This document shows positions 1 to 64,000 of a stretch of DNA of 64,000 nt, piece after piece. The notes under the pieces were generated by a model, which saw nothing but the letters and a program-made list of their open reading frames with translations, searched no databases and had not been told where the DNA came from. How positions within the stretch are numbered: position 1 is the first letter of the stretch; every line of letters begins with the position of its first letter. The translations under genes and the position numbers were made by a program. Source of the DNA: a virus. The stretch is from positions 15,837 through 79,836 of the IMG/VR virus record IMGVR_UViG_3300045988_052707. One strand, given 5' to 3'.

Positions 1-353
1 AAGTTTTAGTTTTAAATGCTTCATATTTCTTAGGAGCAAGTTGTTCTCCAATATGAGCTAACATAAATTTAAACTTCTCAAAGTTGGACGGACTTTCACG
101 TTCAACTCCATTGTTAGAGCTTACTTGTCTTACATCATCTCCCTCTTTAGGACAGAATACTGTTTCTTCATAAACACCATTCTCATTCTCGAATGAAATT
201 CTCATGGTTTTGTACACTGCGTCAGGGTCTTTCTTACCCTTAAACTCATTAAATGTTATTCCCTTGAAGATAACATCGTGGATTTCCCATGGTTTCAGTC
301 TTGGTTTAATAGATGATGTACCGTTCGTGTTTGTTAAGTTGAAATTCATTGAC
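1..353 (-). CDS. hypothetical protein, partial (3' end truncated by window edge); ATG at 353
   Basis: Open minus-strand frame from ATG (revcomp of 351-353) to window start; translation MNFNLTNTNGTSSIKPRLKPWEIHDVIFKG... is protein-like. Confidence 0.4.
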
Positions 354-367
354 ATAGTTTATAAGTA

Positions 368-928
368 TTAAAGTTCAAAAGTTAATGGGTCAATCTCTTT
401 AGCTGACTCATCTCCAATCTCTGTGTCTAACGGCAAATCAATGTTGTCGCTTTCATCTTCTAATACCTCTATGTTATCTACTTCAGGCTCTTCCGGCCTT
501 TCAGCATTACCAACTAATACGAAGAGGTCGTCTTGACCTTTCATCGTAGTTACTGTAAATGTATCGCCATACTGACGTAGCATGTCATTAGCTTTACCTC
601 TACAGCTGACAGACAGACTCTTAGTAAGTTTGTTTCCACCTTTGGTTCCAAAGGCTTCATCAGTTCCTATAACGGGGAAAGTGATTCCGTCAATTTTCTG
701 ATATTTAATACTAAGTCTATCTTCCCAAGCAACTCCCATTAATTGGGCAGCTGCTTTATTAAGTATGTACTTGTTAGGGTCTAGGGTAATTTGCGGTTCA
801 GATGTCTCTGGAACCTCTTCCTTGACTGTTCTAGTCTTTACTTCTTCTTTGACAATTTCCTGCTTTAGAGATTTATACTCTCCAGTAGCTGGGTCAAAGT
901 CCAAAGTTAACAGCATTTTAACTATCAT
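368..928 (-). CDS. hypothetical protein with acidic C-terminus
   Basis: 186-aa ORF, tightly packed with neighbours on same strand. Confidence 0.5.
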   Translation of the reverse strand: MIVKMLLTLDFDPATGEYKSLKQEIVKEEVKTRTVKEEVPETSEPQITLDPNKYILNKAAAQLMGVAWEDRLSIKYQKIDGITFPVIGTDEAFGTKGGNKLTKSLSVSCRGKANDMLRQYGDTFTVTTMKGQDDLFVLVGNAERPEEPEVDNIEVLEDESDNIDLPLDTEIGDESAKEIDPLTFEL

Positions 929-1617
929 TCTCCGTATTCAAATTTATTGATTGTGTCAATCACCATCTTCATATTAGGTTCAACATATAAATCAGGGAAA
1001 CATCCTGCGGTACTTCTACAAGTATCTGGACCAAGTGACCTTGTTCTGAATTTATAGTCAACCTCTTCATCATTTACAATCTTCTCTGCATACAGCAAAT
1101 AATTAAACAGTCCATCTATATTAACAGACCTATCCAACATCTTTCCAGTAGTAAATAACTTATATTTAGGGTCATAGTCGTTACCGTCATTTACAATATG
1201 AGATATGAACACTACAATTAAATCCTCTCTAAGAGTCATAGCCTTCATTATTAAATCATAATAGTGCTTTGCAAAGTCAATATGCTTATCATATCCTTTC
1301 TCCGCACTTCTAGACATCACCTCTTGTGAAAGAAGATAATTACTATCGTCAATTACTAAGACCTTAATCTCTGGCATTTTAACATTAACTACATTCATGA
1401 TGTTCATCACTTTGGCAAATTCATTGCTGAAATACCAATTTCCAACATAGTTCTTGTCTTTGTCCTGAGTTAGCTTCTTGTAATTCTTCCTAAATCCTGG
1501 AATTGATAATTGTTTAGGAGTACAGCTAATGATAAATGTCTCCTTTGGGTTTAAATACTGTAGGGAACTAGACTTACCACTTCCCGAAAATCCTCCAAGT
1601 CCTATAATTTGGCTCAT
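925..1617 (-). CDS. P-loop NTPase (possibly RecA/Sak4-like recombination ATPase)
   Basis: Walker A GFSGSGKSS near N-terminus, Walker B-like VLVIDD; overlaps upstream gene by 4 nt (operon). Confidence 0.55.
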   Translation of the reverse strand: MSQIIGLGGFSGSGKSSSLQYLNPKETFIISCTPKQLSIPGFRKNYKKLTQDKDKNYVGNWYFSNEFAKVMNIMNVVNVKMPEIKVLVIDDSNYLLSQEVMSRSAEKGYDKHIDFAKHYYDLIMKAMTLREDLIVVFISHIVNDGNDYDPKYKLFTTGKMLDRSVNIDGLFNYLLYAEKIVNDEEVDYKFRTRSLGPDTCRSTAGCFPDLYVEPNMKMVIDTINKFEYGE

Positions 1618-1621
1618 TAAA

Positions 1622-2713
1622 TCATAATGTTATGGTTACGCGTAAATCATCTTTCTTAGTTCGTTCTATCTCGACTTCCCTGTCTGGGAAATCAATAATA
1701 GTCCAATCTGGATTCTTATACTTGTCATAATCATTGATTTCGGATGCAGACGGAAGCTCTTTAAAGATACCGCATCTACCATAAAATCCTACACCAATGG
1801 CTACGTCAGACGCACCAAATCTATTCTTAAGAACCAATAATGACCTGAAACCATCCTTTAGCTCTTTAATGCAATATCCTCTATATGTAGACAATTTGCT
1901 TCTAAATGGATTAAATAATACCAATACTACATTGGCATCCTCACTCGGAGAACCACTCTCTTTTAAATCTGACAAATCAGGTTCTTGCAAGCCTTGTTTT
2001 AGTCGTTCTGCATTATTAGCATTTCTATTGAACTGCATAATATTGATTGGAGATATCTTACATTTATTTCTAAATGAGACACCATATGCCGATATGGTAT
2101 CAATCTCCTCCTTCTTGCTCCGACCTAACTGCGGTCTTACTAGACCTAAGTGGTCAGTAATTACTGCGATAATTTGTTTCGGATTATTAAGTTCATAAGT
2201 ATCTTCATCAACAAAGGTTCCAAATTTCTTTAAATCCTCTATGATTAGAGACTTATACTTCTCTGAATTAAGAGTGCCGTCATGTATTATTAGTCTATCC
2301 TCTATAGATTCTAGCCATGGAATACATTCCTGTACTAACTCATAATCCTCATCAGAGAGTGTGGAGTCCTTGCCTCTAGACAATAATTCTTTAAAAGATA
2401 TTTGTTTACCATAAGTCTCATATATATGAAGAGAGAGCAATTTAGCAAGTAACTGCTCAGCACTCATCTCCAAAGAGAATATAATAAACTGAACATCCTT
2501 ATCAGAATCAGAGTCCAGTAGAGCCTTATATATAAAGGAGTGAAGCACGAAACTAGTCTTACCGTTACCAGTTCCTGCGGCAATCAGGTAATAGGTCTCT
2601 TGAGTTAATCCGTCAATTATATGCTCCAGCTTAGGCATTCCCAGTGATAATCCTTGATTGTCACCTTCTCTACCTCTTTTGATAAGTTCGATTAGTCTGC
2701 TAGTATATGTCAT
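1622..2713 (-). CDS. DnaB-like replicative helicase (RecA-fold C-terminal domain)
   Basis: Walker A AAGTGNGKTSF, SLEMS motif, overall DnaB C-terminal domain architecture. Confidence 0.6.
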   Translation of the reverse strand: MTYTSRLIELIKRGREGDNQGLSLGMPKLEHIIDGLTQETYYLIAAGTGNGKTSFVLHSFIYKALLDSDSDKDVQFIIFSLEMSAEQLLAKLLSLHIYETYGKQISFKELLSRGKDSTLSDEDYELVQECIPWLESIEDRLIIHDGTLNSEKYKSLIIEDLKKFGTFVDEDTYELNNPKQIIAVITDHLGLVRPQLGRSKKEEIDTISAYGVSFRNKCKISPINIMQFNRNANNAERLKQGLQEPDLSDLKESGSPSEDANVVLVLFNPFRSKLSTYRGYCIKELKDGFRSLLVLKNRFGASDVAIGVGFYGRCGIFKELPSASEINDYDKYKNPDWTIIDFPDREVEIERTKKDDLRVTITL

Positions 2714-3333
2714 AGTTCCGTCATAGTATCAAATACTAATTCTTCATATGTTCCATCTTTAAACTTCTCGATGCTTTCCCAAGCCTTAGACATTATAAAG
2801 TCAGCAATGTTGACATTTATCAGATTACATTTATTCTGCTTAGCCCAATTGACTAACTCTATCACTCTTTTATGATTCTCAAGTTTCCACCCTATATTCT
2901 TGCCATATCTAAAGAACATATCTTCCAAAGTGTTAAACTTCTTAGACCAGTTCTTTAAACTATACTCCCTACCATTAATAATGACAATATCTGGGTATGC
3001 TTCCCAGAACTCTCCTCCCAGGTCTCCGGAATACTTTCTATAATTCTTAATGAAGTTTTCATTAAAGATTACAGATTCAGGGTCAAACGTCTGACCCTCT
3101 GCGGGAATTTTATACTTCTTAGTAATGACTCCCTTCGCCTGTAGACTTAATAATACGTCTCTAAGGCGGGTTTTAGTTATTGGCATTCCCAGATATCGGA
3201 TGAGGGAGTCTTTATGTCCTTCTTCTGGTTGTGCCAAGAATAGCAACTCAATCATTAATAACTCCTCAGCAGTAAGCCTATACTGCTCCATTATTAACAA
3301 CTGATTCTCTATTGTTAAACTTAATTTCTCCAA
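2710..3333 (-). CDS. hypothetical replication-associated protein (possible helicase loader/initiator)
   Basis: 207-aa ORF translationally coupled to DnaB-like gene; no diagnostic motif. Confidence 0.3.
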   Translation of the reverse strand: MEKLSLTIENQLLIMEQYRLTAEELLMIELLFLAQPEEGHKDSLIRYLGMPITKTRLRDVLLSLQAKGVITKKYKIPAEGQTFDPESVIFNENFIKNYRKYSGDLGGEFWEAYPDIVIINGREYSLKNWSKKFNTLEDMFFRYGKNIGWKLENHKRVIELVNWAKQNKCNLINVNIADFIMSKAWESIEKFKDGTYEELVFDTMTEL

Positions 3334-3386
3334 GCGTACTGATTAATAAGTAAATAACTTACTAATCTATCAGCTGTGATACTTTG

Positions 3387-3611
3387 TTATTCTGATTTCT
3401 CAGTGTCCTCAATCACATAAGCTTCGCCTGCTACTTCGTAAGGAGCTATAAACTCTTTAAAGAGTTCTGTCTGCCTTGCTACCATAGCTTTGACGTCATA
3501 GATTCCACCTTCAAATTCAATTTCACCGTTTTCGTTGACACCACTAGCATGAATGATACTATCAAACGTGTTAGTAAGCATTACAAGTTCAAGCAATCTT
3601 TCAGTTGTCAT
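3387..3611 (-). CDS. hypothetical small protein
   Basis: 74-aa ORF in operon context. Confidence 0.4.
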   Translation of the reverse strand: MTTERLLELVMLTNTFDSIIHASGVNENGEIEFEGGIYDVKAMVARQTELFKEFIAPYEVAGEAYVIEDTEKSE

Positions 3612-3871
3612 GTAATTTTGACCGTTAAGGATTACAAAGATACGATAATCTTGTTACATTTCAAAACAAATCTACTTAAATTTCAGGCTCGTAATAAGAC
3701 TCTGCACATCTAGAGGGCTACGCTCTAAATGCACAGACATCATGCAAATACGATGCTCTGAATGCTTCTCTAACAGCTCTAATAGCTTAACAGCATCAAC
3801 ATCAGTAGATACTGTTGAAGTTCTATCAGGCTGCCCTTCAGCACCTATGTTGCAATATAACACTCTAAACA

Positions 3872-5146
3872 TTAGAACCTAAATATCATTTTAGTTTCTT
3901 TGTTCTTCTTAGGAGTAAATTCTCGCCCTTCTAGTAGATTTAATAAATCAGAATCGGCTATAGTGATATAATCCTTACTACCAGTACTCTTGCGAAACCA
4001 TTCTTCTTCAACGGTTCCCTTGATTACTAAAGTAAAGACTTCCGCTACTTTATTCTCTGCCTTTCTAATAACTCTACCTATTCTCTGCGTCTTAGACGTA
4101 GGACTGGAATCATATCCAAGAATAACGGCTACTGACAGTCCTGGTATGTCAGCTCCTTCATCTAACATCTTAGAAGTATTAAGTACTCCCACAGATGCTG
4201 ATTTAAACTCCTCTAAAGTCATCCTTCCCTTCTTCTTAGTTTCCTTACTAGATAGTACCTTACCATACTTGATTTGTTCGGCAATCTTGATTGTCTTACT
4301 AAAAGTAATACATTTCTTGTCTTGCCTATGCTCAAGTATCATATTTGTAAGTTCTATCTTTTTAGGATGTTCATAAATGAACTTCTTCCTTGCCTGTAAA
4401 GTCCTATTGAAACCCATAGCATGAATTAGAATGGTCTTATTAAGAGCTTTCCATTCATCTGGTTTCTTGTCAAAGTCGGGAAGCATAGTTTTAGCTAGCT
4501 CAATTCTCTTCTGCCATTTAGTAGCACAAGCCATAGCAAGTGTAAAATCATGACCGAAGAAAGCAAAATGCTCATAAAACTCTCTATTTAACTCATAGTA
4601 TTTGTCTAGATTGTCTACTTCTACCATGACTTTGTATTCTCTGTAAGGAGATAGCCAGCCTCTAGCAGTAGCTTCACTAACATCTACTCTATCAACTACT
4701 GGACAATACTTCTTGATATAACTATCCTTACCGTCTAGTCGTTCCATAGTTGCAGTTAAACCTAGAATTATTTTATACTTGACTACTTCAAATACCTTTC
4801 CAAACAGGTCGGAAGCATATTTATGACATTCATCAAGTACTAGCAAATCACATGTCCACTCATGTTTCACAACAGAGTTTATTATTAGTACCTCGTACAC
4901 CATTGGGACTTGCTGCTCTGTTAAATCACTAAGCCATTGTCTCTGTAGTGCATCAGTAGGTACTACTATTATAATTCTTCTACCAGGATTCTTAGCCAAG
5001 AATCTTTTCATACACATAATGGCAGTTCTAGTCTTACCGAAACCGGTACAATAGACTAAAGAACCACGCAACTTATTATCTACCCAACGTTGAACACCAA
5101 TTGCTTGGCGTTCATCTCTGCTTACGTTTCCGAATAAGTCTGCCAC
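3872..5146 (-). CDS. SF2 DEAD/DEAH-box DNA/RNA helicase
   Basis: Motif I GFGKT, motif II DECH, helicase C-terminal domain region (TLVIKGT...RIGRVIR). Confidence 0.7.
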   Translation of the reverse strand: MADLFGNVSRDERQAIGVQRWVDNKLRGSLVYCTGFGKTRTAIMCMKRFLAKNPGRRIIIVVPTDALQRQWLSDLTEQQVPMVYEVLIINSVVKHEWTCDLLVLDECHKYASDLFGKVFEVVKYKIILGLTATMERLDGKDSYIKKYCPVVDRVDVSEATARGWLSPYREYKVMVEVDNLDKYYELNREFYEHFAFFGHDFTLAMACATKWQKRIELAKTMLPDFDKKPDEWKALNKTILIHAMGFNRTLQARKKFIYEHPKKIELTNMILEHRQDKKCITFSKTIKIAEQIKYGKVLSSKETKKKGRMTLEEFKSASVGVLNTSKMLDEGADIPGLSVAVILGYDSSPTSKTQRIGRVIRKAENKVAEVFTLVIKGTVEEEWFRKSTGSKDYITIADSDLLNLLEGREFTPKKNKETKMIFRF

Positions 5147-5299
5147 TTGTTATAGGCTAAGCCCTTAATTAATAACTCATTTGAATCTATTACCTTGAAC
5201 CCTGTTATTTAATATTAGTAAATTCTCACAAGTTACGTTAAGTAGCTTATACCTACTACATAGTAATCTGGATTAACTGTGGTCAGCATCCAGAGTACA

Positions 5300-6142
5300 T
5301 TATAAAGTATAGCCTTTAGCATCACATACTAATTTAATTTGGTTCTTGCGAGTTTCCCACTGAGATATATGGAACTTCACTTCATCTTCCAAAGAATACA
5401 AGATTCTATTTCTAAGAACCTTTAATTGGTCAGTAGTTAGTTCTGTATACTTCTTACTCTTCAAATTAACCATAGAACGAAGCTGTGAATAGCTAAGTCC
5501 TTTAGGAGTAACATAAAGAGGCATTGTGGGCTTCAGACCTAGTCTTTCCTTCGCCACTTCAATCTTATCTCTTATCTGACCTGTCTTAGGGTCTTTCTCC
5601 ACTAAGTCCTTGCTCTCTTGAGCAGTGAACCATAGACCTTGCTTGAGAATAAATGTAAGAGTAATGTGTTGTTTGTTAAACTTTCCCAGTCTGTCCAAAC
5701 AACCTTCGCGTACTGTCTCTGTTGGAATATCTCCAAACTCTTTAGGACAGCCGCACATAGTTCCTTCAATTGGATACTCTTTCGGGTCTATACCGTCCTT
5801 ATTAATATCCAAGAAAGAGACTAACGCCTCTAGGAACTTAAACCTTGGCATATGCTGCTCCTGTTCTAACCAGCGCAAGAACAATTCTGCGTTACAACGC
5901 TGACGCTGGTCTTTAATAATGTCCAATAGAACATAACGACCAGGATAGTCCTTGTTAGTATTATAGAGCATAGAATCACAATGTGCATAGAAATTACGAA
6001 GTTCTTCTTCAGTACAATCAACCAAGCGTTTCTCCTCTTGTACTAAAGCTCCATTTACTTCTTGCTTACGACCCTTCCAAATGAAAGAGTTGATGTCATT
6101 ATTCTTTCTATCGATAGCTGATGCCAATTTCTCTCTGAACAT
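5300..6142 (-). CDS. hypothetical protein
   Basis: 280-aa ORF. Confidence 0.5.
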   Translation of the reverse strand: MFREKLASAIDRKNNDINSFIWKGRKQEVNGALVQEEKRLVDCTEEELRNFYAHCDSMLYNTNKDYPGRYVLLDIIKDQRQRCNAELFLRWLEQEQHMPRFKFLEALVSFLDINKDGIDPKEYPIEGTMCGCPKEFGDIPTETVREGCLDRLGKFNKQHITLTFILKQGLWFTAQESKDLVEKDPKTGQIRDKIEVAKERLGLKPTMPLYVTPKGLSYSQLRSMVNLKSKKYTELTTDQLKVLRNRILYSLEDEVKFHISQWETRKNQIKLVCDAKGYTL

Positions 6143-6198
6143 AGATATATCATATTAATTTTAGATAATGGTCTAATCTCGTTAATTTAGATAATCTT

Positions 6199-6504
6199 TT
6201 ACAGTATAATCTCACCTTCTGGTGGTTTCTCATAAACAAAGTCTTCGAAATATATATCGGTATATTTATACTTCTCAAAGGAGTCAGTGATGGGATTATA
6301 CCATGTGTCTTCCCCTGCATATACTTCCTTACATTTCAAATACCCGATGTCACCAACTCTTAAGAATGGACCTTCCCAGTTAGGACATCGGGTACACATT
6401 TTATATGTGCCGTTTGACAAATCTTTGAATGCATAGACTATATAACCACCAGCATCTTCCTTACTAGCTAGTAATTCAACGCGTATGGTATATTGAATCA
6501 TCAT
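6199..6504 (-). CDS. hypothetical protein
   Basis: 101-aa ORF overlapping next gene by 4 nt. Confidence 0.45.
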   Translation of the reverse strand: MMIQYTIRVELLASKEDAGGYIVYAFKDLSNGTYKMCTRCPNWEGPFLRVGDIGYLKCKEVYAGEDTWYNPITDSFEKYKYTDIYFEDFVYEKPPEGEIIL

Positions 6505-6707
6505 TCCGAGCCCACCAGCTCATTTTGTCGTTTATTAACCCCACCGTCTTTATAATGCACACAACCATACTTGGCGAAATCACAAACACTGCGCTCAATA
6601 CCTCTGAAACAGGGATATCTAGAACAGTCTTTGCAAGTTCTCTCGGGGTATTTGTACTTTACTCCATCTCTGTCCTTATCAAAACTGTCAGATAGTTTGT
6701 TCGCCAT
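6501..6707 (-). CDS. Cys-rich small protein (possible zinc-binding)
   Basis: CKDCSRYPC...CDFAKYGC cysteine pattern. Confidence 0.4.
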   Translation of the reverse strand: MANKLSDSFDKDRDGVKYKYPERTCKDCSRYPCFRGIERSVCDFAKYGCVHYKDGGVNKRQNELVGSE

Positions 6708-6736
6708 GTTCCGAATAGTAGTTTGCCAAGAATTTG

Positions 6737-7150
6737 CTATTTAATCAGTAAGGCTAATAATAAGCCTACACTGATAGCAAATCCTCCTATTGACAATGTA
6801 GTTAATCTCTTGTTCTTTTTGTTCATCTTAGCTATCTGCTCCCGTTGCTTACTAATAGCTTCATCATACATCTGCATTTGCAATTCTGCTCGTGCTAGTT
6901 GTTGAAGTCTTATACTATCAGTTTTAGCATAGTTAGCAGTTAGTAATTCATAAGATGTAAGCTGTTTATTGAGTTCAAACCTCTCTAGCTTAAGCTTCTT
7001 ATGCTCCAGAAATATAAGGTTACTAGCCTTTAATTGCTGTGGAGTAATCACAACTAAAGAGTCATCTACCAGCTTGGGATACATATTCTGCGAAGAAAGA
7101 TGCATCAGCGGCAATAGACTGATTAGTAATATCAATAAGCTCCTTTTCAT
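6737..7150 (-). CDS. secreted/membrane-anchored protein (signal peptide + C-terminal TM)
   Basis: N-terminal hydrophobic leader MKRSLLILLISLLPL, C-terminal TM GGFAISVGLLLALLI. Confidence 0.4.
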   Translation of the reverse strand: MKRSLLILLISLLPLMHLSSQNMYPKLVDDSLVVITPQQLKASNLIFLEHKKLKLERFELNKQLTSYELLTANYAKTDSIRLQQLARAELQMQMYDEAISKQREQIAKMNKKNKRLTTLSIGGFAISVGLLLALLIK

Positions 7151-7379
7151 ACCAATTATTAATAGTGTCTATCTTACCTTTAGAATTGGTAATGACACTA
7201 ATTAGACTGTCGTTAGTAATTTCTAACTTCCTTACTTCCTTATTGAGCGAGTCTATAGCTTGCTCATATTTAGTGTTGTCAGGAATAACTACTGTGTTTC
7301 TATCCTTGCAAGCCCATGCTATACCAAGGCATATAGCAGCAGCAATCATACCTCCAACGAAAGCATCCTTAAATTTCAT
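7062..7379 (-). CDS. putative lipoprotein
   Basis: N-terminus MKFKDAFVGGMIAAAICLGIAWAC resembles lipobox signal; overlaps 6737..7150 in another frame so one of the two may be shorter than shown. Confidence 0.3.
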   Translation of the reverse strand: MKFKDAFVGGMIAAAICLGIAWACKDRNTVVIPDNTKYEQAIDSLNKEVRKLEITNDSLISVITNSKGKIDTINNWYEKELIDITNQSIAADASFFAEYVSQAGR

Positions 7380-7903
7380 TTCTGAGACTGATAGTAGTTA
7401 TAGATATCATAGATAACATCCACTCTATCATTCTTAGAAGTTAATAAGGTATCCAAGCATGTACGTTCTTCATCAGATAGTGATGCTTCTAGTTCAACCA
7501 TTTTACGTCCTTCTTCATAGATAGCCTTAGCTGTATCATATCCTTTCAGATACTTGCCAGGGCATTGTTTGAAGAATGCTACTTCCTGGTCAAGAAGAGC
7601 ATTAACTACACCACGGTTAATCAATCCGGGGTCAGTGCTGTATAGAGCATGATTATGCAGTTTACGAGCCTTACCAAGAGCTATTTGAACTCCCATGTTC
7701 TCATCAAACTCATCTTCTGGTTGACATACAGACACGCCAATAGACAGACATTTATCACTTAAGAGTGCATCTTCATCCCAGTTCTCTGTATCTGGGTCAA
7801 TTTCAGCACATACTTCCTGTGACAATGCAACCATTACGAACTTACGTTCCATGCCAGTAAAATCAACAAAACTGCCAACTCTATACTCAACTCTTTCTTT
7901 CAT
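7376..7903 (-). CDS. hypothetical protein
   Basis: 175-aa ORF. Confidence 0.5.
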   Translation of the reverse strand: MKERVEYRVGSFVDFTGMERKFVMVALSQEVCAEIDPDTENWDEDALLSDKCLSIGVSVCQPEDEFDENMGVQIALGKARKLHNHALYSTDPGLINRGVVNALLDQEVAFFKQCPGKYLKGYDTAKAIYEEGRKMVELEASLSDEERTCLDTLLTSKNDRVDVIYDIYNYYQSQK

Positions 7904-7967
7904 AAACTTGTAGATTAAATGTTTCTAAATGTAATCTCTTTAGATAAGTTAATCTGATTATAGGCAA

Positions 7968-8609
7968 TTACTTGCGACCTAGACCATTATAGAAATCAAG
8001 TATTGCATTCTCTTTACGAAGCCAAGTAGCCTGTTCTTTAGCCATATCAAGAATAGTACGACTAATAGATTCTTCTTCTACTTGCTCTTTAACTAACATA
8101 CCTTCATCCTTATCCTCTCCATTCAACCATTGGAATGTAGCCCAATCACTCTCTTTTTGAGCTTGGTCTACAATCTTATTAATACCACGAGTAGTCTCAA
8201 TCTCCCTATCTACTGTGGCAGCAAAGGGCATGACTCTATCAGTGATTTCAACATTAATGGCTGGAACAGGCGGATATTGGAACAGAGCATCGTTAGTGGT
8301 TAGATATTCAAATATCCAAGAATGATGCAAATATTCTTCCTTAGCACGACCTCTCCAGTAAATACCTAGCTTTGGTAAACCCTCTACTTCAAAGTAATTG
8401 GCAAAGGTCATATACAGAGCATGGTTGGCAAGTTCGGCTGACATCTGTTTTACCAACATCTCAACCATTACAGTTGATAGTGGGCAAACACGTCTAGACT
8501 TATCAATCACCTGCTCTGTATACTTCATAGTAGGTTCAGCGCCTACGGTTTGAACTCCTTCGCTTGTCTTCTCCTGTATTGGATTTCCGTCTTTGTCTAG
8601 CATTCTCAC
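7968..8609 (-). CDS. ferritin-like iron-storage protein
   Basis: Helix-by-helix similarity to bacterial ferritin FtnA (LxxQMxxELxxxxxY, WRGRAKEEYLHHSWIFEYL ~ RRHAQEEMTHMQRLFDYL, FQWLNGE ~ LQWYVSEQ); true start probably an internal Met. Confidence 0.55.
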   Translation of the reverse strand: MRMLDKDGNPIQEKTSEGVQTVGAEPTMKYTEQVIDKSRRVCPLSTVMVEMLVKQMSAELANHALYMTFANYFEVEGLPKLGIYWRGRAKEEYLHHSWIFEYLTTNDALFQYPPVPAINVEITDRVMPFAATVDREIETTRGINKIVDQAQKESDWATFQWLNGEDKDEGMLVKEQVEEESISRTILDMAKEQATWLRKENAILDFYNGLGRK

Positions 8610-8833
8610 GTTCTAACACTTTAAAATTGTTGTTCATTAAATAATCTAGGGGAGCTGCTAGCCAAGTAATATACTTAGCACATGTAATCTCATCGTCGAC
8701 TTTAATAAACTGCGATTCCCTTACCTTAATAGGCTTATCAGTAGTATAGAACTTAGAACCTACACATTCTACCCTATCCTTCCTAATGAGGTATAGTTGT
8801 ACTTCATATAGAAAGGAAGGATATACTGTTAGT

Positions 8834-9292
8834 TTAACGTCCCCAGAATGGTAGACAGTCGGGGGCGTAGGTTTTGCCATTCCAAGAATATTTAGTAACC
8901 TGGGACTTCTCTGTCTTATATTTACTTAATAAGAAAGGGATGTCAGATTGAATACATTTATGGCTAAATGTGTTCTTTGGTATAGGTTTGTTGGTCTTTG
9001 GATTCATTTTACCAGTAGTAAAGTTACCACCCTTTACATACACGACCAGAGTTCCAGGAATAGGAATAGATTTGGCAGGAGCCGGCCATTGATAGCTTGG
9101 GGCAGGGAATCGTCTATAGCGTTTCCACAACTTACGTTCTTTAGGAGTTTTACTCCACACACTTGGGTCACGTGGTGTTACAGACGGCTGTCTTAAATGC
9201 TCTGCCACCATGAAAGCATCATCGGTCAAATCCTTGATTCTTAGTCTTTTGAATCTCTCCTCTGGAGTCTCTTTGATAGTTTCCTTCTTCAT
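8834..9292 (-). CDS. hypothetical basic protein
   Basis: 152-aa ORF, K/R-rich. Confidence 0.4.
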   Translation of the reverse strand: MKKETIKETPEERFKRLRIKDLTDDAFMVAEHLRQPSVTPRDPSVWSKTPKERKLWKRYRRFPAPSYQWPAPAKSIPIPGTLVVYVKGGNFTTGKMNPKTNKPIPKNTFSHKCIQSDIPFLLSKYKTEKSQVTKYSWNGKTYAPDCLPFWGR

Positions 9293-9326
9293 TACTGATA
9301 AGTTTAATGAGTTAAATATTAGTTAT

Positions 9327-9500
9327 TTACCACGTTTAGTATAAACTGCCCCACAGACATTACATTTATAAAGCCTGTTGTCATAATCGAACAGCGTGTG
9401 AGTAGTATCTCTACCACACCTTGCACAATTCATTAACTTAACAGATTCATACACCTTCTTCGGCTTATGAGGTGCCGTACCTTTCTTACGTGAAGCCATA
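9327..9500 (-). CDS. small zinc-ribbon protein (not in ORF track, <60 aa)
   Basis: MASRKKGTAPHKPKKVYESVKLMNCARCG...CNVCGAVYTKRGK: two CxxC pairs. Confidence 0.4.
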
Positions 9501-9502
9501 GC

Positions 9503-9775
9503 TTAAATTCCTTTAGTTAACTCTTCTAATCTAGTTACTTCTTGTTTGTAATCTTGAATATATTCTTTCAGAGACATGGCATCTGGGTGCTTACACTCTA
9601 TTCTATAATCCGCTATTCTTTGAAGACATGCAGATATGGGAAGTCCATAACCAATTACTTTAAACTCCTGACGTTCTCCGTCCTTAGATTTAATAGTCTT
9701 TAGTATAGATAGGTCCCAGAAGTGTAAATTGTCACCTACAGATTCCATTCTAAAGTCAGCTTCTTCAATAATCAT
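9503..9775 (-). CDS. hypothetical protein
   Basis: 90-aa ORF. Confidence 0.45.
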   Translation of the reverse strand: MIIEEADFRMESVGDNLHFWDLSILKTIKSKDGERQEFKVIGYGLPISACLQRIADYRIECKHPDAMSLKEYIQDYKQEVTRLEELTKGI

Positions 9776-9804
9776 ACTTGATTATCCGTAAAGTTAGTAT
9801 TAGT

Positions 9805-10017
9805 TTAATCTGATTGTTCTTCTAGCACCTTACCTATTAACCACAGATACAAAAATGGCGATATGACTGGACATGTCATCCACCAACCTACATCTTCTTC
9901 TACAACTTCCCAGAAGTATTCTTCATCTAGGTCATAATATGCAAGCATGTAGTTTAGTACAATGTTTAATAAGTAAGATACACCATATAGTGCAAGTACT
10001 ATTAATATTACAATCAC
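9805..10017 (-). CDS. small hydrophobic/membrane protein
   Basis: 70-aa ORF with TM-like N-terminus. Confidence 0.35.
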   Translation of the reverse strand: MIVILIVLALYGVSYLLNIVLNYMLAYYDLDEEYFWEVVEEDVGWWMTCPVISPFLYLWLIGKVLEEQSD

Positions 10018-10490
10018 AATTTCTCTTTCTCTACTCTAAATTGACAACATAGTTTCTGCAACTCGAGTATGACGGGTTCTAAGGTACTAACGCCCTTAAC
10101 CAACACTGCTCGTTGGTCTACCGTCCTTCTGGCTAAATGGGATTGGACGCTGGAAACAGCATCTTCATATCTCTTCTTAATAAGGTCTCTGTTCTCGAAA
10201 TACTTGGGAATCTTACCATGTAGATATATTAAAGCATCTAGTGCCTTAATAAGTTCCTTATGACTCATAGAAGTAGATATTCTGTCATAAATAAATACAT
10301 ATCTATCAACTCCGTCTGGAATGATATTTATATATTTATCAGTTTCAGTTCCTTCTCTTCCTACATGGTCTGCTAACCTCACAGTAGCAGAGAATCCATT
10401 TAATGTATAGTACTCCGAATCTCCCTTATAATTAGTAGAAGTAAACCCCTTCCTCTTTAGCCACGCTTTTAGTTTGCTCAACCCTCTCAT
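10014..10490 (-). CDS. hypothetical protein
   Basis: 158-aa ORF. Confidence 0.5.
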   Translation of the reverse strand: MRGLSKLKAWLKRKGFTSTNYKGDSEYYTLNGFSATVRLADHVGREGTETDKYINIIPDGVDRYVFIYDRISTSMSHKELIKALDALIYLHGKIPKYFENRDLIKKRYEDAVSSVQSHLARRTVDQRAVLVKGVSTLEPVILELQKLCCQFRVEKEKL

Positions 10491-10737
10491 CTTGTTTAAT
10501 CTTCTTTTCCACCTTTCGAAATATCAAGTCTCCGTCAAGTGGACATCTACACTCCATAGTACAGTCACTGGCTTTAAAGTAACAGCCAAAGCACGCGCAA
10601 CCACTGTCAACGATTTCTACCGGACTGCCGTTTACAGTGATAAGGTCTCCTGCCTGTAAAATGGGTATTAATTCATTGTCTTCGTACTTAAATTTCTGCA
10701 TATCTAAAGTTAAAAAAGAAGGGCCAAACCCAGACAA
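10432..10737 (-). CDS. Cys-rich small protein
   Basis: CACFGCYFKASDCTMECRC cysteine cluster. Confidence 0.4.
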   Translation of the reverse strand: MSGFGPSFLTLDMQKFKYEDNELIPILQAGDLITVNGSPVEIVDSGCACFGCYFKASDCTMECRCPLDGDLIFRKVEKKIKQDERVEQTKSVAKEEGVYFY

Positions 10738-10947
10738 TCACTAGAGTAGACCTTACCTCATTAGAAGTAAAGAATAATCTAATAACTAATCTGAATTTGA
10801 CCCTAAACGGCAGTACGAATATCGTTCTGCGCGATTAGCACTACATTAAATATAACGTAGCCTAAAGTCCGTTATCATAAACTGATAACAATAATGCCTA
10901 TACTTGGCATTAGGTGTGTTGCTAGGAGCAACGAAGAAGAGCCTACA

Positions 10948-10957
10948 CCCCCCCCCC
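10948..10957. repeat. C10 homopolymer tract in a 270-nt intergenic region upstream of gene starting at 10737
   Basis: Read directly: gcctacaCCCCCCCCCCagtg. Confidence 0.9.
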
Positions 10958-11010
10958 AGTGATATTCTGGCTGGAATGTCTATTCCATAACCTATCACCA
11001 TACATAAGAA

Positions 11011-11379
11011 CTATTCAAAGTAGTCTGGGAACTTATCTTTTAATATTTCAGATATGTCCACGCCAGTCAGTTCAGCCATAGATAATTCTTCCAACATTGC
11101 GTCTTCAGAATCGTCCACACTACCGTCAGCGCTATCAATAAGATTGAGCAGTAATTGAGCTTTCTCATCAGTCAGCCCGTCTTGCGCCCATTTACTTACT
11201 ACTTCTGCAAAGAATTCATCGAACTCATAAGAAGTTTGCTCATCTTCATCAGCGATTGCATTCTTCTTGGCAAACAGTTCTTTGATGTCTTCATCTGTAA
11301 TAGTTCCGGCTTTATCATAAGCCGCGTTCAATGACTCTATAAGAGAGTCTTGTTCATCGAATGTCATTGTTGTTAACAA
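11011..11379 (-). CDS. highly acidic protein (D/E-rich), unknown function
   Basis: 122-aa ORF, strongly acidic composition. Confidence 0.5.
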   Translation of the reverse strand: MLTTMTFDEQDSLIESLNAAYDKAGTITDEDIKELFAKKNAIADEDEQTSYEFDEFFAEVVSKWAQDGLTDEKAQLLLNLIDSADGSVDDSEDAMLEELSMAELTGVDISEILKDKFPDYFE

Positions 11380-11532
11380 TTAATGTTAAGAACATGTGAA
11401 TAGTCTATTCACACCAACCCTCAAGGGCTTAAGATAATGTATGGTAATCAAATCACCATTACAGCAGTGGGGACTGCTTAAACAGGCATTTCACTCTCAA
11501 TTATGCCTGTGGTTATGTTAGAATAAAGAAAT

Positions 11533-11895
11533 TCACTTCTTCCAGGATATGAATAGATATTCTCCAACTAAGCCAGGATATCCTTCTTTATCAATAACCT
11601 TAACGAAGAATCGTTTATCTTCGTAGTATTTAAGGATTTCATCCTTGGCTTTAGCTACATCATCATTCAAATCCATAACAAGACTAAAGTAATTGTTCTC
11701 ACTCTTAGCCTTAATAAGTTGGTCAGTAGTATCTAGAAACCTCTTAATTAGAGTTTCTTGTGTCACCACTTCATTGTAAGTGGCAACTGAATATGCCTCG
11801 TCCGCATTCATAGATTCACCTTCCAACAATTTACCAAAATTAAAGATATTCTTCATAATAACTAATAATTGGTTTGTGGTCCAGACGAGATTCAA
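11533..11895 (-). CDS. hypothetical protein
   Basis: 120-aa ORF. Confidence 0.5.
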   Translation of the reverse strand: MNLVWTTNQLLVIMKNIFNFGKLLEGESMNADEAYSVATYNEVVTQETLIKRFLDTTDQLIKAKSENNYFSLVMDLNDDVAKAKDEILKYYEDKRFFVKVIDKEGYPGLVGEYLFISWKK

Positions 11896-11948
11896 ACTCG
11901 TGACCTTCCCTTTAGGAGAGGGACGCTCTATTCTACTGAGCTACTAGA
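11875..11948 (-). tRNA. tRNA-Arg (anticodon CCT)
   Basis: Manual fold: acceptor GGTCTAG/CTGGACC, D-arm GCTC/GAGC, anticodon arm TCCCT-CTCCTAA-AGGGA, T-arm ACGAG-TTTGAAT-CTCGT. Confidence 0.6.
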
Positions 11949-11958
11949 CCCCTTTACG

Positions 11959-12291
11959 TTATACGTTAATACTCCCAGTATGTCTGCCTTGTACATTACC
12001 ACCAACCTCAATACTGTTAGCTTCTATAGAACCTCCCACATTGCCTTTAACTTTAACACTATTACCATGTACAGTAAATGCGTCTCCGTCAATATCACAT
12101 GTGTTGCAGTTAAGCTCTTTTACATTACCAGTAAAACTGATGTGTACACTATCCTTATTAGTTTCAGATATTAACTTACCATTTACGTAAATTTTACGCT
12201 TGATTTGTGAGATAGTGATATTGTCCTCTTCAATGTCATAGGACTCATTATCAATAAATAACTTATTCATGATTCTTTTTATCCAGTTCAT
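11959..12291 (-). CDS. bactofilin-like beta-helical repeat protein
   Basis: Repeated G-N-V/G-G-S-I motifs (VHGNSVKVKGNVGGSIEANSIEVGGNVQG). Confidence 0.4.
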   Translation of the reverse strand: MNWIKRIMNKLFIDNESYDIEEDNITISQIKRKIYVNGKLISETNKDSVHISFTGNVKELNCNTCDIDGDAFTVHGNSVKVKGNVGGSIEANSIEVGGNVQGRHTGSINV

Positions 12292-12890
12292 CTTCCTTCG
12301 TAATACTTAATCAGTTTATCAAATGCTTCAATCCTAGCATTGTGACCCTTCTCGTCATCGGGAGTCCACCAAAATGCCTTACCATACCTGTCTTTAGGTG
12401 CACCTAAGAACTCTCTATTGAACTCTGGAAACATAGCAACTACATCACGTTCATCATAGATGTTGATTCCTCTTTCTGTGCCAGCCATAGCATGTTCAAT
12501 GCAGAAACACATTCCCCAGTATTCTGAATGGTCTTCAAACAGCTTCTTAGCTTTTAGTAAGATAGTGTGCTTATTGATTCTTTCTGTGTACCAATGGATG
12601 AGTTTATCGAAGGCTATAAGCCTGTGTTTCTTCTCATCTACGGGCCACCAAAAGACCAGCCTAGCTACTTCTTCTCGTTTGACATTACCTCCTAGAAACT
12701 CTGGGTTAAACTCCGGAATTAATGCCACTAATTCATTATAAGAGGGAGGTATTCCTTCTTTAAACACTCCGTTGAATGCTTGCTTCATATAGTGGCACAT
12801 ACCACCATTCTTATCACTACCTGGCTTTGTATCTTTATCGTACAAGTCTTTAGCAGTCTTTAATCTTTTAATAATTTCTAAGTTAGTCAT
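12288..12890 (-). CDS. protein with internal tandem duplication (two ~45-aa repeats)
   Basis: FNPEFLGGNVKREEVARLVFWWPVDEKKHRLIAFDKLIHWY vs FNREFLGAPKDRYGKAFWWTPDDEKGHNARIEAFDKLIKYY. Confidence 0.55.
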   Translation of the reverse strand: MTNLEIIKRLKTAKDLYDKDTKPGSDKNGGMCHYMKQAFNGVFKEGIPPSYNELVALIPEFNPEFLGGNVKREEVARLVFWWPVDEKKHRLIAFDKLIHWYTERINKHTILLKAKKLFEDHSEYWGMCFCIEHAMAGTERGINIYDERDVVAMFPEFNREFLGAPKDRYGKAFWWTPDDEKGHNARIEAFDKLIKYYEGR

Positions 12891-12910
12891 CTCTTTCCTT
12901 ATTAAGTTAG

Positions 12911-12982
12911 TAGTCCCAGGCAGAGTCGAACTGCCATTTCAGGTTCCGTAGACCAGCGTTCTATCCATTGAACTATGGGACC
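12911..12982 (-). tRNA. tRNA-Arg (anticodon ACG)
   Basis: Acceptor GGTCCCA/TGGGACT, D-arm GTTC/GAAC, anticodon loop CTACGGA (one T-T mismatch in stem), T-arm GGCAG-TTCGACT-CTGCC. Confidence 0.55.
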
Positions 12983-13129
12983 ATACAGGAAGCAATTCCG
13001 ATTTAACGGCCGCCCTTGCCAGTATCACGTACTGGGCTTTTCACGTGGACGGTCTGTCAGCATAACTCACAGTATTACTTACATGCTTCCTTTAAAGTTT
13101 AGCCTCTTCCAGCGCAAGAGCACTTATAG

Positions 13130-13396
13130 TCACTCTTCGCCATAGTACATCAAGTATAGCACCTGCTGACGCAAACCATATCTACGTGTAACCACGTTAG
13201 CTTCCGCTCTCCTGGAAAGCGCAGCATTGATACTCCTCTTGAGTTTATCGGCATCAAATAGCAAACCAGTTACTCCTACTAATCCATTAGGCTCATCAGC
13301 GCAGATGTAATCTACTGCTTCAAAGAGCTGGGCTTTAGTTTCAGAACTGTTCACCTTCTGCCATTTCTTTATTTCTTTCTCAAAGTCCATAATCAA
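13130..13396 (-). CDS. hypothetical protein
   Basis: 88-aa ORF. Confidence 0.45.
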   Translation of the reverse strand: MIMDFEKEIKKWQKVNSSETKAQLFEAVDYICADEPNGLVGVTGLLFDADKLKRSINAALSRRAEANVVTRRYGLRQQVLYLMYYGEE

Positions 13397-13767
13397 TTAA
13401 GTGCTTCAAGTTCTTTAGCTAATTCTTCCAGAGATTTGCCTTCGAGTTCAGCGTCTTGTTTCTTAGCCATAAGGTCAAGAATCTTCTGACGCTTAGCTTT
13501 CTTCTCACTTTCAAGTAGACGGTCTTCCTGTTCTTGCAACTTAACATCAATAATGTGTTTTGCAATATTGAATTTCAGTTCAAGTTCGGTAGTGTCCTTA
13601 GTCCGGGTTTTGATGAAGCTTTCAGTTTTAGACTCTTGCAATTTCTTGTTAAGAGCAATTGCAATATTGTCAAGTTGAATTAAGGGTAAATCCCACAAGT
13701 CTTCAACAGAAAGAACTCCACGTTGCGTGTTAAAACGCAATTTCATTCTAGATGCTTTCTCAAACAT
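13393..13767 (-). CDS. hypothetical coiled-coil protein
   Basis: 124-aa ORF, K/E-rich heptad-like C-terminus. Confidence 0.45.
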   Translation of the reverse strand: MFEKASRMKLRFNTQRGVLSVEDLWDLPLIQLDNIAIALNKKLQESKTESFIKTRTKDTTELELKFNIAKHIIDVKLQEQEDRLLESEKKAKRQKILDLMAKKQDAELEGKSLEELAKELEALN

Positions 13768-13769
13768 AA

Positions 13770-14708
13770 TTATAGCATTAAATTGTTAATACGTTTATAT
13801 TCTTCAAACACCTTGTCCTCTGATTCTTCTCCCCACATACTGTGAATGAGAACACCGTAAGCACAAGGCTGGTACACAATAGGGTCTACTGCCTTCTTAG
13901 TGATTGTAACCTCTGGATTGTTTAATTGACCAGGAGGGCAAGCTACAAATAGCTCATTTCTACCTATCTTAACAGCATCAAAGGAAACTATGTTAGGATA
14001 GCTAAAACCCTTTACATTAGCAGGAAGACCAGGATTCTTGTTAACTATACTGGACAGCCTGAGTGTGCCTTCTATATCAGGACCAACAACTATATGATTA
14101 TGTGATTCTATGTATTTCTTCAGATTGTTCAACATAGTTTCGCTGTCATTATATCCATAGTTGATACCTGTAACATAATAATATGCTCCATTAGTACACT
14201 CCAACCCCAAATCAGAGAACATTGGTCCTTCACCATTAAGCTTGCGCTTAACTTTTATGATTTCTCTGATGTTGCGGTCAGGAATTACTCCAGTGTATTG
14301 TTTTAGTAGACCTTTGACAAGTTTATACTTCTTACAAACATCATCAAATTGTTTAGAGCCAACCAGAAGAGTACTCTCTCCGAATACCTCTCTTGCACGC
14401 TTTACGAAATTAAATAGGTTCTTAGCGCGCATGGCATCCAGAGCTATCTGATTATATTCAGATATTTTAGCTTGCAATAACCTAGCATTCTTCGAGTTCT
14501 CTAGTCCAGCGTTAACCAGTGTGTTGTATTCTCTTACTAACGTATCTCTGCCAGGGATATCAACTGGTGTCTTAGAAACAGAACGTAGATATTCCTCCAT
14601 ACATAAAGCAAGAGCCATAGCTATGTTGGACTGAACAGTCACCACTGGCATGTCAACCACTTCTGGAGTTATAACTTCAGAATCATTGCGTTTTAGAAAT
14701 CTAAACAT
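13770..14708 (-). CDS. member A of a three-gene paralog family (C-terminal I-x-S-x-W-G-E-E motif)
   Basis: C-terminus DPIVYQPCAYGVLIHSMWGEESEDKVFEEY aligns with ORFs 16725..17591 and 22326..23177. Confidence 0.6.
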   Translation of the reverse strand: MFRFLKRNDSEVITPEVVDMPVVTVQSNIAMALALCMEEYLRSVSKTPVDIPGRDTLVREYNTLVNAGLENSKNARLLQAKISEYNQIALDAMRAKNLFNFVKRAREVFGESTLLVGSKQFDDVCKKYKLVKGLLKQYTGVIPDRNIREIIKVKRKLNGEGPMFSDLGLECTNGAYYYVTGINYGYNDSETMLNNLKKYIESHNHIVVGPDIEGTLRLSSIVNKNPGLPANVKGFSYPNIVSFDAVKIGRNELFVACPPGQLNNPEVTITKKAVDPIVYQPCAYGVLIHSMWGEESEDKVFEEYKRINNLML

Positions 14709-16720
14709 CAGAAATTGACTTTTAAAGTTCTACTAAATGTTCCGTCCACTTTAACAATAACGGAATTACGCATAGTAGATGAGAATCCTAATCCACTCAA
14801 TTGATGTTCTTGGTAAGGAGTCTTCATCTTATCAGCTAGAACCTCAAATACCTTACGGTGAGGAGTTAGCTCACTGTTAAGATATTCGTTAAAGAATCCA
14901 CGAACAGGCTCCGGATTCTTGCAATCGTCCAACATAAAGAAGTAATGTTTATTGCCAATACCCTGCTCATCCCAATAATTGGGAGACATCATCATCACGT
15001 TCACCTTATGGAACTTGTTAGTATCAATATTCCATATGCCTATTGACGAATTGCTAGTACTGGGTATTAGCTCTCTTATTTGGATGCCTTTAGATTTACT
15101 GTAAGTAATCTCGGCAACCATGACATTCTCTTTATGTTTAACGGGTTTGTCATAGACAAATTGTCGAACTTCTCCGTTATATTCTATTTCCAATGTAAAG
15201 CCTGTGTCAACAGATTCTCTACAACAGAAGTTATTAACATATACGGTGTAATTGCCTTCAAGCATCTTACGTTCGTCAACCCATATGATGTTCTCAACGG
15301 GTTTACGAGTTTTGCCATATCCAGCATTTTCATCCACGTCTAGCTTACCGCCACTTTTACCAGTTCTGTTAGAATAGTAGATTTCGTTGTATGAAGGTTC
15401 AACGACATGCAAATCCAAGTCATCATAGTTAGACCATGCCAACGAACATCTTAAGAACCCTTCAGTCTGACCGCCAGCAGCTCTTACTTTCTCTTTAATA
15501 GAATCAGCTACTCCTCCATTATATGTCCAAGCAAAGTTGTTCGGCCATTTAAATAGATTCTTAGCATCCTTATTAACAGGAGCTGTAAGAGTTACTAAGT
15601 TATTAGACAGTCTACTTTCCATTAACACTTCTATGTTAGTGGCAGTAGGTACTACATTAGCAATGAAATCATCAATGCTAATTTCAGTTAACTTGTCAAA
15701 CTTCTTAGGATTGACTTTAGTGTCTGCGGCTAGTTCTTCGAATATATTTCCAGCCATTACCTTCTTGGCATCACGATTAGCGAATATAACATTGTTAACT
15801 GTTATATCCTCTAAGGCAGCATGTCTACGAGGTAGAGAATCCATAAGACCTAGTTCCTGCACTTTCTTCTGTGCTTCCTCAATCATTCTTTTAGTAACAA
15901 TTGACTTAGGTCTTTGATAGTTCTCTGGAGCCATGATACGTTCGTATGCAGTCACACAATCGTCCAATTCAAGTCCTGATGATATATTTACCAACAATGT
16001 ACCAATTGCCGTATTACGAATGCGTGCACATCCTACACGATTGAAGTTTGCCCAACACCAGTTGTCTTTCTCTTCATCAGGTAATGAATCATAGTGTCTT
16101 TTATGACCCAGGAATACACTTAAGTCATTTTTAAACTGTTCTCCTCTATATAAAGCATTCTGACCTATTAAGTCCAGAACTGTTTCTATAGAATCGACAG
16201 TTAATTCCTCCAGTGCACGTTTGAACACTTCCTTAGTTGTGCGTAAAGTCCCCATTACAGCAGATACGGATTCAGTTCCTGTATACACCAATTGATTTGG
16301 CATATGATAATAGAGATGATTCCAGGTAATTACTTTAGGACCTTGCAAACTGTCAATATAGACATTGTTTCTATCAATTCCTAGTTCATAATCACGAGTG
16401 ATAAAAACATCTACAACTGGTTTTGATTTCACTAATGCATCGAGATTTCTAGCTACAGTAGCATAAGGTTCATCCAACTGTAGGTTCTCCCACATGGTTA
16501 CTACTTTATTGTCTTTAATGGCGACAACTCTACCATAATGTCTGATATAATGTTTACAATTGTTGCAATTATGAGACTGTCTCTCTTCCTCCGGAAAGGA
16601 ATTAAGATAACAATCCCATAATGCATCCTTGTCTACATTAGTCAGAAAGAGCATGTCTGCACCAGCAGCTAGTCGATTAAACTGCGCATGGACTGCTCTT
16701 TTAAACTTGACAAATTCCAT
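14708..16720 (-). CDS. large hypothetical protein (670 aa) with N-terminal Cys/His cluster
   Basis: HNCNNCKHYIRHYG metal-binding-like cluster; start overlaps stop of downstream gene. Confidence 0.6.
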   Translation of the reverse strand: MEFVKFKRAVHAQFNRLAAGADMLFLTNVDKDALWDCYLNSFPEEERQSHNCNNCKHYIRHYGRVVAIKDNKVVTMWENLQLDEPYATVARNLDALVKSKPVVDVFITRDYELGIDRNNVYIDSLQGPKVITWNHLYYHMPNQLVYTGTESVSAVMGTLRTTKEVFKRALEELTVDSIETVLDLIGQNALYRGEQFKNDLSVFLGHKRHYDSLPDEEKDNWCWANFNRVGCARIRNTAIGTLLVNISSGLELDDCVTAYERIMAPENYQRPKSIVTKRMIEEAQKKVQELGLMDSLPRRHAALEDITVNNVIFANRDAKKVMAGNIFEELAADTKVNPKKFDKLTEISIDDFIANVVPTATNIEVLMESRLSNNLVTLTAPVNKDAKNLFKWPNNFAWTYNGGVADSIKEKVRAAGGQTEGFLRCSLAWSNYDDLDLHVVEPSYNEIYYSNRTGKSGGKLDVDENAGYGKTRKPVENIIWVDERKMLEGNYTVYVNNFCCRESVDTGFTLEIEYNGEVRQFVYDKPVKHKENVMVAEITYSKSKGIQIRELIPSTSNSSIGIWNIDTNKFHKVNVMMMSPNYWDEQGIGNKHYFFMLDDCKNPEPVRGFFNEYLNSELTPHRKVFEVLADKMKTPYQEHQLSGLGFSSTMRNSVIVKVDGTFSRTLKVNF

Positions 16721-16724
16721 AATC

Positions 16725-17591
16725 TTATAAAGGTTTAATATTGTCGAATATATTGTCTTCGGCTTCTACTCCCCATTTAGAGTGAATCATTACCCCTATT
16801 GGAGTTACTTGAAATACAAATGGGTCATTATTGATAGGAATAATCTTCCTTTCCGGAACTGTAAACTGCATCGTTTCATTCATTTCTTCAATAGGAGCGG
16901 CAATGAATAAGTCAGCACTGCTACATTCTTTTGAATCAGCAATGTTCACGTCATGTGCCTTGGCTTTATTAAGGATATGAAAGAATGGATATGCATTCAT
17001 TCTAGCCTTATTTCTACTCAAATACATAAGTCCAATATGGGAAGGTTCCTGCCTAATGAAGTACCTTCCAACCGGATAGGACATGCTATCAATAGGCATA
17101 GGGTGAGTAGCAACTTGCATACCAGTAACATACCGTAAAGGTGAACCGTTTCCGCTATAGTTAACATACTCATTTGCTTCAAGTGCTTGAGCAGTGGCCA
17201 TTACCTTAGAGATTTCATCAATGTTCTCGTCAGGTACAGAACCTTTATAAGCTGATAGTCTTCCAACAACTAATCCATACTTAACATTCAGATTAATGAA
17301 ATCCTCCTCCTTAAGTATCAATGAGCCAGGGAAATGTCTTTGCAAAAAGCTATAACATTTTAAGACTTTAAGGTCCTCTTCCGAAGTGATAGCATCACCT
17401 ACTTCTTTAGAATTAGTAAATCCTAAAGCTTTCAGTTTGACAGCCTTATCAACTAGTTGATGATTCGGATTCAGACCCTTAATAGTCTTCATGTACTCTA
17501 CAGCCATTAGAGTATAAGCTAATTGCACTTCTTGGGCTGTGAATCTCTTTGTGCCTACAGACGTATCTGTAGAAGGACTAAAATTGTTCAT
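16725..17591 (-). CDS. member B of the three-gene paralog family
   Basis: C-terminus DPFVFQVTPIGVMIHSKWGVEAEDNIFDNI; shared mid-region motifs (LKALGF / YKGSVPDENIDEI). Confidence 0.6.
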   Translation of the reverse strand: MNNFSPSTDTSVGTKRFTAQEVQLAYTLMAVEYMKTIKGLNPNHQLVDKAVKLKALGFTNSKEVGDAITSEEDLKVLKCYSFLQRHFPGSLILKEEDFINLNVKYGLVVGRLSAYKGSVPDENIDEISKVMATAQALEANEYVNYSGNGSPLRYVTGMQVATHPMPIDSMSYPVGRYFIRQEPSHIGLMYLSRNKARMNAYPFFHILNKAKAHDVNIADSKECSSADLFIAAPIEEMNETMQFTVPERKIIPINNDPFVFQVTPIGVMIHSKWGVEAEDNIFDNIKPL

Positions 17592-17711
17592 AATTACTTT
17601 TGTTTAACTGAACCTGGTCTGGTAGTAGCTCTCTTAAATGAATCAGATTGCTTATCCCACCAAGCCTGTCGGTCTTTAAGACGTTGTACTTTCTTCTTGT
17701 ATTTCATAGGT

Positions 17712-18185
17712 TTATCCTATTTCGTTACTAGCATTATAAGCAAGCTTGTCGGCTTCCTTATTATGTTCATCACTTGCGTGACCTTTACACCACTCAACAG
17801 ACACTACTTTATGCCTGTTCACAGCCTTATCAAGACGTTCCCACAAATCAGTATTGGCTTTCCTCTTCCACCCTTTAGTAAGAGTTCCTACAATATACAT
17901 AGAATCTGTTACTATTGTAATTTCAGAAGGTTCCTTTATGGATTCCAGGGCAACTATGACAGCCATTTGCTCCATTCGCTGATTGGTGCTGTTCTTATAC
18001 ATCTTACTGTATTGGAATATCTTCTTGTCCTCCTCTAAAATGACAAAGCCTATTCCCCCTTGATTTCTCGCAGGAGAATAGGCACCATCACAGTATATTC
18101 TGTACTTATGCGTCGGCATTAGGATTCTCAACAAAATCCTCATCATCCTCATCTTCTTCGGTTTCGGATATGACATCCTCATCAA
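17712..18185 (-). CDS. rnhA: ribonuclease H (RNase HI family); likely starts at internal Met
   Basis: IYCDGAYSP..NQGGIGFVI, MEQMAVIVALE, TDSMYIV, WCKGHASDEHNKEADKLA match RNase H catalytic motifs. Confidence 0.7.
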   Translation of the reverse strand: MMRMSYPKPKKMRMMRILLRILMPTHKYRIYCDGAYSPARNQGGIGFVILEEDKKIFQYSKMYKNSTNQRMEQMAVIVALESIKEPSEITIVTDSMYIVGTLTKGWKRKANTDLWERLDKAVNRHKVVSVEWCKGHASDEHNKEADKLAYNASNEIG

Positions 18186-18636
18186 TAAGATGCTTAACCC
18201 ACATACCTAAGATAAAGATGACATAGAATTTGTCTTCCTCCTGTTTGTAGTTAACCTTGTCAGAGACTTCATTAACTACATCTAACATTGTGAACTCCTC
18301 TTTAGCCATAGCATCATCAGCTATAGCAGACATTTCTTCTACATAAGGTCTAGCCTTCTGCATTGCTTCGTCAAAACTCTTTACTAAGGCTATGCCTTCA
18401 TCACCTCTAATTTGCATAGCAACAGATAGAGGTTGTTGCAATTCATCTCTAAAGAAGCCCAAATAGAAAGCTTTCTCTACATCTCCGTTTACGAAGTCAT
18501 TGAAAGATTTAGCTTTCATTACTTCCTCCACTTTGAAATCAATTTCTGATACGTCTCTGATTTTGTCCATAATGTTATGATAGCAGCCCACCAATCTTCT
18601 CGGCCATGGCTGTTGCTTTGTTAGAAACTGCTTCAA
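18106..18636 (-). CDS. hypothetical acidic protein
   Basis: 176-aa ORF, acidic C-terminal tail. Confidence 0.5.
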   Translation of the reverse strand: MKQFLTKQQPWPRRLVGCYHNIMDKIRDVSEIDFKVEEVMKAKSFNDFVNGDVEKAFYLGFFRDELQQPLSVAMQIRGDEGIALVKSFDEAMQKARPYVEEMSAIADDAMAKEEFTMLDVVNEVSDKVNYKQEEDKFYVIFILGMWVKHLIDEDVISETEEDEDDEDFVENPNADA

Positions 18637-18826
18637 GGTTTGCAGCTTCAGTTTGTAATTCGATAATCTCTTGTTCTCTAACCTCTTTCTCTGCTTGAGC
18701 TCTAGATGCTACCTCTTTAAGATTGGTAACAGCTTTCTCAAATACATCAATAATCTTAGCTGATTCCTCGGCTAGTGAGGTACTTGTTACTTTAGCCGGT
18801 TCGGCTGATTGTTTCTTTCCAAACAT
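18575..18826 (-). CDS. small coiled-coil protein
   Basis: 83-aa ORF. Confidence 0.4.
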   Translation of the reverse strand: MFGKKQSAEPAKVTSTSLAEESAKIIDVFEKAVTNLKEVASRAQAEKEVREQEIIELQTEAANLEAVSNKATAMAEKIGGLLS

Positions 18827-18857
18827 CTTATAGGATTAGAATTACAGGGTTCAGGGT

Positions 18858-18941
18858 GAGCGGCTGTCGGGAATCGAACCCAATCTATCACTTGTGCGCA
18901 TACTAAAATTAGTGATGTGCCCTCCTTTACACTACAACCGC
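18858..18941 (-). tRNA. atypical tRNA-like gene (about 18 nt enclosed by the anticodon-stem-like TCACT/AGTGA helix); anticodon undetermined
   Basis: Good acceptor (GCGGTTG/CAGCCGC), D-arm (GTGT/GCAC) and T-arm (TTGGG-TTCGATT-CCCGA), but the anticodon-stem-like helix TCACT/AGTGA encloses 18 nt instead of 7. Confidence 0.4.
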
Positions 18942-19208
18942 ATGGAGCAGTGGTTAGAATACTAATAGTCAAACACTAATAGTCATTCCTAAAGAGGTGT
19001 TCTGCAACCACCCCACAGTCAGCGCTAAACTGCACGTCTTATTACATACGCTCAACTCTGCTTTAGTTGTCATCGCTGGACTTTATTTAACCCAGATTCC
19101 AGCCTGGTCTATACTCGTTTCCTTTTAAGCTTACCACACTTGGAACATACTAGTAAGTATCTGTTACAATCAGTATAGCTAGTTTTTGCTATTATAGTCC
19201 ATTCATGC

Positions 19209-20402
19209 CTACATGCTAGTTTCTCTAGCCATTTCTTGAATAGTTCTTTCATAATCAATTCGTTTTACTAATGGATATAATTGCCCATAGCCGTGATTAA
19301 CTGTTATACACCTAGATGTTATAGACAGACGATAGTGAGCATTGTTAATTTCGTTAGTAAGATACTCCATAGTTACAGGAGTTACTCCGTCACTAAATGT
19401 AACAGTTATGCCCGCTTCTATATCTCCTACACTCTTAGTAAGAGCATCTAAGCTACTTTGAATTTCTGCATATCTAGGATTAGGAATCTGCTCCGTCTCT
19501 AAATGCATAAAATGCTTAGATGTTTCACCTATATAACCTCCTTTGCTACATGGAATCGGAAGATAAACCCAGTTGTTATCAAACTTAACAGCTTGTTCAT
19601 AAGCATGAGTTCCAGGTCTAAAGAGTTGCTGGTACGTATCGACTTTAACTACTTCTCTAGTCCCAGGAAGTCTGCCTTGCTTGCCGTCTAACCACCACCT
19701 TATATAGTCACGAGCATCACGCACATGATATACTGGCAACTCAACTGGAGTACCATTAACCATACACCAATAATGACCTAGCAACCTCGGTCTATAAAAG
19801 TCAGAGTCTGTTCCATTGGAGTCAGGATTAGAATTGGCAAATCCATAACAGTAATCATAATAGTCTGCTGCTTTATGAGGTTTAGCAATCTTACCAAACT
19901 TGGGCAAAGCATGATTCCTGTTCTCCTTCCATTGCTTAGTACTAATGTTGTATCGACGACCTCTAGGAGTCTGCTCAACAGATTGTACTAATCCATTATC
20001 ATCAACTCTAAAGAACGCCTGTCTCCACCTATAATCAGTGAAGTAGTCGTCTAGGTATTCAGTTTTGTCAGTATTCTTAATTGGCTTAATCCACTCATTC
20101 CAGGCTTTGGCTAGCTCTTTATAAGGCTTACCTACATACTTGGCTATGAATTTCACAATCCTAGATTCTTTAACGTATCCATAGCCGTGGTCCCAAGCTA
20201 TATAACAACTTTTGTCTAATACCTTTCTACCATATCCTCTCTGCGCTGCCACTTCTTTAGATACTCTCAAATTGAAATCAGCATCAAAATCAGCTAGCGT
20301 CACTTTAGTAAGGTGTCTAGGATAGTAGCTTGGATTACGAGTATGCTTGCTTTTACGTTTATACTCTTTCCTATGACCAAGTTTAAGTCTTCGTTCACTC
20401 AT
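19209..20402 (-). CDS. hypothetical protein (397 aa)
   Basis: Long ORF; ends with TAG followed two codons later by TGA. Confidence 0.55.
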   Translation of the reverse strand: MSERRLKLGHRKEYKRKSKHTRNPSYYPRHLTKVTLADFDADFNLRVSKEVAAQRGYGRKVLDKSCYIAWDHGYGYVKESRIVKFIAKYVGKPYKELAKAWNEWIKPIKNTDKTEYLDDYFTDYRWRQAFFRVDDNGLVQSVEQTPRGRRYNISTKQWKENRNHALPKFGKIAKPHKAADYYDYCYGFANSNPDSNGTDSDFYRPRLLGHYWCMVNGTPVELPVYHVRDARDYIRWWLDGKQGRLPGTREVVKVDTYQQLFRPGTHAYEQAVKFDNNWVYLPIPCSKGGYIGETSKHFMHLETEQIPNPRYAEIQSSLDALTKSVGDIEAGITVTFSDGVTPVTMEYLTNEINNAHYRLSITSRCITVNHGYGQLYPLVKRIDYERTIQEMARETSM

Positions 20403-20561
20403 GTTATAGTATTTTAGTTACTTTACCAAATACGGATTTGGTCCACCCATTAATCTTACCATGATTGTTGCCTATAAGAACTCCTCTGTCTCCCTTAGCT
20501 TTGACTAAGTGAGTATCTACCTTTAACTTTGCAGAATACTATATCACCTACCTCTACATCG

Positions 20562-21053
20562 CTAAGATTTATAGGACTCAAGACATGCTCTTGGCCAGAT
20601 TTGATTAGAGGAGTCATAGAGTTTCCCTTCTCTGAGGTTCTGAAGGATTTTCCTTCGGTCAGTAGTTTCTCCTTGTAATGCATCGGCTTTAGACATTAGA
20701 TATACAAAGTTTAATCTCTCTTCCATGGTAGAACCATTACTTATTCTTTCAAACAAGGTTAGTTCTTGCCCATTTTTGTAGTTATAGTAAGATATCAACT
20801 CATTATATCTGGCAGTTTTACTATTCAACGAAGCTATAGTCATTGGATATCTTCTTAGCACTACTCCCCTATATAAATCAACAAGTTCACCCAATGAGTT
20901 GGCAATCTTTAATAACCTAACTACATTGGGTGAACCGTGTTTCTTGTACCTAATAGCATAATTCTCCAGAGCAGCATCCCAATCATGGAACACGTGTTGA
21001 GCTTGAGTTAAATCAATCTCAACTATTTTACGCAGGAACTCTTCTATAGTCAT
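20562..21053 (-). CDS. hypothetical protein
   Basis: 163-aa ORF. Confidence 0.5.
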   Translation of the reverse strand: MTIEEFLRKIVEIDLTQAQHVFHDWDAALENYAIRYKKHGSPNVVRLLKIANSLGELVDLYRGVVLRRYPMTIASLNSKTARYNELISYYNYKNGQELTLFERISNGSTMEERLNFVYLMSKADALQGETTDRRKILQNLREGKLYDSSNQIWPRACLESYKS

Positions 21054-21256
21054 ATTAATTAGATATTGTAGGTGATGTTAACTTGTCAATTAGATTCTTC
21101 ATTGCTTCTTCACCAGCAGCAAAACCTTCAGAATATCCAATATTATATGCCTTCTCTATAGATACAGCAACAGCTTCCATGACGCTATTGCCCTCATACT
21201 GTTTCTTTAATTCTTCTAATAGTTCTTTCATAAATCCTCCTTCCTTTAATTATTAG

Positions 21257-21342
21257 TAGCTTGAGTGGGATTCGAACCCACACGTCCATTTCTGGACACC
21301 AGAGCTTAAATCTGGGGCGTCTACCAATTTCGCCATCAAGCC
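21257..21342 (-). tRNA. tRNA-Leu (anticodon TAA), type II with long variable arm
   Basis: Acceptor GGCTTGA/TCAAGCT, anticodon arm CCAGA-TTTAAGC-TCTGG, variable arm TGTCCAGAAATGGACGT, T-arm GTGGG-TTCGAAT-CCCAC. Confidence 0.6.
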
Positions 21343-21357
21343 ATACCCTTATACTGA

Positions 21358-21531
21358 CATCATGACCTTGATTGTAACTACAATTATCATTCCTATAGTA
21401 CTTATAGCAGCTATACTTAAGAATATCTTAACCCATTTAAAGTCACAATCCCATATAGTTAGTAACATAGCTATTAATGCAGCCACAAATGCAATGACTA
21501 CAGTAATCATTAATGCTGTTTCCATATCAAT
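21358..21531 (-). CDS. small membrane protein (not in ORF track)
   Basis: METALMITVVIAFVAALIAMLLTIW... two TM-like segments. Confidence 0.35.
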
Positions 21532-21997
21532 CTCTTACTAAGTCTATCCAATTAATTAGGATATGATACAACCACCTCATAATACGTAATCGCAATAAGT
21601 GTCAACAAAATCCTTAGCTTCTTTTAAACCACATTTAGCAGATTCTTTTACATGCTTAACTGCTTGCAGTTTGGAACCAGTCTGTACAAACTGTTTCATC
21701 TTAAAGAAGTCTTCACATGACAAATCAATTGTATTATTCCAACGCTTCCTGTATGCAAGCATTGCATCACTATACTCTTGAGGATGTTCTGTCCAGGTAA
21801 TTTGTTAGTCTAATATAACTGTACAAGTTCCATCAAGTATATCATATTCTCTAGATTCTACGGTGAATTTACCAGCTTCTAACACTACTATATCAGTAGG
21901 AAATGGAATCATCTCTGATGAGATTGATACTTCCTCTATTGTCTTATCATCTTTTACAAATTTTACAAACATAATCTTTAAGTATTAATTAATAACG

Positions 21998-22071
21998 TAG
22001 CGAGAAGGTGACTCGAACACCCAACCTTGCGATTATGAGTCGCACGCTCTAGCCAGTTGAGCTATCTCGCC
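21998..22071 (-). tRNA. tRNA-Met (anticodon CAT), copy 1 of 3 CAT tRNAs
   Basis: Acceptor GGCGAGA/TCTCGCT, D-arm GCTC-AACTGGCTA-GAGC, anticodon arm TGCGA-CTCATAA-TCGCA, T-loop TTCGAGT. Confidence 0.6.
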
Positions 22072-22325
22072 ATTAATAAGAACATAAAGCTCATCGTGTC
22101 TACATCGTTACCAATGCAACCTTAATACCTCCCGTTTGCTTCACTGCCGGCTAGTCTGGCTTTGTCTCCTTATGTTCTTATATATGAATAATCCGCCTGG
22201 CAGGGCTGCGAGCTGCCTTACCAATTATTGACGTCAGCTAATCTATGGAATAGCACGTCTGCTAAACTGAAATAGCCCTATAGTCATTTCTACACCTGCT
22301 CACATTTAAGTGGTGGATTACATGT

Positions 22326-23177
22326 TTATCGGTATTTATCGAACATGCTGTCTGATGCTTCTTCTCCCCACATAGACACGATAACAATACCTACTTTGGT
22401 AGCCCTAAATACTATTGGGTCTTCTAACCTTCTTTTACGGTCTTCTTCAGCTTTAGAGAAGATTTCTATGCGAATATTATTCTCCATAGTATCATAAGGC
22501 GCTGCAATTAGCCAAGTGTTATGGTCTAAATATGAGGTGCCAAGATGTAGGTAATCTTCCTCCTTATAACTTCCACCTATAGACCTCATGTACTGATAAC
22601 CACGGTCAATACCTTTGAATACAAATGGGAATCTAGAGAAATACTCAACAAGCCGTTTGGTCATGTCCTTAGACATTCTTGAATCTATTCTCGCAGCTTC
22701 AACCCAACTGACGTAGTTAAGATTTAAAGAGTTCAAAGCGTTAGAAGCCTTTGCTATTTGTGACACATTCTCACTTGGAATGAATCCGCTGAAGGTCGAT
22801 ATTGGACCACAATACAAATTGTACTTCTTCAGAATTGCAAAGAAATCCTCGTAAGTTACAACCAGTGCATCAGGATACGATTCTTTAATCCAGGATGTTA
22901 TTTCGTTAACCTTCTTCAGGTCTAATTTCTCTGGACCTAAAGCTGACTTATACTTCTTAGACTCGAGAATAGTCCTAAGGGTATCTGCATTCTTAGTTCC
23001 ACCCAGACCTGCTGCTTCCAACTTATCAAGCTCCTCTTTGATTTGCTCGGAATTGTCAAAGTCTTGATTGCCTTCTACGTACTTCTTATAGTACTCCATA
23101 GATGCTGTTACTAAGGCTAAACGTAACGCATCTGCACTCAATTTCTCCATACTATGATAAATGTTCTTTAATATCAA
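22326..23177 (-). CDS. member C of the three-gene paralog family
   Basis: C-terminus EDPIVFRATKVGIVIVSMWGEEASDSMFDKYR; LEAAGLGGTKNADTL and FSGFIPSENVSQI align to paralogs A/B. Confidence 0.6.
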   Translation of the reverse strand: MILKNIYHSMEKLSADALRLALVTASMEYYKKYVEGNQDFDNSEQIKEELDKLEAAGLGGTKNADTLRTILESKKYKSALGPEKLDLKKVNEITSWIKESYPDALVVTYEDFFAILKKYNLYCGPISTFSGFIPSENVSQIAKASNALNSLNLNYVSWVEAARIDSRMSKDMTKRLVEYFSRFPFVFKGIDRGYQYMRSIGGSYKEEDYLHLGTSYLDHNTWLIAAPYDTMENNIRIEIFSKAEEDRKRRLEDPIVFRATKVGIVIVSMWGEEASDSMFDKYR

Positions 23178-23610
23178 TCATGTATTTTATACCTTCAATT
23201 ATCACACATGCTAGCCCGCCAACGAGCATAATGAAGTATAATGCAACAATTAGTGGTTCCCAACCAGTCCCATAATCACTTCTATTAAGATTAAAGCTAA
23301 GCCTATTAGGCTTGTTATTAATAAGAGCTCTATCATAGGTTGGTTTGTCTACACGTAGTTTAAACTGATTGTCTCTACCGTCAGCTATTAGTGTAAGCTC
23401 ATATACAGTATGCGTCTGTTGATTAACTGTTTCGGTATAACAGTCCTTAGCAACTACTGTAGTCCACACAGGTTTGTCAATACAGGTTTCTTTAACTAGG
23501 TTAGATTTACATCCTCCTAGTCCTACTAAGCACACCACCAGCCATATTACTATCAAAGTTGCATGTCTGAAAGTGTTAGTTGACGGTCTCATATCAACAA
23601 TTGTTGGCAT
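23152..23610 (-). CDS. putative lipoprotein with C-terminal TM segment
   Basis: Lipobox-like LVGLGGC after hydrophobic leader; C-terminal hydrophobic helix. Confidence 0.45.
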   Translation of the reverse strand: MPTIVDMRPSTNTFRHATLIVIWLVVCLVGLGGCKSNLVKETCIDKPVWTTVVAKDCYTETVNQQTHTVYELTLIADGRDNQFKLRVDKPTYDRALINNKPNRLSFNLNRSDYGTGWEPLIVALYFIMLVGGLACVIIEGIKYMIDIKEHLS

Positions 23611-23789
23611 CCTCTGTCAGTAATTTAGTTGCTTTATCCATTCCTAACTCGTAAGCTTCAGCAATTAATACTGCTACGCTTGCTATTGAAAGCTTACCAC
23701 CGTTGTCCTCTGCTACGTTAGCTGCATTTTCAAGCAGCTCACTTAAAGTTTCTACCATAATTAAATACATTTAATAGTTAATAATCTAG

Positions 23790-23871
23790 TAGGGTAGGTG
23801 AGACTCGAACTCACACGCCCGAAGACACTTGGGCCTAAACCAAGCCTGTCTGCCAATTCCAGCACTACCCC
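23790..23871 (-). tRNA. tRNA-Leu (anticodon TAG), type II
   Basis: Acceptor GGGGTAG/CTACCCT, anticodon arm CTTGG-TTTAGGC-CCAAG, long variable arm, T-arm GTGAG-TTCGAGT-CTCAC. Confidence 0.6.
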
Positions 23872-23875
23872 ATTG

Positions 23876-24094
23876 TTACTTCATCAAATTGATAAATTCA
23901 TCTTCATGTCCCTTATAGTATCGCTGGAGATATGCAATATACACAGCTTCGTCCTTAACTATTTGAGGGAATTTAGATTCAAATTGTTCTACTTTCTCTT
24001 CTCCTACTATACTTACATGAAAGTCTCTAGGTGTAGTATCCACCTTAGTTGCAGACATTAATAAGACTAATAGGAATATCAATAAATGTCTCAT
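23876..24094 (-). CDS. small secreted protein (signal peptide)
   Basis: MRHLLIFLLVLLMSATKV leader. Confidence 0.4.
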   Translation of the reverse strand: MRHLLIFLLVLLMSATKVDTTPRDFHVSIVGEEKVEQFESKFPQIVKDEAVYIAYLQRYYKGHEDEFINLMK

Positions 24095-24141
24095 TTAGTT
24101 GTTAATAAAAGGAGAGCGAGATTACTCCCGCCCTCCAAGGT

Positions 24142-25599
24142 TTATTTGTTGTCCTTCTTCTCCGTAGAATAGTCCTTACGGTCGAGTTCCCACTGATACT
24201 CACACATCTGAGTGATTGCTTCAAGCTTCTCTGTACCCAGAACGAGTTTGAGAGCATTTACCAATCTTTCAGCCGGAGTTTCCACAACAGCTTTCTTGGA
24301 TGCGAGTCCAAGTTGACGTTGATAAGATTCAACGCTAGCTTTGATATGGAACGATGTTACATGGGTTTCTTCTGTAAAGATGAGTTTGGATTTGGTTGAT
24401 TCAACGATTTCAGCCATAAATGCCGGAGCAATTTCAGCTTCTTGAATGTAGTTACATACTTCACTCAAATCATCGTCGATTGTATATCCTTCTTCAGCGG
24501 TGAAGGTAGAACGGATGAATTTCTCCGCAGTTTCAGCGTCCAGGCAGTCCATAGTAATCACAGAACCAATTCTCTTACCTCTCAAGAAGGTAGGTTCAAT
24601 CAATTCAATGTGATTAGTAGTGAACAAGGTGATTACGTTCATATCTTTGGTATCACCACCGTCCAGAGTATTCAGGATGTCTTGCATTGCAGCATCTCTG
24701 TTACCTCTAGTTACTTGGTCAATATCTTCAACAAATACGACAACACCATGACCCGAACGGTCAACAACTTTACACATGCGCAGAGTTTCTGCAAGAAGAG
24801 AAGGATTCTTCAAATACACGAATGACCAGCCGTTCGTTACAGCATCTTTAGCCAGCTTAAATGCCAGCAAGGTCTTACCTGTACCATATTTACCTTCCAG
24901 CAAACAACCGTACTTCAATGGAATACCTTTAGCCAGACATTTCTCTGGATACAAGATTCTTGAACGTAGCGGTTGCAATTCAAATTCAGTCTTCTTAGAA
25001 AGAACCATGAATTGTTTCTCAATGCCGGCAAGCGTCATGATAGTAGGTTCAGACAGATTGCTGATTTCCAGTGCTTGATTCTTGTAGATAGATTCTGATG
25101 CCAACAGCTCTTTAGTTCTGTCAACAATATCATCAATCAATGACTGATATTTGAACTGGCATTGTCCTTTAATAAGGAGTAAATGACGGTCATTGTCATA
25201 GTTGATGTTGATTTCAGAATCTTCTCCCAATTCTTCAAGGCTGATTTTACCAAACGGAACCTTGGTACGAGAACCGTCTGCCAGAACAACGTCTACGGTA
25301 TCAATATTGCTGTTTCCAGAAGGACTGTTATCCTCCTTACTAACGGCAGAACCGAAGATTTCATTGATTGCTCTGTTCAACTGATATACACCGTCCGGTT
25401 TCCAACAAAGCAGCGAGTATTTGAAACTTGCCATTTTCTTGGACTGTTTGATTTCACCTTCGATGAATCCCAGAGCATCAGCATACTTCACATTGCTTTG
25501 GAGCACTTCAATCATTCTCTGTTTCTGAGTTTCCTCGTACTTGTTAACTCTCTGCTTAATAGCAGCTGTAGTTCCTTGCGGAATAATGTTCTTTGCCAT
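24142..25599 (-). CDS. AAA+ family ATPase (classic AAA, CDC48/FtsH-like P-loop)
   Basis: Walker A GKYGTGKTLLAFKLAK, Walker B VVVFVEDID, followed by sensor region; 250-aa unique N-domain. Confidence 0.7.
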   Translation of the reverse strand: MAKNIIPQGTTAAIKQRVNKYEETQKQRMIEVLQSNVKYADALGFIEGEIKQSKKMASFKYSLLCWKPDGVYQLNRAINEIFGSAVSKEDNSPSGNSNIDTVDVVLADGSRTKVPFGKISLEELGEDSEININYDNDRHLLLIKGQCQFKYQSLIDDIVDRTKELLASESIYKNQALEISNLSEPTIMTLAGIEKQFMVLSKKTEFELQPLRSRILYPEKCLAKGIPLKYGCLLEGKYGTGKTLLAFKLAKDAVTNGWSFVYLKNPSLLAETLRMCKVVDRSGHGVVVFVEDIDQVTRGNRDAAMQDILNTLDGGDTKDMNVITLFTTNHIELIEPTFLRGKRIGSVITMDCLDAETAEKFIRSTFTAEEGYTIDDDLSEVCNYIQEAEIAPAFMAEIVESTKSKLIFTEETHVTSFHIKASVESYQRQLGLASKKAVVETPAERLVNALKLVLGTEKLEAITQMCEYQWELDRKDYSTEKKDNK

Positions 25600-25602
25600 T
25601 AC

Positions 25603-25875
25603 TTAATTAGGTTTATTAATCTTATTTACTTCTTTAATGATTGCCTCACAATTCTCTCTTGTTGTAGTTAAACAACCAAGTTGAATAATAGAACCGTCTT
25701 GAGTGATAGTCAGGTTCTTCTCTTCGATTGTTTCCCTACATAGACCTCCTCTGATAATTCTTTTAATGAGTGGAAAGGGTAATATAGTATTCTTACAGAA
25801 TATCATATTCTTGCCTTCCACATAAATGACATCGTAGCCGTCAATGCTACCTACTACCTTACTCATTCGATTCAA
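25603..25875 (-). CDS. hypothetical protein
   Basis: 90-aa ORF. Confidence 0.4.
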   Translation of the reverse strand: MNRMSKVVGSIDGYDVIYVEGKNMIFCKNTILPFPLIKRIIRGGLCRETIEEKNLTITQDGSIIQLGCLTTTRENCEAIIKEVNKINKPN

Positions 25876-25887
25876 CTATTAACTGTG

Positions 25888-25961
25888 TGGGCCCGGCCGG
25901 ACTTGAACCGACAACCTCCTGATTATGAGTCAGTTTCTCTAACCGATTGAGATACGGGCCC
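25888..25961 (-). tRNA. tRNA-Met/fMet/Ile2 (anticodon CAT), copy 2
   Basis: Acceptor GGGCCCG/CGGGCCC, anticodon loop CTCATAA, T-arm GTCGG-TTCAAGT-CCGGC. Confidence 0.55.
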
Positions 25962-26056
25962 CGAACGCCCATGTTTACTCACAATTAACAGTTCTCAAAG
26001 AGTAGTGTTGTTAGTGACTTCATGATAAATTCTATTTTAACTGAAATAATTAGTAG

Positions 26057-26128
26057 TTGGGCTACCAGGATTCGAACCTGGGCTACAAGAGCCAAAACCT
26101 TGTGTGACTACCACTACACCATAGCCCA
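26057..26128 (-). tRNA. tRNA-Gln (anticodon TTG)
   Basis: Acceptor TGGGCTA/TAGCCCA, anticodon arm CAAGG-TTTTGGC-TCTTG, T-arm CCAGG-TTCGAAT-CCTGG. Confidence 0.55.
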
Positions 26129-26149
26129 GTAAAAGGAGTCCGAAGACTC

Positions 26150-27217
26150 CTAAACTAACTTATCGAATATCATGGGCTGTATCGACATCCATAGATTCGC
26201 TAGCATTTCTTGCTCTGCGTCAGATGCCTCATCCCAATGTGATACGTACAATTTCTCCGTTCGTTCATTCCTATAAGGAACTTTAAATGAACGGTTAATG
26301 CGTACACTGTGTGCGAATAGGTCTTTGTCGAAATCAATAGCCCTAAGCGTCTTCTGGAAATCGTTGAACTTATTATTAGGGTCATCGACATCCCTAACAG
26401 ACATTCCAGAAGGAAATGGGCCATTACCATGCCTTGTTATATAAGGACGAGTTACATAACAAGTTTGGATTTCTTTACGTATACCTGCTTTCCGCAACAG
26501 CTCGTAAGCGTTTTGTGAAGTTGTATTAGACGGAGTACAATAAGGCATTATGCCGAATCTTTGGTCAAGCAATATTCCCTGTGAACCTTCAAACACTAGG
26601 TTATCATAATTCAACAAGCAATCTTCATTAACCGTACCTGTATGTAAGAAATAAGCATGTGCTAACCTACACCAGTTGTCTAGGTCTATCGAAGGATATT
26701 TACTAGACATGTTGTAATAGTTATCCACTATGGCATTTAGTTTCTCACGCAGTATGTAAGGATTCATACAATCTACAACTGTTAAGCTGTATCCTGCCTT
26801 AACTCGGTCCAAACAAGCTTTAAACCCTGTACCTACAGTACCATGTCGTAAGTTCTCTTCGTTATTAACTTGGGAATAGACATCGAAGGGAATTACAACT
26901 TGGCAGTGAGGGTGATACTGAACAATGGGACGAACTCCCATTTTAGCTAAGTCTGCACCCTCTAACATAGAGGTAATTGGGTCTACAGTACAGTATTCGG
27001 ACCAATACGTCGGCACTCCAAGTAAGGTTCCGCTGCCAAAGTTACTAAAGGTGTGCATCATGTCTCCATGCTTTACAGTATGTCCTACTTGATGTCCACC
27101 ACTAAACCTGACTACTAACACAGACTCTCGCTTACCTATGTACTTGTTACATAAGTTGTGAACTGTCTGTCCCTTACCTTCGTCTCCAAAGAATGTTCCT
27201 AATACAATACTAATCAT
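26150..27217 (-). CDS. adenylosuccinate synthetase (PurA) family enzyme, short form; candidate PurZ-like (2-aminoadenine/Z-base pathway) enzyme
   Basis: N-terminal P-loop IVLGTFFGDEGKGQ (PurA GDEGKGK), VVRFSGGHQVGHT (PurA RYQGGHNAGHT), GTVGTGF, FEGSQGILLD...PSNTTS, TRHGNGPFP; only 355 aa and lacks the C-terminal guanine-specificity region of canonical PurA (about 430 aa). Confidence 0.6.
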   Translation of the reverse strand: MISIVLGTFFGDEGKGQTVHNLCNKYIGKRESVLVVRFSGGHQVGHTVKHGDMMHTFSNFGSGTLLGVPTYWSEYCTVDPITSMLEGADLAKMGVRPIVQYHPHCQVVIPFDVYSQVNNEENLRHGTVGTGFKACLDRVKAGYSLTVVDCMNPYILREKLNAIVDNYYNMSSKYPSIDLDNWCRLAHAYFLHTGTVNEDCLLNYDNLVFEGSQGILLDQRFGIMPYCTPSNTTSQNAYELLRKAGIRKEIQTCYVTRPYITRHGNGPFPSGMSVRDVDDPNNKFNDFQKTLRAIDFDKDLFAHSVRINRSFKVPYRNERTEKLYVSHWDEASDAEQEMLANLWMSIQPMIFDKLV

Positions 27218-27223
27218 TTCAGT

Positions 27224-28156
27224 TTAATAAAATTTGTCATTACTATCAGACGGCACATCTTGCCATTCCTGACTAACAGAAGCACTAGGAGCTAAGCCTT
27301 CAGTAGGCTCCTCATAGTTCTCTTTAATTGCGGTGACAATCACCTTGTCTACTTCTCCAGATGCACATGTCAATACATTCTGTCCAAGTAAAGTCTTCCA
27401 AGATTCAGCAACCCTTGAGCCATGACTGGCATTAGTAATGTGAATGTGGAATACATGGTACTGTTCCTTTGCTTTGTCAAGAGCTTCTTGACAAGTAATG
27501 GTTTTAGCACCTTTTTGATACCCTAGAACACGTTCTAAGTAACATCCCTCTACCTTATCGAGATTTGGTTCATCTCCAATAGTAAATAAGAATCCCTTAG
27601 TGTGTCTTTCAAACCAGGAATCAGTTTCAGTATGATAACCCGCTACGATGTGAGATAGTAGATAGCTTTCGCCTCTATTACCTCCTCCTCCACCTTCAAT
27701 CACGAACGATTGTAAAGTGTCAAGAATTTTAGCTGTATCAGACTCAAACTGCCCAATTTGAATTGGATATCGGTCATAAACGTGGTCCCCAACTGCCATA
27801 AACATGATTTGTGGGTCACGCACACCTAGTTGAATGAGAGAGTCCATAATCTTAGGGAATTGGTCTCTAATCATTTCATAAGGTGTGTCCATCATTGAAC
27901 CAGTAACGTCTAGAGCAATGATTATCGGAGTAGAGAAAGGATGTTCTTTAGAATCACGAGATTCACGAACACCCACGTTAACCATTTCTTGCCTTATCTG
28001 CGTGTTATACTGCCTAACATTGTTGTTAAGCGATGCAGCAGTATTACATGCATTAATGGCATGGCTACTAAAGAGTTCATCCCTAGTGGAGGTATATAAA
28101 CCCCTACTGCTGGCCTCTACATCATAAGCAATTCTAGAATAACTACCTGCTCCCAT
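27224..28156 (-). CDS. von Willebrand factor A (vWA) domain protein
   Basis: MIDAS motif IIIALDVTGSM, downstream T and D residues, Gly-rich GGGGGNRGESY loop. Confidence 0.65.
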   Translation of the reverse strand: MGAGSYSRIAYDVEASSRGLYTSTRDELFSSHAINACNTAASLNNNVRQYNTQIRQEMVNVGVRESRDSKEHPFSTPIIIALDVTGSMMDTPYEMIRDQFPKIMDSLIQLGVRDPQIMFMAVGDHVYDRYPIQIGQFESDTAKILDTLQSFVIEGGGGGNRGESYLLSHIVAGYHTETDSWFERHTKGFLFTIGDEPNLDKVEGCYLERVLGYQKGAKTITCQEALDKAKEQYHVFHIHITNASHGSRVAESWKTLLGQNVLTCASGEVDKVIVTAIKENYEEPTEGLAPSASVSQEWQDVPSDSNDKFY

Positions 28157-28159
28157 AAA

Positions 28160-28540
28160 TTACTCATTTACAATTGCAGCAGCGTCATCTTTCACGTCAT
28201 CCAAATTAATGGATTCTGATGCATCAGCGGGAAATTCTTCTGCATCGACTTGCATAGCTAGAGCAAGTTCAATCTTTGCAACACGCAGTTTACGTGCCAA
28301 TTCATGTCTCGTTCTTACCCATTCAGCCGGATTCAGTCCTTCTCCCGGATTCAAAGAGTCTCTTGATTTAACAGCCAGGTCGTTGTGTTTGTTGATTTCT
28401 CCCTGAATGCGAAGTACTTTCAACTTACAATCCTGAACGAATCTGTCTTCCTCGATTTTAGCCAATTCATACAGATTCTGCGCTCTTGCATCAAGTACAC
28501 TTTGTCCACTCTTACTTAATTTCTCTTTAAAACTGCTCAT
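28160..28540 (-). CDS. coiled-coil protein
   Basis: 126-aa ORF with heptad-like K/E/L pattern. Confidence 0.45.
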   Translation of the reverse strand: MSSFKEKLSKSGQSVLDARAQNLYELAKIEEDRFVQDCKLKVLRIQGEINKHNDLAVKSRDSLNPGEGLNPAEWVRTRHELARKLRVAKIELALAMQVDAEEFPADASESINLDDVKDDAAAIVNE

Positions 28541-28627
28541 TTACACTTACATTTAACATGTTAAATTCAATAAGCATCTCTGTGTGGTAATTTATAATCT
28601 AACTGTAATCATCTAGGATTACAATCG

Positions 28628-28700
28628 AGCCACCTTAGGGACTCGAACCCTAAACAGCCGCATTACAAGTGCGGTACTCTACCAATTGAGTTAAGGTGGC
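28628..28700 (-). tRNA. tRNA-Thr (anticodon TGT)
   Basis: Acceptor GCCACCT/AGGTGGC, anticodon arm CCGCA-CTTGTAA-TGCGG, T-loop TTCGAGT. Confidence 0.6.
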
Positions 28701-28758
28701 ATAAACAGGAGACGATGTTACCAAGTGTGCTGACATCTCCTTCGTAAATCAAAGAAAG

Positions 28759-28830
28759 CGGTGCATACGGGATTCAAACCCGTGGTCTCCTCATAGACAG
28801 TGAGGCATCCTATCACTGAACGAATGCACC
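28759..28830 (-). tRNA. tRNA-Asp (anticodon GTC)
   Basis: Acceptor GGTGCAT/ATGCACC, anticodon arm CCTCA-CTGTCTA-TGAGG, T-arm ACGGG-TTTGAAT-CCCGT. Confidence 0.5.
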
Positions 28831-29135
28831 ATGAAGCTTGCTTAACCTACCCTCTAAACCTATGCTTGGACTTGCAATCAGTTATTCAGGTATTGTCCCT
28901 TCCCGCTAGCTGAGTCATTCTCTTACTGTAACCGTGTGTCCAACTCACAATTACTATTCAGATGTGCCAAATGGGACATGGCAATTCATAGAAAGTGGGT
29001 GCTAGCCGTTTCTATCCCACCATTGCGTACTACAGTGCTAGCTACCGTCTAAGCTCCTATCCCTTACGTCGCCTTAGAGTGTACATGATTATTATTGCCT
29101 AACCAGTTACCTGATTGGAAGGATTATGTACGAGG

Positions 29136-29207
29136 TACTGCCAACGGGATTCGAACCCGTATTTTCAGTGTGAGAGACTGATTACCTAACCCTTAGTAGA
29201 TGGCAGT
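29136..29207 (-). tRNA. tRNA-Glu (anticodon CTC), tentative
   Basis: Acceptor ACTGCCA/TGGCAGT, anticodon arm TCAGT-CTCTCAC-ACTGA, T-arm ACGGG-TTCGAAT-CCCGT; D-arm weak. Confidence 0.45.
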
Positions 29208-29490
29208 GTGTTAAATAGTCGTGAGTAGTTAATTGCAACTATGACAAAATTAAGATTAAAGTCAAAGACCAGCCTATTGCTATCTAGGGCAAAGTCAAAG
29301 GAATTTTGTAACTTCGCAATAGACTGACAGGGTTTGAATTAATAATACTTAATTATGCTGGAAATCGTCCCTGTATGAAATACAGAACACGATTAATTTG
29401 TCGACAATGCATCGACTAGAGTCTTTGATGCAATTCATACTACTCACGCAAAGCTATGTTAGAATCCAATGAGATTCAAGACTATAGCAC

Positions 29491-38695: not shown

Positions 38696-38767
38696 TGCCC
38701 CATGTTGGACTCGAACCAACGCCATACAAGTTTAGAATTTGCTCTTCTACCACTGAAGTAATGGGGC
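38696..38767 (-). tRNA. suppressor-type tRNA, anticodon CTA (would decode amber UAG)
   Basis: Acceptor GCCCCAT/ATGGGGC, D-arm CTTC-AGTGGTA-GAAG, anticodon arm GCAAA-TTCTAAA-CTTGT (U33, A37; one A-C mismatch at loop-closing pair), T-arm GTTGG-TTCGAGT-CCAAC; 4 nt from the preceding CAT tRNA. Confidence 0.55.
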
Positions 38768-38804
38768 GACAGAGGGTTTTACGAGATTACCCACAACTCA
38801 TCAA

Positions 38805-39122
38805 CTATTCGATAATTTGATTCCACTGTTCAAGTGTAAGTTCCTTGACTACTATGCCATTTAGTTCAAATGGAGTATATTGGTTTCCATTCTCTTCTAC
38901 AAGGATTAACCATTCGTAGCCACGTTGTTTGCTATGAGTTCTAATAATCTCCTTAATGGTTTCGATGCCAAAAGGAGTTAGAATCTTCTGCCCTTCTCTG
39001 TAAAGATACCTCTTGTTGAGGTCTTTTAAATCCTCTAATGTGGTTAAATGAGGATTAGGGTTCTTAGTGATAACTACATGGTCATCTCCTACACTAACAT
39101 AATAATCTCGTTTGTATATCAT
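38805..39122 (-). CDS. hypothetical protein
   Basis: 105-aa ORF. Confidence 0.45.
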   Translation of the reverse strand: MIYKRDYYVSVGDDHVVITKNPNPHLTTLEDLKDLNKRYLYREGQKILTPFGIETIKEIIRTHSKQRGYEWLILVEENGNQYTPFELNGIVVKELTLEQWNQIIE

Positions 39123-39421
39123 TCTCTTACTAATTTAAGTTTCTTGAACATGCGACCGTCATCTTGTAATGCGATTGCTGTTAATTGATTGCCAAGGTCT
39201 GGTTCATAGAATGAAGAATAGTCCTTATTAACTAAGTCCAGTCTTACTTTCCATTTGTCTAAGTCTGCATATAAGTAGATTAAATAGCTATTATTCCACT
39301 CTTGATTAGGATGTTCTAATAACCACTGTGCTACTGCATGACCTCCTTGTACACAACCATAAACTGCATCAAGCTTCTGGTCTATCAGCACATACAATCT
39401 CTTCATCAGAATATGTATCAA
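39119..39421 (-). CDS. hypothetical protein
   Basis: 100-aa ORF, overlaps neighbours by 4 nt. Confidence 0.45.
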   Translation of the reverse strand: MIHILMKRLYVLIDQKLDAVYGCVQGGHAVAQWLLEHPNQEWNNSYLIYLYADLDKWKVRLDLVNKDYSSFYEPDLGNQLTAIALQDDGRMFKKLKLVRE

Positions 39422-39707
39422 TCAGTGAATCAACTCTTTCTCGGAAATACTTCTCTCCACTATACATCTTAGAATAACCACACCAACCTTGAGTTTCAAG
39501 TGATTTCCATTCTTTGATAACTTTAGCTAGATACTCATTTATAGCTTCTCCGATTAGTTTATGCTTTAATATGTAATAAGCTACATACATTGCATGTAAT
39601 CTTCCTCTGTTGTAATAAACTGATGAGCAGTCATTAATATTCTTAGCTGCTTTCTGTGCTTTTACTAAATTCGCGATTTCTTGTTTAAATTGTTTAATTG
39701 TTGCCAT
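39369..39707 (-). CDS. hypothetical protein
   Basis: 112-aa ORF. Confidence 0.45.
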   Translation of the reverse strand: MATIKQFKQEIANLVKAQKAAKNINDCSSVYYNRGRLHAMYVAYYILKHKLIGEAINEYLAKVIKEWKSLETQGWCGYSKMYSGEKYFRERVDSLIDTYSDEEIVCADRPEA

Positions 39708-39796
39708 GATAGTTAATTGTTAATAAGTTAATAAATAAATTGCCTTAATTAATAATCAACTATCTTATGGTGGCTTGTAAGTAATCTACCGCATAA

Positions 39797-40093
39797 TCAT
39801 TTCCCTTTAATTTGTTTACACATGTTAATAAACTCATCATCCGATTCACATATAATCGGATTCGTTTCCTTGAGATACATCTCCAGATAGGCTTCTTTAG
39901 ACAAATCGTCCACGTCATCCGGATACACACCATGTACATCATATGACATATGAGAACCCCAGCAACTAAGCCAATCAGCATCCTCAAATGTAGTACATAT
40001 ACACACACTTAACCCAGCATCCTCTAGTTTCTTACGAAGTTCTGGAGTATTCTTCTTAATAAGACAGTGTTCACTCATGGATTTAATACACAT
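39797..40093 (-). CDS. hypothetical protein
   Basis: 98-aa ORF (the overlapping 39760..40008 ORF in another frame is less protein-like). Confidence 0.4.
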   Translation of the reverse strand: MCIKSMSEHCLIKKNTPELRKKLEDAGLSVCICTTFEDADWLSCWGSHMSYDVHGVYPDDVDDLSKEAYLEMYLKETNPIICESDDEFINMCKQIKGK

Positions 40094-40413
40094 AAACCAC
40101 CTTTCTCGGAATCTCTAAGCACATACTTAATACCTGGAATACCAGGACCTGATACCTTATAAATGGTTAGTTCGTTAATAAATTCATACTGCACTCTGTT
40201 GATTTTATAATCTCCATTAGTAGCAGCAGACTCATTAATTGATGCTTTACTTGTGGTTGCAAATAATGCCAAGAAGGTAAATACTCCACATAATCCACCA
40301 ATAACACCTGCCTTAAATGATGTCTCTTTCATAATCTCATCTATTATTAATAATGAGCGGGATAACAGAATCGAACTGTCATCTTCAGCTTGGAAGGCTG
40401 TTATAATAACCAT
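40075..40413 (-). CDS. membrane-anchored hypothetical protein
   Basis: TM segment VIGGLCGVFTFLALFATT; 3' end abuts tRNA-Gly so true stop/start may differ. Confidence 0.35.
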   Translation of the reverse strand: MVIITAFQAEDDSSILLSRSLLIIDEIMKETSFKAGVIGGLCGVFTFLALFATTSKASINESAATNGDYKINRVQYEFINELTIYKVSGPGIPGIKYVLRDSEKGGLCVLNP

Positions 40414-40427
40414 TATACGAATCCCGC
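40356..40427 (-). tRNA. tRNA-Gly (anticodon TCC)
   Basis: Acceptor GCGGGAT/ATCCCGC, anticodon loop CTTCCAA, T-arm GACAG-TTCGATT-CTGTT. Confidence 0.55.
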
Positions 40428-40514
40428 AGTTTACTTCTACTATTCTCTCGAACCATAGAAGGGTTTGTCGAGTTTGACCTCAACAGATATTGTATTTAAT
40501 TATCGCAGTGTGAG

Positions 40515-40597
40515 TGGGCATGGTAGGATTCGAACCTACTCAGCCATAGGCAACGGTTTTACAGACCGCCCCAGCTCTCCAACTCTGGCGCATACCC
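40515..40597 (-). tRNA. tRNA-Tyr (anticodon GTA), type II
   Basis: Acceptor GGGTATG/CATGCCC, anticodon arm GCGGT-CTGTAAA-ACCGT, long variable arm TGCCTATGGCTGAG, T-arm GTAGG-TTCGAAT-CCTAC. Confidence 0.6.
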
Positions 40598-40847
40598 GAA
40601 TCACACAATCCATATTAACTGTGAATTGTGAGTGCAAAGGTAATGAATCTTTCCCACATATAAAAGTTAATATGTATTAAATACGATAGAAGTTTGCTCG
40701 ATATTAAACTAAGCTCACATATTCTCTCGAACCGATGAGCTTAGTAGTTATTCAACAATTGCAGATACTTTAACTCGTAATAATGACTATGAGTCGAGAT
40801 AGAAATGACACTGCATATGTTGAAAGAATCATATTAATAAAATGGTG

Positions 40848-40921
40848 TAGAGATAACCAGATTCGAACTGATGTTCTTCTAAAGATTGACTTTAGCTGTT
40901 CTACCACTGAACTATATCTCT
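40848..40921 (-). ncRNA. tRNA-like element with non-canonical anticodon arm (loop GTCAATC; CAA?) about 160 nt downstream of Ro60-like gene; tRNA or Y-RNA-like module
   Basis: Acceptor AGAGATA/TATCTCT, D-arm GTTC-AGTGGTA-GAAC, T-arm ATCAG-TTCGAAT-CTGGT all fine; anticodon region CTAAA-GTCAATC-TTTAG has pyrimidine at position 37 and a type-I scaffold inconsistent with Leu. Confidence 0.4.
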
Positions 40922-41084
40922 ATCCAGTCCCTATGGAATCATCCAATAAATTCCCACCTAGTATCACTAGATATGCACAAAGATTACTATACCAAATATG
41001 CGCTCTTCTCCATGCATAATGAAATCTATCTTCTATCCAATCAGAACATTAATTCAACTATTAAATAAATGGTGCGCGAAATAC

Positions 41085-42779
41085 TTAGGCCTTCACAGGC
41101 TTCTTCTGCACGCTTGCATTCTTCTTGACAACATCCTTCTCTAGAATCATCATATTAAGCAACTCTTGATTCATAGCATGCTTAAAAATGTCTCTGGTGG
41201 TTTTAGGCACCTGGAACCTCTTCTCTCCAGTAATAAATGAGGATGTTGAATTATTAAGTCCATTTACTAAGAAGCAATTTGACACTCCTGGAACCAAAGC
41301 TACATTAGGTCTTCCTTTATATGCTAAAGGAACTCTCCAAATAATAACTTTGAACGCCCTTACAAATTCCTTACTGAAATTTGCTTTAAGCAATCTCTGC
41401 TTAAATTCCACGAATGCTTGGTTGTTCAACTTGGTAAAATATGTATGGTTAGTAATTACCACACAACCTCTAGGGAACTCTCCTTCATCTACACCATAAC
41501 CTTCTTTCATTTTACATAACATTTCTGCTATATTAACAATAGAAGGATTCTGGCATAATGCTTCTTCTTTGTCAGATTTCCATTTCTCAATGACATTCTG
41601 ACCTTTGAACTTACGTAGAACCATGTTATCTTCTAACACGGCATAGGAGTTTTTGAATATTGTAGGAAGTAGTTCAGAGTGATATAAAGCATATGCTTTA
41701 CCCAAACTGTAAGCAGATGTTTCGCTATTCTCTATCTTACCATTAGCAGAATGGCTTATATCTCTTACTACCAACAACGGAGCTACTCTATTGCGTTTAG
41801 CATTATCAACGAATACGTTGAAACTTGCATTAATAGAAGTTTCCATAAATTCTGGAATCTCTTCGGCAATTTTATCCAATCCATATGGTTTGAATAAAGT
41901 ATGTAGAAATCCGCTATTAGAGGGCTTCTTACGGTTCTTTAACCAGTTCTGATACTTCTCTTTAAGACCTTGATGTTTGAGGAATTTAGAGCCTACTAGC
42001 TGTGCCAGCGCCTTTCCAGTAACAGTGTCAAAATCAATTTCCAAGAATTTCTTTTGACTGATTAACTGCTGCCATTGGGCAGCTTTCCCGCTATTCTTCA
42101 TCTTCCTATATTTACGATAGGTTGAATAGTCTCCTTCATCCTTAGGTTTACCATAAAGGCCTTCCGCCAAGAATTTGGCTACTATGTTACGTGCTTTTGC
42201 CTCATCTGTCTTACATGCAACACTGGAACGAACACGAGGAAGATACTTCTTTACTAAATCACATGTCTGACCGTTGGCAAGACCTGCGAATATGACTTTC
42301 TTGAAGAAGTCCCAATCCAATCTGTGCTTAAAGCCATGGAGTTGAACATCTAAAGCCATCATAGTAATGAAATCTTTCCAGCATCCAGCTGCTGCAAAAT
42401 AAGCAATGTTGGCATGGAATGTGGGTTTGTGATAGATTGCCAACCACAACATTCTCATTATACCTTCATTCTTCAAACCTTCTCCTTGCTGTGTATCAAG
42501 TTGTGTAACTCCTTCCGGGGTAGTTATTCTACATTTACGAGTTATCATTCTCGTATATGCAGTAAACTTGGTACATAGTAATGGATTAGCTTTCCATAAA
42601 GGATACATATCTTTAGCCACTTGCACGTAGGTACGTGGCTGAAGACATTTCTTAAGATTAACAAACTGGTCTATGAATAACTGATTATTATCCACAAACT
42701 TGGGTTTATTCTCATCCCGCCTTTGACGTGCGGCATTAGGGTAAGGCCTCCTTGGCCTTTGTGCTCCTTTCATTTCCAT
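41085..42779 (-). CDS. Ro60/TROVE-domain-like RNA-binding protein with C-terminal vWA/MIDAS region (Rsr-like)
   Basis: C-terminal block aligns with Ro60 vWA: LLVVRDISHSANG (DxSxS MIDAS), SYAVLEDNMV ~ SYVVAFSDEMV, GCVVITNHTYF ~ ADVFIVFTDNETF; 564 aa, similar to Ro60/Rsr size. Confidence 0.5.
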   Translation of the reverse strand: MEMKGAQRPRRPYPNAARQRRDENKPKFVDNNQLFIDQFVNLKKCLQPRTYVQVAKDMYPLWKANPLLCTKFTAYTRMITRKCRITTPEGVTQLDTQQGEGLKNEGIMRMLWLAIYHKPTFHANIAYFAAAGCWKDFITMMALDVQLHGFKHRLDWDFFKKVIFAGLANGQTCDLVKKYLPRVRSSVACKTDEAKARNIVAKFLAEGLYGKPKDEGDYSTYRKYRKMKNSGKAAQWQQLISQKKFLEIDFDTVTGKALAQLVGSKFLKHQGLKEKYQNWLKNRKKPSNSGFLHTLFKPYGLDKIAEEIPEFMETSINASFNVFVDNAKRNRVAPLLVVRDISHSANGKIENSETSAYSLGKAYALYHSELLPTIFKNSYAVLEDNMVLRKFKGQNVIEKWKSDKEEALCQNPSIVNIAEMLCKMKEGYGVDEGEFPRGCVVITNHTYFTKLNNQAFVEFKQRLLKANFSKEFVRAFKVIIWRVPLAYKGRPNVALVPGVSNCFLVNGLNNSTSSFITGEKRFQVPKTTRDIFKHAMNQELLNMMILEKDVVKKNASVQKKPVKA

Positions 42780-43160
42780 CTCTTTGTTTAAATTTATTGT
42801 TATGAGAGTCTTTCTTTATTCTAAACAATAAACAAGCGGCATTACGGCAATTGGACATGCGTTAATCCGCTCGCCACTTACAGACCGTAATGCACACTTG
42901 ACCAGGCAGGAAAGAGGTTTGCTTGGTGACCTATCTGCATGCTGATTATATAATGCAGACCGTGTAGATTCTCTCTTACACAATATCTATAGTAGATTTG
43001 CACTACTGTTTTCTGATGCTTAATCAGGCGAACTCTTACTGTTCGAATAGATACAGGTTTCAACTCTTTGATATAGCCTTTTAAGTCATAGACACACTCC
43101 GGAGTATGTCTACTGGTTCTTCAGACCAAGTTTTGCTACCACCATTCGTCAATAGTGGAT

Positions 43161-43856
43161 TTAAGGTATTAGATAGTCCACACGAAGGTCTACCGTCTCT
43201 TCGTTTGCTTCTAACACCACAGTCGTCGAAAGAATGTCAGGATTGTCAGCCGTAGTTATCATACTCACAATATCATGTGGGGATTCCAAGTATAAATAAC
43301 CTCTACCGTCCCAAGCTGGAACATATCCGCCTCGTAGAATGTTTCGAGACGGAATAGACTTATAATAATAGTGTGCTGGCCGGTAGTGAGCGAATGATAC
43401 GTTAATAGCTGATTGGTGTGTGCCTATGGTAAAACCACCCAGGACTGTTGCCAGTCTCATCACCTTACTAACGTATTTTGAATCGCCTACTACATCTAGT
43501 CTTATGTTCAAGCCTGGATAGTAGAATTTAGCAACTCTCCTACTTATATCCTTCAACGTTTGAAGAGATTGAAATTCAGCAACATCAACATAGTCTTTCT
43601 CCGATTCAGAACTACCGAAGATACAATTGATTGGTATTGGCTGATTAGCTTCAATACATTCTTCCAAAATAGTGATTGCTTCGGACGGAATAGCTTCATT
43701 ACCAAGTCTGATTCTCTTAGTCCCATATAAGATATGAGCTATAATCTGACTAAGTGGCAATGATAATTTCTCCTTGGCAAAGTTGCTTTCCAAATCATAT
43801 AGATATTGGCAAATGTGTGCACTGAATGGCGTGTTCCCTTGTACTGTAAACTTCAT
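43161..43856 (-). CDS. hypothetical protein
   Basis: 231-aa ORF. Confidence 0.5.
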   Translation of the reverse strand: MKFTVQGNTPFSAHICQYLYDLESNFAKEKLSLPLSQIIAHILYGTKRIRLGNEAIPSEAITILEECIEANQPIPINCIFGSSESEKDYVDVAEFQSLQTLKDISRRVAKFYYPGLNIRLDVVGDSKYVSKVMRLATVLGGFTIGTHQSAINVSFAHYRPAHYYYKSIPSRNILRGGYVPAWDGRGYLYLESPHDIVSMITTADNPDILSTTVVLEANEETVDLRVDYLIP

Positions 43857-44350
43857 ACTATCTGTTCAACTGTTATTAATTTAGTGATTCTGTAACCTCT
43901 TGATTTCAGGAATTTGATTGCTTCCATTTCAGCTTGTGTAATAGGAATCAGATGTTTGTCTTCTTCCGCTTCTGTAACAGCTTCCATTTCAGCTTGTGGC
44001 TTAGGTTTGGGAGGTGCTACATAAGTGCCAGCTTTAATAGCCATTCTCTTAGCATATGCATCTCTCTGTATCTTAGCCATTTCTTTCCTACTGATAGTTA
44101 TCAATTCAATGACTCTAGTCTTATACAAAGGGCCATGTTCTTTCCACATAAATCCTTTAGTATAGATAGCACCGTCAGGTTCAATCACTCCCTGCTTACG
44201 CAAAACAGCCATGAAGTTCTCTGGCCTTGGGAAGCCATTCTTCTTTAAATCCTTGACTACATCTGTAATCTTAAAAGGCCCAGGATTCATTGCCTTTACC
44301 GTGTTAAAAATCCGAACGATGTCATCGTCGGATATTGACCTCTTTCCCAT
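43853..44350 (-). CDS. hypothetical protein with Pro/Lys-rich linker
   Basis: 165-aa ORF, overlaps downstream gene by 4 nt. Confidence 0.5.
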   Translation of the reverse strand: MGKRSISDDDIVRIFNTVKAMNPGPFKITDVVKDLKKNGFPRPENFMAVLRKQGVIEPDGAIYTKGFMWKEHGPLYKTRVIELITISRKEMAKIQRDAYAKRMAIKAGTYVAPPKPKPQAEMEAVTEAEEDKHLIPITQAEMEAIKFLKSRGYRITKLITVEQIV

Positions 44351-44396
44351 AATTTCAATAACTTTTAGTGAAACAATTACTCTTTATATATTCTAA

Positions 44397-44650
44397 TTCG
44401 AGATTTACACAGATGTACACGCATTCGTTTAATCTCGGACAGAATCCAATTACGTCTGCATTGATGTAACCATGCAATTACATCCTCGTCAAATAATAAT
44501 TCTTGACCACAGTAGTATGTGCCACTGTAGTAAGTATCAAGCTTTGGTCTTAATATGTCATGAGGACTATCAGTAACTATGTATTGATAATCCTCACCCT
44601 TATTAATTTCAGCTTCTTTGACTCTTTACGAAGTTTCTTTAATAGCTTTA
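44397..44650 (-). pseudogene. disrupted small ORF (two frames: MKVKLLKKLRKESKKLKLIRVRIINT* then ...YIVTDSPHDILRPKLDTYYSGTYYCGQELLFDEDVIAWLHQCRRNWILSEIKRMRVHLCK)
   Basis: Protein-like translation continues in a different frame after an in-frame stop; no start codon in the longer frame. Confidence 0.3.
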
Positions 44651-44694
44651 CCTTCATTTTAGTAATTCCAATTAAGCGTTAATAATAGTGGACC

Positions 44695-44725
44695 ATCGCG
44701 GACTCGAACCGCGGTCTTCACAACT
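44695..44725 (-). other. tRNA 3'-fragment (perfect T-arm CGCGG-TTCGAGT-CCGCG + acceptor 3' strand ATGGTCC-A) without detectable 5' half
   Basis: No complementary GGACCAT or D-arm within 400 nt upstream; lies at the 3' end of a ~900-nt ORF-poor, hairpin-rich region. Confidence 0.35.
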
Positions 44726-45334
44726 CTAAATAACAAGATTACGTGTGTCTCTATTTTATTACATCAGCTGTTGAGTTCAGCATGTAGATAGTTTTACTAA
44801 GAAGCTGAGTGTTAATTCACCAATTACGTCTCCTCGTAAGGCTACGACTTAGTTGTTCACAAACTACCAAACTGGGCTTGACCGAACGGTCGCTCCACCA
44901 CTCCATTTACGTTGGAGAACGTCTATTTGTAACCCATAGCTAGGTAGTGGAGATTTCAGCTTACTAACTCTTAGAGTGTTCTGTTAATGACGTTTGTCAA
45001 TCCTCTTCTGTTTCTAGGTCTCTCCAATTAACCCGACTTAATCAATATAAATACTGATAAGCCAGCAGCTTAGGCTGCCATTCTTACTTCAGTGTTTCCA
45101 CTTAAAATTGTGCATCATTATTAAAGAGTTGGTGCCAACTCTACACGTCTTGCTACCCAGTCATCATGAATCAATTCCATGTATGGCCCATAAATGGCAT
45201 GATTATACTCTCATGCCAGGAGTCATTATGAATTTTAAAAATTTAGGGAGCACAAAATCACCAGTATCCTCCTGTGCCACATTGAGTGGCGTACCCATTG
45301 AGGACTTAGTAACTTATGAGCTATTTTGTTCCAT

Positions 45335-45688
45335 TTAAAATGGTAAGTTTCCTTCATGTTTCATCCAGCTATAAACTACAATTTCATAATCTGGGAAATC
45401 GTTAGCAAGTTTAACACAACTGTCAAACGATAACTCTGTTATGCATATAAGAGGGTAATCATTGTCAAGCCATTCTCTAATTACATCCTTATCAGGAATA
45501 TGCTCGTCCAATGACCATTTAAGCTCACGTTCAAGTCTTTCACGTACTGTATTCAATTTAATATGGTCATGCGTTCCATATATAACATTTAATATGTAAT
45601 ACAATAAATGGCTATTGAACTTATCAACATCGCTAATAAGAATATGCCTCTTGGCATTCCTTAAAGAATTAACTGCATTCTGATTCAT
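45335..45688 (-). CDS. hypothetical protein
   Basis: 117-aa ORF. Confidence 0.5.
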   Translation of the reverse strand: MNQNAVNSLRNAKRHILISDVDKFNSHLLYYILNVIYGTHDHIKLNTVRERLERELKWSLDEHIPDKDVIREWLDNDYPLICITELSFDSCVKLANDFPDYEIVVYSWMKHEGNLPF

Positions 45689-45755
45689 ACACTTATTAAT
45701 TAAAAGCCCAAGTGTGTTTCACAACATGACTGGGGCAAGCCTAAACTATACAAAA

Positions 45756-45836
45756 CTTTAAAATGATTGGGAGAGGATGGGAGATTCGAACTCCCACTAC
45801 TAGTTGTAACTAGCCTTCTACCATTAAACTAATCCT
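45756..45836 (-). tRNA. tRNA with encoded CCA; anticodon ambiguous (6-nt loop TTACAA between palindromic CTAG stems: TAC/Val or ACA)
   Basis: Acceptor AGAGGAT/ATCCTCT + discriminator C + CCA, T-arm GGGAG-TTCGAAT-CTCCC; Val is the only amino acid otherwise missing from the array. Confidence 0.45.
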
Positions 45837-45848
45837 CTCTTGGCATTA

Positions 45849-46469
45849 TTAACGCTTCACAGCTTCTTCAAAGTTCTTTACAATCTTCTCTGCCTTCTCA
45901 CGGGAACAGTCAAGCATGTGCATAGTAAGATGAATGCGCTGTTCACGCATCAAATCTTCTATGGCTCCTTCATTGCCTTCTCTAGCCTTGAGAGCTTTTA
46001 ATAGCTCTTCTGGCGTTTCAACACCTTCAACATCAGCACCGATAGCCTTAGATATATCCTTCAGAAACTCAAACAAAGCTTTTTCGCCTTCTTCGACTTT
46101 AAATGTAGAGCCTTGTCTTTGGTCTCTCATTTTCATAAGAATGTCAAAGATTTCACGGGCAGAAGCTTCGTCATCCTCATTCAGAGTGACAGCATGACGT
46201 TCATGAGGTTGCACACGAATAGATTCGTCTTTAACTTCCATAACGAGCAAGTCTTTACCGTCTCCACGAACAATGATAATTTCACGGTCTTTCCTTTCAT
46301 CATAACCGCCACCAACAGTGAAATTCTTGTAAGGAACTTCTTTGCCTTCAGCGGCATCGAGCACATGCCCAAGAATAGTTTCAGCTTCTTCTACGATAGA
46401 ATCATAGCATGGGTCTTTCTTTGGATTGAAATCAATACCAGCTTTCAGGCGTTCTTGTAATTTCTTCAT
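45849..46469 (-). CDS. hypothetical acidic protein
   Basis: 206-aa ORF. Confidence 0.5.
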   Translation of the reverse strand: MKKLQERLKAGIDFNPKKDPCYDSIVEEAETILGHVLDAAEGKEVPYKNFTVGGGYDERKDREIIIVRGDGKDLLVMEVKDESIRVQPHERHAVTLNEDDEASAREIFDILMKMRDQRQGSTFKVEEGEKALFEFLKDISKAIGADVEGVETPEELLKALKAREGNEGAIEDLMREQRIHLTMHMLDCSREKAEKIVKNFEEAVKR

Positions 46470-46510
46470 TTCCTTCTAAATTTAAAGAGTTTGATTTATT
46501 AATTATTTGA

Positions 46511-46672
46511 TTAATCTGGTAAGAACCAGACTCCTATGGCCGCAACAATACCTATAGCTCCGGCTACATATGTAAAATCGCCAGCTGTAGGTAACATGAT
46601 ATTAATAATTACTAATGCTCCAATAGCAGAACTAATTATTATATTGTCTTTCTTATTCTTAGTGAGTTTCAT
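46511..46672 (-). CDS. small membrane protein (not in ORF track)
   Basis: MKLTKNKKDNIIISSAIGALVIINIMLPTAGDFTYVAGAIGIVAAIGVWFLPD. Confidence 0.35.
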   Translation of the reverse strand: MKLTKNKKDNIIISSAIGALVIINIMLPTAGDFTYVAGAIGIVAAIGVWFLPD

Positions 46673-46781
46673 AATTACTAATATTGGTTAAGAGTGACTC
46701 CACCGTGACGTGCCAAATCATAGTGAAGTTTCGTCGTAATTTTCAACGACTCATCAGACTCTCTTTTAGACGGAAAGGAGA

Positions 46782-47024
46782 TTATGACATATAATTATCA
46801 ATAGAATCTCCAGTTGCTGCCCTAATCTGTTCCCATGGAATGTTCTCTTCTTCGCAAAGCTGTTTGGAGGACTGTATCCACTCCTTGGCGAAGTCTATAA
46901 AATCACCGCATTCTCTCTTAGCCATTACCATAGCTTCTTTGCAGCTGTAAGCGATGATTCCGGGAAGAAGAGATTTGTCATTGTTAATTGCATGTTTAAC
47001 TATAGGGCTGTTCTTTATATCCAT
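46782..47024 (-). CDS. hypothetical protein
   Basis: 80-aa ORF. Confidence 0.45.
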   Translation of the reverse strand: MDIKNSPIVKHAINNDKSLLPGIIAYSCKEAMVMAKRECGDFIDFAKEWIQSSKQLCEEENIPWEQIRAATGDSIDNYMS

Positions 47025-47034
47025 TGTTTAAAGG

Positions 47035-47268
47035 TTAGATTGTTGTTACACTGCTAATAATAGAATAATCAATAATAACTGAAAGCATGCCATTTAAATC
47101 AGATGTCTCATAGGGAACTTGATATTTGGCGATTTGTCTTTCGGCTTGCTGCATCATGGGCTGGTTAGTTCCAAACCCAAGAAGCAATTTACCTTCACGA
47201 GAAGTAATAGATTGATGATTGAGAGTACATGGTATTCTCTGTTTCCTAAACTGTATCTGCGATAACAT
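47035..47268 (-). CDS. hypothetical protein
   Basis: 77-aa ORF. Confidence 0.4.
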   Translation of the reverse strand: MLSQIQFRKQRIPCTLNHQSITSREGKLLLGFGTNQPMMQQAERQIAKYQVPYETSDLNGMLSVIIDYSIISSVTTI

Positions 47269-47270
47269 TG

Positions 47271-47615
47271 TTACTTAGTTAATAAGTTAGCAAATCCTTT
47301 CCAGAAGTAGCGAGGGAAGTGTCCAGTCAGTTGTACATAATTAACTCCTGCTGACACCTTATGTCTAGCTGTAACCTTATGTCCGTCAATGGACATTGTG
47401 ATTAAGCTACCAGAAACTGTCACATCACTATCTGACATATCATACAAATCTCCTAAGTCCTTAATAGGAATCCACTTAGATGTAGTTTCATCTTTGTAGC
47501 TATTAAGACGAGATTGTAGTTTGGCATCAGAAGGCTGGCCAGTTCTCATATCAATAACCTCACCCTCACAATCTGCAAGGATGAAGTTCTGTGTATAGTT
47601 AAAGTATAATTTCAT
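47271..47615 (-). CDS. hypothetical protein
   Basis: 114-aa ORF. Confidence 0.5.
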   Translation of the reverse strand: MKLYFNYTQNFILADCEGEVIDMRTGQPSDAKLQSRLNSYKDETTSKWIPIKDLGDLYDMSDSDVTVSGSLITMSIDGHKVTARHKVSAGVNYVQLTGHFPRYFWKGFANLLTK

Positions 47616-48151
47616 GTGTACTGAACTTTATATCTTTTAGTTCTTCTAGTTTGTAGATTAATAACATCTACCGAATCAGTACCTGCCTTTACGTAAACCT
47701 TACCAGATATCTCTTTGATAAAGTCATTCTCTGATTTACCTTCAAAAGTTCCGATAAGGCATAGTGTTACTCCATTGACAAGTACTTTGGTAAATTTATC
47801 AACCTGTATAGGAGCCAAAGGTATTCCTTCTTCTCTTACATGGTTAAATGCCTTAGTGTAGGCTCTATACCTCGCAAGACGATGTTCATAATTAGCACCT
47901 TTAGAGGGATAGCTGGCAAGTACTGAAGTATCCTTAATTACCACATACTCTTTACCAGGCAATCCACCTTCATACCATGATTTAGATATTACTTTGATAC
48001 CGGATTTTACTAATAACCATTTGTCTACAGCATCACATAAACGCTCTTTACCACATGTCTGTAACAATATGGGTATTAAGTTACGTTTAAGCTCTCTGTA
48101 TTCCTCTGCTAATTCATTAGTCATAGATAAGTTGGCAGTTAACCTACTCAC
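47612..48151 (-). CDS. hypothetical protein
   Basis: 179-aa ORF overlapping downstream gene by 4 nt. Confidence 0.5.
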   Translation of the reverse strand: MSRLTANLSMTNELAEEYRELKRNLIPILLQTCGKERLCDAVDKWLLVKSGIKVISKSWYEGGLPGKEYVVIKDTSVLASYPSKGANYEHRLARYRAYTKAFNHVREEGIPLAPIQVDKFTKVLVNGVTLCLIGTFEGKSENDFIKEISGKVYVKAGTDSVDVINLQTRRTKRYKVQYT

Positions 48152-48190
48152 TGCCAGGTTTTAAAATATGGAAATCTCACACTCCTTTGG

Positions 48191-48997
48191 TTACTTAAAG
48201 ATTATTGCAGACGTGATATTAACGCGGATGTTCTCTTTAGAAGAGATATATTTATTCCACAGGTCAGTCACAACCTTTTGTTTGTCCTGACCACGCACAG
48301 ACAGCAAACGATTACGACCACTCGTATACAACGGAAGTGTGCTTGTAGATACTTTGTTCCAGAAGTCGTCAAGAGTATCTAATTTATGCTTCTTATCAAG
48401 AACAAGATAAGCTGTTACACCACCAATCATAGATGCATGGAGTAATCCTTTAGTGTACTTCTTGTACTTGAGTGCAAGTCCTGTAACCTCATCAAAGGTA
48501 GTTTCATGCTTTCTGTACATGTTCAACAAATCTTGACGAGTCAGACCAGTCCCTCTAAGTCTGTGAAGAGCGCCAGCATCAGCCAAACCTTTCAAGCCCT
48601 TGGTCAAAGCGTAATATTTAGCCACAATGGAAGCTTTCTGGGTAGGATTAGTAATGCCCATGATTCCAAACACATCACCTGCACTTCTTGTTTTACCAGT
48701 ATCTATGGTAGTCCAAGTTTCGTGTTTAACACCTTCTATGAGCACAGTTTGAAATGGAACACCTGCCTGTATGCACGCTGCTAGACGATGATAGCCGTTA
48801 TCAGTAAGACCTTTATCATTTATAATGATTGCCTCACCGTTCAAATGCCATTTACCTTCAGACATTTGAATAGCATACTTGTTGATATTGTCTCTAGAAA
48901 TAGGCCGATTGTGCAAATACTTTGACAATAGTACTTCTGCATCTTTCGGTGTGATTTCTACTACACTGAACTTGAGAGATGATTTTAATGTCTTCAT
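48191..48997 (-). CDS. ParB-like nuclease domain protein
   Basis: N-terminal ParB/Srx-fold motif IIINDKGLTDNGYHRLAACIQAG (xDGxHRxxA). Confidence 0.5.
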   Translation of the reverse strand: MKTLKSSLKFSVVEITPKDAEVLLSKYLHNRPISRDNINKYAIQMSEGKWHLNGEAIIINDKGLTDNGYHRLAACIQAGVPFQTVLIEGVKHETWTTIDTGKTRSAGDVFGIMGITNPTQKASIVAKYYALTKGLKGLADAGALHRLRGTGLTRQDLLNMYRKHETTFDEVTGLALKYKKYTKGLLHASMIGGVTAYLVLDKKHKLDTLDDFWNKVSTSTLPLYTSGRNRLLSVRGQDKQKVVTDLWNKYISSKENIRVNITSAIIFK

Positions 48998-49322
48998 AAT
49001 TAATCTAATGAGTTACCTATACACTCACGAGGTTTTAGTGAAACGTTAATAAAGAACTAATTAGTTTCAGTCTATTGACTTACTTATAGCATCGCTACGT
49101 AAAGGCTTAGTCATGATGCCACTCCCGTCACGGGAGGATAATGAATAAAAATATAATTTCATTAAAAGAATCCACCTTCCTGTGCCACACTCCTTTGCCT
49201 TATCTCACGATAAGACATCTCTCCAGTATTAAAGGAGGATACTGTTTGGTATAAGAGATGCTCTGCATTAGTCTCCGGGCGTACCCATTATGGTGGAAGA
49301 TTATATCATTTCTGTAAAAATA

Positions 49323-49622
49323 TCAAACAATGGTTTTACATTTACGCACCTTTAAGATGAGTTCTTGGTCTTCAGGGTCTTTCTCTAACTGACGTTCCAG
49401 TCCTTTCATGTAATTGGAACGTTCATAGCTAGTAAGACTAAATCCTTGCCAGCTCTCCAGACACCATGCTACATAGAATGGATTAAAGTAACAGACGTCT
49501 TTCACTTTCTGATTCTTGTATTTGCCAATGTTAAAGAATCTCCACACGCTCATTCCTATAGCTGTGGTATATTTATTGTCAACTCTATGACAATCATCGT
49601 ATTTACTCATAACTATGTACAC
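49323..49622 (-). CDS. hypothetical protein
   Basis: 99-aa ORF. Confidence 0.45.
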   Translation of the reverse strand: MYIVMSKYDDCHRVDNKYTTAIGMSVWRFFNIGKYKNQKVKDVCYFNPFYVAWCLESWQGFSLTSYERSNYMKGLERQLEKDPEDQELILKVRKCKTIV

Positions 49623-49880
49623 TTTACCTATTCAGTGTGAGGTTTTGATTAGTGGCTCTTTGTACGCATTACTTGGCAGAGGAGCCATACCAAAACCCAC
49701 AAACAATGTAGGACGCTGTTTAAAACTTAAAGATTAACTTAAATTAAAACTAAAACAATCATAGTGGACTCCTGCTTTAACGCGTGAAGCAGGAACGTCT
49801 TAATTTGGGCATTATGTCCATTTTGCATGTAAAGGATTCTAAGCATTTGCAACTACTTAGAAGAGCTAAACCCTGTGATG

Positions 49881-50198
49881 TTATCGGTGCGAGGAATAGA
49901 TGTCTATAATCTCTTTGTAAAAGTCTCTGCGACCTACGAGATAGTCATCTCCCCAATACTCTACTACCTTCTTAAGACCTTCAATTACTTGATACATAGT
50001 AGCACCATTACTAAAGCATGTCAATAGCTCTAGATGTCCATGTATGTCCTCTTTACACAAATGCATCCATTCGTTGCCAATTGGATTGTAAATGCATAAT
50101 ATGCTGTTAGTCAAAGGTCTAGCCGGACGTAGTTTAATTCCGCTTGGATGAATGTATTCGAATACCATAAATGTGCGCATGGTTAACCTGTACACCAT
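49881..50198 (-). CDS. hypothetical protein
   Basis: 105-aa ORF. Confidence 0.45.
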   Translation of the reverse strand: MVYRLTMRTFMVFEYIHPSGIKLRPARPLTNSILCIYNPIGNEWMHLCKEDIHGHLELLTCFSNGATMYQVIEGLKKVVEYWGDDYLVGRRDFYKEIIDIYSSHR

Positions 50199-50215
50199 GA
50201 GGTTTTAATTGTTAT

Positions 50216-50470
50216 TTACTTCCAGATAAGTTTAGAGCCTTTGGAATATGCTACATAAGATTCATCATTAAGTACTACATATAATGAATCAAAGTCGTCT
50301 TTGCTTTCATTAAATGCATCTTCAATGTCCTTCTTATTGTCAGCTTCCTTGACTATTGTCTCTTCGTCTGGGTCAAAGTTCTCTCCTATTAAAGTGTACC
50401 AAGTACTTGGTAATTTCCCACAAACTGCATCAATTAGAGCATCTGTGAAATCGTCTTCGATGTAGTCCAT
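50216..50470 (-). CDS. hypothetical acidic protein
   Basis: 84-aa ORF. Confidence 0.45.
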   Translation of the reverse strand: MDYIEDDFTDALIDAVCGKLPSTWYTLIGENFDPDEETIVKEADNKKDIEDAFNESKDDFDSLYVVLNDESYVAYSKGSKLIWK

Positions 50471-50867
50471 AAATATATATTATTATTGTCAACTCAAACA
50501 AAAGGTGAGTATGCATATCTATCACAGACCTACATACTCTTAATAATATTCATTTTACACATTCAAACGGTCTGAACTACGTACTTTAGTACTTTATATC
50601 TCGTCCCACTCCAAGTGGAGATTTGTTCAAGCAAATAATAGCCTACTGCTTCCTCAAACAGAGGATTTGTCAGTTTATACATTATACCATTATTTGCATG
50701 AATTGCATCGTTCCGATTACGTCCAAATACAGTTCTTAATTTTGATTTCTTCGCTTTCATTTCACTATTCAGCTAACTACATACTAACAAATATATCTGA
50801 ATAAGCATGATAAAAAGAAAGACACAAATAGACTTTCTAAATGTGCCTTTCAATAAGAAGTACTTTG

Positions 50868-51350
50868 TTATTCCTTGCAATATGCAATAACATTGACGTT
50901 CATTTGTGAACCGTCCCTTGCGACGCTTTCAAACGTTTCTATCGCCTTTGCGGTTACTTCCGTACCTTGTAAATCTGCAAGACATTCCGCTATTGTCTTA
51001 TTTTCAAACATATTGAAAATGCATTTGTCTTTGTCCGCCTCTGGGAGAATGTCAACCGGTGTAATACGCTTGTTGTTTTCACGGTCGTTGAAAGACCGGA
51101 ACAAAGAGTTTATAGATACGTTTCTTGCCACTCCATTGACCTCAACGGCAACTTGAAAGAACGTATTGCCATTTACAACGCCCTTTGTGATTGTTCCGTT
51201 AAATTCGTTAATTTCAGCGGGAAACTTCAATTTGTCGCCTACCTTGATAGAATCAGGATTCACACCTAAACGGTTTAAAGCCGCCGCAATTTCGTTTTTG
51301 CTTGCTTTCGGTAACTTCTTGTTAACTTCTTGTAATTCTGCTAAATTCAT
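50868..51350 (-). CDS. hypothetical protein; locally GC-richer gene
   Basis: 160-aa ORF; visibly higher G+C (many GCG/CCG/CGG codons) than flanking AT-rich genes. Confidence 0.5.
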   Translation of the reverse strand: MNLAELQEVNKKLPKASKNEIAAALNRLGVNPDSIKVGDKLKFPAEINEFNGTITKGVVNGNTFFQVAVEVNGVARNVSINSLFRSFNDRENNKRITPVDILPEADKDKCIFNMFENKTIAECLADLQGTEVTAKAIETFESVARDGSQMNVNVIAYCKE

Positions 51351-51589
51351 AGTTTAATAATTTATTAGTGAAACAATATAGAACGGACTTATTTGCCCGT
51401 TCTGATTAGCTTTTAAATTAGATTTGCTTTAATTTCTTCACATTCTTCACGTGTGATTATACAACGCGTAGCATTAACTAAAACATAACCGTTTGAAAGA
51501 TAAGTAAACATAACTCTAATAATTTTAAAATGAATATTATAAAGCAAAACCAAATGATATAAATCTTTTGATTTTCTCCAAACATGGGT

Positions 51590-51876
51590 GAGGGGTGTGA
51601 GGGGTAACACGACTGTCGTATCCGCAATATACACAAATCTTGCAATATTCACCCAGCATCCGAGTTGGCAATATATAATATGACAACCCACCCCGGGAGT
51701 GGGAGGGGTGTGATTTTGAGCACCCGTACTTGTAAGTTGGCAATATATATTAATTTCTATTCATCTTACTAATTGCAAGCAAGCCCCGAAGGGGCGCAGA
51801 TTGCCACAGCACGTCATGAAGTTCCGAGTTGGCAATATACTTAATATTAACTGTGAATTTGAGTTGGCAATATATA
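51590..51876 (+). promoter_or_regulatory. divergent regulatory hub: 4 direct copies of (G)AGTTGGCAATATA (51662, 51735, 51826, 51861) plus partial GCAATAT copies, G-tract runs and GC-rich hairpins
   Basis: Read directly; hairpins CACCCC-gggagtggga-GGGGTG (51690-51712) and GCCCC-gaa-GGGGC (51783-51795); G-tracts GGGTGAGGGGTGTGAGGGG (51592-51610). Confidence 0.6.
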
Positions 51877-51929
51877 ATATATATTAATAATTATATTACC
51901 ATTTGGTAATATTGAAATATATAACTAAT

Positions 51930-51962
51930 TTTGTATTGTCAAATTAAATAGTAATATATTTG
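51930..51962 (+). promoter_or_regulatory. Bacteroidetes-type promoter candidate (−33 TTTG, 21-nt spacer, −7 TATATTTG) upstream of plus-strand block
   Basis: ttTTTGtattgtcaaattaaatagtaaTATATTTGcgaac about 45 nt upstream of ATG at 52007. Confidence 0.4.
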
Positions 51963-52006
51963 CGAACTTAAATCGCAGAATTTAATAACAATTAAAATTT
52001 ATAACA

Positions 52007-52261
52007 ATGGCTAAAGAAGTTAAAGACTTAACAAGTAAAGAAGTAGATGAAGTAAAAATATTAAAGACTAGTTTGTCAGAATGTCCAGTAAATACTGATT
52101 TAGGATGTAATGAATCAAAGGCAACTAACTGGGTGAAGTTAGACAATAAAACAACAGATGTAAAATTAGAATTATTAAATAAATTGCAAGACGGACTAGC
52201 TAATGGAGCTGGTATTGAATATTTAATGCAACTATCTTGCATTTATAATAACATTCGCTAA
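52007..52261 (+). CDS. hypothetical small protein (first gene of plus-strand cassette)
   Basis: 84-aa ORF. Confidence 0.5.
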   Translation: MAKEVKDLTSKEVDEVKILKTSLSECPVNTDLGCNESKATNWVKLDNKTTDVKLELLNKLQDGLANGAGIEYLMQLSCIYNNIR

Positions 52262-52263
52262 TA

Positions 52264-52638
52264 ATGAGACATATTGATAGAATTAATAAGCAGTATGAAG
52301 AGAAGGAAGTTAAATTGCTATACGATAAAGCTGTAGCATTAATGAATCTTCTTAGTGATGAGGAATATGAACAAGTAATTACAGATAATGCAGATATATT
52401 TAAATTAGCATCTCATCCCGAGAAGGGTGAGTTCTATTTGCAAGATAAGCACAACTTAGTCCAGATTGTAGATATATTTAGTAAATTTATCAAAACTAAA
52501 GGTCTATCTAAGGACGAATTTAAAATAATGACTCTAGATGAAGTTAAAGAGTATATGGTTGATGTTATTAATGATATCACATCATTCGAACCAGATGAGC
52601 TATTCACGATAGTAAAGAACTTAGAGAAACTTCAATGA
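52264..52638 (+). CDS. hypothetical protein
   Basis: 124-aa ORF starting 2 nt after previous stop. Confidence 0.5.
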   Translation: MRHIDRINKQYEEKEVKLLYDKAVALMNLLSDEEYEQVITDNADIFKLASHPEKGEFYLQDKHNLVQIVDIFSKFIKTKGLSKDEFKIMTLDEVKEYMVDVINDITSFEPDELFTIVKNLEKLQ

Positions 52639-52946
52639 AACTAGAACAGATACCAGGTGATTATGATAATGTAGACCAGAGAGCTCTAGAATTATTAGAG
52701 ACTAATGACTATAAATTAGCAGAGTATATGAGGGACTATATAAAGGAATTATATGCTAACATACATATGAGAGACTTCTATATTAGAAACCTTAAGGATG
52801 AAATACTTCATACACTCAAACATAGAGACTCTATAAGTGGTGAGGAGCTACTACAAATACTAAATAAGGTAGCTCCATGGGATATGGAATATGATGGCAG
52901 ATGGCAAACTAGAGACTATTTAGCAAGAGCAAAGGCTAATCAATGA
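52635..52946 (+). CDS. hypothetical protein
   Basis: 103-aa ORF, ATGA start/stop overlap. Confidence 0.5.
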   Translation: MKLEQIPGDYDNVDQRALELLETNDYKLAEYMRDYIKELYANIHMRDFYIRNLKDEILHTLKHRDSISGEELLQILNKVAPWDMEYDGRWQTRDYLARAKANQ

Positions 52947-53016
52947 TAACACAAGAAGTAGAATTAGTAGAAGAAGCATTATATAGGAATGCGTACATAT
53001 ATCCAGGCTGGAAGTA

Positions 53017-53286
53017 TTGCCTACCTGGATTACTAAAGACAATATATTTATGACAGGAGAAGAAATTATAGTAACATTTAAAGAGCCTTGGTATAATGAT
53101 TATACCAGACGATTATACACTCAATTATCTGAACAAATGATTAGAGAAGAGATTGAGAGAGTGCGTAAAGAACCAATCATTACTAATACTGCATTTGATA
53201 TAGCAGTAGACAAGGCTTTCTTAGAGTTACTGCATGACAACAAGGATTTAATTAATATTACAGAACGATACAAGAACCATGAGTAA
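53017..53286 (+). CDS. hypothetical protein
   Basis: 89-aa ORF. Confidence 0.5.
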   Translation: MPTWITKDNIFMTGEEIIVTFKEPWYNDYTRRLYTQLSEQMIREEIERVRKEPIITNTAFDIAVDKAFLELLHDNKDLINITERYKNHE

Positions 53287-53925
53287 AATAGCAACAGAAT
53301 TAGAAGCTAAGACTATGGGGGGGGGACTCTCTCGGTAATTGATAATAAGTGCTGTACTAAAGCTAGAGCACTTGAATTAGGATGTCAGATTAAAAGTGGA
53401 TTTAGTTATACTGATAATCAGTTAGTAGAGTTAGAAGGTATAGAGGCAGCTATAACTGCTCCAAATGTAATCCTTCATTATGGTTGGCAGGATATGCCAA
53501 TTAATAATATACAGCAATTTAGAGTACGTTTCTCATTTGTTAATGAGAGTTCAGTGAATGGAGAGCCGTTTAAGTATTCTGATAATACTACTTACTTTAC
53601 AATTACTCCAAGATTAGAGCAGGGAGAACAAACATATACTAAAACTCTGGCAAATCCTCTTAAATATTACTTAGAGAAACTAGCACTTCCTAACCAAGAC
53701 CCATATAATACACCTGTTTGGATACGTTTTGAGGGATATATGATGCTTAGGCAAGTGTCTCAAATTACATTAGCAGTAGATTCTCAATCTGAGAATTGGG
53801 CAGAAGGAGTAACATTCCCTTCATCTGGAAGGTGGGTCAAAATGAATAATTCTGGTAGAGTATTTAGATTTACTGGTGGGGAAATAGACCTAAACATAGA
53901 ACTGTATACAGCGTCAGCGCAATGA
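53279..53925 (+). CDS. hypothetical protein interrupted by a G9 tract (53317-53325): N-terminal MSKIATELEAKTMGGG in one frame, remaining ~200 aa in the -1 frame
   Basis: ATG at 53279 overlaps previous stop (ATGAGTAA); frame of ORF 53494..53925 is open and protein-like back to the G-run (DYGGGTLSVIDNKCCTKARALELGCQIKSGF...) with no start codon; one extra G would fuse the frames. Confidence 0.45.
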
Positions 53926-54119
53926 TTAAAGTAACTGATAATAAAGAAGTAAAGGAAACAGTCCTAGCAGGACTTAAAAGGAATAAAGAGAAGTATGGTA
54001 AGAAGTATTGTCCATGCTCTTTAGTAAGAGATGAAGATACAGTATGTATGTGTAAAGAGTTTAGGGAAATGGAAGAAGGGACTTGCCATTGCCAACTTTA
54101 TGTTAAAACTAAAGACTAA
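53922..54119 (+). CDS. small Cys4 zinc-binding protein
   Basis: CPCSLVRDEDTVCMC...CHCQ. Confidence 0.45.
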   Translation: MIKVTDNKEVKETVLAGLKRNKEKYGKKYCPCSLVRDEDTVCMCKEFREMEEGTCHCQLYVKTKD

Positions 54120-54125
54120 TAATTA

Positions 54126-54284
54126 TGGATGAATTAAAGAACCAATTAGCACAGTATTTATGTAGCCAAATTCATAATGGTACTAAAGATTTGATTGAAT
54201 TAATTGAATCGGAAGACCTTATTAATGAACAGTGGTATAAGAACTGGAAGGAAGAGATGAGAATCTTACTACAGGAGAAGTAAT
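54126..54284 (+). CDS. small hypothetical protein (not in ORF track)
   Basis: MDELKNQLAQYLCSQIHNGTKDLIELIESEDLINEQWYKNWKEEMRILLQEK. Confidence 0.35.
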
Positions 54285-54285
54285 T

Positions 54286-54525
54286 ATGATAATACTTAGT
54301 GGAAATTGTCCTAGGCATCATAATGCCATTATGTTGGAACTTACAGACTTTGACGACAGTAAAATTTCCTATCTAGCTAGAATATCTAGAGGACATCATG
54401 TTGACACTCTATTAGTTCCGAGAGAATATAAAGATACATTTGAATCTACAGAACTACACAAGATGTTGCTACCTAATATTAGCATAGGTGATATACAATT
54501 TGCTAAAATATATTATTATGATTGA
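54286..54525 (+). CDS. hypothetical protein
   Basis: 79-aa ORF. Confidence 0.45.
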   Translation: MIILSGNCPRHHNAIMLELTDFDDSKISYLARISRGHHVDTLLVPREYKDTFESTELHKMLLPNISIGDIQFAKIYYYD

Positions 54526-54748
54526 TGTTAGAAGGACATTAGAGAATTTACATCAGATACTTCCAAACTTATCAATAGAGGACTTATTTAGAGTTCTTGA
54601 TAATATAGTAGAAGTTCCACAATTCAACATAGGACAGACAACTACTATACGTAGAGATGATAGTGGCTGGAGACCATATGATCCAGGTACATTTATATCT
54701 TATGCTAGTAATGGAATAACACTTAGTGATGAAGGAACTTGTAAATAA
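54488..54748 (+). CDS. hypothetical protein
   Basis: 86-aa ORF overlapping previous by 38 nt. Confidence 0.4.
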   Translation: MIYNLLKYIIMIDVRRTLENLHQILPNLSIEDLFRVLDNIVEVPQFNIGQTTTIRRDDSGWRPYDPGTFISYASNGITLSDEGTCK

Positions 54749-54935
54749 CTGGAATGAGAAGCATCCCGAATACGTATTGGTACACGGGATGTATTCTTAT
54801 GTAGACAATGGACAATCTAAGGATATGCACATGCTTACTATCTTTAATAAGGATAATGAATGTGTATGTGAATATAAAGGAGAAGATTTTATTAAATTAT
54901 ATAATACATTAGAAGAAGAATGGGAAGATGCTTAA
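54726..54935 (+). CDS. hypothetical protein
   Basis: 69-aa ORF. Confidence 0.4.
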   Translation: MMKELVNNWNEKHPEYVLVHGMYSYVDNGQSKDMHMLTIFNKDNECVCEYKGEDFIKLYNTLEEEWEDA

Positions 54936-54959
54936 TGTTAATATAATAGTAAGTGAATT

Positions 54960-55245
54960 ATGGAGAATAAATTAAACGTACCAAAGCTGGAATATAAAAC
55001 AGGAGAGCCTATGTGGGTTCATTGGGATAATAGATACGTATTGCGTGGAGGACATATACTAGGAAAATGCCCCAGATGAGAATTTGATAACCACAGTGGG
55101 CTACTTGGCATATATGGACGACAAATCAATAATATTGGGAAGAGGTATTGAGAATCATTGTGATGAGGACGGTACTCGCAGAGTAAAAGATACAATACAC
55201 ATACCAATGAGCTTAGTAGCTAGTTTTGGAAGTTTTGATTGATGA
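54960..55245 (+). CDS. small gene(s) split across two frames (MENKLNVPKLEYKTGEPMWVHWDNRYVLRGGHILGKCPR* then ...MDDKSIILGRGIENHCDEDGTRRVKDTIHIPMSLVASFGSFD*)
   Basis: Two ~40-aa plus-strand ORFs in adjacent frames not reported in ORF track; junction at gaaaatgccccagatga. Confidence 0.3.
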
Positions 55246-55248
55246 ACT

Positions 55249-56103
55249 ATGACAAATGAGGAGTATAATAAATGGCTAATCCTTTACTTTGATATGCAAT
55301 CTATAAACTTACAGTTCAATTGTAATGATATAGCATCATCACTAAAGGCACAAAGAGATAAGATAAAACAATTCTGTATTGACTGTCTAACAGGAGTAAA
55401 ACATCAGGCTGACAGCTTTCTATTTGACACAAATGCTTGCATATTCTCTACTTCTGAAACTAGAGAGCTATTGTTCTCGCATGAAGAATATCTCATTCTT
55501 GAGGCTGATACTACTAAAGTAGTTGACGGAAAGTATCCCTTAGACTACGCTAATGAAATAGTAGAATCTAATTTGGACACTATTATTGACTATATAGTAC
55601 AGTCAGGAACAGAAACATACAATGATAGAACCAGTAGAGGATTTGGGAATAGGTGGAGTCCTTATAATGAGGAGGAACGTAAACAAGTAATTAAACTGTT
55701 TAACTCTGGAACTTGGTATGATACACTTGGGTCCTTAAAGCATTTATATTATGAAAGAACCCCCAAAGGTTTAAGAATGTGTAACCTGACTGGCAAACCC
55801 TTACAAGCCAATGTTCTAGAACATATAGAAGATATTATTTTAAATATAAAAGACCGTTATGAAACATTTGCCGTTGTTCCTAGAGGTAAATCTAAATTAC
55901 AAGTTTATATGACAATTAGCAATGGAACAAATGGGGCTGAAGGATGTATTATTAATTCTATGGAAGATGTTCTAAATGTGCTTAAAAACTTAAGGAAATG
56001 CAAAGGAGTAACTTGGTCACAGCTACTGGAAGTTGGGATAGATAATGCAGATGATTTATATTGGTGGTATGTAACATTCTCAATAGACACAACAGCTATA
56101 TGA
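55249..56103 (+). CDS. hypothetical protein (284 aa)
   Basis: Largest ORF of plus-strand cassette. Confidence 0.55.
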   Translation: MTNEEYNKWLILYFDMQSINLQFNCNDIASSLKAQRDKIKQFCIDCLTGVKHQADSFLFDTNACIFSTSETRELLFSHEEYLILEADTTKVVDGKYPLDYANEIVESNLDTIIDYIVQSGTETYNDRTSRGFGNRWSPYNEEERKQVIKLFNSGTWYDTLGSLKHLYYERTPKGLRMCNLTGKPLQANVLEHIEDIILNIKDRYETFAVVPRGKSKLQVYMTISNGTNGAEGCIINSMEDVLNVLKNLRKCKGVTWSQLLEVGIDNADDLYWWYVTFSIDTTAI

Positions 56104-56345
56104 CTAATGAACAATTAAATCAATACTATAGTAAGGATGCAGATAAGAAGCAGTGTTGGGTAAGTAAAGACCATAACTGTCCATTAAAGGAACAATGTAA
56201 TGGACTTGTTAAGCCAGAATGTAAAGAGCATATAGACAATGAAGACGCCTGCCATGCTATTGATAAGATGATAGAATGGTATTACCAAGTAGAAGAACCT
56301 GAATTTCTAAAGTTCTATAATTGTCACTTAGAGATGATTAAGTAA
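56061..56345 (+). CDS. Cys-rich small protein
   Basis: CWVSKDHNCPLKEQCNGLVKPECKEH...DACH. Confidence 0.45.
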   Translation: MVVCNILNRHNSYMTNEQLNQYYSKDADKKQCWVSKDHNCPLKEQCNGLVKPECKEHIDNEDACHAIDKMIEWYYQVEEPEFLKFYNCHLEMIK

Positions 56346-56365
56346 CTTTACATACTAAATAAAAG

Positions 56366-56391
56366 AAGCAACCCGTTTTACATCTGGGTTG
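56366..56391 (-). terminator. hairpin GCAACCC-N11-GGGTTGC followed by T-rich tract on minus strand (terminator for leftward transcripts)
   Basis: Minus strand reads GCAACCCAGATGTAAAACGGGTTGC then TTCTTTTATTTAG. Confidence 0.5.
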
Positions 56392-56509
56392 CCAGTAGAT
56401 GCTAGGCACAAAGCCTAAGATAGTTTTTTACATCTTCGTCTTGGTGGTCTACGCCAGTGTGCTCTGATGTATTCCCACTTACCGAGACGGAATCTCATTA
56501 TAAACAACA

Positions 56510-56552
56510 AAGCCCGAACTTAGTTTAATTACTAGGCTCGGGCTTTATTATA
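56510..56552 (+). terminator. hairpin AAGCCCGA-N20-TCGGGCTT followed by TTATTAT (terminator for plus-strand cassette)
   Basis: 8-bp GC-rich stem then T-rich run at the convergent gene junction. Confidence 0.5.
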
Positions 56553-56560
56553 TCAACCTG

Positions 56561-57645
56561 TTATGTATTAATTTTAATTACTTGTCTAGAATAGTCAGGC
56601 AAGTCAAGTATTTTATTACTTTGGTCAAATGTAGAAGCTGTATTCTGCAATAGGAGTCTTTTAGTTCCATTCGAACCAATTGCATACCAATTTGAATCTA
56701 CATATATTAAATCAGTAAGAGTATATTCACCTAGTGTAGATGTAGTCCAATTATTACCCCTATCTGTAGACACACTCTTCATATTATTTCCTATAAGCAT
56801 AAATGTATTAGTCCCAGCTTCATTTGCATACAAACCTTTAGTCAAAGCAGTTAGTTGTGGTCTAGTGGTTGCAGCAGTCCATTGAGTTCCAGTTGGGTTA
56901 GTACTAACGTATGTATAATTACTAGTAGTGCTATATACTACACTTTTTGGCGAAGAATGAAACCCTTGTATTACTGCACTTGGTGTAAACATTCCTGGAG
57001 TATAATAAGTAAGAGAATCTGGTACAGATGTAGCCAAGAAGGTATATATTCTAGCTCCTCCCTGATATGATGTCCCAACACAGCAGTAATCATAAGGCCC
57101 AGTTGATATGCTACTGACTGGACCTACAACACTACGCTCCTTTACTGTACCGTCATCATACACTATAATAACATAGTTCTTACCGTCTCCTCCTGCTCCC
57201 TTATAAAATACCCAGCCAGTAGAGAACCTAGCCAAGTAAGCATAACCATAAGCTCTTACAGTATCTTTGTATTTTAATTCCCACTGTTTGGTAGACTGAT
57301 TAACTACATACAATCCTCCAAGTATAGACAATGCTCCAATTGCTTCACCTCCTCCAGCTATGTATATAAAATCCTCATGGCCGTCTATAGCTGGAATTTG
57401 AGCATAGGTACCATCGCCAGCAAAGTATAAACTACCTGTCTCCGCATTAATAAGGAATAAGTCTTTATTTACAACTATATCTTCTTCTTTAACTAGTTGA
57501 TTCGGTTGGTAGTTACTAGATGCAACTATATCACCCCAGAGACCGATTATGGTTTGGTAATGAGGACAATACCCCCCCCCCTTCCCGTAATTATTGACAT
57601 TCCAGTCAATTCATTCAGTTTGTCTTGTGTTACTATTTTACTCAT
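56561..57645 (-). CDS. tail-fibre/receptor-binding-like protein (S/T/G/Y/N-rich) interrupted near its 5' end by a C10 (G10 on coding strand) tract at 57572-57581
   Basis: ATG at 57645 gives MSKIVTQDKLNELTGMSIITGRGGG then stop; downstream frame is open and protein-like for ~100 codons before its first possible start (TTG at 57331); one extra G would restore a continuous ~360-aa ORF. Confidence 0.5.
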
Positions 57646-57860
57646 TATTATATTTAGATTTGATGTTAATCATACAAGACTAATACATCATGTTAAGATT
57701 AATTATCTACTTGCTATATTAATAATAATCTGTATATTTGTGATATGTTTAACCATTAAATTATAAGATTATGCCATTAGTAACAATTCCACTCCGATTA
57801 TTTGGTAAATCTCTCTCTCTAGCCTTAGCTGCTTTCTCTGCCTTACCTGGTATAGAATGA

Positions 57861-60497
57861 TTAGCTGCTGTTCTTGGATTGCCTAGGTCCCCAACCTACG
57901 TTGTTAGGTAGCATATTATTAGGAGTAGCTAAATGCTTAGATTGCCTTTTAAACTCCTTACCAACTACACGTTTAGCCATTTGTTTACTTGCATATCTAC
58001 CTGCCATAGATGCACCTTTACTAAGTAAACTACCTAATCCTGTTGCTAGTGTAGCATAGTCTGTAAAGGTAAGGAATCCATTTAAATTATGCAAACCTTC
58101 TTCATACTTCTTAGCTTGCATATAATCATCATATCCTTTACTAGCTGCTTCATGTGCTTGTTGATGTTGCCAAGGACTTTTAGTATCAGAAGTTACTATA
58201 GGTTGTTCAGATTGACCATATATGTTTATCATGGACTGAATATGTTCAGCAGGAGTAGCCCTTCTAATTCTATTCGGAATATTGGGTCTGTAGTCTCTAA
58301 TTGCATCACGTCTATTAATAGGTTGTGCAGGTTCTTGATATTTAATAATCATACCATTCTCACCTTTAGGAATACCATTATATACTCCAGTAAGTACTTT
58401 AGCATAATTAGTAGCTTCTGCATATCTTCTCTTACCTTTATTAGAACCAGTAAGCTTAGCTACAAACTTATTAATATCATCATTCTCATCAAAGTCATAT
58501 AGTCTCTTTAAGAATTGTATCTTATCTGCTGCATACTCATCCATAGAATTATAAGACCTAAACTTCTGCTTAATAGCTTCACCTTTAGCATTCTTATCAT
58601 TACCAGTTACATAATCACCTTTCCATGAACTACCAGTAGTTAAATTGCCAAAGTTGTACTTACCTTGTGCAGACTTACCCCAACTAGATTCTAATGCGTC
58701 TTGTGCTAATAGCATTCTAATTGCATTATCATTAGTAATACCTGCCTTCTTATAGGCATTAATAAGTTCTGTAGACCATTGCTTTCTGTTAGTATATGGA
58801 CTCTTCCAAGTTGAGTTGGCAGTTTTAGTAACAGGTTTATCGGTAACAGATTTACTAGCTACTGACTTATTAATTACTGGCTCTACTGTAGGATTATTAG
58901 CTACTACATCAGGTTCATTAGTATCTCTTACTGGTACTACTAAAGCCTCTGGTTTATCGTAAGTTGTGTTGTAATTATACTCACTAAATGGATTAATAGG
59001 ATTAGTAATGTCCTTGTAATTTATTGTAGGATTACTTACTGGATTATAACTAACAAATCTCATTCCTGTTTGTCCTTTACGAATACGTTTCTTATATGTT
59101 GGGCGACTTGATTTGATGAACTTCTTACGCATATCCCTTTTACCGTTAATCTCCTCTTGTTTCTTTAACAGAGGGGACTTCTTAAAATCAAATCTTCCAC
59201 CATGTGCCATAGTTACCAATTCCGGATTTCTAACAGACTTACCTTCAATCCATATAGGATTAGATTGCTGTAATATGAAAGGACGACCTACTTTATCCAT
59301 TAATGCAGCTTGTTTAGTAAGCCTAACTTGGTTAGCAGTATTAGGAGAATCATTCCACTTCTTAGCATAGTCAGCAGGATTAAATTTCCACATATCTTGA
59401 GAAGTCTGTCTTAATTTACCTTTGTTCATTTGAAACTTAACCAAGTGTCCAGTAACATCATCAATAGGACCTATATAATCAGTTCCTGGCTGCCTAAAGG
59501 TCATGAACTCTTTATCTCCCATACGCATTACTGGTTCAGCTTCCTTACCAATAATTTTACCAATCGGATTCTTTCCTGCGTATTCTGTAAATTCAGAAGC
59601 TTCTTGAAATTTCAATGGCCTACCAGAGGGTACTACTGCACTCATTTCGTATCTTCTGTTATGAACTCCAGGATAAAGCTGCTCATATCTATCCCCATGA
59701 CTAAATCCTCTCCTTGCTTCATTACGGCTAATAGGTTTGATATTACTAGTAGCTTTATTAAAGAACATTCTTTTAACTACTGGATTCTCGTCAAATATAT
59801 ATTTAGCTAATAGATTCCTACCTTCTAAATTTCCTCCACCTAGTATTGAAGAACCTGTGTAGTCGGCTGGCATTGTTTTTATATCTTGCAAACTTACTGA
59901 TGCATTACCGTTAGTTCTCTTGGCAGCTTTATAAGCAGCCACTTTTAATGGTAATTTCTCTACCTTAGATAGAAATGGAGCAACTCTGTTAGTTGCAGCC
60001 ATTACTAAGTTAGTAGGGGTTCTGGCTTCTTTGTTAAAAACCCAATGGTTCTTGTTAATAGGATTCCAAGCTCCTGGATTAGTATAAACTCCAATTTCGG
60101 ACGGAATGCCAGTTTTATCTTCCAACCAGTTACCCCAGCCCCCAGTAAGCTTATCCACAGTCATATTACCTAAAGCTCCTCCTACAACAGCGGCTGGAGT
60201 TGTTACTAATGCAGCACCAGCTGCTGAAGGAAGTATAGTTCTTTCTATTCCAACTAGAGGATTAGTCTCGTTGGACATGGAAGCTTTGAATCTGGCTTTA
60301 GCTCCTTTAATAGGATGCCAATAGTCTCTATTTCTTTCAGCAGCTGACCTGGTATCATTAGAAGGTTCTCCACCTAAATCTACAATGGAATACTGTTTAG
60401 GTTTAGCTTTAATAGGTTCATGAATTTCTGGCCTAACTACTTTAGTATTATCGGACTCTATGGTGTTTCCTTGTTGTAGTTTAGGTATTACTTTCAT
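57861..60497 (-). CDS. large virion-associated protein (878 aa) with glucosaminidase (GH73/FlgJ-like) peptidoglycan hydrolase domain
   Basis: Region NAIRMLLAQDALESSWGKSAQGKYNFGNLTT matches the AQAALESGWG...NNLFG core of mannosyl-glycoprotein endo-beta-N-acetylglucosaminidase domains. Confidence 0.6.
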   Translation of the reverse strand: MKVIPKLQQGNTIESDNTKVVRPEIHEPIKAKPKQYSIVDLGGEPSNDTRSAAERNRDYWHPIKGAKARFKASMSNETNPLVGIERTILPSAAGAALVTTPAAVVGGALGNMTVDKLTGGWGNWLEDKTGIPSEIGVYTNPGAWNPINKNHWVFNKEARTPTNLVMAATNRVAPFLSKVEKLPLKVAAYKAAKRTNGNASVSLQDIKTMPADYTGSSILGGGNLEGRNLLAKYIFDENPVVKRMFFNKATSNIKPISRNEARRGFSHGDRYEQLYPGVHNRRYEMSAVVPSGRPLKFQEASEFTEYAGKNPIGKIIGKEAEPVMRMGDKEFMTFRQPGTDYIGPIDDVTGHLVKFQMNKGKLRQTSQDMWKFNPADYAKKWNDSPNTANQVRLTKQAALMDKVGRPFILQQSNPIWIEGKSVRNPELVTMAHGGRFDFKKSPLLKKQEEINGKRDMRKKFIKSSRPTYKKRIRKGQTGMRFVSYNPVSNPTINYKDITNPINPFSEYNYNTTYDKPEALVVPVRDTNEPDVVANNPTVEPVINKSVASKSVTDKPVTKTANSTWKSPYTNRKQWSTELINAYKKAGITNDNAIRMLLAQDALESSWGKSAQGKYNFGNLTTGSSWKGDYVTGNDKNAKGEAIKQKFRSYNSMDEYAADKIQFLKRLYDFDENDDINKFVAKLTGSNKGKRRYAEATNYAKVLTGVYNGIPKGENGMIIKYQEPAQPINRRDAIRDYRPNIPNRIRRATPAEHIQSMINIYGQSEQPIVTSDTKSPWQHQQAHEAASKGYDDYMQAKKYEEGLHNLNGFLTFTDYATLATGLGSLLSKGASMAGRYASKQMAKRVVGKEFKRQSKHLATPNNMLPNNVGWGPRQSKNSS

Positions 60498-60739
60498 TAT
60501 TTATTCGATTTATCGTTATTGGTGAATCTCTTCCATATTCCTGTTACTGAATCTATACCAAGCAATCCCATACAACACAACAGGACTGTGTCTATCATTA
60601 ATGGGGCTTGAATTACGTTTATTGCACAGTATATTAACACTCCCAAGCAGACAAACCACCCTACTACTCCGCAGAGTCTCTTAGATGATATGCCAGAGTG
60701 GGATGTGAATACTTGCTTTAAGAATGTTACAAACTTCAT
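60497..60739 (-). CDS. small membrane protein
   Basis: Two TM-like segments (LCGVVGWFVCLGVLIYCAI / MIDTVLLCCMGLLGI); start overlaps stop of upstream gene. Confidence 0.45.
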   Translation of the reverse strand: MKFVTFLKQVFTSHSGISSKRLCGVVGWFVCLGVLIYCAINVIQAPLMIDTVLLCCMGLLGIDSVTGIWKRFTNNDKSNK

Positions 60740-61281
60740 TATATAATTACATTTATAGAAATATTAGCTGTGTTACCTCCTATATATGCCTGATTTATTG
60801 GTATTTCAGTAGTTACCCCAGATTGGCATACTGCGTTATTTGTTACACTATCTGCATCTACAGTCACCCTGTATGTACTGAAATATCCAGTGAACAATAA
60901 TTTAGAGACATTAGTTAAATCAGTTGGTAAATCAAAGTGGAAGTTTCTGTCAAAGAAAGTTGCCCCTTGATAGTCTAGAGTTCCAGACCTAGGAATTGTT
61001 ATAAACCCGTCTGGAACTCCATCTATGTAAACATCTGCTACAAAGTCATAGGATTTAGACGTAAGCCCAGAGTTAGTTATTGAAACATGTATATTGAAGT
61101 TATACTGGAATGTTGACAACTGTATATCCTCTTCCTTAACTAACTGATTATTAGCGTAATTATCGTTAGTTTCAAGTCCGAAGAACTCTACTCTATCTCT
61201 AGTGGCACACTTGGTTGGAGTATTTGTACCTCCACCAGCTAAATTAATTAAATATTGTTCTGTTGCAATTTTATTTGTCAT
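60739..61281 (-). CDS. structural-like protein (tail/fibre module)
   Basis: 180-aa ORF rich in T/N/G/Y, in structural operon. Confidence 0.45.
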   Translation of the reverse strand: MTNKIATEQYLINLAGGGTNTPTKCATRDRVEFFGLETNDNYANNQLVKEEDIQLSTFQYNFNIHVSITNSGLTSKSYDFVADVYIDGVPDGFITIPRSGTLDYQGATFFDRNFHFDLPTDLTNVSKLLFTGYFSTYRVTVDADSVTNNAVCQSGVTTEIPINQAYIGGNTANISINVII

Positions 61282-61293
61282 TTTAAATACTTG

Positions 61294-61785
61294 CTATGTA
61301 TTGTTTATACACATAACGGCAAGTAGACTCTGTACTGGTAAATTCTGATTAGTTCCTATAACAAGTCTATCTGTTTCATAATTAGAATAGTGATTCATAT
61401 TCTTTGCATTATTTAATAGGAATGCTACGTAAATATTACTTCCAATCACACTATTGCCAAACAAAGCTACATTTCTTATAACACCTGCTATAGGGTATAC
61501 CACCATAGATGAAGCAGGAATATCTGGTGTAGCCGATGTGCTTTGACCATACATATCTGTGATTGATATACCCATTGTAGTGTCTGTAGTAGTGTTATTA
61601 AAGAATATTAGGGTGCTGCCGCTTAGTGAACCGTTTAATAAATCTATAGCGTCAGCAATACCCCCCGACGGTAGGTTATCATTGAACTGTTGCTTAGTAA
61701 TGCATCTATTGTTCGCAACTCCGTCTAAGCTCAAGCCTTCTGCTCTGGCTTCAGCTGCTGTTACTAATTCATTAGTGCTTTCCAT
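61294..61785 (-). CDS. structural-like protein
   Basis: 163-aa S/T/N-rich ORF. Confidence 0.45.
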   Translation of the reverse strand: MESTNELVTAAEARAEGLSLDGVANNRCITKQQFNDNLPSGGIADAIDLLNGSLSGSTLIFFNNTTTDTTMGISITDMYGQSTSATPDIPASSMVVYPIAGVIRNVALFGNSVIGSNIYVAFLLNNAKNMNHYSNYETDRLVIGTNQNLPVQSLLAVMCINNT

Positions 61786-61988
61786 TATTCTTGATATTCT
61801 CTTAAATTACCAATTGTTACTTCAAATTCATCTGATTTCATGTAGGGTGATACATCTGCATCTTTAGCAGCTTCGTTCAAACAGAACATGTCTGAAGGAA
61901 ACGATAGTGCCTTTACCCTTATTTGCTTAAGTAGTCTGGAGTGTTTGGCTTTAGACCAAACCCAGACGTCAAATATAAAATTTCTCAT
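61785..61988 (-). CDS. hypothetical small protein
   Basis: 67-aa ORF. Confidence 0.35.
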   Translation of the reverse strand: MRNFIFDVWVWSKAKHSRLLKQIRVKALSFPSDMFCLNEAAKDADVSPYMKSDEFEVTIGNLREYQE

Positions 61989-62019
61989 ACTGCGATTAAT
62001 GTACTTTAATTCTTAAATG

Positions 62020-62358
62020 TTAAGAATTACTAAGTGTAGAAGCAATCCACTTTTGATTGAAGTCTTTGTCAAGGCTAAAGTGCTGTAAACCACCTTGACT
62101 TACATTTACGTATAATGTGAACAAATTAACTATTGGAATTCCGATTATTGTCACACTAATACATGTTGGCGTATTATTAGATACTCCATAATACAGTAAC
62201 TGAAATGGGACCATGTCTGTCATATTAGACTTCACAATCTCCATTACAGCACTATCAGCACTGTTAACCTCTATATTACTACTTCTACCTGGATAAATCA
62301 AATCTTGTGTTGTTAAAACTAGGGTCTGAACCCCCCCCCATAGACTTGAGTGCGTCAT
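62020..62358 (-). CDS. hypothetical protein with G9 tract in its first codons (MTHSSLWGGV...)
   Basis: In-frame as sequenced; an upstream ATG at 62410 (MALIQNDDNKCPTTKQVNDALKSMGGG...) is in the +1 frame and would fuse if the run were one G shorter. Confidence 0.45.
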   Translation of the reverse strand: MTHSSLWGGVQTLVLTTQDLIYPGRSSNIEVNSADSAVMEIVKSNMTDMVPFQLLYYGVSNNTPTCISVTIIGIPIVNLFTLYVNVSQGGLQHFSLDKDFNQKWIASTLSNS

Positions 62359-62417
62359 TCACTTGTTTAGTGGTAGGGCATTTGTTGTCGTCGTTTTGTA
62401 TTAAAGCCATAATAGTT

Positions 62418-62582
62418 ATTATTTGATTATTCTACGTTTAATTTGCATACCCCTATTAGCCATTAACATACCGCTACTTCTTTTGTTATTGGTATTACTA
62501 GCGAATGTATTATGGTAAGTGGCAATTTCATCATCTGTAAGAGTGTTAAATCCCGTAGGGATAATAGCACCTTTAGCTCTCA
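62418..62582 (-). CDS. small hypothetical protein (not in ORF track)
   Basis: MRAKGAIIPTGFNTLTDDEIATYHNTFASNTNNKRSSGMLMANRGMQIKRRIIK. Confidence 0.3.
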
Positions 62583-62644
62583 TCTCTTGTATGTCAGTAC
62601 CCTTTAATTGTCTGTTGGGATCCCTCTTCCTTTAGTTGAGATTC

Positions 62645-63025
62645 TCATAATATCCATTTAAACCAGCCATAGCTGAAAGTCTTCCTCTCGTATTCAGGAT
62701 GTTCAGCCGCGTATCTAGCTTCTCTTTCAAATGATATGTTTCTATAGGCAGTGTGAGCATTGCCACTAGCTAGTAATTTAATAAACCACTCTATTACATA
62801 CCATAAATAGAAGAATACTATTCCCATTTCTAACATCTGTTTTGTGTGAGTCTTCTCATGTGTAACTGTAGCTTGAGTCATTCTCTTTATATAATCCTCA
62901 CTTCTAGTAAACATAATAGCACAAATATTCATAAATGAATATCCTTTTACCGGAAGTAACGGATTGATAAAGAATAGCAATCCTTTAGATTTGTCGTACT
63001 TAAATTTCATAGTTAATGCTTCCAT
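62645..63025 (-). CDS. small HExxH-motif protein (putative zinc metallopeptidase-like)
   Basis: VTHEKTHTKQ contains HExxH; hydrophobic segment GIVFFYLWYVIEWFI. Confidence 0.4.
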   Translation of the reverse strand: MEALTMKFKYDKSKGLLFFINPLLPVKGYSFMNICAIMFTRSEDYIKRMTQATVTHEKTHTKQMLEMGIVFFYLWYVIEWFIKLLASGNAHTAYRNISFEREARYAAEHPEYERKTFSYGWFKWIL

Positions 63026-63312
63026 TTAGCGGCATTTCTAGCGAAATTAGCTCTCTTCTTCTGTAACGGAGTCGCATTAGGATTGTTAAGTACAGACCTG
63101 GCATGTTCTTGAACACTCTGTCCAGCTTTCTTAGCTGATGCCGTAAATTTGCCGCGATTCTTCTTCTTAATATGAATCTTGCTTCCACTTTTATCTTTCC
63201 TTACTAACTTGTTACCACATCTAAACATAGGAACCTCTTCTAGGTCCGCATCATCGAGTAACTCTTTCAGAGCCTCATTAATTCTTGATAATTCCTCTGC
63301 GTTAAATTCCAT
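63013..63312 (-). CDS. basic hypothetical protein
   Basis: 99-aa K/R-rich ORF, first gene of the minus-strand structural block. Confidence 0.45.
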   Translation of the reverse strand: MEFNAEELSRINEALKELLDDADLEEVPMFRCGNKLVRKDKSGSKIHIKKKNRGKFTASAKKAGQSVQEHARSVLNNPNATPLQKKRANFARNAAKWKH

Positions 63313-63550
63313 AATTAAATTACATGTTAAATCACTTTTTTATTCACAAAGGTATTGCTAAATTTGCACATTATCAAACAAATCAGATGAATTAATGATT
63401 TAAGGTGTCAATGTAAATAAGTAATAAAGAAACTAAACTATTATTAATCTCTAACCTTTAAATCAATAGATTAATGTTATTGGGCATACTAAAAGAGGTG
63501 TACAGGTGGATTGACAGTTGGAGTTCTGGTGTTAAGACGATAGTCATTAT

Positions 63551-64000
63551 AATGCTTGCATTCTTGATGGTAGAGCTTCATTTCTCTTCACACACTAAAG
63601 CTATTTTAGAAGATTATAGACAGGCAGCTGTTACGGAGAAGGTATTAGCTGAGAAATATACAGAGATGATTACTCCACAAGTTAACGAGCACATAGAGCA
63701 TATTCTTATGGAAGATAAGGATGCGTCGAATGTCTTGTTATTGAATTACCATAATACCTTACAAAGTACACATGGTTTATCATATCGCTATTTAACAGCT
63801 CTTACAGAGAAGAGAAGAGGGTATGAAACTAAGGCAACTATTAAGATATGGAAAGAGTTGGAGTATATTAACTACGGTGATGAGCTTGAAAGGATTAATG
63901 ACAATCAATTCATCAGAATGGATACTATTGAGAACTATCGTAGAACGTTCCCTAATTTAGTAGCTTTATTAGAGGACTCTGGGGCAAAATCTGCTGCGAT
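63551..64000 (+). CDS. hypothetical protein, partial (runs off window end)
   Basis: Open plus-strand frame MLAFLMVELHFSSHTKAILEDYRQAAVTEKVLAEKY... to position 64000; start uncertain. Confidence 0.35.

Follow-up and report, generated by a model that had tools for sequence, protein, structure and literature searches.

A divergent Ro60-like gene with a predicted hammerhead ribozyme in its leader, within the tRNA/tmRNA island of a human-gut phage

Proteins of the Ro60/Rsr type (PDB 1yvp, 2nvo and 9nf8) have helical repeats and, after them, a vWA domain that bears the MIDAS motif DxSxS. Phages can encode such proteins close to Y-like RNAs, as described for the Thermus phage phiLo, in which phiRo60 occurs with Yrl1 and Yrl2 (PMC12135203), and for mycobacteriophages (PMC4201824). 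Both phiRo60 and gp220 of phage Bxz1 (AY129337) are bona fide TROVE members. Type I hammerhead ribozymes combine a CUGANGA...GAAA...UH core with three helices in type I order; hammerheads also flank phage genes, and about 40% of them have stem I/II pseudoknots (Perreault et al., 2011, PMC3088659). Among the RAGATH motifs, 33 are given as uncharacterised (PMC11061315), and our literature search returned no paper naming RAGATH-34 (RF03103), which is absent from the 224-motif paper. Here, we compare with these systems a phage locus that we consider likely to combine a divergent Ro60-type protein, a hammerhead leader and a diverged tRNA-like element (element X) in a tRNA/tmRNA island.

The window (the whole stretch of 64,000 nt that was analysed) has 30 co-directional tRNA genes identified by ARAGORN, and the locus is a gene cassette within the tRNA/tmRNA island of a ~175-190 kb human-gut phage. 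The Ro-like gene, the RNA elements and the upstream ORF described here all lie on the minus strand. The Ro-like gene (41085-42779, encoding 564 aa) is placed between the phage tmRNA (44686-45189, identified with Rfam) and the main tRNA array, and element X (40848-40921) is found among the tRNA genes. Upstream is an ORF of 231 aa without a family match (43161-43856), whose stop codon abuts the predicted ribozyme and which is kept only in the clade with a Ro-like protein at least 43% identical to that of the window. Among the 33 related loci scanned (to ~34% identity), 27 have the Ro-like gene amid co-directional tRNA/tmRNA genes. Distant homologues are flanked by ordinary tRNA-Thr (e.g., Thr-UGU), Leu, Ile or Met genes, and six distant loci have no tRNA near the gene. 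The other neighbouring ORFs gave no informative family except a weak “hydrolase” PHROG for 39119-39421, and none is conserved beside the Ro-like gene in distant phages. No RtcB or Archease was found among the ORFs scanned. A scan for sigma-70 promoters and terminators gave background levels. A TATAAATA-like stretch in the 44% clade was considered as a T4-type late promoter and rejected, as the invariant nucleotides lie outside it and it is absent from the window clade.

The Ro-like ORF is conserved, with 601 homologues at E ≤ 1e-3, and its family comprises 2859 clusters at 50% identity. The ORF matched PHROG 850 (E 3.5e-11, residues 95-517), which Bxz1 gp220, annotated as Ro-like, matches at E 2.8e-140. 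The protein has an alpha-helical N-domain (residues ~31-329) followed by a vWA domain (~335-540), the same order as in Ro60/Rsr, and these proteins were its best structural matches. In a Foldseek search with the AF2 model (pLDDT 79, pTM 0.51), human Ro60 was the sole match at E ≤ 1e-3 (prob 0.99 over 554 columns); its TM of 0.27 and the pTM of the model are too low to establish a closed helical ring. When the family alignment was compared with a TROVE/Ro60 alignment using hhalign, the match (93.5%, E 2.4e-7) comprised 336 collinear columns and placed window residues 146-518 on Ro60 131-540, so that it extends past the vWA domain to cover about half of the helical domain. This significance was reached only after the alignments were widened on both sides, as a comparison of the narrow alignment (A1) with the Bxz1 sequence alone gave a weak match (19%, 37 columns). 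The window protein is ~10-12% identical to Ro60/Rsr and lies below Pfam TROVE detection. Neither TROVE (PF05731) nor vWA_Ro60 (PF25045) matched it at E ≤ 1 in the Pfam search, whereas Bxz1 gp220, the positive control, carries both. The Ro60/TROVE-like assignment made in the sequence-only reading thus holds as remote homology, seen with PHROG 850, Foldseek and hhalign, but not as a Pfam TROVE match. That reading had also recognised vWA/MIDAS blocks in the ORF, correctly: its DISHS block is the MIDAS DxSxS (D340, S342 and S344, invariant in 59/59 diverse homologues) and the other blocks that it quoted belong to the vWA core. One of these, VVITNHTYF, is the beta-4 strand that normally bears the MIDAS Asp. 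This Asp (57/59 in the family) is, however, replaced by N444 and the MIDAS Thr (55/59) by P412 in the window protein and in those closely related to it, so the MIDAS of the window clade is partly degenerate relative to Ro60/Rsr.

Full-length homologues with 43-45% identity (E 1e-130 to 1e-160) carry both DUF2828 (PF11443) and DUF7788 (PF25043), and the window protein can therefore be placed in this family by transitive homology. The window clade itself is too diverged to pass either threshold: the window protein scored 14.9 bits against the DUF2828 cut-off of 29 and had no DUF7788 match in the Pfam search. The DUF2828 papers that we found were irrelevant, and the family is without a described function. 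A nucleotide search of GenBank phages with 40700-43900 and an NCBIfam search returned nothing, an exact-sequence look-up of the protein found no record, and neither the protein nor its profile retrieved anything but noise from PDB sequences. The single tblastn match was a hypothetical protein of Leptolyngbya phage Lbo-JY46. Taken as a whole, the comparisons support a remote and very divergent Ro60 homologue, with a TROVE-like helical domain followed by vWA/MIDAS. By homology, the protein may bind RNA. Judging from its genomic context, its clients would most likely be the phage's own tRNAs, its tmRNA or damaged RNAs.

The 380-nt leader between the upstream ORF and the Ro-like gene (42780-43160) is structured, as had been noticed from the sequence alone (MFE z-score -3.29; 0/200 shuffles fold as well). 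It is 76% identical to the leaders of loci with proteins 63-68% identical, which is above the expectation for a spacer. The perfect 9-bp inverted repeat claimed for it (GCATTACGG/CCGTAATGC) exists at 42893-42885 and 42847-42839, although the coordinates originally assigned (42829-42888) were off by 5-10 nt from the actual 42839-42893. The stem is kept in related loci, through wobble changes in L016 and through several changes on both strands in L017. The 5' part of the leader (43050-43158) matches RAGATH-34 end to end. The match covers model positions 1-107 of 107 and scores 113.7 bits, well over the gathering score (60.7).

Based on the RAGATH-34 match, RNAalifold and covariation, we predict a complete hammerhead ribozyme of type I topology at 42922-43158, about two thirds of which corresponds to the RAGATH-34 match. 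From 5' to 3', such a ribozyme would consist of the first strand of stem I, CUGANGA, a variable insertion, stem II, GAAA, stem III, the U-H cut site and the second strand of stem I, with the loop of stem II forming a pseudoknot with the 5' flank and with an insert of 70-185 nt in stem III. In the window, the element opens with the RAGATH-34 P1 hairpin (43139-43158), which begins 2 nt past the stop codon of the upstream ORF, and with the pseudoknot strand UAGC (43135-43138), which pairs with GCUA (43074-43077) in the stem II loop. The 5' strand of stem I, CUUGGU (43125-43130), leads into core nucleotides C3-A9, CUGAAGA (43118-43124), of which N7 is variable. An insertion of ACCAG and the P4 hairpin (43089-43117; 0-79 nt in other variants) separates A9 from G10.1. 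Stem II and its loop (43062-43087) follow, with the invariant helix GACUU (43083-43087)/GAGUU (43062-43066), and then G12, A13 and A14 (43061-43059) and the 5' strand of stem III, ACCU (43058-43055). The stem III insert (42934-43054) bears the conserved hairpins P5 (43013-43027), P6 (42991-43007), P7 (42962-42981) and P8 (42935-42958), and the P7 loop, GAGAAUC, is the counterpart of the (U)GAGAAAAUC loop kept in all variants. The 3' strand of stem III, (U)AGGU, and C17 (42928) occupy 42928-42933. The predicted cut lies between C42928 and A42927, and the 3' strand of stem I, ACCAAG (42922-42927), would form the 5'-OH end of the Ro-like mRNA after processing. The Rfam model of RAGATH-34 ends at the 5' strand of stem III, places the core CUGAUGA in a hairpin loop and shows the pseudoknot as a helix of the junction; we read its “P2” as the stem I/stem II tertiary pseudoknot.

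Several lines of evidence bear on this prediction. RNAalifold paired the 6 nt before CUGAUGA with a strand ~200-250 nt downstream, and the same long-range helix is present in the single-sequence MFE fold. The hammerhead fit emerged only after this distal 3' strand was found; no fit was obtained from local sequence only, with stem II right after A9 or with a GAAAC upstream. A scripted search for the stem III complement, U-H and the stem I complement scored at least 10/11 in 12 of 15 helix variants; the rate was 5.2% among 3000 shuffles and 6.7% among mismatched locus pairs. When positions 16.1 and 17 were left free, at least 9/10 stem pairs were obtained for 14 of 20 variants versus 15.8% of shuffles, and this unconstrained search returned U, the partner of A15.1, at position 16.1 in 14/14 cases and C (10), A (2) or U (2), never G, at position 17. 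Changes on both sides were detected at 6/6 pairs of stem I and 3/5 pairs of stem III, and 95% of the cells in these stems are paired, a share that drops to 24-46% once the partner strand is shifted by 1-3 columns. These pair counts are inflated because the 3' strands in the alignment (alignment A9) were picked by pairing score, and the argument for a ribozyme is carried by the shuffle, cross-locus and unconstrained controls. The covariation of stems I and III spans 20 helix variants, including those of environmental phages without the Ro-like gene. The pseudoknot covaries as well (UAGC/GCUA, GCGC/GCGU, ACACG/CGUGU, ACUGG/CCAGU, CCUCG/CGAGG and AGUGG/CCACU). Across the 20 variants, CUGANGA and GAAA are invariant save for N7 (U in 17, A in two and G in one), with an A13G change in variant L032. 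Stem II is without covariation support because GACUU/RAGUU never varies. The GACUU/AGGUC pairing of the MFE fold was rejected, as the partner varies while GACUU stays constant.

The element shares with type I hammerheads the core, the order of the three helices, the pseudoknot between the stem II loop and the stem I flank, and the intergenic phage position (PMC3088659). In contrast to those ribozymes, its stem II opens with a G·U pair (G10.1·U11.1), its stem III insert has 70-185 nt with a conserved GAGAAAAUC-loop hairpin, and between A9 and G10.1 it has either a U or a hairpin insertion that reaches 79 nt. Rfam hammerhead models did not match 42922-43158 even at E ≤ 10, as is expected from the A9 and stem III insertions, which exceed what these models allow, and the hammerhead assignment is therefore that of the present analysis. 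As far as we know, the additions documented between A9 and G10.1 are limited to single nucleotides. Discontinuous hammerheads of the mammalian Clec2 3' UTR also have distant substrate and enzyme strands and a large intervening sequence, but their insert is in stem I and they occur in a eukaryotic mRNA, whereas the insert described here is in stem III and bears conserved hairpins. Peripheral nucleotides (UGACUUAAA, AUAAAUAAAAG and the GAGAAAAUC loop) are conserved well past the needs of a plain hammerhead, which hints at an additional function. Architecture and covariation show that the leader comprises a predicted hammerhead of type I topology, and we infer that it would cleave itself. RAGATH-34, catalogued before only as an orphan motif, looks like the 5' two thirds of this putative ribozyme.

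Element X starts 163 nt past the stop codon of the Ro-like gene, in agreement with the tRNA-like element with an odd anticodon arm that had been placed ~160 nt downstream. ARAGORN called it as tRNA-Leu(CAA) of 75 nt, and it scored 52.5 bits with the Rfam tRNA model (threshold 29), with a cloverleaf that has conserved D- and T-loop elements; it has U33, G18G19, the T-loop UUCGAAU and discriminator A73. However, its anticodon arm is non-canonical. Two nucleotides, one more than usual, separate the D and anticodon stems, and the anticodon loop G-U-CAA-U-C has U at position 37 and a possible G32-C38 pair. The element is class I in shape, without the long variable arm of bacterial tRNA-Leu, whereas the tRNA-Leu(UAA) and tRNA-Leu(UAG) of the array both have the normal class II shape. 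Strain L001, 99% identical, has an unchanged copy of element X, but its orthologue in L016 has a 6-nt loop and that in L017, uncalled by ARAGORN, has an AAU loop; unlike element X, the neighbouring tRNA-Tyr and tRNA-Gly keep their anticodons in both loci. Its closest paralogue (69% identity), a second tRNA-like element at 45768-45838 detected by ARAGORN and Rfam, has an encoded CCA and a 4-6-nt “anticodon” loop that differs even between 99%-identical strains.

The sequence-only reading took element X for the tRNA-mimicking module of a Y RNA that works with the Ro-like protein, possibly, as we would add, together with the paralogue at 45768-45838. This version of a phage Rsr/Ro60 and Y RNA pair seems improbable to us. 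In its favour, the protein is homologous to Ro60, phiLo and mycobacteriophages encode Ro60 proteins close to Y-like RNAs, and both elements have tRNA-like bodies with non-decoding and fast-changing anticodon loops, so that something other than decoding maintains them. However, no Y_RNA or YrlA model of Rfam matched anywhere in 40600-43300, which includes element X and the leader, even at E ≤ 10. Element X has an ordinary 7-bp acceptor stem with free ends and non-complementary flanks, and neither a Ro-binding stem nor the 5'/3' terminal stem or bulged helix of Y RNA architecture extends from it. It is one gene of a 30-tRNA array, and the distant homologues of the protein adjoin ordinary tRNA genes or none. 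An assignment of RAGATH-34 as the Y-RNA analogue was rejected because its core precedes unrelated ORFs and the gene occurs without the RNA; in comparison with the phage Ro60 systems, the upstream RNA is a predicted hammerhead and not a stem-bulge-stem Y-like RNA with a CGAA motif. Element X could still be a functional, if odd, tRNA. That it supports host decoding, as do the other genes of the array, and serves as a tRNA-Leu(CAA) for UUG is somewhat easier to accept, though still unlikely. The ARAGORN call, the Rfam score, the conserved tRNA nucleotides and the unchanged sequence in L001 all agree with it, but the class I shape, the extra nucleotide, U37 and the possible G32-C38 pair do not, nor does the loss of the anticodon in the orthologues beside tRNAs that retain theirs, and the array already holds two normal class II tRNA-Leu genes. 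More probably, element X is a diverged member of the array that would have kept the acceptor, D and T arms and lost a conserved, decoding-competent anticodon loop. It most likely survives as a processing signal for RNase P and RNase Z that defines a 3' end, a role that the ordinary tRNAs flanking the same gene may take over in more distant phages.

For the leader, the alternative is that it is structured but not catalytic, and serves as a cis-regulatory 5' UTR or riboswitch or as a stand-alone sRNA scaffold bound by the Ro-like protein; the hammerhead-like core would then have arisen by chance or be a dead relic. In Rfam, RAGATH-34 is classed as an sRNA whose function is unknown, and RAGATH-18 proved to be a protein-bound scaffold (PMC11061315). 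The peripheral loops are strongly conserved, a local hairpin of the window clade (UUGGU/ACCAG) can sequester the first strand of stem I and the core in an alternative fold, and the full RNA above the Rfam gathering score was found only upstream of the Ro-like gene. We nevertheless regard this alternative as very unlikely, as the core, U16.1, the non-G at position 17 and stems I and III are kept or covary across lineages without shared neighbour genes, and the local hairpin is missing from L025, L029 and all minimal variants. Moreover, the same core precedes unrelated small ORFs where the Ro-like gene is absent, and the RNA was absent beside the gene in 26/26 distant loci searched. The cut site of the environmental variants is ~20-30 nt ahead of the next ORF, and a scan of genome contigs detected the RNA in one 2-kb MAG contig only. 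The protein might likewise be a generic vWA/MIDAS protein, such as a chaperone cofactor or an adhesion or assembly factor, that resembles Ro60 in its vWA fold only and has no role with RNA. We give this explanation little credence.

Under the preferred combination of a Ro60-type protein, a hammerhead leader and a diverged tRNA-like element, cleavage at C42928|A42927 would free the Ro-like mRNA from the tmRNA/ORF transcript that precedes it. The released mRNA would have a 5'-OH and a structured 5' UTR of 148 nt, with a hairpin (ACCAAGC/GCCUGGU, 42927-42901, loop AAACCUCUUUCCU) at its start. The inverted repeat is downstream of the predicted cleavage site, and its 9-bp stem would lie in the rest of this 5' UTR (42780-42921). 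The other product, the upstream RNA, would have the folded ribozyme at its end and terminate in a 2',3'-cyclic phosphate. A more far-reaching scheme, which at present we hold to be a long shot, is that the Ro-like protein and the non-decoding tRNA-like RNAs (40848-40921 and 45768-45838) form a phage ribonucleoprotein of the Ro-Y type that guards or repairs the phage tRNA pool against host anticodon nucleases, with the hammerhead coupled to that role and not a mere processing site. The structured 5' cleavage product might join such a particle, and the 2',3'-cyclic phosphate and 5'-OH ends of a hammerhead would be exactly those handled by RNA-repair systems.

If the prediction is true, the orphan Rfam family RAGATH-34 would gain a function, and hammerheads would gain a new architectural class, with a helix inserted after A9 within the core strand, a large stem III insert that has a universally conserved hairpin, and a pseudoknot between the 5' flank and loop II. 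Current hammerhead models overlook architecture of this type, and other “orphan” motifs may be pieces of split ribozymes. The uncharacterised DUF2828/DUF7788 family, with its 2859 clusters, would be placed beside Ro60, and the Ro-like gene found in the tRNA/tmRNA islands of gut phages acquires a concrete, testable and RNA-centred hypothesis. The arrangement suggests that a ribozyme at one flank and a tRNA or tRNA-like element at the opposite flank may release mRNAs embedded in phage tRNA arrays.

The window comes from a large phage genome and carries 30 tRNA genes at 11.8-45.8 kb, all but one on the minus strand (ARAGORN), and a tmRNA at 44686-45189 (minus strand; 66.6 bits, Rfam) for which ARAGORN made no tmRNA call in the window. 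The locus of the Ro-like gene (41085-42779, minus strand) sits between this tmRNA and the main part of the tRNA array, and all relevant features are on the minus strand. Relatives of the region were found on IMG/VR and human gut metagenome contigs of about 175-190 kb, and a nucleotide search with the locus region revealed no GenBank phage with shared DNA. A protein-seeded scan recovered 80 viral loci with 33-99% identity to the Ro-like protein. Co-directional tRNA or tmRNA genes occur within 4 kb of the Ro-like gene in 27 of the 33 loci scanned; in distant phages, an ordinary tRNA-Thr(UGU) is often directly 3′ of the gene and a tRNA-Leu, Ile or Met is 5′. tmRNAs, some of them permuted, recur beside the gene in the related loci L016, L025, L028, L038, L047, L050, L052, L062, L078 and L080. 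Beyond the clade with Ro-like proteins at least 43% identical, none of the window's neighbouring ORFs accompanies the gene, and searches of Pfam, PHROGs and NCBIfam found no informative family for them.

The sequence-only reading had described the product of this gene, a 564-aa ORF that the ORF call confirms, as Ro60/TROVE-vWA-like. The only Pfam match is sub-threshold (DUF2828, E 0.012), PHROGs returned phrog_850 "RNA-binding protein" (E 3.5e-11, residues 95-517), and PDB sequence searches gave no match. A large protein database contains 601 homologues, of which those 43-45% identical bear DUF2828 (PF11443) and DUF7788 (PF25043), and a profile search of 1.84 billion representatives with the protein family yielded 2859 clusters. 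In the AlphaFold2 model (pLDDT 79, pTM 0.51), a helical domain at the N-terminus precedes an alpha/beta domain; the model's sole Foldseek match at E≤1e-3 was human Ro60 (554 columns aligned, TM 0.27). The annotated Ro-like gp220 of mycobacteriophage Bxz1 matches Pfam TROVE and vWA_Ro60, as well as phrog_850 (E 2.8e-140). Homology was tested with hhalign on two alignments, one of 26 TROVE/Ro60 sequences (gp220 homologues) and one of 59 members of the window family. The two aligned over 336 collinear columns (93.5% probability, E 2.4e-7), pairing residues 146-518 with Ro60 131-540, so the match takes in half of the helical domain plus the vWA domain. These profile comparisons identify the protein as a remote homologue of Ro60 that belongs to the DUF2828/DUF7788 family; the proposed kinship with Ro60 thus stands, without membership of Pfam TROVE.

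The DxSxS motif of the MIDAS (D340, S342 and S344) is invariant in all 59 family sequences. Of the 59, 55 also keep the MIDAS Thr and 57 the MIDAS Asp, whereas the window protein has P412 and N444 at these positions; the window clade may therefore have lost or changed metal binding. Across this clade (at least 63% identity), Thr is changed to Pro and Asp to Asn or Gly, and DxSxS is retained.

Upstream of the gene, the claimed leader of about 380 nt (42780-43160, minus strand) is a real gap, bounded at its upstream end by the stop codon of ORF 43161-43856. Rfam identified the RNA motif RAGATH-34 (RF03103) at 43050-43158 (minus strand), starting 2 nt past this stop codon and scoring 113.7 bits, where the gathering cut-off is 60.7. 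We built our own covariance model of the element from five copies and ran it on related loci. The element was found on the strand of the Ro-like gene, a few hundred nt upstream, in 28 of the 32 loci searched that had upstream sequence and a protein at least 41% identical; none of 26 more distant loci had a convincing match to this model. The 270 nt from RAGATH-34 to the start codon are also strongly conserved, with covarying hairpins. In 13 full leaders, RNAalifold predicted a long-range helix between the six bases before an invariant CUGAUGA and a strand 200-250 nt downstream. This helix shows compensatory changes and is also present in the single-sequence MFE fold. Several variants lack the local hairpin shown around CUGAUGA in the Rfam structure; in the window clade, this hairpin may represent an alternative fold.

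Our best explanation of the leader is an ornate type I hammerhead ribozyme, with predicted catalysis, that had not been recognised before; RAGATH-34 would be a fragment of it. In the proposed fold (all positions on the minus strand), stem I would be formed by CUUGGU (43130-43125) and ACCAAG (42927-42922). Its first strand is followed by core C3-A9 (CUGAAGA, 43124-43118), an insertion consisting of ACCAG and hairpin P4 (43117-43089), stem II (GACUU, 43087-43083, with GAGUU, 43066-43062) and G12, A13 and A14 (GAA, 43061-43059). Stem III would pair ACCU (43058-43055) with AGGU (42932-42929) around an insert of about 120 nt (43054-42934), leaving C17 at 42928. The Rfam junction helix "P2", UAGC (43138-43135) with GCUA (43077-43074), would then be a pseudoknot that ties the stem II loop to the sequence flanking stem I on its 5′ side. 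Such a tertiary brace between stems I and II has been described in about 40% of natural hammerheads (PMC3088659). Rfam hammerhead models did not match the leader, even at E≤10.

With the conserved 3′ module as the search pattern, 70 viral stretches were identified, about a dozen of which are environmental contigs with the same core and different helices. These environmental variants have no Ro-like gene in the locus and score under the Rfam gathering threshold for RAGATH-34. Across variants, stem II is invariant, with G.U as its first pair; A9 and G10.1 are separated by U or by an insertion of 0-79 nt, and the stem III insert is 70-185 nt long. A hairpin with a (U)GAGAAAAUC loop stands at the end of this insert in every variant. 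After it, the environmental variants have a UUAAAA joiner and then the 3′ strand of stem III; the window clade has an additional hairpin, P8, in place of the joiner. The (U)GAGAAAAUC-loop hairpin lies at 42962-42981 (minus strand) in the window and has equivalents in L028, L062, L081, L105, L111, L120, L139 and L144. Its conservation exceeds the known needs of hammerhead catalysis.

We searched the 400 nt downstream of GAAAC by script for the complement of stem III strand a, then U-H, then the complement of stem I strand a. At least 10 of 11 was reached in 12 of 15 distinct helix combinations, compared with 5.2% of shuffled sequences (n = 3000) and 6.7% of mismatched locus pairs (n = 164). When positions 16.1 and 17 were unconstrained and metagenome matches were added (from a set of at least 70), at least 9 of 10 stem pairs were found in 14 of 20 combinations versus 15.8% of shuffles. 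Position 16.1 was U in 14/14, and position 17 was C (10), A (2) or U (2), never G. Stem I variants include CUUGGU/ACCAAG, GAUGGU/ACCAU, ACUGAC/GUCAGU, AACAAU/AUUGUU, AAACCU/AGGUUU, ACUAUC/GGUAGU and AAUACU/AGUAUU, and those of stem III ACCU/AGGU, ACAU/AUGU, ACAGU/ACUGU and ACUC/GAGU. In an alignment of the excised segments, 6/6 stem I pairs and 3/5 stem III pairs changed on both sides, and 95% of cells were paired versus 24-46% with the partner slid 1-3 columns; the 3′ segments of this alignment were selected by pairing score, so the shuffle, mismatched-locus and unconstrained controls are the real test. The core varies only at N7, save for A13G in one variant. This variant, at about 3587-3800 of L032, has GUUGGAAC in place of GUUGAAAC and is predicted to be inactive.

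Downstream of the gene, the sequence-only reading had noted a tRNA-like element (40848-40921, minus strand) and linked it to the tRNA-mimicking module of Y RNAs. A Y RNA is not supported here: at E≤10 over 40600-43300, which includes the suggested regions around 40700-41100 and 42780-43160, Rfam returned RAGATH-34, tRNA and noise only, with no Y_RNA or YrlA, and the acceptor stem of the element (7 bp, discriminator A) has free ends and non-pairing flanks. Bacterial Y RNAs require a terminal Ro-binding stem (PMC4201824; PMC12135203). The tRNA-like element itself does exist: according to ARAGORN it is a tRNA-Leu(CAA) at 40847-40921, Rfam scores it as tRNA with 52.5 bits at 40848-40921, and its acceptor, D and T arms are retained. 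These features would suit a working, if odd, tRNA-Leu, which we consider unlikely. The element has no class II variable arm and, as the earlier reading noticed, its anticodon arm is non-canonical, with two bases between the D and anticodon stems and the loop G-U-CAA-U-C (U37). The anticodon is not kept in orthologues (a 6-nt loop in L016; an AAU loop and no ARAGORN call in L017), and the closest paralogue in the window, 45768-45838 (minus strand), is likewise aberrant; we therefore regard the element as a non-decoding or decaying tRNA gene. The paralogue has good acceptor, D and T arms, an encoded CCA and an "anticodon" hairpin with a loop of 4-6 nt (CUAGU-UACA-ACUAG). Its loop evolves unusually fast, as the sequence is not the same in the window, in L016 and in L001, a strain with 99% identity. 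The tRNA-Tyr and tRNA-Gly adjoining the downstream element are conserved. Most plausibly, this downstream element is retained as an RNase P/RNase Z processing signal.

The slot before tRNA-Tyr and tRNA-Gly is occupied in the clade with 44% protein identity by tRNA-like RNAs of 92-95 nt (L025 7051-7144; L028 6945-7036; L038 7045-7137; L047 6889-6983). Their anticodon loop has 4-5 nt, and their long variable arm is capped by UUCUAGG, an invariant 7-nt loop that resembles the anticodon loop of a CUA (amber) tRNA placed in the wrong arm. A possible promoter or processing element is an 87-nt block immediately upstream of tRNA-Tyr (40600-40686, minus strand). It includes an 8-bp hairpin (CACAAUUC/GGAUUGUG) and has nearly 100% identity in L016 and L017, far above the conservation of the genes around it.

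Elsewhere in the array, a tRNA with anticodon CUA at 38695-38767 (minus strand; ARAGORN "Pyl", Rfam tRNA 62.7 bits) recurs as the same suppressor-type tRNA in L001, L016, L017, L050, L067 and L071, suggesting that phages of this group recode TAG. The 100-aa ORF 39119-39421 (minus strand) matches phrog_3668 "hydrolase" (E 6.6e-7). Its motif GCVQGGHAVAQ resembles peptidyl-tRNA hydrolase 2, which would make it a further translation-related gene in the tRNA island. ARAGORN also called overlapping tRNAs on opposite strands, Arg-UCG (30819-30895, plus) and Ser-GCU (30834-30922, minus), the former probably an artefact of the antisense tRNA-Ser. Near tRNA arrays of related loci we detected an abiF RNA motif (50.1 bits) and permuted tmRNAs (L052 2066-2103; L050 9152-9472; L131 4360-4584).

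Cleavage between 42928 and 42927 would release the Ro-like mRNA with a 5′-OH and a 148-nt UTR, in which stem I strand b could refold into a hairpin (42927-42901, loop AAACCUCUUUCCU) that covaries in L016 and L017. The 9-bp inverted repeat noted earlier exists, at 42893-42885/42847-42839, 5-10 nt from where it had been placed; it falls within this UTR and is also maintained in L016 and L017. As of 2024, RAGATH motifs other than the three established ribozymes still had no assigned function (PMC11061315), and our literature search found no paper naming RAGATH-34. The assignment of RAGATH-34 as a hammerhead fragment thus appears to be new within the literature searched. Hammerheads next to prophage genes are already known (PMC3088659). 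In the environmental variants the predicted cut site is 20-30 nt ahead of the next ORF, which fits a general role of the ribozyme in trimming phage mRNAs.

What the first reader, a model, noticed from the sequence alone, without database searches (positions are those of the whole stretch)
44397..45335. ~900-nt ORF-poor, hairpin-rich region with orphan tRNA 3' fragment and a frame-disrupted small gene
No ORF ≥60 aa exists on the gene strand. A protein-like reading (…YIVTDSPHDILRPKLDTYYSGTYYCGQELLFDEDVIAWLHQCRRNW…) lacks a start and follows a short MKVKLLKKLRKE… ORF in another frame. There is a perfect T-arm/acceptor 3' half (44695-44725). There are strong hairpins (GAGTTGG-tgc-CAACTC at ~45131-45147, GGCAGC/GCTGCC at ~45071-45088). 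This could be a decaying gene, a structured ncRNA, or the remains of an intron or tRNA.
Basis: seen in the sequence. Interest (0 to 1): 0.5.

Follow-up and report, generated by a model that had tools for sequence, protein, structure and literature searches.

The report
Unusually long phage-encoded tmRNA gene
The "ORF-poor, hairpin-rich" stretch is a complete 501-nt transfer-messenger RNA (ribosome-rescue RNA) gene carried by a large gut phage; this is a known kind of gene, but from a long phage lineage that the standard detection tool misses, and it is followed by a small conserved gene broken by a one-base deletion.

Summary
Window 44689-45189 (minus strand) is a full-length, standard one-piece tmRNA gene. 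Rfam RF00023 scores it 66.6 bits against a gathering score of 47, E = 3e-25. I found 43 unique homologues (501-601 nt) on large gut-phage contigs. All keep G3·U70, discriminator A, a complementary T-stem and a tag ending (R/K)MAA. The acceptor, T-arm and helix 2 covary. ARAGORN detects none of the 43. The tmRNA lies beside the phage's 30-tRNA block. The family shares an invariant 27-nt core in an expanded pseudoknot region, and that core is essentially absent from bacterial genomes. The small gene (44377-44657) is an intact 93-aa ORF in relatives. The window has lost one G from a GGGG run, either by mutation or assembly error. Verdict: a real feature and a known kind (phage tmRNA), but a new and apparently undescribed member lineage. 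Moderate interest.

The parts
44689..45189 (-). tmRNA (ssrA-like) gene, 501 nt from G1 to discriminator A. The next bases are CUA, so CCA is not encoded.
   Evidence: Rfam RF00023 scores 66.6 bits against a gathering score of 47, E = 3.4e-25, model positions 1-374 of 374. 43 unique homologues were found.
45183..45189 (-). Acceptor stem, 5' strand GGGCCAU. It pairs with 44690-44696 and includes G3·U70.
   Evidence: All 7 pairs are canonical in 43 of 43 sequences. Positions 5-7 covary and G3·U70 is invariant.
45143..45170 (-). Helix 2, 5' strand (tmRNA nt 20-47). It pairs with 44717-44746.
   Evidence: 20 pairs are 98-100% paired across 30 sequences, and 10 pairs show changes on both sides.
45112..45142 (-). 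Pseudoknot 1. Loop bases GCA pair with the downstream UGC.
   Evidence: Rfam alignment. Stem 1 is invariant. Stem 2 has one C-G to U-A compensatory pair.
45070..45099 (-). Tag reading frame GGA AAC ACU GAA GUA AGA AUG GCA GCC UAA, encoding (A)GNTEVRMAA*. The resume codon G91 is preceded by UAAGU.
   Evidence: All 43 family tags end (R/K)MAA followed by UAA. Synonymous variants are seen: GGA/GGC, and GCC/GCG/GCU.
45065..45078 (-).
   Evidence: 100% paired in 30 sequences but invariant, so there is no covariation information.
44747..45064 (-). Expanded pseudoknot (PK2-PK4) region. It includes a 148-nt stretch where the Rfam model has 31 nt.
   Evidence: Rfam alignment. The family's length variation of 501-601 nt lies in discrete blocks here. 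My own helices P and Q are only weakly supported.
44895..44921 (-). Invariant 27-nt core CGUUCUCCAACGUAAAUGGAGUGGUGG inside the expanded region.
   Evidence: Identical in all 30 aligned sequences, whose mean column identity is 64%. A 22-mer from it occurs in 1 of 185,579 species genomes, on a phage-like MAG contig.
44697..44713 (-). T-arm CGCGG-UUCGAGU-CCGCG.
   Evidence: 7 stem variants occur in the family and all are perfectly complementary. 3 of 5 pairs covary.
44689..44696 (-). Acceptor 3' strand AUGGUCC plus discriminator A.
   Evidence: The discriminator is A in 43 of 43.
45190..45334 (-). 145-nt non-coding leader between the upstream 117-aa gene and the tmRNA. It has two hairpins. The proximal one, UGGCAUGA-gaguauaa-UCAUGCCA (45195-45218), ends 5 nt before G1.
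   Evidence: MFE is -39.7 kcal/mol, z = -2.98, and 1 of 200 shuffles folds as well. A hairpin just upstream of G1 recurs in most lineages with different sequences. No sigma-70 consensus promoter was found.
44377..44657 (-). Small conserved hypothetical gene, 93 aa when intact. Its frame is broken by the loss of one G in the G run at 44597-44599.
   Evidence: The ORF is intact in L001, L003, L005, L009, L012, L018, L027, L039, L048, L060, L061 and L068. L018 reads ATAAGGGGTGAGG where the window reads ATAAGGGTGAGG. There are 119 homologous clusters, mostly 93 aa, with no Pfam or PHROG match.

Best explanation
Window 44689-45189 (minus strand) is a functional, standard one-piece tmRNA gene belonging to the phage.

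Proposed mechanism:
- The precursor is transcribed with, or like, the neighbouring phage tRNAs.
- It is trimmed at G1 and after the discriminator A, and receives CCA from a CCA-adding enzyme.
- Host alanyl-tRNA synthetase charges it with alanine through G3·U70 and A73.
- With SmpB (none is encoded in this window, so presumably the host's) it enters the empty A site of ribosomes stalled on broken or stop-less mRNAs.
- Translation resumes on the internal frame at GGA (window 45099), appends A-GNTEVRMAA and terminates at UAA (45070-45072).
- This frees the ribosome and marks the peptide with a C-terminal Ala-Ala degron.

For the phage, this most likely keeps ribosomes available during infection. 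It would be part of the same translation-support module as its 30 tRNAs.

Shown here: the sequence and structure determinants, family conservation and covariation, and tag conservation.
Inferred, not shown: expression, processing, charging, SmpB use, the fate of tagged proteins, and the benefit to the phage.

The adjacent small ORF is a separate conserved gene of unknown function, inactivated in this sequence by a 1-nt homopolymer deletion.
For: - Rfam RF00023 gives a full-length match above its gathering score, E = 3.4e-25.
- In 43 of 43 unique homologues the 7-bp acceptor is canonical, positions 5-7 covary, and G3·U70 and discriminator A are invariant. Seven T-stem variants are all complementary.
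- The structure I specified is 92.7% paired, against 39-46% for slid controls. 18 pairs change on both sides (controls 2-8), and the covariation score is 0.275 (controls 0.05-0.08). Helix 2 has 10 covarying pairs out of 20.
- The resume codon is at nt 91 (E. coli: 90), preceded by a U-A-R motif at -5 to -3, as in the E. coli UAGUC|GCA that I recall.
- The stop codon lies in the helix 5 loop.
- Tags vary at the N-terminal end but all 43 end (R/K)MAA-UAA, with synonymous codon changes.
- The tag has the same length (9 codons), the same Gly resume codon and the same terminal Ala-Ala as the native Bacteroides tag GETNYALAA. Ala-Ala-COO- is the main ClpXP determinant (PMC7652416).
- The gene sits beside or inside tRNA blocks in the window and in relatives.
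- 27 of the 30 window tRNAs also lack an encoded CCA.
- Phage tmRNAs are an established class (PMC7162821).
Against: - There are no expression or processing data, and no recognisable sigma-70 promoter upstream.
- CCA is not encoded.
- No SmpB was found in the 64-kb window. The test was weak: tblastn with an E. coli SmpB sequence recalled from memory, best E = 1. The rest of the genome was not seen.
- ARAGORN rejects all 43 family members.
- Only 3 of 12 related loci pass Rfam's gathering score with default filters.
- The folds of PK2-PK4 are unresolved, and my candidate helices around the invariant core are weak at 75-86% paired.
- The Arg-Met preceding Ala-Ala differs from the usual Ala-Leu, so proteolytic targeting in the host is assumed rather than shown.
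Confidence: 0.85

Rival explanations
1. It is a real, expressed tmRNA, but its role is not simple extra rescue capacity. It competes with the host tmRNA to change what happens to stalled ribosomes or tagged proteins. It could carry a phage-specific degron (RMAA), act as a sensor, or act as an inhibitor of host trans-translation. The invariant 27-nt core would bind a phage or host factor.
For: - The tag end RMAA is fixed across the family and differs from the Bacteroides YALAA.
- A 27-nt block is invariant while the rest diverges to 64% column identity. It is absent from bacterial genomes apart from one phage-like MAG contig.
- There is a precedent for a phage tmRNA-like RNA that inhibits host tmRNA: mycobacteriophage DS6A, cited in PMC11915505.
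Against: - Unlike DS6A's tag-less form, this one keeps a complete tag frame with a resume context, a stop codon and an Ala-Ala end, which are the features of a working tagger.
- No partner protein was identified. The adjacent 93-aa gene is not consistently linked and is broken in the window.
Confidence: 0.12
2. It is a decaying or non-functional tmRNA copy, for example a captured host gene or an att-site remnant that phages often carry because they integrate into ssrA.
For: - Phages commonly integrate at tmRNA 3' ends (PMC11915505).
- L058 has a 25-nt duplicate of the tmRNA 3' end about 645 nt downstream.
- ARAGORN rejects the gene.
Against: - The gene is full length, not a 3' fragment.
- 43 unique variants preserve all identity elements and the tag, with compensatory changes, which indicates purifying selection.
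- The family core is not found in bacterial chromosomes.
Confidence: 0.02
3. The frame break in the small gene is decoded rather than lethal. That could be a programmed -1 frameshift, or doublet decoding of GU at AGG|GU|GAG by the neighbouring tRNA with a 6-nt anticodon loop (anticodon 'AC', 45768-45838).
For: - The odd tRNA is conserved in three different genomes: the window, L018 and L048.
- The only frame-A codon beginning with GU in the overlap region lies exactly at the break.
Against: - L018 and L048 carry the same odd tRNA but have intact ORFs.
- The window differs from the L018 allele only by GGGG to GGG.
- There is no slippery heptamer.
- The vast majority of the 119 homologue clusters are intact 93-aa proteins.
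Confidence: 0.02

Closest known systems
Bacterial standard (one-piece) tmRNA / SsrA, Rfam RF00023
   Same: - A tRNA-like domain with G3·U70 and A73, and a T-arm with a UUCGAGU loop.
- A long helix 2 and PK1 just before the resume codon.
- A resume codon at about nt 90 preceded by U-A-R.
- A short tag ending Ala-Ala, with the stop codon in the helix 5 loop, followed by a pseudoknot region.
   Different: - It is 501 nt (family 501-601 nt), against a 374-position consensus.
- About 117 extra nt sit in the PK2 area, including a 27-nt invariant core not found in bacterial genomes.
- The tag ends RMAA rather than the usual ALAA.
- CCA is not encoded.
- It is carried by a phage beside its tRNA block.
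- ARAGORN does not detect it.
Native Bacteroides SsrA tag GETNYALAA (bioRxiv 10.1101/2025.03.18.644028)
   Same: Nine encoded residues, a Gly resume codon (GGT there, GGA here), Thr at position 3 and a C-terminal Ala-Ala. This fits a Bacteroidota host.
   Different: The residues in between differ: NTEVRM here, ETNYAL there. The usual Tyr-Ala-Leu is replaced by Val-Arg-Met. Other family members use an Ala resume codon, for example AEIAPVRMAA. The RNA bodies could not be compared here.
tmRNAs of huge phages (Al-Shayeb et al. 2020, PMC7162821)
   Same: A phage-encoded tmRNA accompanying many tRNAs and other translation-related genes. The proposed role is ribosome rescue during infection.
   Different: - Those were found with ARAGORN, which finds none of this family.
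- Some huge phages also encode SmpB, and none was seen in this window.
- These contigs are about 80-270 kb, with many at 183-192 kb, and their replication helicases are nearest to crAss-like or Bacteroidota phages.
Intron-form tmRNA genes (group I intron in the TψC loop; PMC11915505)
   Same: Relative L014 has a group I intron after T-loop U2 (RF00028, 94.4 bits). By my numbering this is the paper's 'position 3' subsite, which it reports only from class Bacteroidia.
   Different: - The window gene is uninterrupted.
- L014's intron is about 862 nt with a 194-aa ORF on the opposite strand, giving a gene of 1,448 bp.
- That is longer than the longest tmRNA gene (1,152 bp) and the longest tmRNA intron (under 700 bp) reported in that database.
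Mycobacteriophage DS6A tag-less tmRNA-like RNA (cited in PMC11915505)
   Same: A phage-borne tmRNA derivative that interacts with the host trans-translation system.
   Different: DS6A's RNA is a minimal form of about 65 nt with no tag frame and acts as an inhibitor. The window gene is a full, expanded tmRNA with a conserved tag frame.

Membership tests
tmRNA, standard one-piece form (Rfam RF00023) | Covariance-model score at or above the curated gathering score, over the full model | tested here: met
   66.6 bits against 47, model positions 1-374 of 374, E = 3.4e-25. The match is also found in the whole-window gathering scan.
tmRNA, standard one-piece form (Rfam RF00023) | A tRNA-like domain: a 7-bp acceptor stem formed by the 5' and 3' ends, plus a T-arm with a 7-nt UUCGAnU loop | tested here: met
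   GGGCCAU pairs with AUGGUCC, and the T-arm is CGCGG-UUCGAGU-CCGCG. Both are canonical in 43 of 43 homologues, with compensatory changes at acceptor positions 5-7 and in 3 T-stem pairs.
tmRNA, standard one-piece form (Rfam RF00023) | Alanine identity: a G3·U70 wobble pair and discriminator A73 | tested here: met
   G3·U70 and discriminator A are present in the window and in 43 of 43 family members. Actual charging was not tested.
tmRNA, standard one-piece form (Rfam RF00023) | An internal tag reading frame with no start codon. The resume codon is about 90 nt from the 5' end, and the tag is short and ends in Ala-Ala followed by a stop. | tested here: met
   GGA at nt 91 opens the frame GNTEVRMAA-UAA. 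All 43 tags end (R/K)MAA-UAA, and synonymous substitutions are seen.
tmRNA, standard one-piece form (Rfam RF00023) | Helix 2 connecting the tRNA-like domain to PK1 | tested here: met
   20 bp, 98-100% paired, with 10 pairs changed on both sides.
tmRNA, standard one-piece form (Rfam RF00023) | Pseudoknot PK1 immediately upstream of the resume codon | tested here: met
   It aligns to the model's PK1. Stem 1 is invariant. Stem 2 (GCA/UGC) has one C-G to U-A compensatory pair. A sub-lineage has a shorter hairpin (GAGC-GCAA-UCUC) in which stem 2 is not evident.
tmRNA, standard one-piece form (Rfam RF00023) | Pseudoknots PK2-PK4 downstream of helix 5 | tested here: inconclusive
   The region is present and expanded (318 nt). 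The post-tag hairpin covaries. My long-range helices P and Q are only 86% and 75% paired with almost no compensation, and the invariant core gives no covariation information.
tmRNA, standard one-piece form (Rfam RF00023) | A 3'-terminal CCA, either encoded or added | not testable with these tools
   CCA is not encoded: the window has CUA, and only 1 of 43 family members encodes CCA. 27 of the 30 phage tRNAs also lack it. PMC11915505 notes that CCA is 'not always' encoded.
tmRNA, standard one-piece form (Rfam RF00023) | Works with the partner protein SmpB in trans-translation | not testable with these tools
   No SmpB-like ORF was found in the window by tblastn with a recalled E. coli SmpB, best E = 1. 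The rest of the phage genome and the host were not available.
Permuted (two-piece) tmRNA | The acceptor 3' strand and T-arm are encoded upstream of the 5' acceptor strand and tag | tested here: not met
   The gene order is standard, running from the 5' acceptor through the tag to the T-arm and 3' acceptor. Permuted Rfam models did not outscore RF00023.
Intron-form tmRNA | A group I intron interrupting the TψC loop | tested here: not met
   The window's T-loop is continuous and there is no RF00028 hit in 43800-46200 at E up to 1. The feature is met in relative L014 only.
crAss-like phages, Zeta-type (context only) | TerL, MCP and portal phylogeny within Crassvirales. Genome of 155-190 kb with a tRNA block and suppressor tRNAs. 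| tested here: inconclusive
   - Hallmark structural genes were not examined.
- DnaB and the SNF2 helicase are nearest to crAss-like or Bacteroidota phages at only 25-31% identity.
- The window has 30 tRNAs including Sup-CTA.
- Many family contigs are 183-192 kb.
- These traits match the published descriptions (PMC7886860, PMC12386605). Neither paper mentions a tmRNA.

The most novel reading that the evidence does not exclude
This is a phage-specific, structurally expanded tmRNA lineage of 500-600 nt. It has an invariant 27-nt core and a fixed RMAA tag end, and is widespread in large crAss-like gut phages. It does more than top up host ribosome rescue. It re-routes trans-translation in infected Bacteroidota, for example by imposing a degron with different protease or adaptor specificity, or by recruiting a factor through the invariant core, so that the phage controls the fate of stalled ribosomes and truncated proteins.
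Probability: 0.15. Interest if true: 0.65.

Novelty: new member of a known kind. Interest (0 to 1): 0.38.

Why it matters
Phage tmRNAs are known, so the class is not new. Three practical points follow.

1. **An annotation blind spot.** ARAGORN finds 0 of 43 members. It is the tmRNA detector used by Pharokka, by the huge-phage survey and, in large part, by the curated tmRNA database. Rfam's default scan reports only some family members. So this gene is probably missing from most annotations of these abundant gut phages. The two crAss-like Zeta/Epsilon papers I could read do not mention a tmRNA.

2. **A tractable comparison.** The family offers a Bacteroides-length tag with a different, fixed C-terminal motif (VRMAA against YALAA). 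It also has an invariant RNA element of unknown role. Both are testable in Bacteroides with existing reporter tools.

3. **A record-length relative.** L014's intron-containing gene (1,448 bp, intron about 862 nt) exceeds the published size records for tmRNA genes and tmRNA introns.

Tried and rejected
- **Doublet decoding or programmed frameshift** of the small gene by the neighbouring 6-nt-loop tRNA. Rejected: L018 and L048 have the same tRNA but intact ORFs, and the window is a GGGG-to-GGG deletion.
- **tmRNA as a companion of the amber-suppressor tRNA.** Not supported: Sup-CTA is visible only in the window's closest subgroup, and not in other tmRNA loci that show 12-25 tRNAs. The loci are partial, though.
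- **TAG or TGA recoding as the reason for the ORF-poor region.** Rejected: treating TAG as sense raises stop-to-stop coverage only from 0.68 to 0.71.
- **A phage SmpB in the window.** None was found, but the test was weak.
- **The 93-aa protein as a paralogue of the 231-aa neighbour via 'SPHDI'.** Not significant, E = 0.027 over 11 residues.
- **Pfam and PHROG searches on the small protein and its neighbours.** Nothing informative.
- **A sigma-70 promoter or intrinsic terminator around the tmRNA.** None was found. The only 'terminator-like' hit is helix 5 read on the wrong strand.
- **My candidate long-range helices P (165-169/237-241) and Q (242-246/289-293)** around the invariant core. Weak support.
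- **L058 and L057 as intron-bearing.** Wrong: both are uninterrupted, and L058 has a 25-nt 3'-end duplicate downstream.
- **** used too short a gap and was uninformative. **** timed out.
- **A named phage genome matching the window at DNA level.** None.
Full report
**What is there**

The window is a phage-like stretch. Almost all its genes and 30 tRNA genes lie on the minus strand, including a CTA-anticodon suppressor.

In 44397-45335 there is no minus-strand ORF of 60 aa or more. An Rfam scan of 43800-46200 reports a full-length transfer-messenger RNA (RF00023) at 44686-45189 on the minus strand. It scores 66.6 bits against a gathering score of 47, with E = 3.4e-25 and model positions 1-374 of 374. 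The match also passes the gathering threshold in a whole-window scan. ARAGORN finds no tmRNA, either in the whole window or in the region alone.

**Anatomy**

| Part | Window coordinates | Notes |
|---|---|---|
| Acceptor 5' strand GGGCCAU | 45183-45189 | Pairs with the 3' strand, giving G1-C, G2-C, G3·U |
| Helix 2 (20 bp, three segments) | 45143-45170 with 44717-44746 | |
Loop GCA pairs with the downstream UGC |
| Tag frame | 45070-45099 | Resume codon GGA at tmRNA nt 91 (45099), preceded by UAAGU |
The UAA stop sits in its loop |
| Expanded pseudoknot region | 44747-45064 | 148 nt where the model has 31 |
| T-arm CGCGG-UUCGAGU-CCGCG | 44697-44713 | |
| Acceptor 3' strand AUGGUCC + discriminator A | 44690-44696, 44689 | The next bases are CUA, so CCA is not encoded |

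The tag frame reads GGA AAC ACU GAA GUA AGA AUG GCA GCC UAA, which encodes GNTEVRMAA*.

**Is it a real, constrained gene?**

Exact-motif scans of IMG/VR found the 3' end in 12 contigs, the 5' end in 12, and a conserved internal 24-mer in 65. From these I extracted 43 unique full-length homologues of 501-601 nt. The window copy is the shortest.

- In all 43, the seven acceptor pairs are canonical. Positions 5, 6 and 7 change on both sides: C-G/U-A, A-U/U-A, and U-A/A-U/G-C.
- G3·U70 and the discriminator A are invariant.
- Seven different T-stems are all perfectly complementary.
- CCA is encoded in only one.

On a 30-sequence alignment (A1), RNAalifold recovers helix 2, the PK1 hairpin, helix 5 and the T-arm, with 29 compensated pairs.

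A structure I specified was tested by pair counts:

| Measure | Structure | Slid controls |
|---|---|---|
| Cells paired | 92.7% | 39-46% |
| Pairs changed on both sides | 18 | 2-8 |
| Covariation score | 0.275 | 0.05-0.08 |

Helix 2 (10 of 20 pairs covary) and the T-arm (3 of 5) carry most of the signal. PK1 stem 2 has one C-G to U-A swap. My two candidate helices around the conserved core are weak, at 86% and 75% paired.

The tags differ at the N-terminal end: GNTEVRMAA, GNTTYRMAA, AEIAPVRMAA, A(T/A)YSEVRMAA, AERSD(V/Y)RMAA, AEIDYNRMAA and ANTSVRMAA. All end (R/K)MAA followed by UAA. Synonymous variants occur at the Gly resume codon (GGA/GGC) and at the last Ala (GCC/GCG/GCU). The bases before the resume codon keep a U/C-A-R-N-U pattern. 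From memory, this corresponds to the U85-A86-G87 context that sets the resume codon in E. coli.

**What is unusual**

1. **Size.** The family is 501-601 nt against a 374-position consensus. The extra length sits in discrete blocks of the PK2-PK4 region.
2. **An invariant core.** Within that region a 27-nt block, CGUUCUCCAACGUAAAUGGAGUGGUGG (44895-44921), is identical in all 30 aligned sequences, although mean column identity is only 64%. A 22-mer from it occurs in one of 185,579 species genomes. That hit (L071, a MAG labelled uncultured Clostridium sp.) is a 30-kb contig carrying a complete family tmRNA among five tRNAs, which points to a binned phage fragment.
3. **Detection.** ARAGORN detects 0 of 43 members. 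Rfam's default gathering scan reported only 3 of 12 related loci.
4. **The tag.** It has nine codons, a Gly resume codon and a terminal Ala-Ala, like the native Bacteroides tag GETNYALAA. It replaces Tyr-Ala-Leu with Val-Arg-Met. Ala-Ala-COO- is the dominant ClpXP determinant (PMC7652416).

**Context**

The tmRNA lies about 3.8 kb from the main tRNA block and 579 nt downstream of another tRNA. In L028, L044, L051 and L070 it runs directly into tRNA genes. 27 of the 30 window tRNAs also lack an encoded CCA.

The 145-nt leader (45190-45334) is more structured than shuffles, with z = -2.98. A hairpin ending a few nt before G1 recurs with different sequences in most lineages. No sigma-70-type promoter was found.

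The window is not TAG-recoded, and tblastn with a recalled E. coli SmpB found nothing.

No named phage matches at DNA level. The DnaB and SNF2 helicases are nearest, at 25-31% identity, to crAss-like phages and other phages of Bacteroidota. Many family contigs are 183-192 kb. These traits resemble the published Zeta crAss-like group: a tRNA block, CTA/TCA suppressor tRNAs and genomes of 155-177 kb (PMC7886860, PMC12386605). I did not test membership. Neither paper mentions a tmRNA.

Phage tmRNAs as a class are documented in huge phages (PMC7162821).

**The small gene**

Downstream of the tmRNA, ATG 44657 opens MKVKLLKKLRKESKKLKLIRVRIINT*. The conserved continuation lies in the -1 frame and ends at 44377.

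Twelve related loci have an intact ORF of 93 aa (88 aa in L018), beginning MKA(R/K)LLKKLRKES(K/E)KLKLIRGEDYQYIVTDSPHD. L018 reads ATAAGGGGTGAGG where the window reads ATAAGGGTGAGG. So the window has lost one G of a G run (44597-44599).

The protein has 119 homologous clusters, nearly all 93 aa, and no Pfam or PHROG family. This is a single homopolymer indel, either a real mutation or an assembly error. It is unrelated to the RNA.

I tested one attractive alternative. The tRNA at 45768-45838 has a 6-nt anticodon loop (UUACAA, which ARAGORN reads as anticodon 'ac'), while its homologues are ordinary tRNA-Arg(GCG). Reading GU as a doublet at AGG|GU|GAG would restore the frame. But L018 and L048 carry the same odd tRNA and have intact ORFs, so the idea fails.

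**Mechanism and rivals**

The best-supported reading is a working tmRNA. It would be processed like the phage tRNAs, receive CCA, be alanylated through G3·U70/A73, be delivered by SmpB (host-encoded as far as this window shows) to stalled ribosomes, add A-GNTEVRMAA and terminate at UAA. This would recycle ribosomes during infection. The sequence determinants and their evolutionary constraint are shown here. Expression, charging, SmpB use and tag fate are inferred.

The main rival, at about 0.12, is that the RNA works but re-routes trans-translation rather than supplementing it, through the fixed RMAA end or the invariant core. Pseudogene or att-remnant readings are contradicted by full length and covariation.

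A link to the amber-suppressor tRNA is not supported. Suppressors are visible only in the window's closest subgroup.

**Verdict**

It is not an intron or tRNA remnant.

The feature is a new member of a known kind, from an apparently undescribed, ARAGORN-invisible phage lineage with an expanded body and a distinctive tag. Interest is moderate (0.38).

Noticed in passing
window 45768-45838 (-); also L018 3100-3170 and L048 3292-3360: This tRNA has only 6 nt in its anticodon loop (UUACAA, which ARAGORN reads as anticodon 'ac'). Rfam scores it 48.6 bits as a tRNA. The same form occurs in three different phage genomes, while homologues in 11 other loci are normal tRNA-Arg(GCG) with the loop UUGCGAA. 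Its function is unknown. It does not correlate with the frameshifted small gene.
   Followed up: partly
L014 7186-8633 (IMGVR_UViG_3300045988_023864): This relative's tmRNA gene is 1,448 bp. A group I intron of about 862 nt (RF00028, 94.4 bits) follows T-loop U2 (GGUU|...G|CGAGUCC). A 194-aa ORF lies on the opposite strand inside it (7955-8539) and may be a homing endonuclease, which I did not test. PMC11915505 reports the longest tmRNA gene as 1,152 bp, no tmRNA intron over 700 bp, and introns at this subsite only in Bacteroidia.
   Followed up: partly
window 43050-43158 (-): A RAGATH-34 RNA (RF03103, 113.7 bits against a gathering score of 60.7) lies between the 564-aa gene and a 231-aa gene. 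The 564-aa gene matches PHROG 850 'RNA-binding protein', with a weak DUF2828 hit. The same RNA is present in L002, L003, L006, L009, L010 and L011.
   Followed up: no
window 38695-38767 (-): A CTA-anticodon (amber suppressor) tRNA, which ARAGORN labels Pyl. The 64-kb window shows no sign of TAG recoding. [quoted passage not shown]
   Followed up: partly
window 45249-45322 (-), core ~45262-45299: A conserved element of about 40 nt in the tmRNA leader, AAUGGGUACGCCACUCAAUGUGGCACAGGAGGAUACUG, forms part of a long hairpin. L001, L005, L025 and L027 share it even though L025 and L027 have a different tmRNA acceptor stem, which suggests mosaic recombination. Its role is unknown.
   Followed up: partly
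L058 (IMGVR_UViG_3300045988_042102), ~645 nt downstream of its tmRNA: A perfect 25-nt duplicate of the tmRNA 3' end lies downstream of a complete 566-nt tmRNA. This is the signature expected if a small mobile element inserted at the tmRNA 3' end.
   Followed up: no
Alignment A1 (30 family tmRNAs): The family is mosaic. Several modules occur in different combinations among genomes, consistent with frequent recombination inside the gene. These are the acceptor type, the PK1 type (a long pseudoknot or a short GCAA-loop hairpin), the tag module, and three or four insert blocks.
   Followed up: partly
L006 285-358: A RAGATH-1 hammerhead ribozyme (RF03152, 82.6 bits) lies in a related phage locus about 6 kb from its tmRNA.
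   Followed up: no
L071 (CALEBD010000016.1, MAG 'uncultured Clostridium sp.'): This is the only bacterial-genome hit to the family core. It is a 29.8-kb contig with a complete family tmRNA among five tRNAs, so it is probably a phage contig binned into the MAG. It should not be read as host evidence.
   Followed up: partly

Follow-up and report, generated by a model that had tools for sequence, protein, structure and literature searches.

Iteron-type replication origins with an autoregulatory inverted repeat are known from pSC101 (RS1-3 and IR1-2), mini-F (ori2 and the repE operator), and pPS10. Phage operators are also organized in arrays, as in OR and OL of lambda, the p4 sites of phi29 between A2b/A2c and A3, and the asymmetric C1 operators of P1. 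The origin of lactococcal phage c2 is a non-coding region between divergent gene clusters, and it needs a non-coding transcript driven by a promoter. In the PeSL elements of the T4 type, an early promoter and stem-loop repeats flank exchangeable small genes.

The locus described here, called the hub, is a 494-nt intergenic gap (51513-52006) in a 64-kb stretch of phage DNA, which is referred to as the window and provides the numbering. The gap extends from the ATG of a minus-strand 32-aa ORF at 51512 to the ATG of a plus-strand gene at 52007. It is positioned where the minus-strand and plus-strand gene blocks diverge, and an earlier reading of the sequence without database searches (the sequence-only reading) had placed it there correctly.

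Like the origins of pSC101, mini-F, and pPS10, the hub contains three to four direct repeats, an adjoining AT-rich region, and an inverted repeat of half-sites over the downstream promoter. However, the repeats of those origins follow each other in phase about every 22 bp, whereas the spacing in the hub is irregular. Furthermore, the hub has GC-rich stem-loops between the repeats and lacks a DnaA box, its downstream gene encodes 84 aa without a Rep-like fold, and the number of repeat copies drops to one in sister lineages. With the arrays of lambda, phi29, and P1, the hub shares clustered short sites between divergent promoters, one of them over a core promoter element, at a (nearly) unique locus. 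In contrast to the closely spaced dyads of those arrays, the hub sites are mostly direct repeats distributed over 250 nt, no HTH or RHH regulator is detectable beside them, and the hub promoters are of the Bacteroidota TTTG/TAnnTTTG type. The likeness to the origin of phage c2, which can serve as a lead only, is that of a non-coding, repeat-rich, and AT-rich region between divergent blocks with evidence of a folded strand; the two share no sequence similarity, and the hub is known from its sequence alone. The repeat-plus-hairpin units of the hub (R1-H1 and R2-H2), and a gene cassette that is present or absent exactly at one unit, resemble the PeSLs of T4. However, PeSLs are dispersed through hyperplastic regions and have host-type promoters, whereas the hub repeat is limited to a single locus and deviates from the host consensus.

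The ~186-kb phages that carry the hub are common in human-gut metagenomes; the cluster of one neighbouring protein comprises 3,480 sequences. No relative of these phages has been cultured, and their early genes are ORFans almost throughout. As a control region, the hub is mapped precisely and conserved very strongly, with a promoter footprint, a covarying stem-loop, and a unique motif of 14 nt. It offers a convenient starting point for finding an early regulator or an origin, and for constructing reporters and vectors for Bacteroidota hosts. The kind of element is familiar, and known biology is not overturned.

Genome context and lineages carrying the hub

The window comes from a ~186-kb human-gut phage, with about two thirds of the genome located outside it. 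Related contigs, which reach 181-190 kb, come from human-gut metagenomes, and deposited phages gave zero nucleotide matches to the window. The window encodes 30 tRNA genes, including one of amber-suppressor type, together with a tmRNA, a RAGATH-34 RNA, and helicase, clamp-loader-like, and PurZ-like genes. DnaB-like and other helicases and the clamp-loader-like ATPase are encoded in the leftward block. The plus-strand block is short and covers 4.3 kb (52007-56345).

Shine-Dalgarno-like motifs are depleted upstream of the window genes (3.7% versus 10.8% background), and A is enriched at positions -3 and -13/-14. Shine-Dalgarno depletion with A enrichment at such positions is the pattern described for Bacteroidetes. 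The promoter consensus of Bacteroidota is -33 TTTG / -7 TAnnTTTG (PMC7366714). The lack of Shine-Dalgarno sites at the genes and the TTTG/TAnnTTTG form of the promoters make a host from the Bacteroidota probable. A search of GTDB genomes for the host returned three matches, all of them unrelated coding tandem repeats.

Four lineages carry the hub: the type of the window (W), L177, L398/L393, and L178-L193. Lineage W comprises ~85 contigs, some of which have the gene cassette. The first plus-strand protein is 47% identical to that of W in L177 and about 34% identical in L178-L193. In the hub, islands with a GC content of 0.61-0.63 alternate with AT-rich segments of 0.15-0.26, compared with about 0.36 for the genome, which agrees with the earlier impression of conspicuous GC-rich elements in AT-rich DNA.

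A repeat array confined to one locus

The sequence AGTTGGCAATATA is present in four exact copies, all on the plus strand (51663-75, 51735-47, 51827-39, and 51862-74), as the sequence-only reading had reported. The copies belong to repeats R1 to R4:

51662..51675, plus strand: R1, GAGTTGGCAATATA; missing where the endonuclease cassette is present
51734..51747, plus strand: R2, AAGTTGGCAATATA; begins with GAGTT in most relatives
51826..51839, plus strand: R3, GAGTTGGCAATATA; the most widely conserved copy, perfect in W, L177, and L398
51861..51874, plus strand: R4, GAGTTGGCAATATA; 35 nt after R3, lost in L398

Three of the window copies start with GAGTT and the second with AAGTT. Each repeat ends in an AT-rich TATA(T/A)A stretch, and all copies face the plus-strand operon. 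The start-to-start spacing is 72/92/35 in W, instead of the previously given 73/91/35, and 108/124/35 in L177; it is irregular and out of helical phase. Two partial GCAATAT copies are present at 51624-30 and 51642-48, as had been noticed before.

A scan of the 64-kb window for AGTTGGCAATATA with zero or one mismatch identified no copies beyond the four. Five matches with two mismatches are located elsewhere in the window, which is about chance (nine in all versus 3.26 expected). In a complete 15-mer scan of the relatives, exact copies were found at the hub locus only (family contigs of 93-147 kb; L177, 185 kb), and the variant motif of the L178 lineage, GAGTTCACCTATAT, occurs once per contig among the matches listed. 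The 9-mer TGGYAATAT, which the sequence-only reading had overlooked, is present six times in the window versus 1.83 expected. All six sites are inside the hub, within 250 nt, and they correspond to R1-R4 and the two arms of the palindrome described below. The array was found in all ~85 related contigs that were recovered. The clustering and conservation of the repeats are far beyond chance. Literature searches for the repeat motif returned unrelated primers only.

The number of copies differs among the genomes. There are four perfect copies in W, and three together with one diverged copy in the cassette-bearing genomes. Of the copies in L177, three are perfect, one is near-perfect, and three have decayed; in L398, R3 is perfect and the others have decayed; and L178 has a single variant. 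A promoter-proximal copy is kept in every lineage, and the distal copies turn over. Such turnover of sites between lineages is typical of transcription-factor site clusters.

Conservation of the hub and cassette exchange

The non-coding blocks of the hub are 93-100% identical at the nucleotide level, versus 77-85% for the flanking genes. The block 51517-51610 reaches 98-100% identity, versus 77-82% for the genes that flank it. The nucleotide diversity is 0.01-0.03 in the hub versus 0.05-0.18 in the adjoining sequence. Among 18 variants of W (~85 contigs), the segment from R3 to the -7 box of the rightward promoter is essentially invariant, with two single-base exceptions, and most of the variation falls in the leader downstream of the -7 box. 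Judged from the related contigs, this conservation makes the repeats a more robust finding than the view of a single sequence allowed.

One part of the hub is exchangeable:

51611..51685, plus strand: replaceable segment, which carries both partial GCAATAT copies and R1

In L154, L156, and L160, the segment is swapped for a cassette of ~1.07 kb. The cassette gene encodes 289-296 aa with an HTH and an HNH/EndoVII-like endonuclease. The cassette also carries a perfect TTTG-N20-TATCTTTG promoter and a diverged R-like sequence, GAGTTCGGGATATA. A third allele of the segment, which is 35 nt longer, is present in L149. A conserved ORF cannot span the gap, given the 35-nt indel in L149 and the presence or absence of a gene-sized segment, and the description of the stretch as non-coding therefore stands for the whole interval 51513-52006. 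Two minus-strand ORFs of 68 and 92 aa were considered and rejected as repeat artefacts: they are broken by the 35-nt indel and are not conserved in L177.

A promoter at fixed distances from the proximal repeats

The hub contains a rightward promoter, a candidate leftward promoter, and a palindrome, and it is followed by the first gene of the plus-strand block:

51902..51933, plus strand: P+, rightward host-type promoter with -33 TTTG at 51902-05, a 20-nt spacer, and -7 TAATTTTG at 51926-33
51549..51582, minus strand: P-, candidate leftward host-type promoter with -33 TTTG, a 19-nt spacer, and the -7-like sequence TATCATTTG
51893..51912, no strand assigned: perfect 20-bp palindrome, ATATTACCA-TT-TGGTAATAT, with 9+9 arms; overlaps the -33 TTTG of P+
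52007..52261, plus strand: first gene of the rightward block; its 84-aa product is a regulator candidate solely because of its position

P+ is one of four full-consensus matches on the plus strand of the window. It has the organization of a Bacteroidota sigma-A promoter, with TAnnTTTG preceded by TTTG about 19-21 nt upstream, ahead of a gene. A second match, TATATTTG at 51955-62, overlaps P+. The -7 box is TAATTTTG or TAAATTTG in W, TAACTTTG in L177 and L398, and TATCTTTG in L178. The promoter is thus footprinted across four lineages: only the 'nn' positions of TAnnTTTG vary. The distance from the -7 box to the ATG of the first plus-strand gene is 81 nt in W, L177, and L398.

The TTTG of P- is the reverse complement of 51579-82, and its TATCATTTG is the reverse complement of 51551-59 and one base longer than TAnnTTTG. 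In L398, the homologue of P- is a perfect TTTG-N18-TATCTTTG. P- is a candidate leftward promoter, presumably weaker than P+.

The promoter-proximal repeats keep their distances from P+ and the gene start. Wherever R3 is present, it is located at -181/-182 from the ATG and precedes the -7 box by 100-101 nt, and W and L177 share an R3-to-ATG span of 195 nt even though the sequence within it has undergone substitutions. R4 is 146 nt upstream of the ATG in each lineage that retains it. It precedes the -7 box by about 62-65 nt (62 from core to box) in W and L177, in which the intervening sequence differs. The single R-like motif of L178 is positioned 61 nt upstream of the -7 box of that lineage. 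R1 and R2 are 200-270 nt away from P+.

Each arm of the palindrome is the repeat core TGGCAATAT with one mismatch. The palindrome is invariant in lineage W and is not kept as a palindrome in L177, L398, and L178.

Stem-loops and the G-tract block

The GC-rich islands contain a G-tract block and two sets of stem-loops:

51586..51604, plus strand: G-tract block GGGTGAGGGGTGTGAGGGG; three G-runs, so not a canonical four-run quadruplex
51687..51725, plus strand: H1, two adjacent GC-rich stem-loops, H1a and H1b
51687-91 with 51699-703, plus strand: H1a, CCCAC paired with GTGGG; pairs invariant
51706-10 with 51721-25, plus strand: H1b, GGGTG paired with CACCC; the loop is the T-run TGATTTTGAG
51775..51804, plus strand: H2, two-helix stem-loop with outer helix GCAA 51775-78/TTGC 51801-04 and inner helix GCCCC 51783-87/GGGGC 51791-95

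The G-tracts and the two GC-rich hairpins of the sequence-only reading were thus recovered; the hairpins are CACCCC...GGGGTG at 51689-51710 and GCCCCgaaGGGGC at 51783-95. The G-tract block is kept in W, L177, and L398, and a G-rich counterpart is present in L178.

The sequence of H1 is conserved in all four lineages. H1 of W can be drawn alternatively with a CACCCC/GGGGTG stem followed by TGATTTTG. The terminal pair of H1b is GC in three variants, AU in one, GU in one, and unpaired in one, and the covariation of H1 is not significant (299 of 500 shuffles). The T-run of H1, which is also the loop of the alternative hairpin H1b, is missing in L149 and L398, which leaves an intrinsic terminator at H1 uncertain; H1 was not flagged in a terminator scan of the hub.

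In H2, 100% of the cells pair across eight distinct variants. There are two compensatory exchanges, A-U to G-C in the outer helix and C-G to U-A in the inner helix, and one U.G, which pairs on the plus strand only. The score of H2 was reached by just two of 500 shuffles. The triloop at 51788-90 has the form G-N-A (GAA, GCA, or GTA). The pairing pattern implies that H2 is a folded single strand, of either RNA or ssDNA. If only P- and P+ fire, the H2 stretch would be untranscribed, and a pure operator model would leave H2 unexplained.

A structured RNA spanning the whole hub was considered and dropped. A scan of the hub with the covariance models of Rfam 15 gave no match at gathering score and chance-level matches only at E<=10, and the fold z-scores of either strand were -0.2 to -0.7, which is not significant and indicates no overall RNA structure.

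Possible functions of the repeat array

The likeliest reading, still a tentative one, is that a sequence-specific regulator of early transcription binds the repeats. Regulator-binding sites were one of three candidates that the sequence-only reading listed with no preference among them, and they gain support from the fixed distances to the footprinted P+ and from the palindrome over its -33 box. The uniqueness of the repeats, their constraint, the fixed distance to P+, the palindromic pair, and the turnover of the distal copies together fit a single sequence-specific factor. Multiple sites are present at the promoter, as in an operator array; the inverted pair over the -33 box is found in lineage W only. 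We infer from this arrangement that a protein binds the sites, and its identity and the direction of regulation are likewise part of the model.

According to the regulator model, the hub would control divergent early transcription, and the host RNA polymerase would start rightward at P+ (TTTG-N20-TAATTTTG), 81 nt before the first gene, and leftward probably at the weaker promoter near 51550-51580. The sequence GAGTTGGCAATATA, with the core TGGCAATAT, would be the recognition site of one DNA-binding factor, most likely encoded by the phage. The factor may occupy up to six sites: R1-R4, which face the rightward operon, and the inverted pair across the -33 box of P+. The promoter-proximal R3 and R4 would be functionally coupled sites. 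Once bound, the factor may determine when or how strongly the early genes are transcribed, through shut-off, autoregulation, or activation. The GC-rich H1 and H2 between the sites would be separate conserved elements that fold on the plus strand. Several observations speak against a regulator array: R1 and R2 are far from P+, the spacings are out of helical phase, the palindrome is specific to W, and no DNA-binding protein was recognised among the flanking ORFs. In addition, H2 implies a folded plus strand in otherwise silent DNA, which keeps alive both an origin and repeats that act through promoters and leader RNA.

It is possible, although rather unlikely, that the hub is a replication origin, in which R1-R4 would be iterons for a phage initiator and the AT-rich 140 nt after them the unwinding element:

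51868..52007, no strand assigned: least stable and most AT-rich duplex of the 64-kb window; GC 0.14; just after R4

No other segment is less stable when windows of 40, 80, or 140 nt are compared; at 80 nt the stability is -76.5, versus a mean of -100.5 (sd 5.4). The iteron-type origin proposed by the sequence-only reading is therefore supported in one respect, namely that the direct repeats adjoin the global duplex-stability minimum of the 64 kb, as expected of an AT-rich unwinding element. However, the same segment contains P+ and the AT-rich mRNA leader, and its composition is already explained by a conserved promoter with an AT-rich leader of fixed length to the ATG. The palindrome, an inverted repeat of iteron-like half-sites over the downstream promoter, may serve for autoregulation of the initiator, and the hairpins and G-tracts for priming or an R-loop. 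The conserved plus-strand structure of H2 with its G-N-A triloop would also suit an origin, as would the presence of one such locus per genome, at a divergence of transcription next to a leftward block with helicases and a clamp-loader-like ATPase. Other observations weaken the iteron proposal. Iterons are three or more direct repeats of about 17-22 bp in regular, helically phased spacing; the four hub repeats are not spaced in this way (72/92/35 in W and 108/124/35 in L177), and the perfect copies are down to one in L398 and L178, in which the rest of the hub is kept. R1 is dispensable in the cassette-bearing genomes. Searches of the flanking ORFs by family, PDB sequence, and fold identified no recognisable initiator next to the repeats, although an ORFan may fill this role. 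The DnaA box TTATCCACA, with up to one mismatch, a common but not universal component of such origins, is absent from 51400-52100, and its matches over the window are below chance.

GC skew had been suggested as a means of locating an origin. The skew flips at 51.5 kb and back at 56.5 kb, which are both of the coding-strand switches. The minimum at the hub mirrors the coding strand, and because both inflections coincide with its changes, the skew is uninformative on replication and was discarded as evidence for an origin. The readings are partly compatible, since an origin could be transcription-activated. Of the possible functions, a regulator array and an origin are the likeliest; the repeats themselves are real and the element is of a familiar kind.

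It is improbable that the repeats are tandem phage-specific promoters, from each of which a phage polymerase or a re-targeted host polymerase would fire rightward to produce structured leader or small RNAs. The combination of R and hairpin would then resemble promoter/stem-loop cassettes or antitermination signals of the boxA/boxB kind. All of the repeats face the plus-strand operon and end in TATA(T/A)A, and rightward transcription would explain the plus-strand pairing of H2, and weakly that of H1b, including G.U. Where R1 is missing, the cassette with its own promoter fills the same slot upstream of H1. However, L398 loses R4 and keeps P+, and neither the fold z-scores nor Rfam provide a signal of overall RNA structure.

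The sequence-only reading had listed a phage-polymerase promoter array. A general promoter class, such as the dispersed T7-like promoters of a phage RNA polymerase, in which one motif of 17-23 nt precedes many transcription units, is excluded by the confinement of the motif to one locus in the window and in the relatives' contigs of 93-185 kb. The motif is not found upstream of many genes, a distribution that had been named as telling against a specific role of the array and that would also have marked a generic promoter. K-mer searches of the window's intergenic regions for a dispersed promoter motif found AT-rich pre-start sequence only, and the ORFs scanned in the 64-kb window, which is part of the genome, included neither a recognisable phage RNA polymerase nor a sigma factor. 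R was also tried and rejected as a sigma-70, sigma-54, or Bacteroidota -33/-7 promoter: with R as either element, the partner box is not consistent. The lone exception is TGAATTTG, a -7 sequence with one mismatch at 51853-60, 21 nt past R3.

Equally doubtful is an element coupled to transcription that would have no described counterpart in Bacteroidota phages. In the form of a transcript-opened origin, rightward transcripts started at the repeats may fold into the G-N-A-triloop and G-rich hairpins and prime or open the AT-rich DNA. In the form of a nut-like leader, R may be the linear box and H1 and H2 the hairpin boxes, so that early transcription resists termination.

Terminase and centromere sites are likewise unique arrays of short repeats. 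A pac/cos-type terminase array, a partition centromere for the nearby ParB-like protein, or scars of endonuclease-driven cassette exchange are nevertheless very improbable here. In their favour, many metagenome contigs stop 12-130 nt upstream of the first plus-strand gene, a protein that appears ParB-like by eye is encoded nearby, and the hub is a hotspot of cassette polymorphism, but the contig ends scatter over ~120 nt of low-complexity AT instead of one base, as fits assembly breaks, the hub is internal and at arbitrary positions in long contigs (a physical genome end at the hub was rejected on these two grounds), the ParB-like protein has no family assignment, and scars would not stay invariant at fixed promoter distances across lineages.

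Genes flanking the hub

The ORFs that adjoin the hub are ORFans, and the hub-flanking ORFs have no match in Pfam, PHROG, NCBIfam, or PDB. No HTH or RHH regulator was detected near the repeats. The 84-aa protein has a conserved N-terminus and a C-terminal two-helix hairpin, and its residues 14-41 are hypervariable. Its structure model consists of a disordered N-terminus and the two-helix hairpin, with no strand. The protein has no family match and no significant fold match, and it was rejected as a ribbon-helix-helix autoregulator on the basis of the two-helix model and the lack of a fold match.

The 268-aa protein encoded 2.7 kb away is ParB/Srx-like by eye, and its single tool match is phrog_5931, a family of unknown function.

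On the minus strand, the hub is followed by a short leader module:

51380..51512, minus strand: leftward leader module, a 32-aa ORF (51413-51512) and then a stem-loop (51380-51403)

The module is positioned upstream of a gene for 160 aa (50868-51350). An OB-fold or SSB-like assignment of the 160-aa protein was rejected: the model is of low confidence, and the weak matches, with a TM of about 0.2, are meaningless. At least three alleles of the 32-aa ORF exist, which differ strongly from each other, and L398 lacks the ORF. At two positions of the hairpin at 51380-51403, which was flagged as terminator-like, G-C is exchanged for A-T and the pairing is preserved.

Variation of the hub among related phages

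The segment 51611-51685 of the hub, the non-coding gap between the leftward and rightward gene blocks, contains the direct repeat R1. In three loci from relatives (L154, positions 1610-2672; L156; and L160), this segment is swapped for a ~1.07-kb cassette with a perfect promoter, TTTG-N20-TATCTTTG, and a gene for a predicted protein of 289-296 aa combining an HTH with an HNH/EndoVII-like (homing-type) endonuclease. A third allele of the segment, in locus L149, is longer by 35 nt. The cassette is a presence/absence polymorphism among the relatives.

In the hub of the distant lineage L178, the place where the window lineage carries partial repeat copies is occupied by a palindrome, which is flanked by more TTGCAAT-type motifs:

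L178 2263-2285, perfect 16-bp palindrome GCAATTCGCGAATTGC

Hubs of the window type and of the L178 type occur ~190 kb apart on each of the contigs ERZ827512.8 (316,849 bp) and ERZ857922.2 (337,704 bp), as the paired loci L357/L365 and L331/L377. Both contigs are probably two related phages joined by chimeric or concatenated assembly.

A motif look-alike, GTTGGCAATATA, in a Tannerellaceae MAG (L401, 5800-6030) was rejected as a relative of the phage motif. It belongs to a tandem repeat with a unit of ~27 nt that reads as a coding KYVGNIF/KYVGGIL repeat, and the resemblance is therefore attributed to chance.

Genes flanking the hub

In three lineages, metagenome contigs, about 16 of them independent (loci L314-L376), stop 12-130 nt upstream of the first rightward gene. 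Because their ends, which map to window positions ~51877-51995, are spread out and share no single base, they are most likely assembly breaks in AT low-complexity sequence.

The 84-aa first early protein (52007-52261, plus strand) is 63-99% identical among relatives. The N-terminus MAKEVK is invariant and the C-terminal two-helix hairpin is conserved; residues 14-41 are hypervariable.

The leftward block begins with a module upstream of the 160-aa gene:

51380-51512, minus strand, 32-aa ORF followed by a stem-loop

The ORF has at least three alleles, strongly diverged from one another, and G-C to A-T exchanges in the stem-loop maintain the pairing. In its position ahead of the 160-aa gene, the module resembles a leader peptide and its attenuator; all of it is missing from lineage L398.

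Other genes in the window

Two proteins with Pfam matches stand among the ORFans of the window:

53922-54119, plus strand, small ferredoxin-thioredoxin-reductase-beta-like protein (PF02943, E 1.5e-13)
49323-49622, minus strand, ExoX-like C-terminal motif protein (PF20600, E 2e-6)

With an E-value of 2e-46, the ORF 26150-27217 (minus strand) hits phrog_1211, the family of PurZ-type adenylosuccinate synthetases, a hint of 2-aminoadenine in the phage genome.

RNA genes elsewhere in the window include:

38695-38767, minus strand, tRNA with anticodon CTA (amber-suppressor type), one of 30 tRNA genes
43050-43158, minus strand, RAGATH-34 RNA
44686-45189, minus strand, tmRNA

TAG recoding in the late genes is possible.
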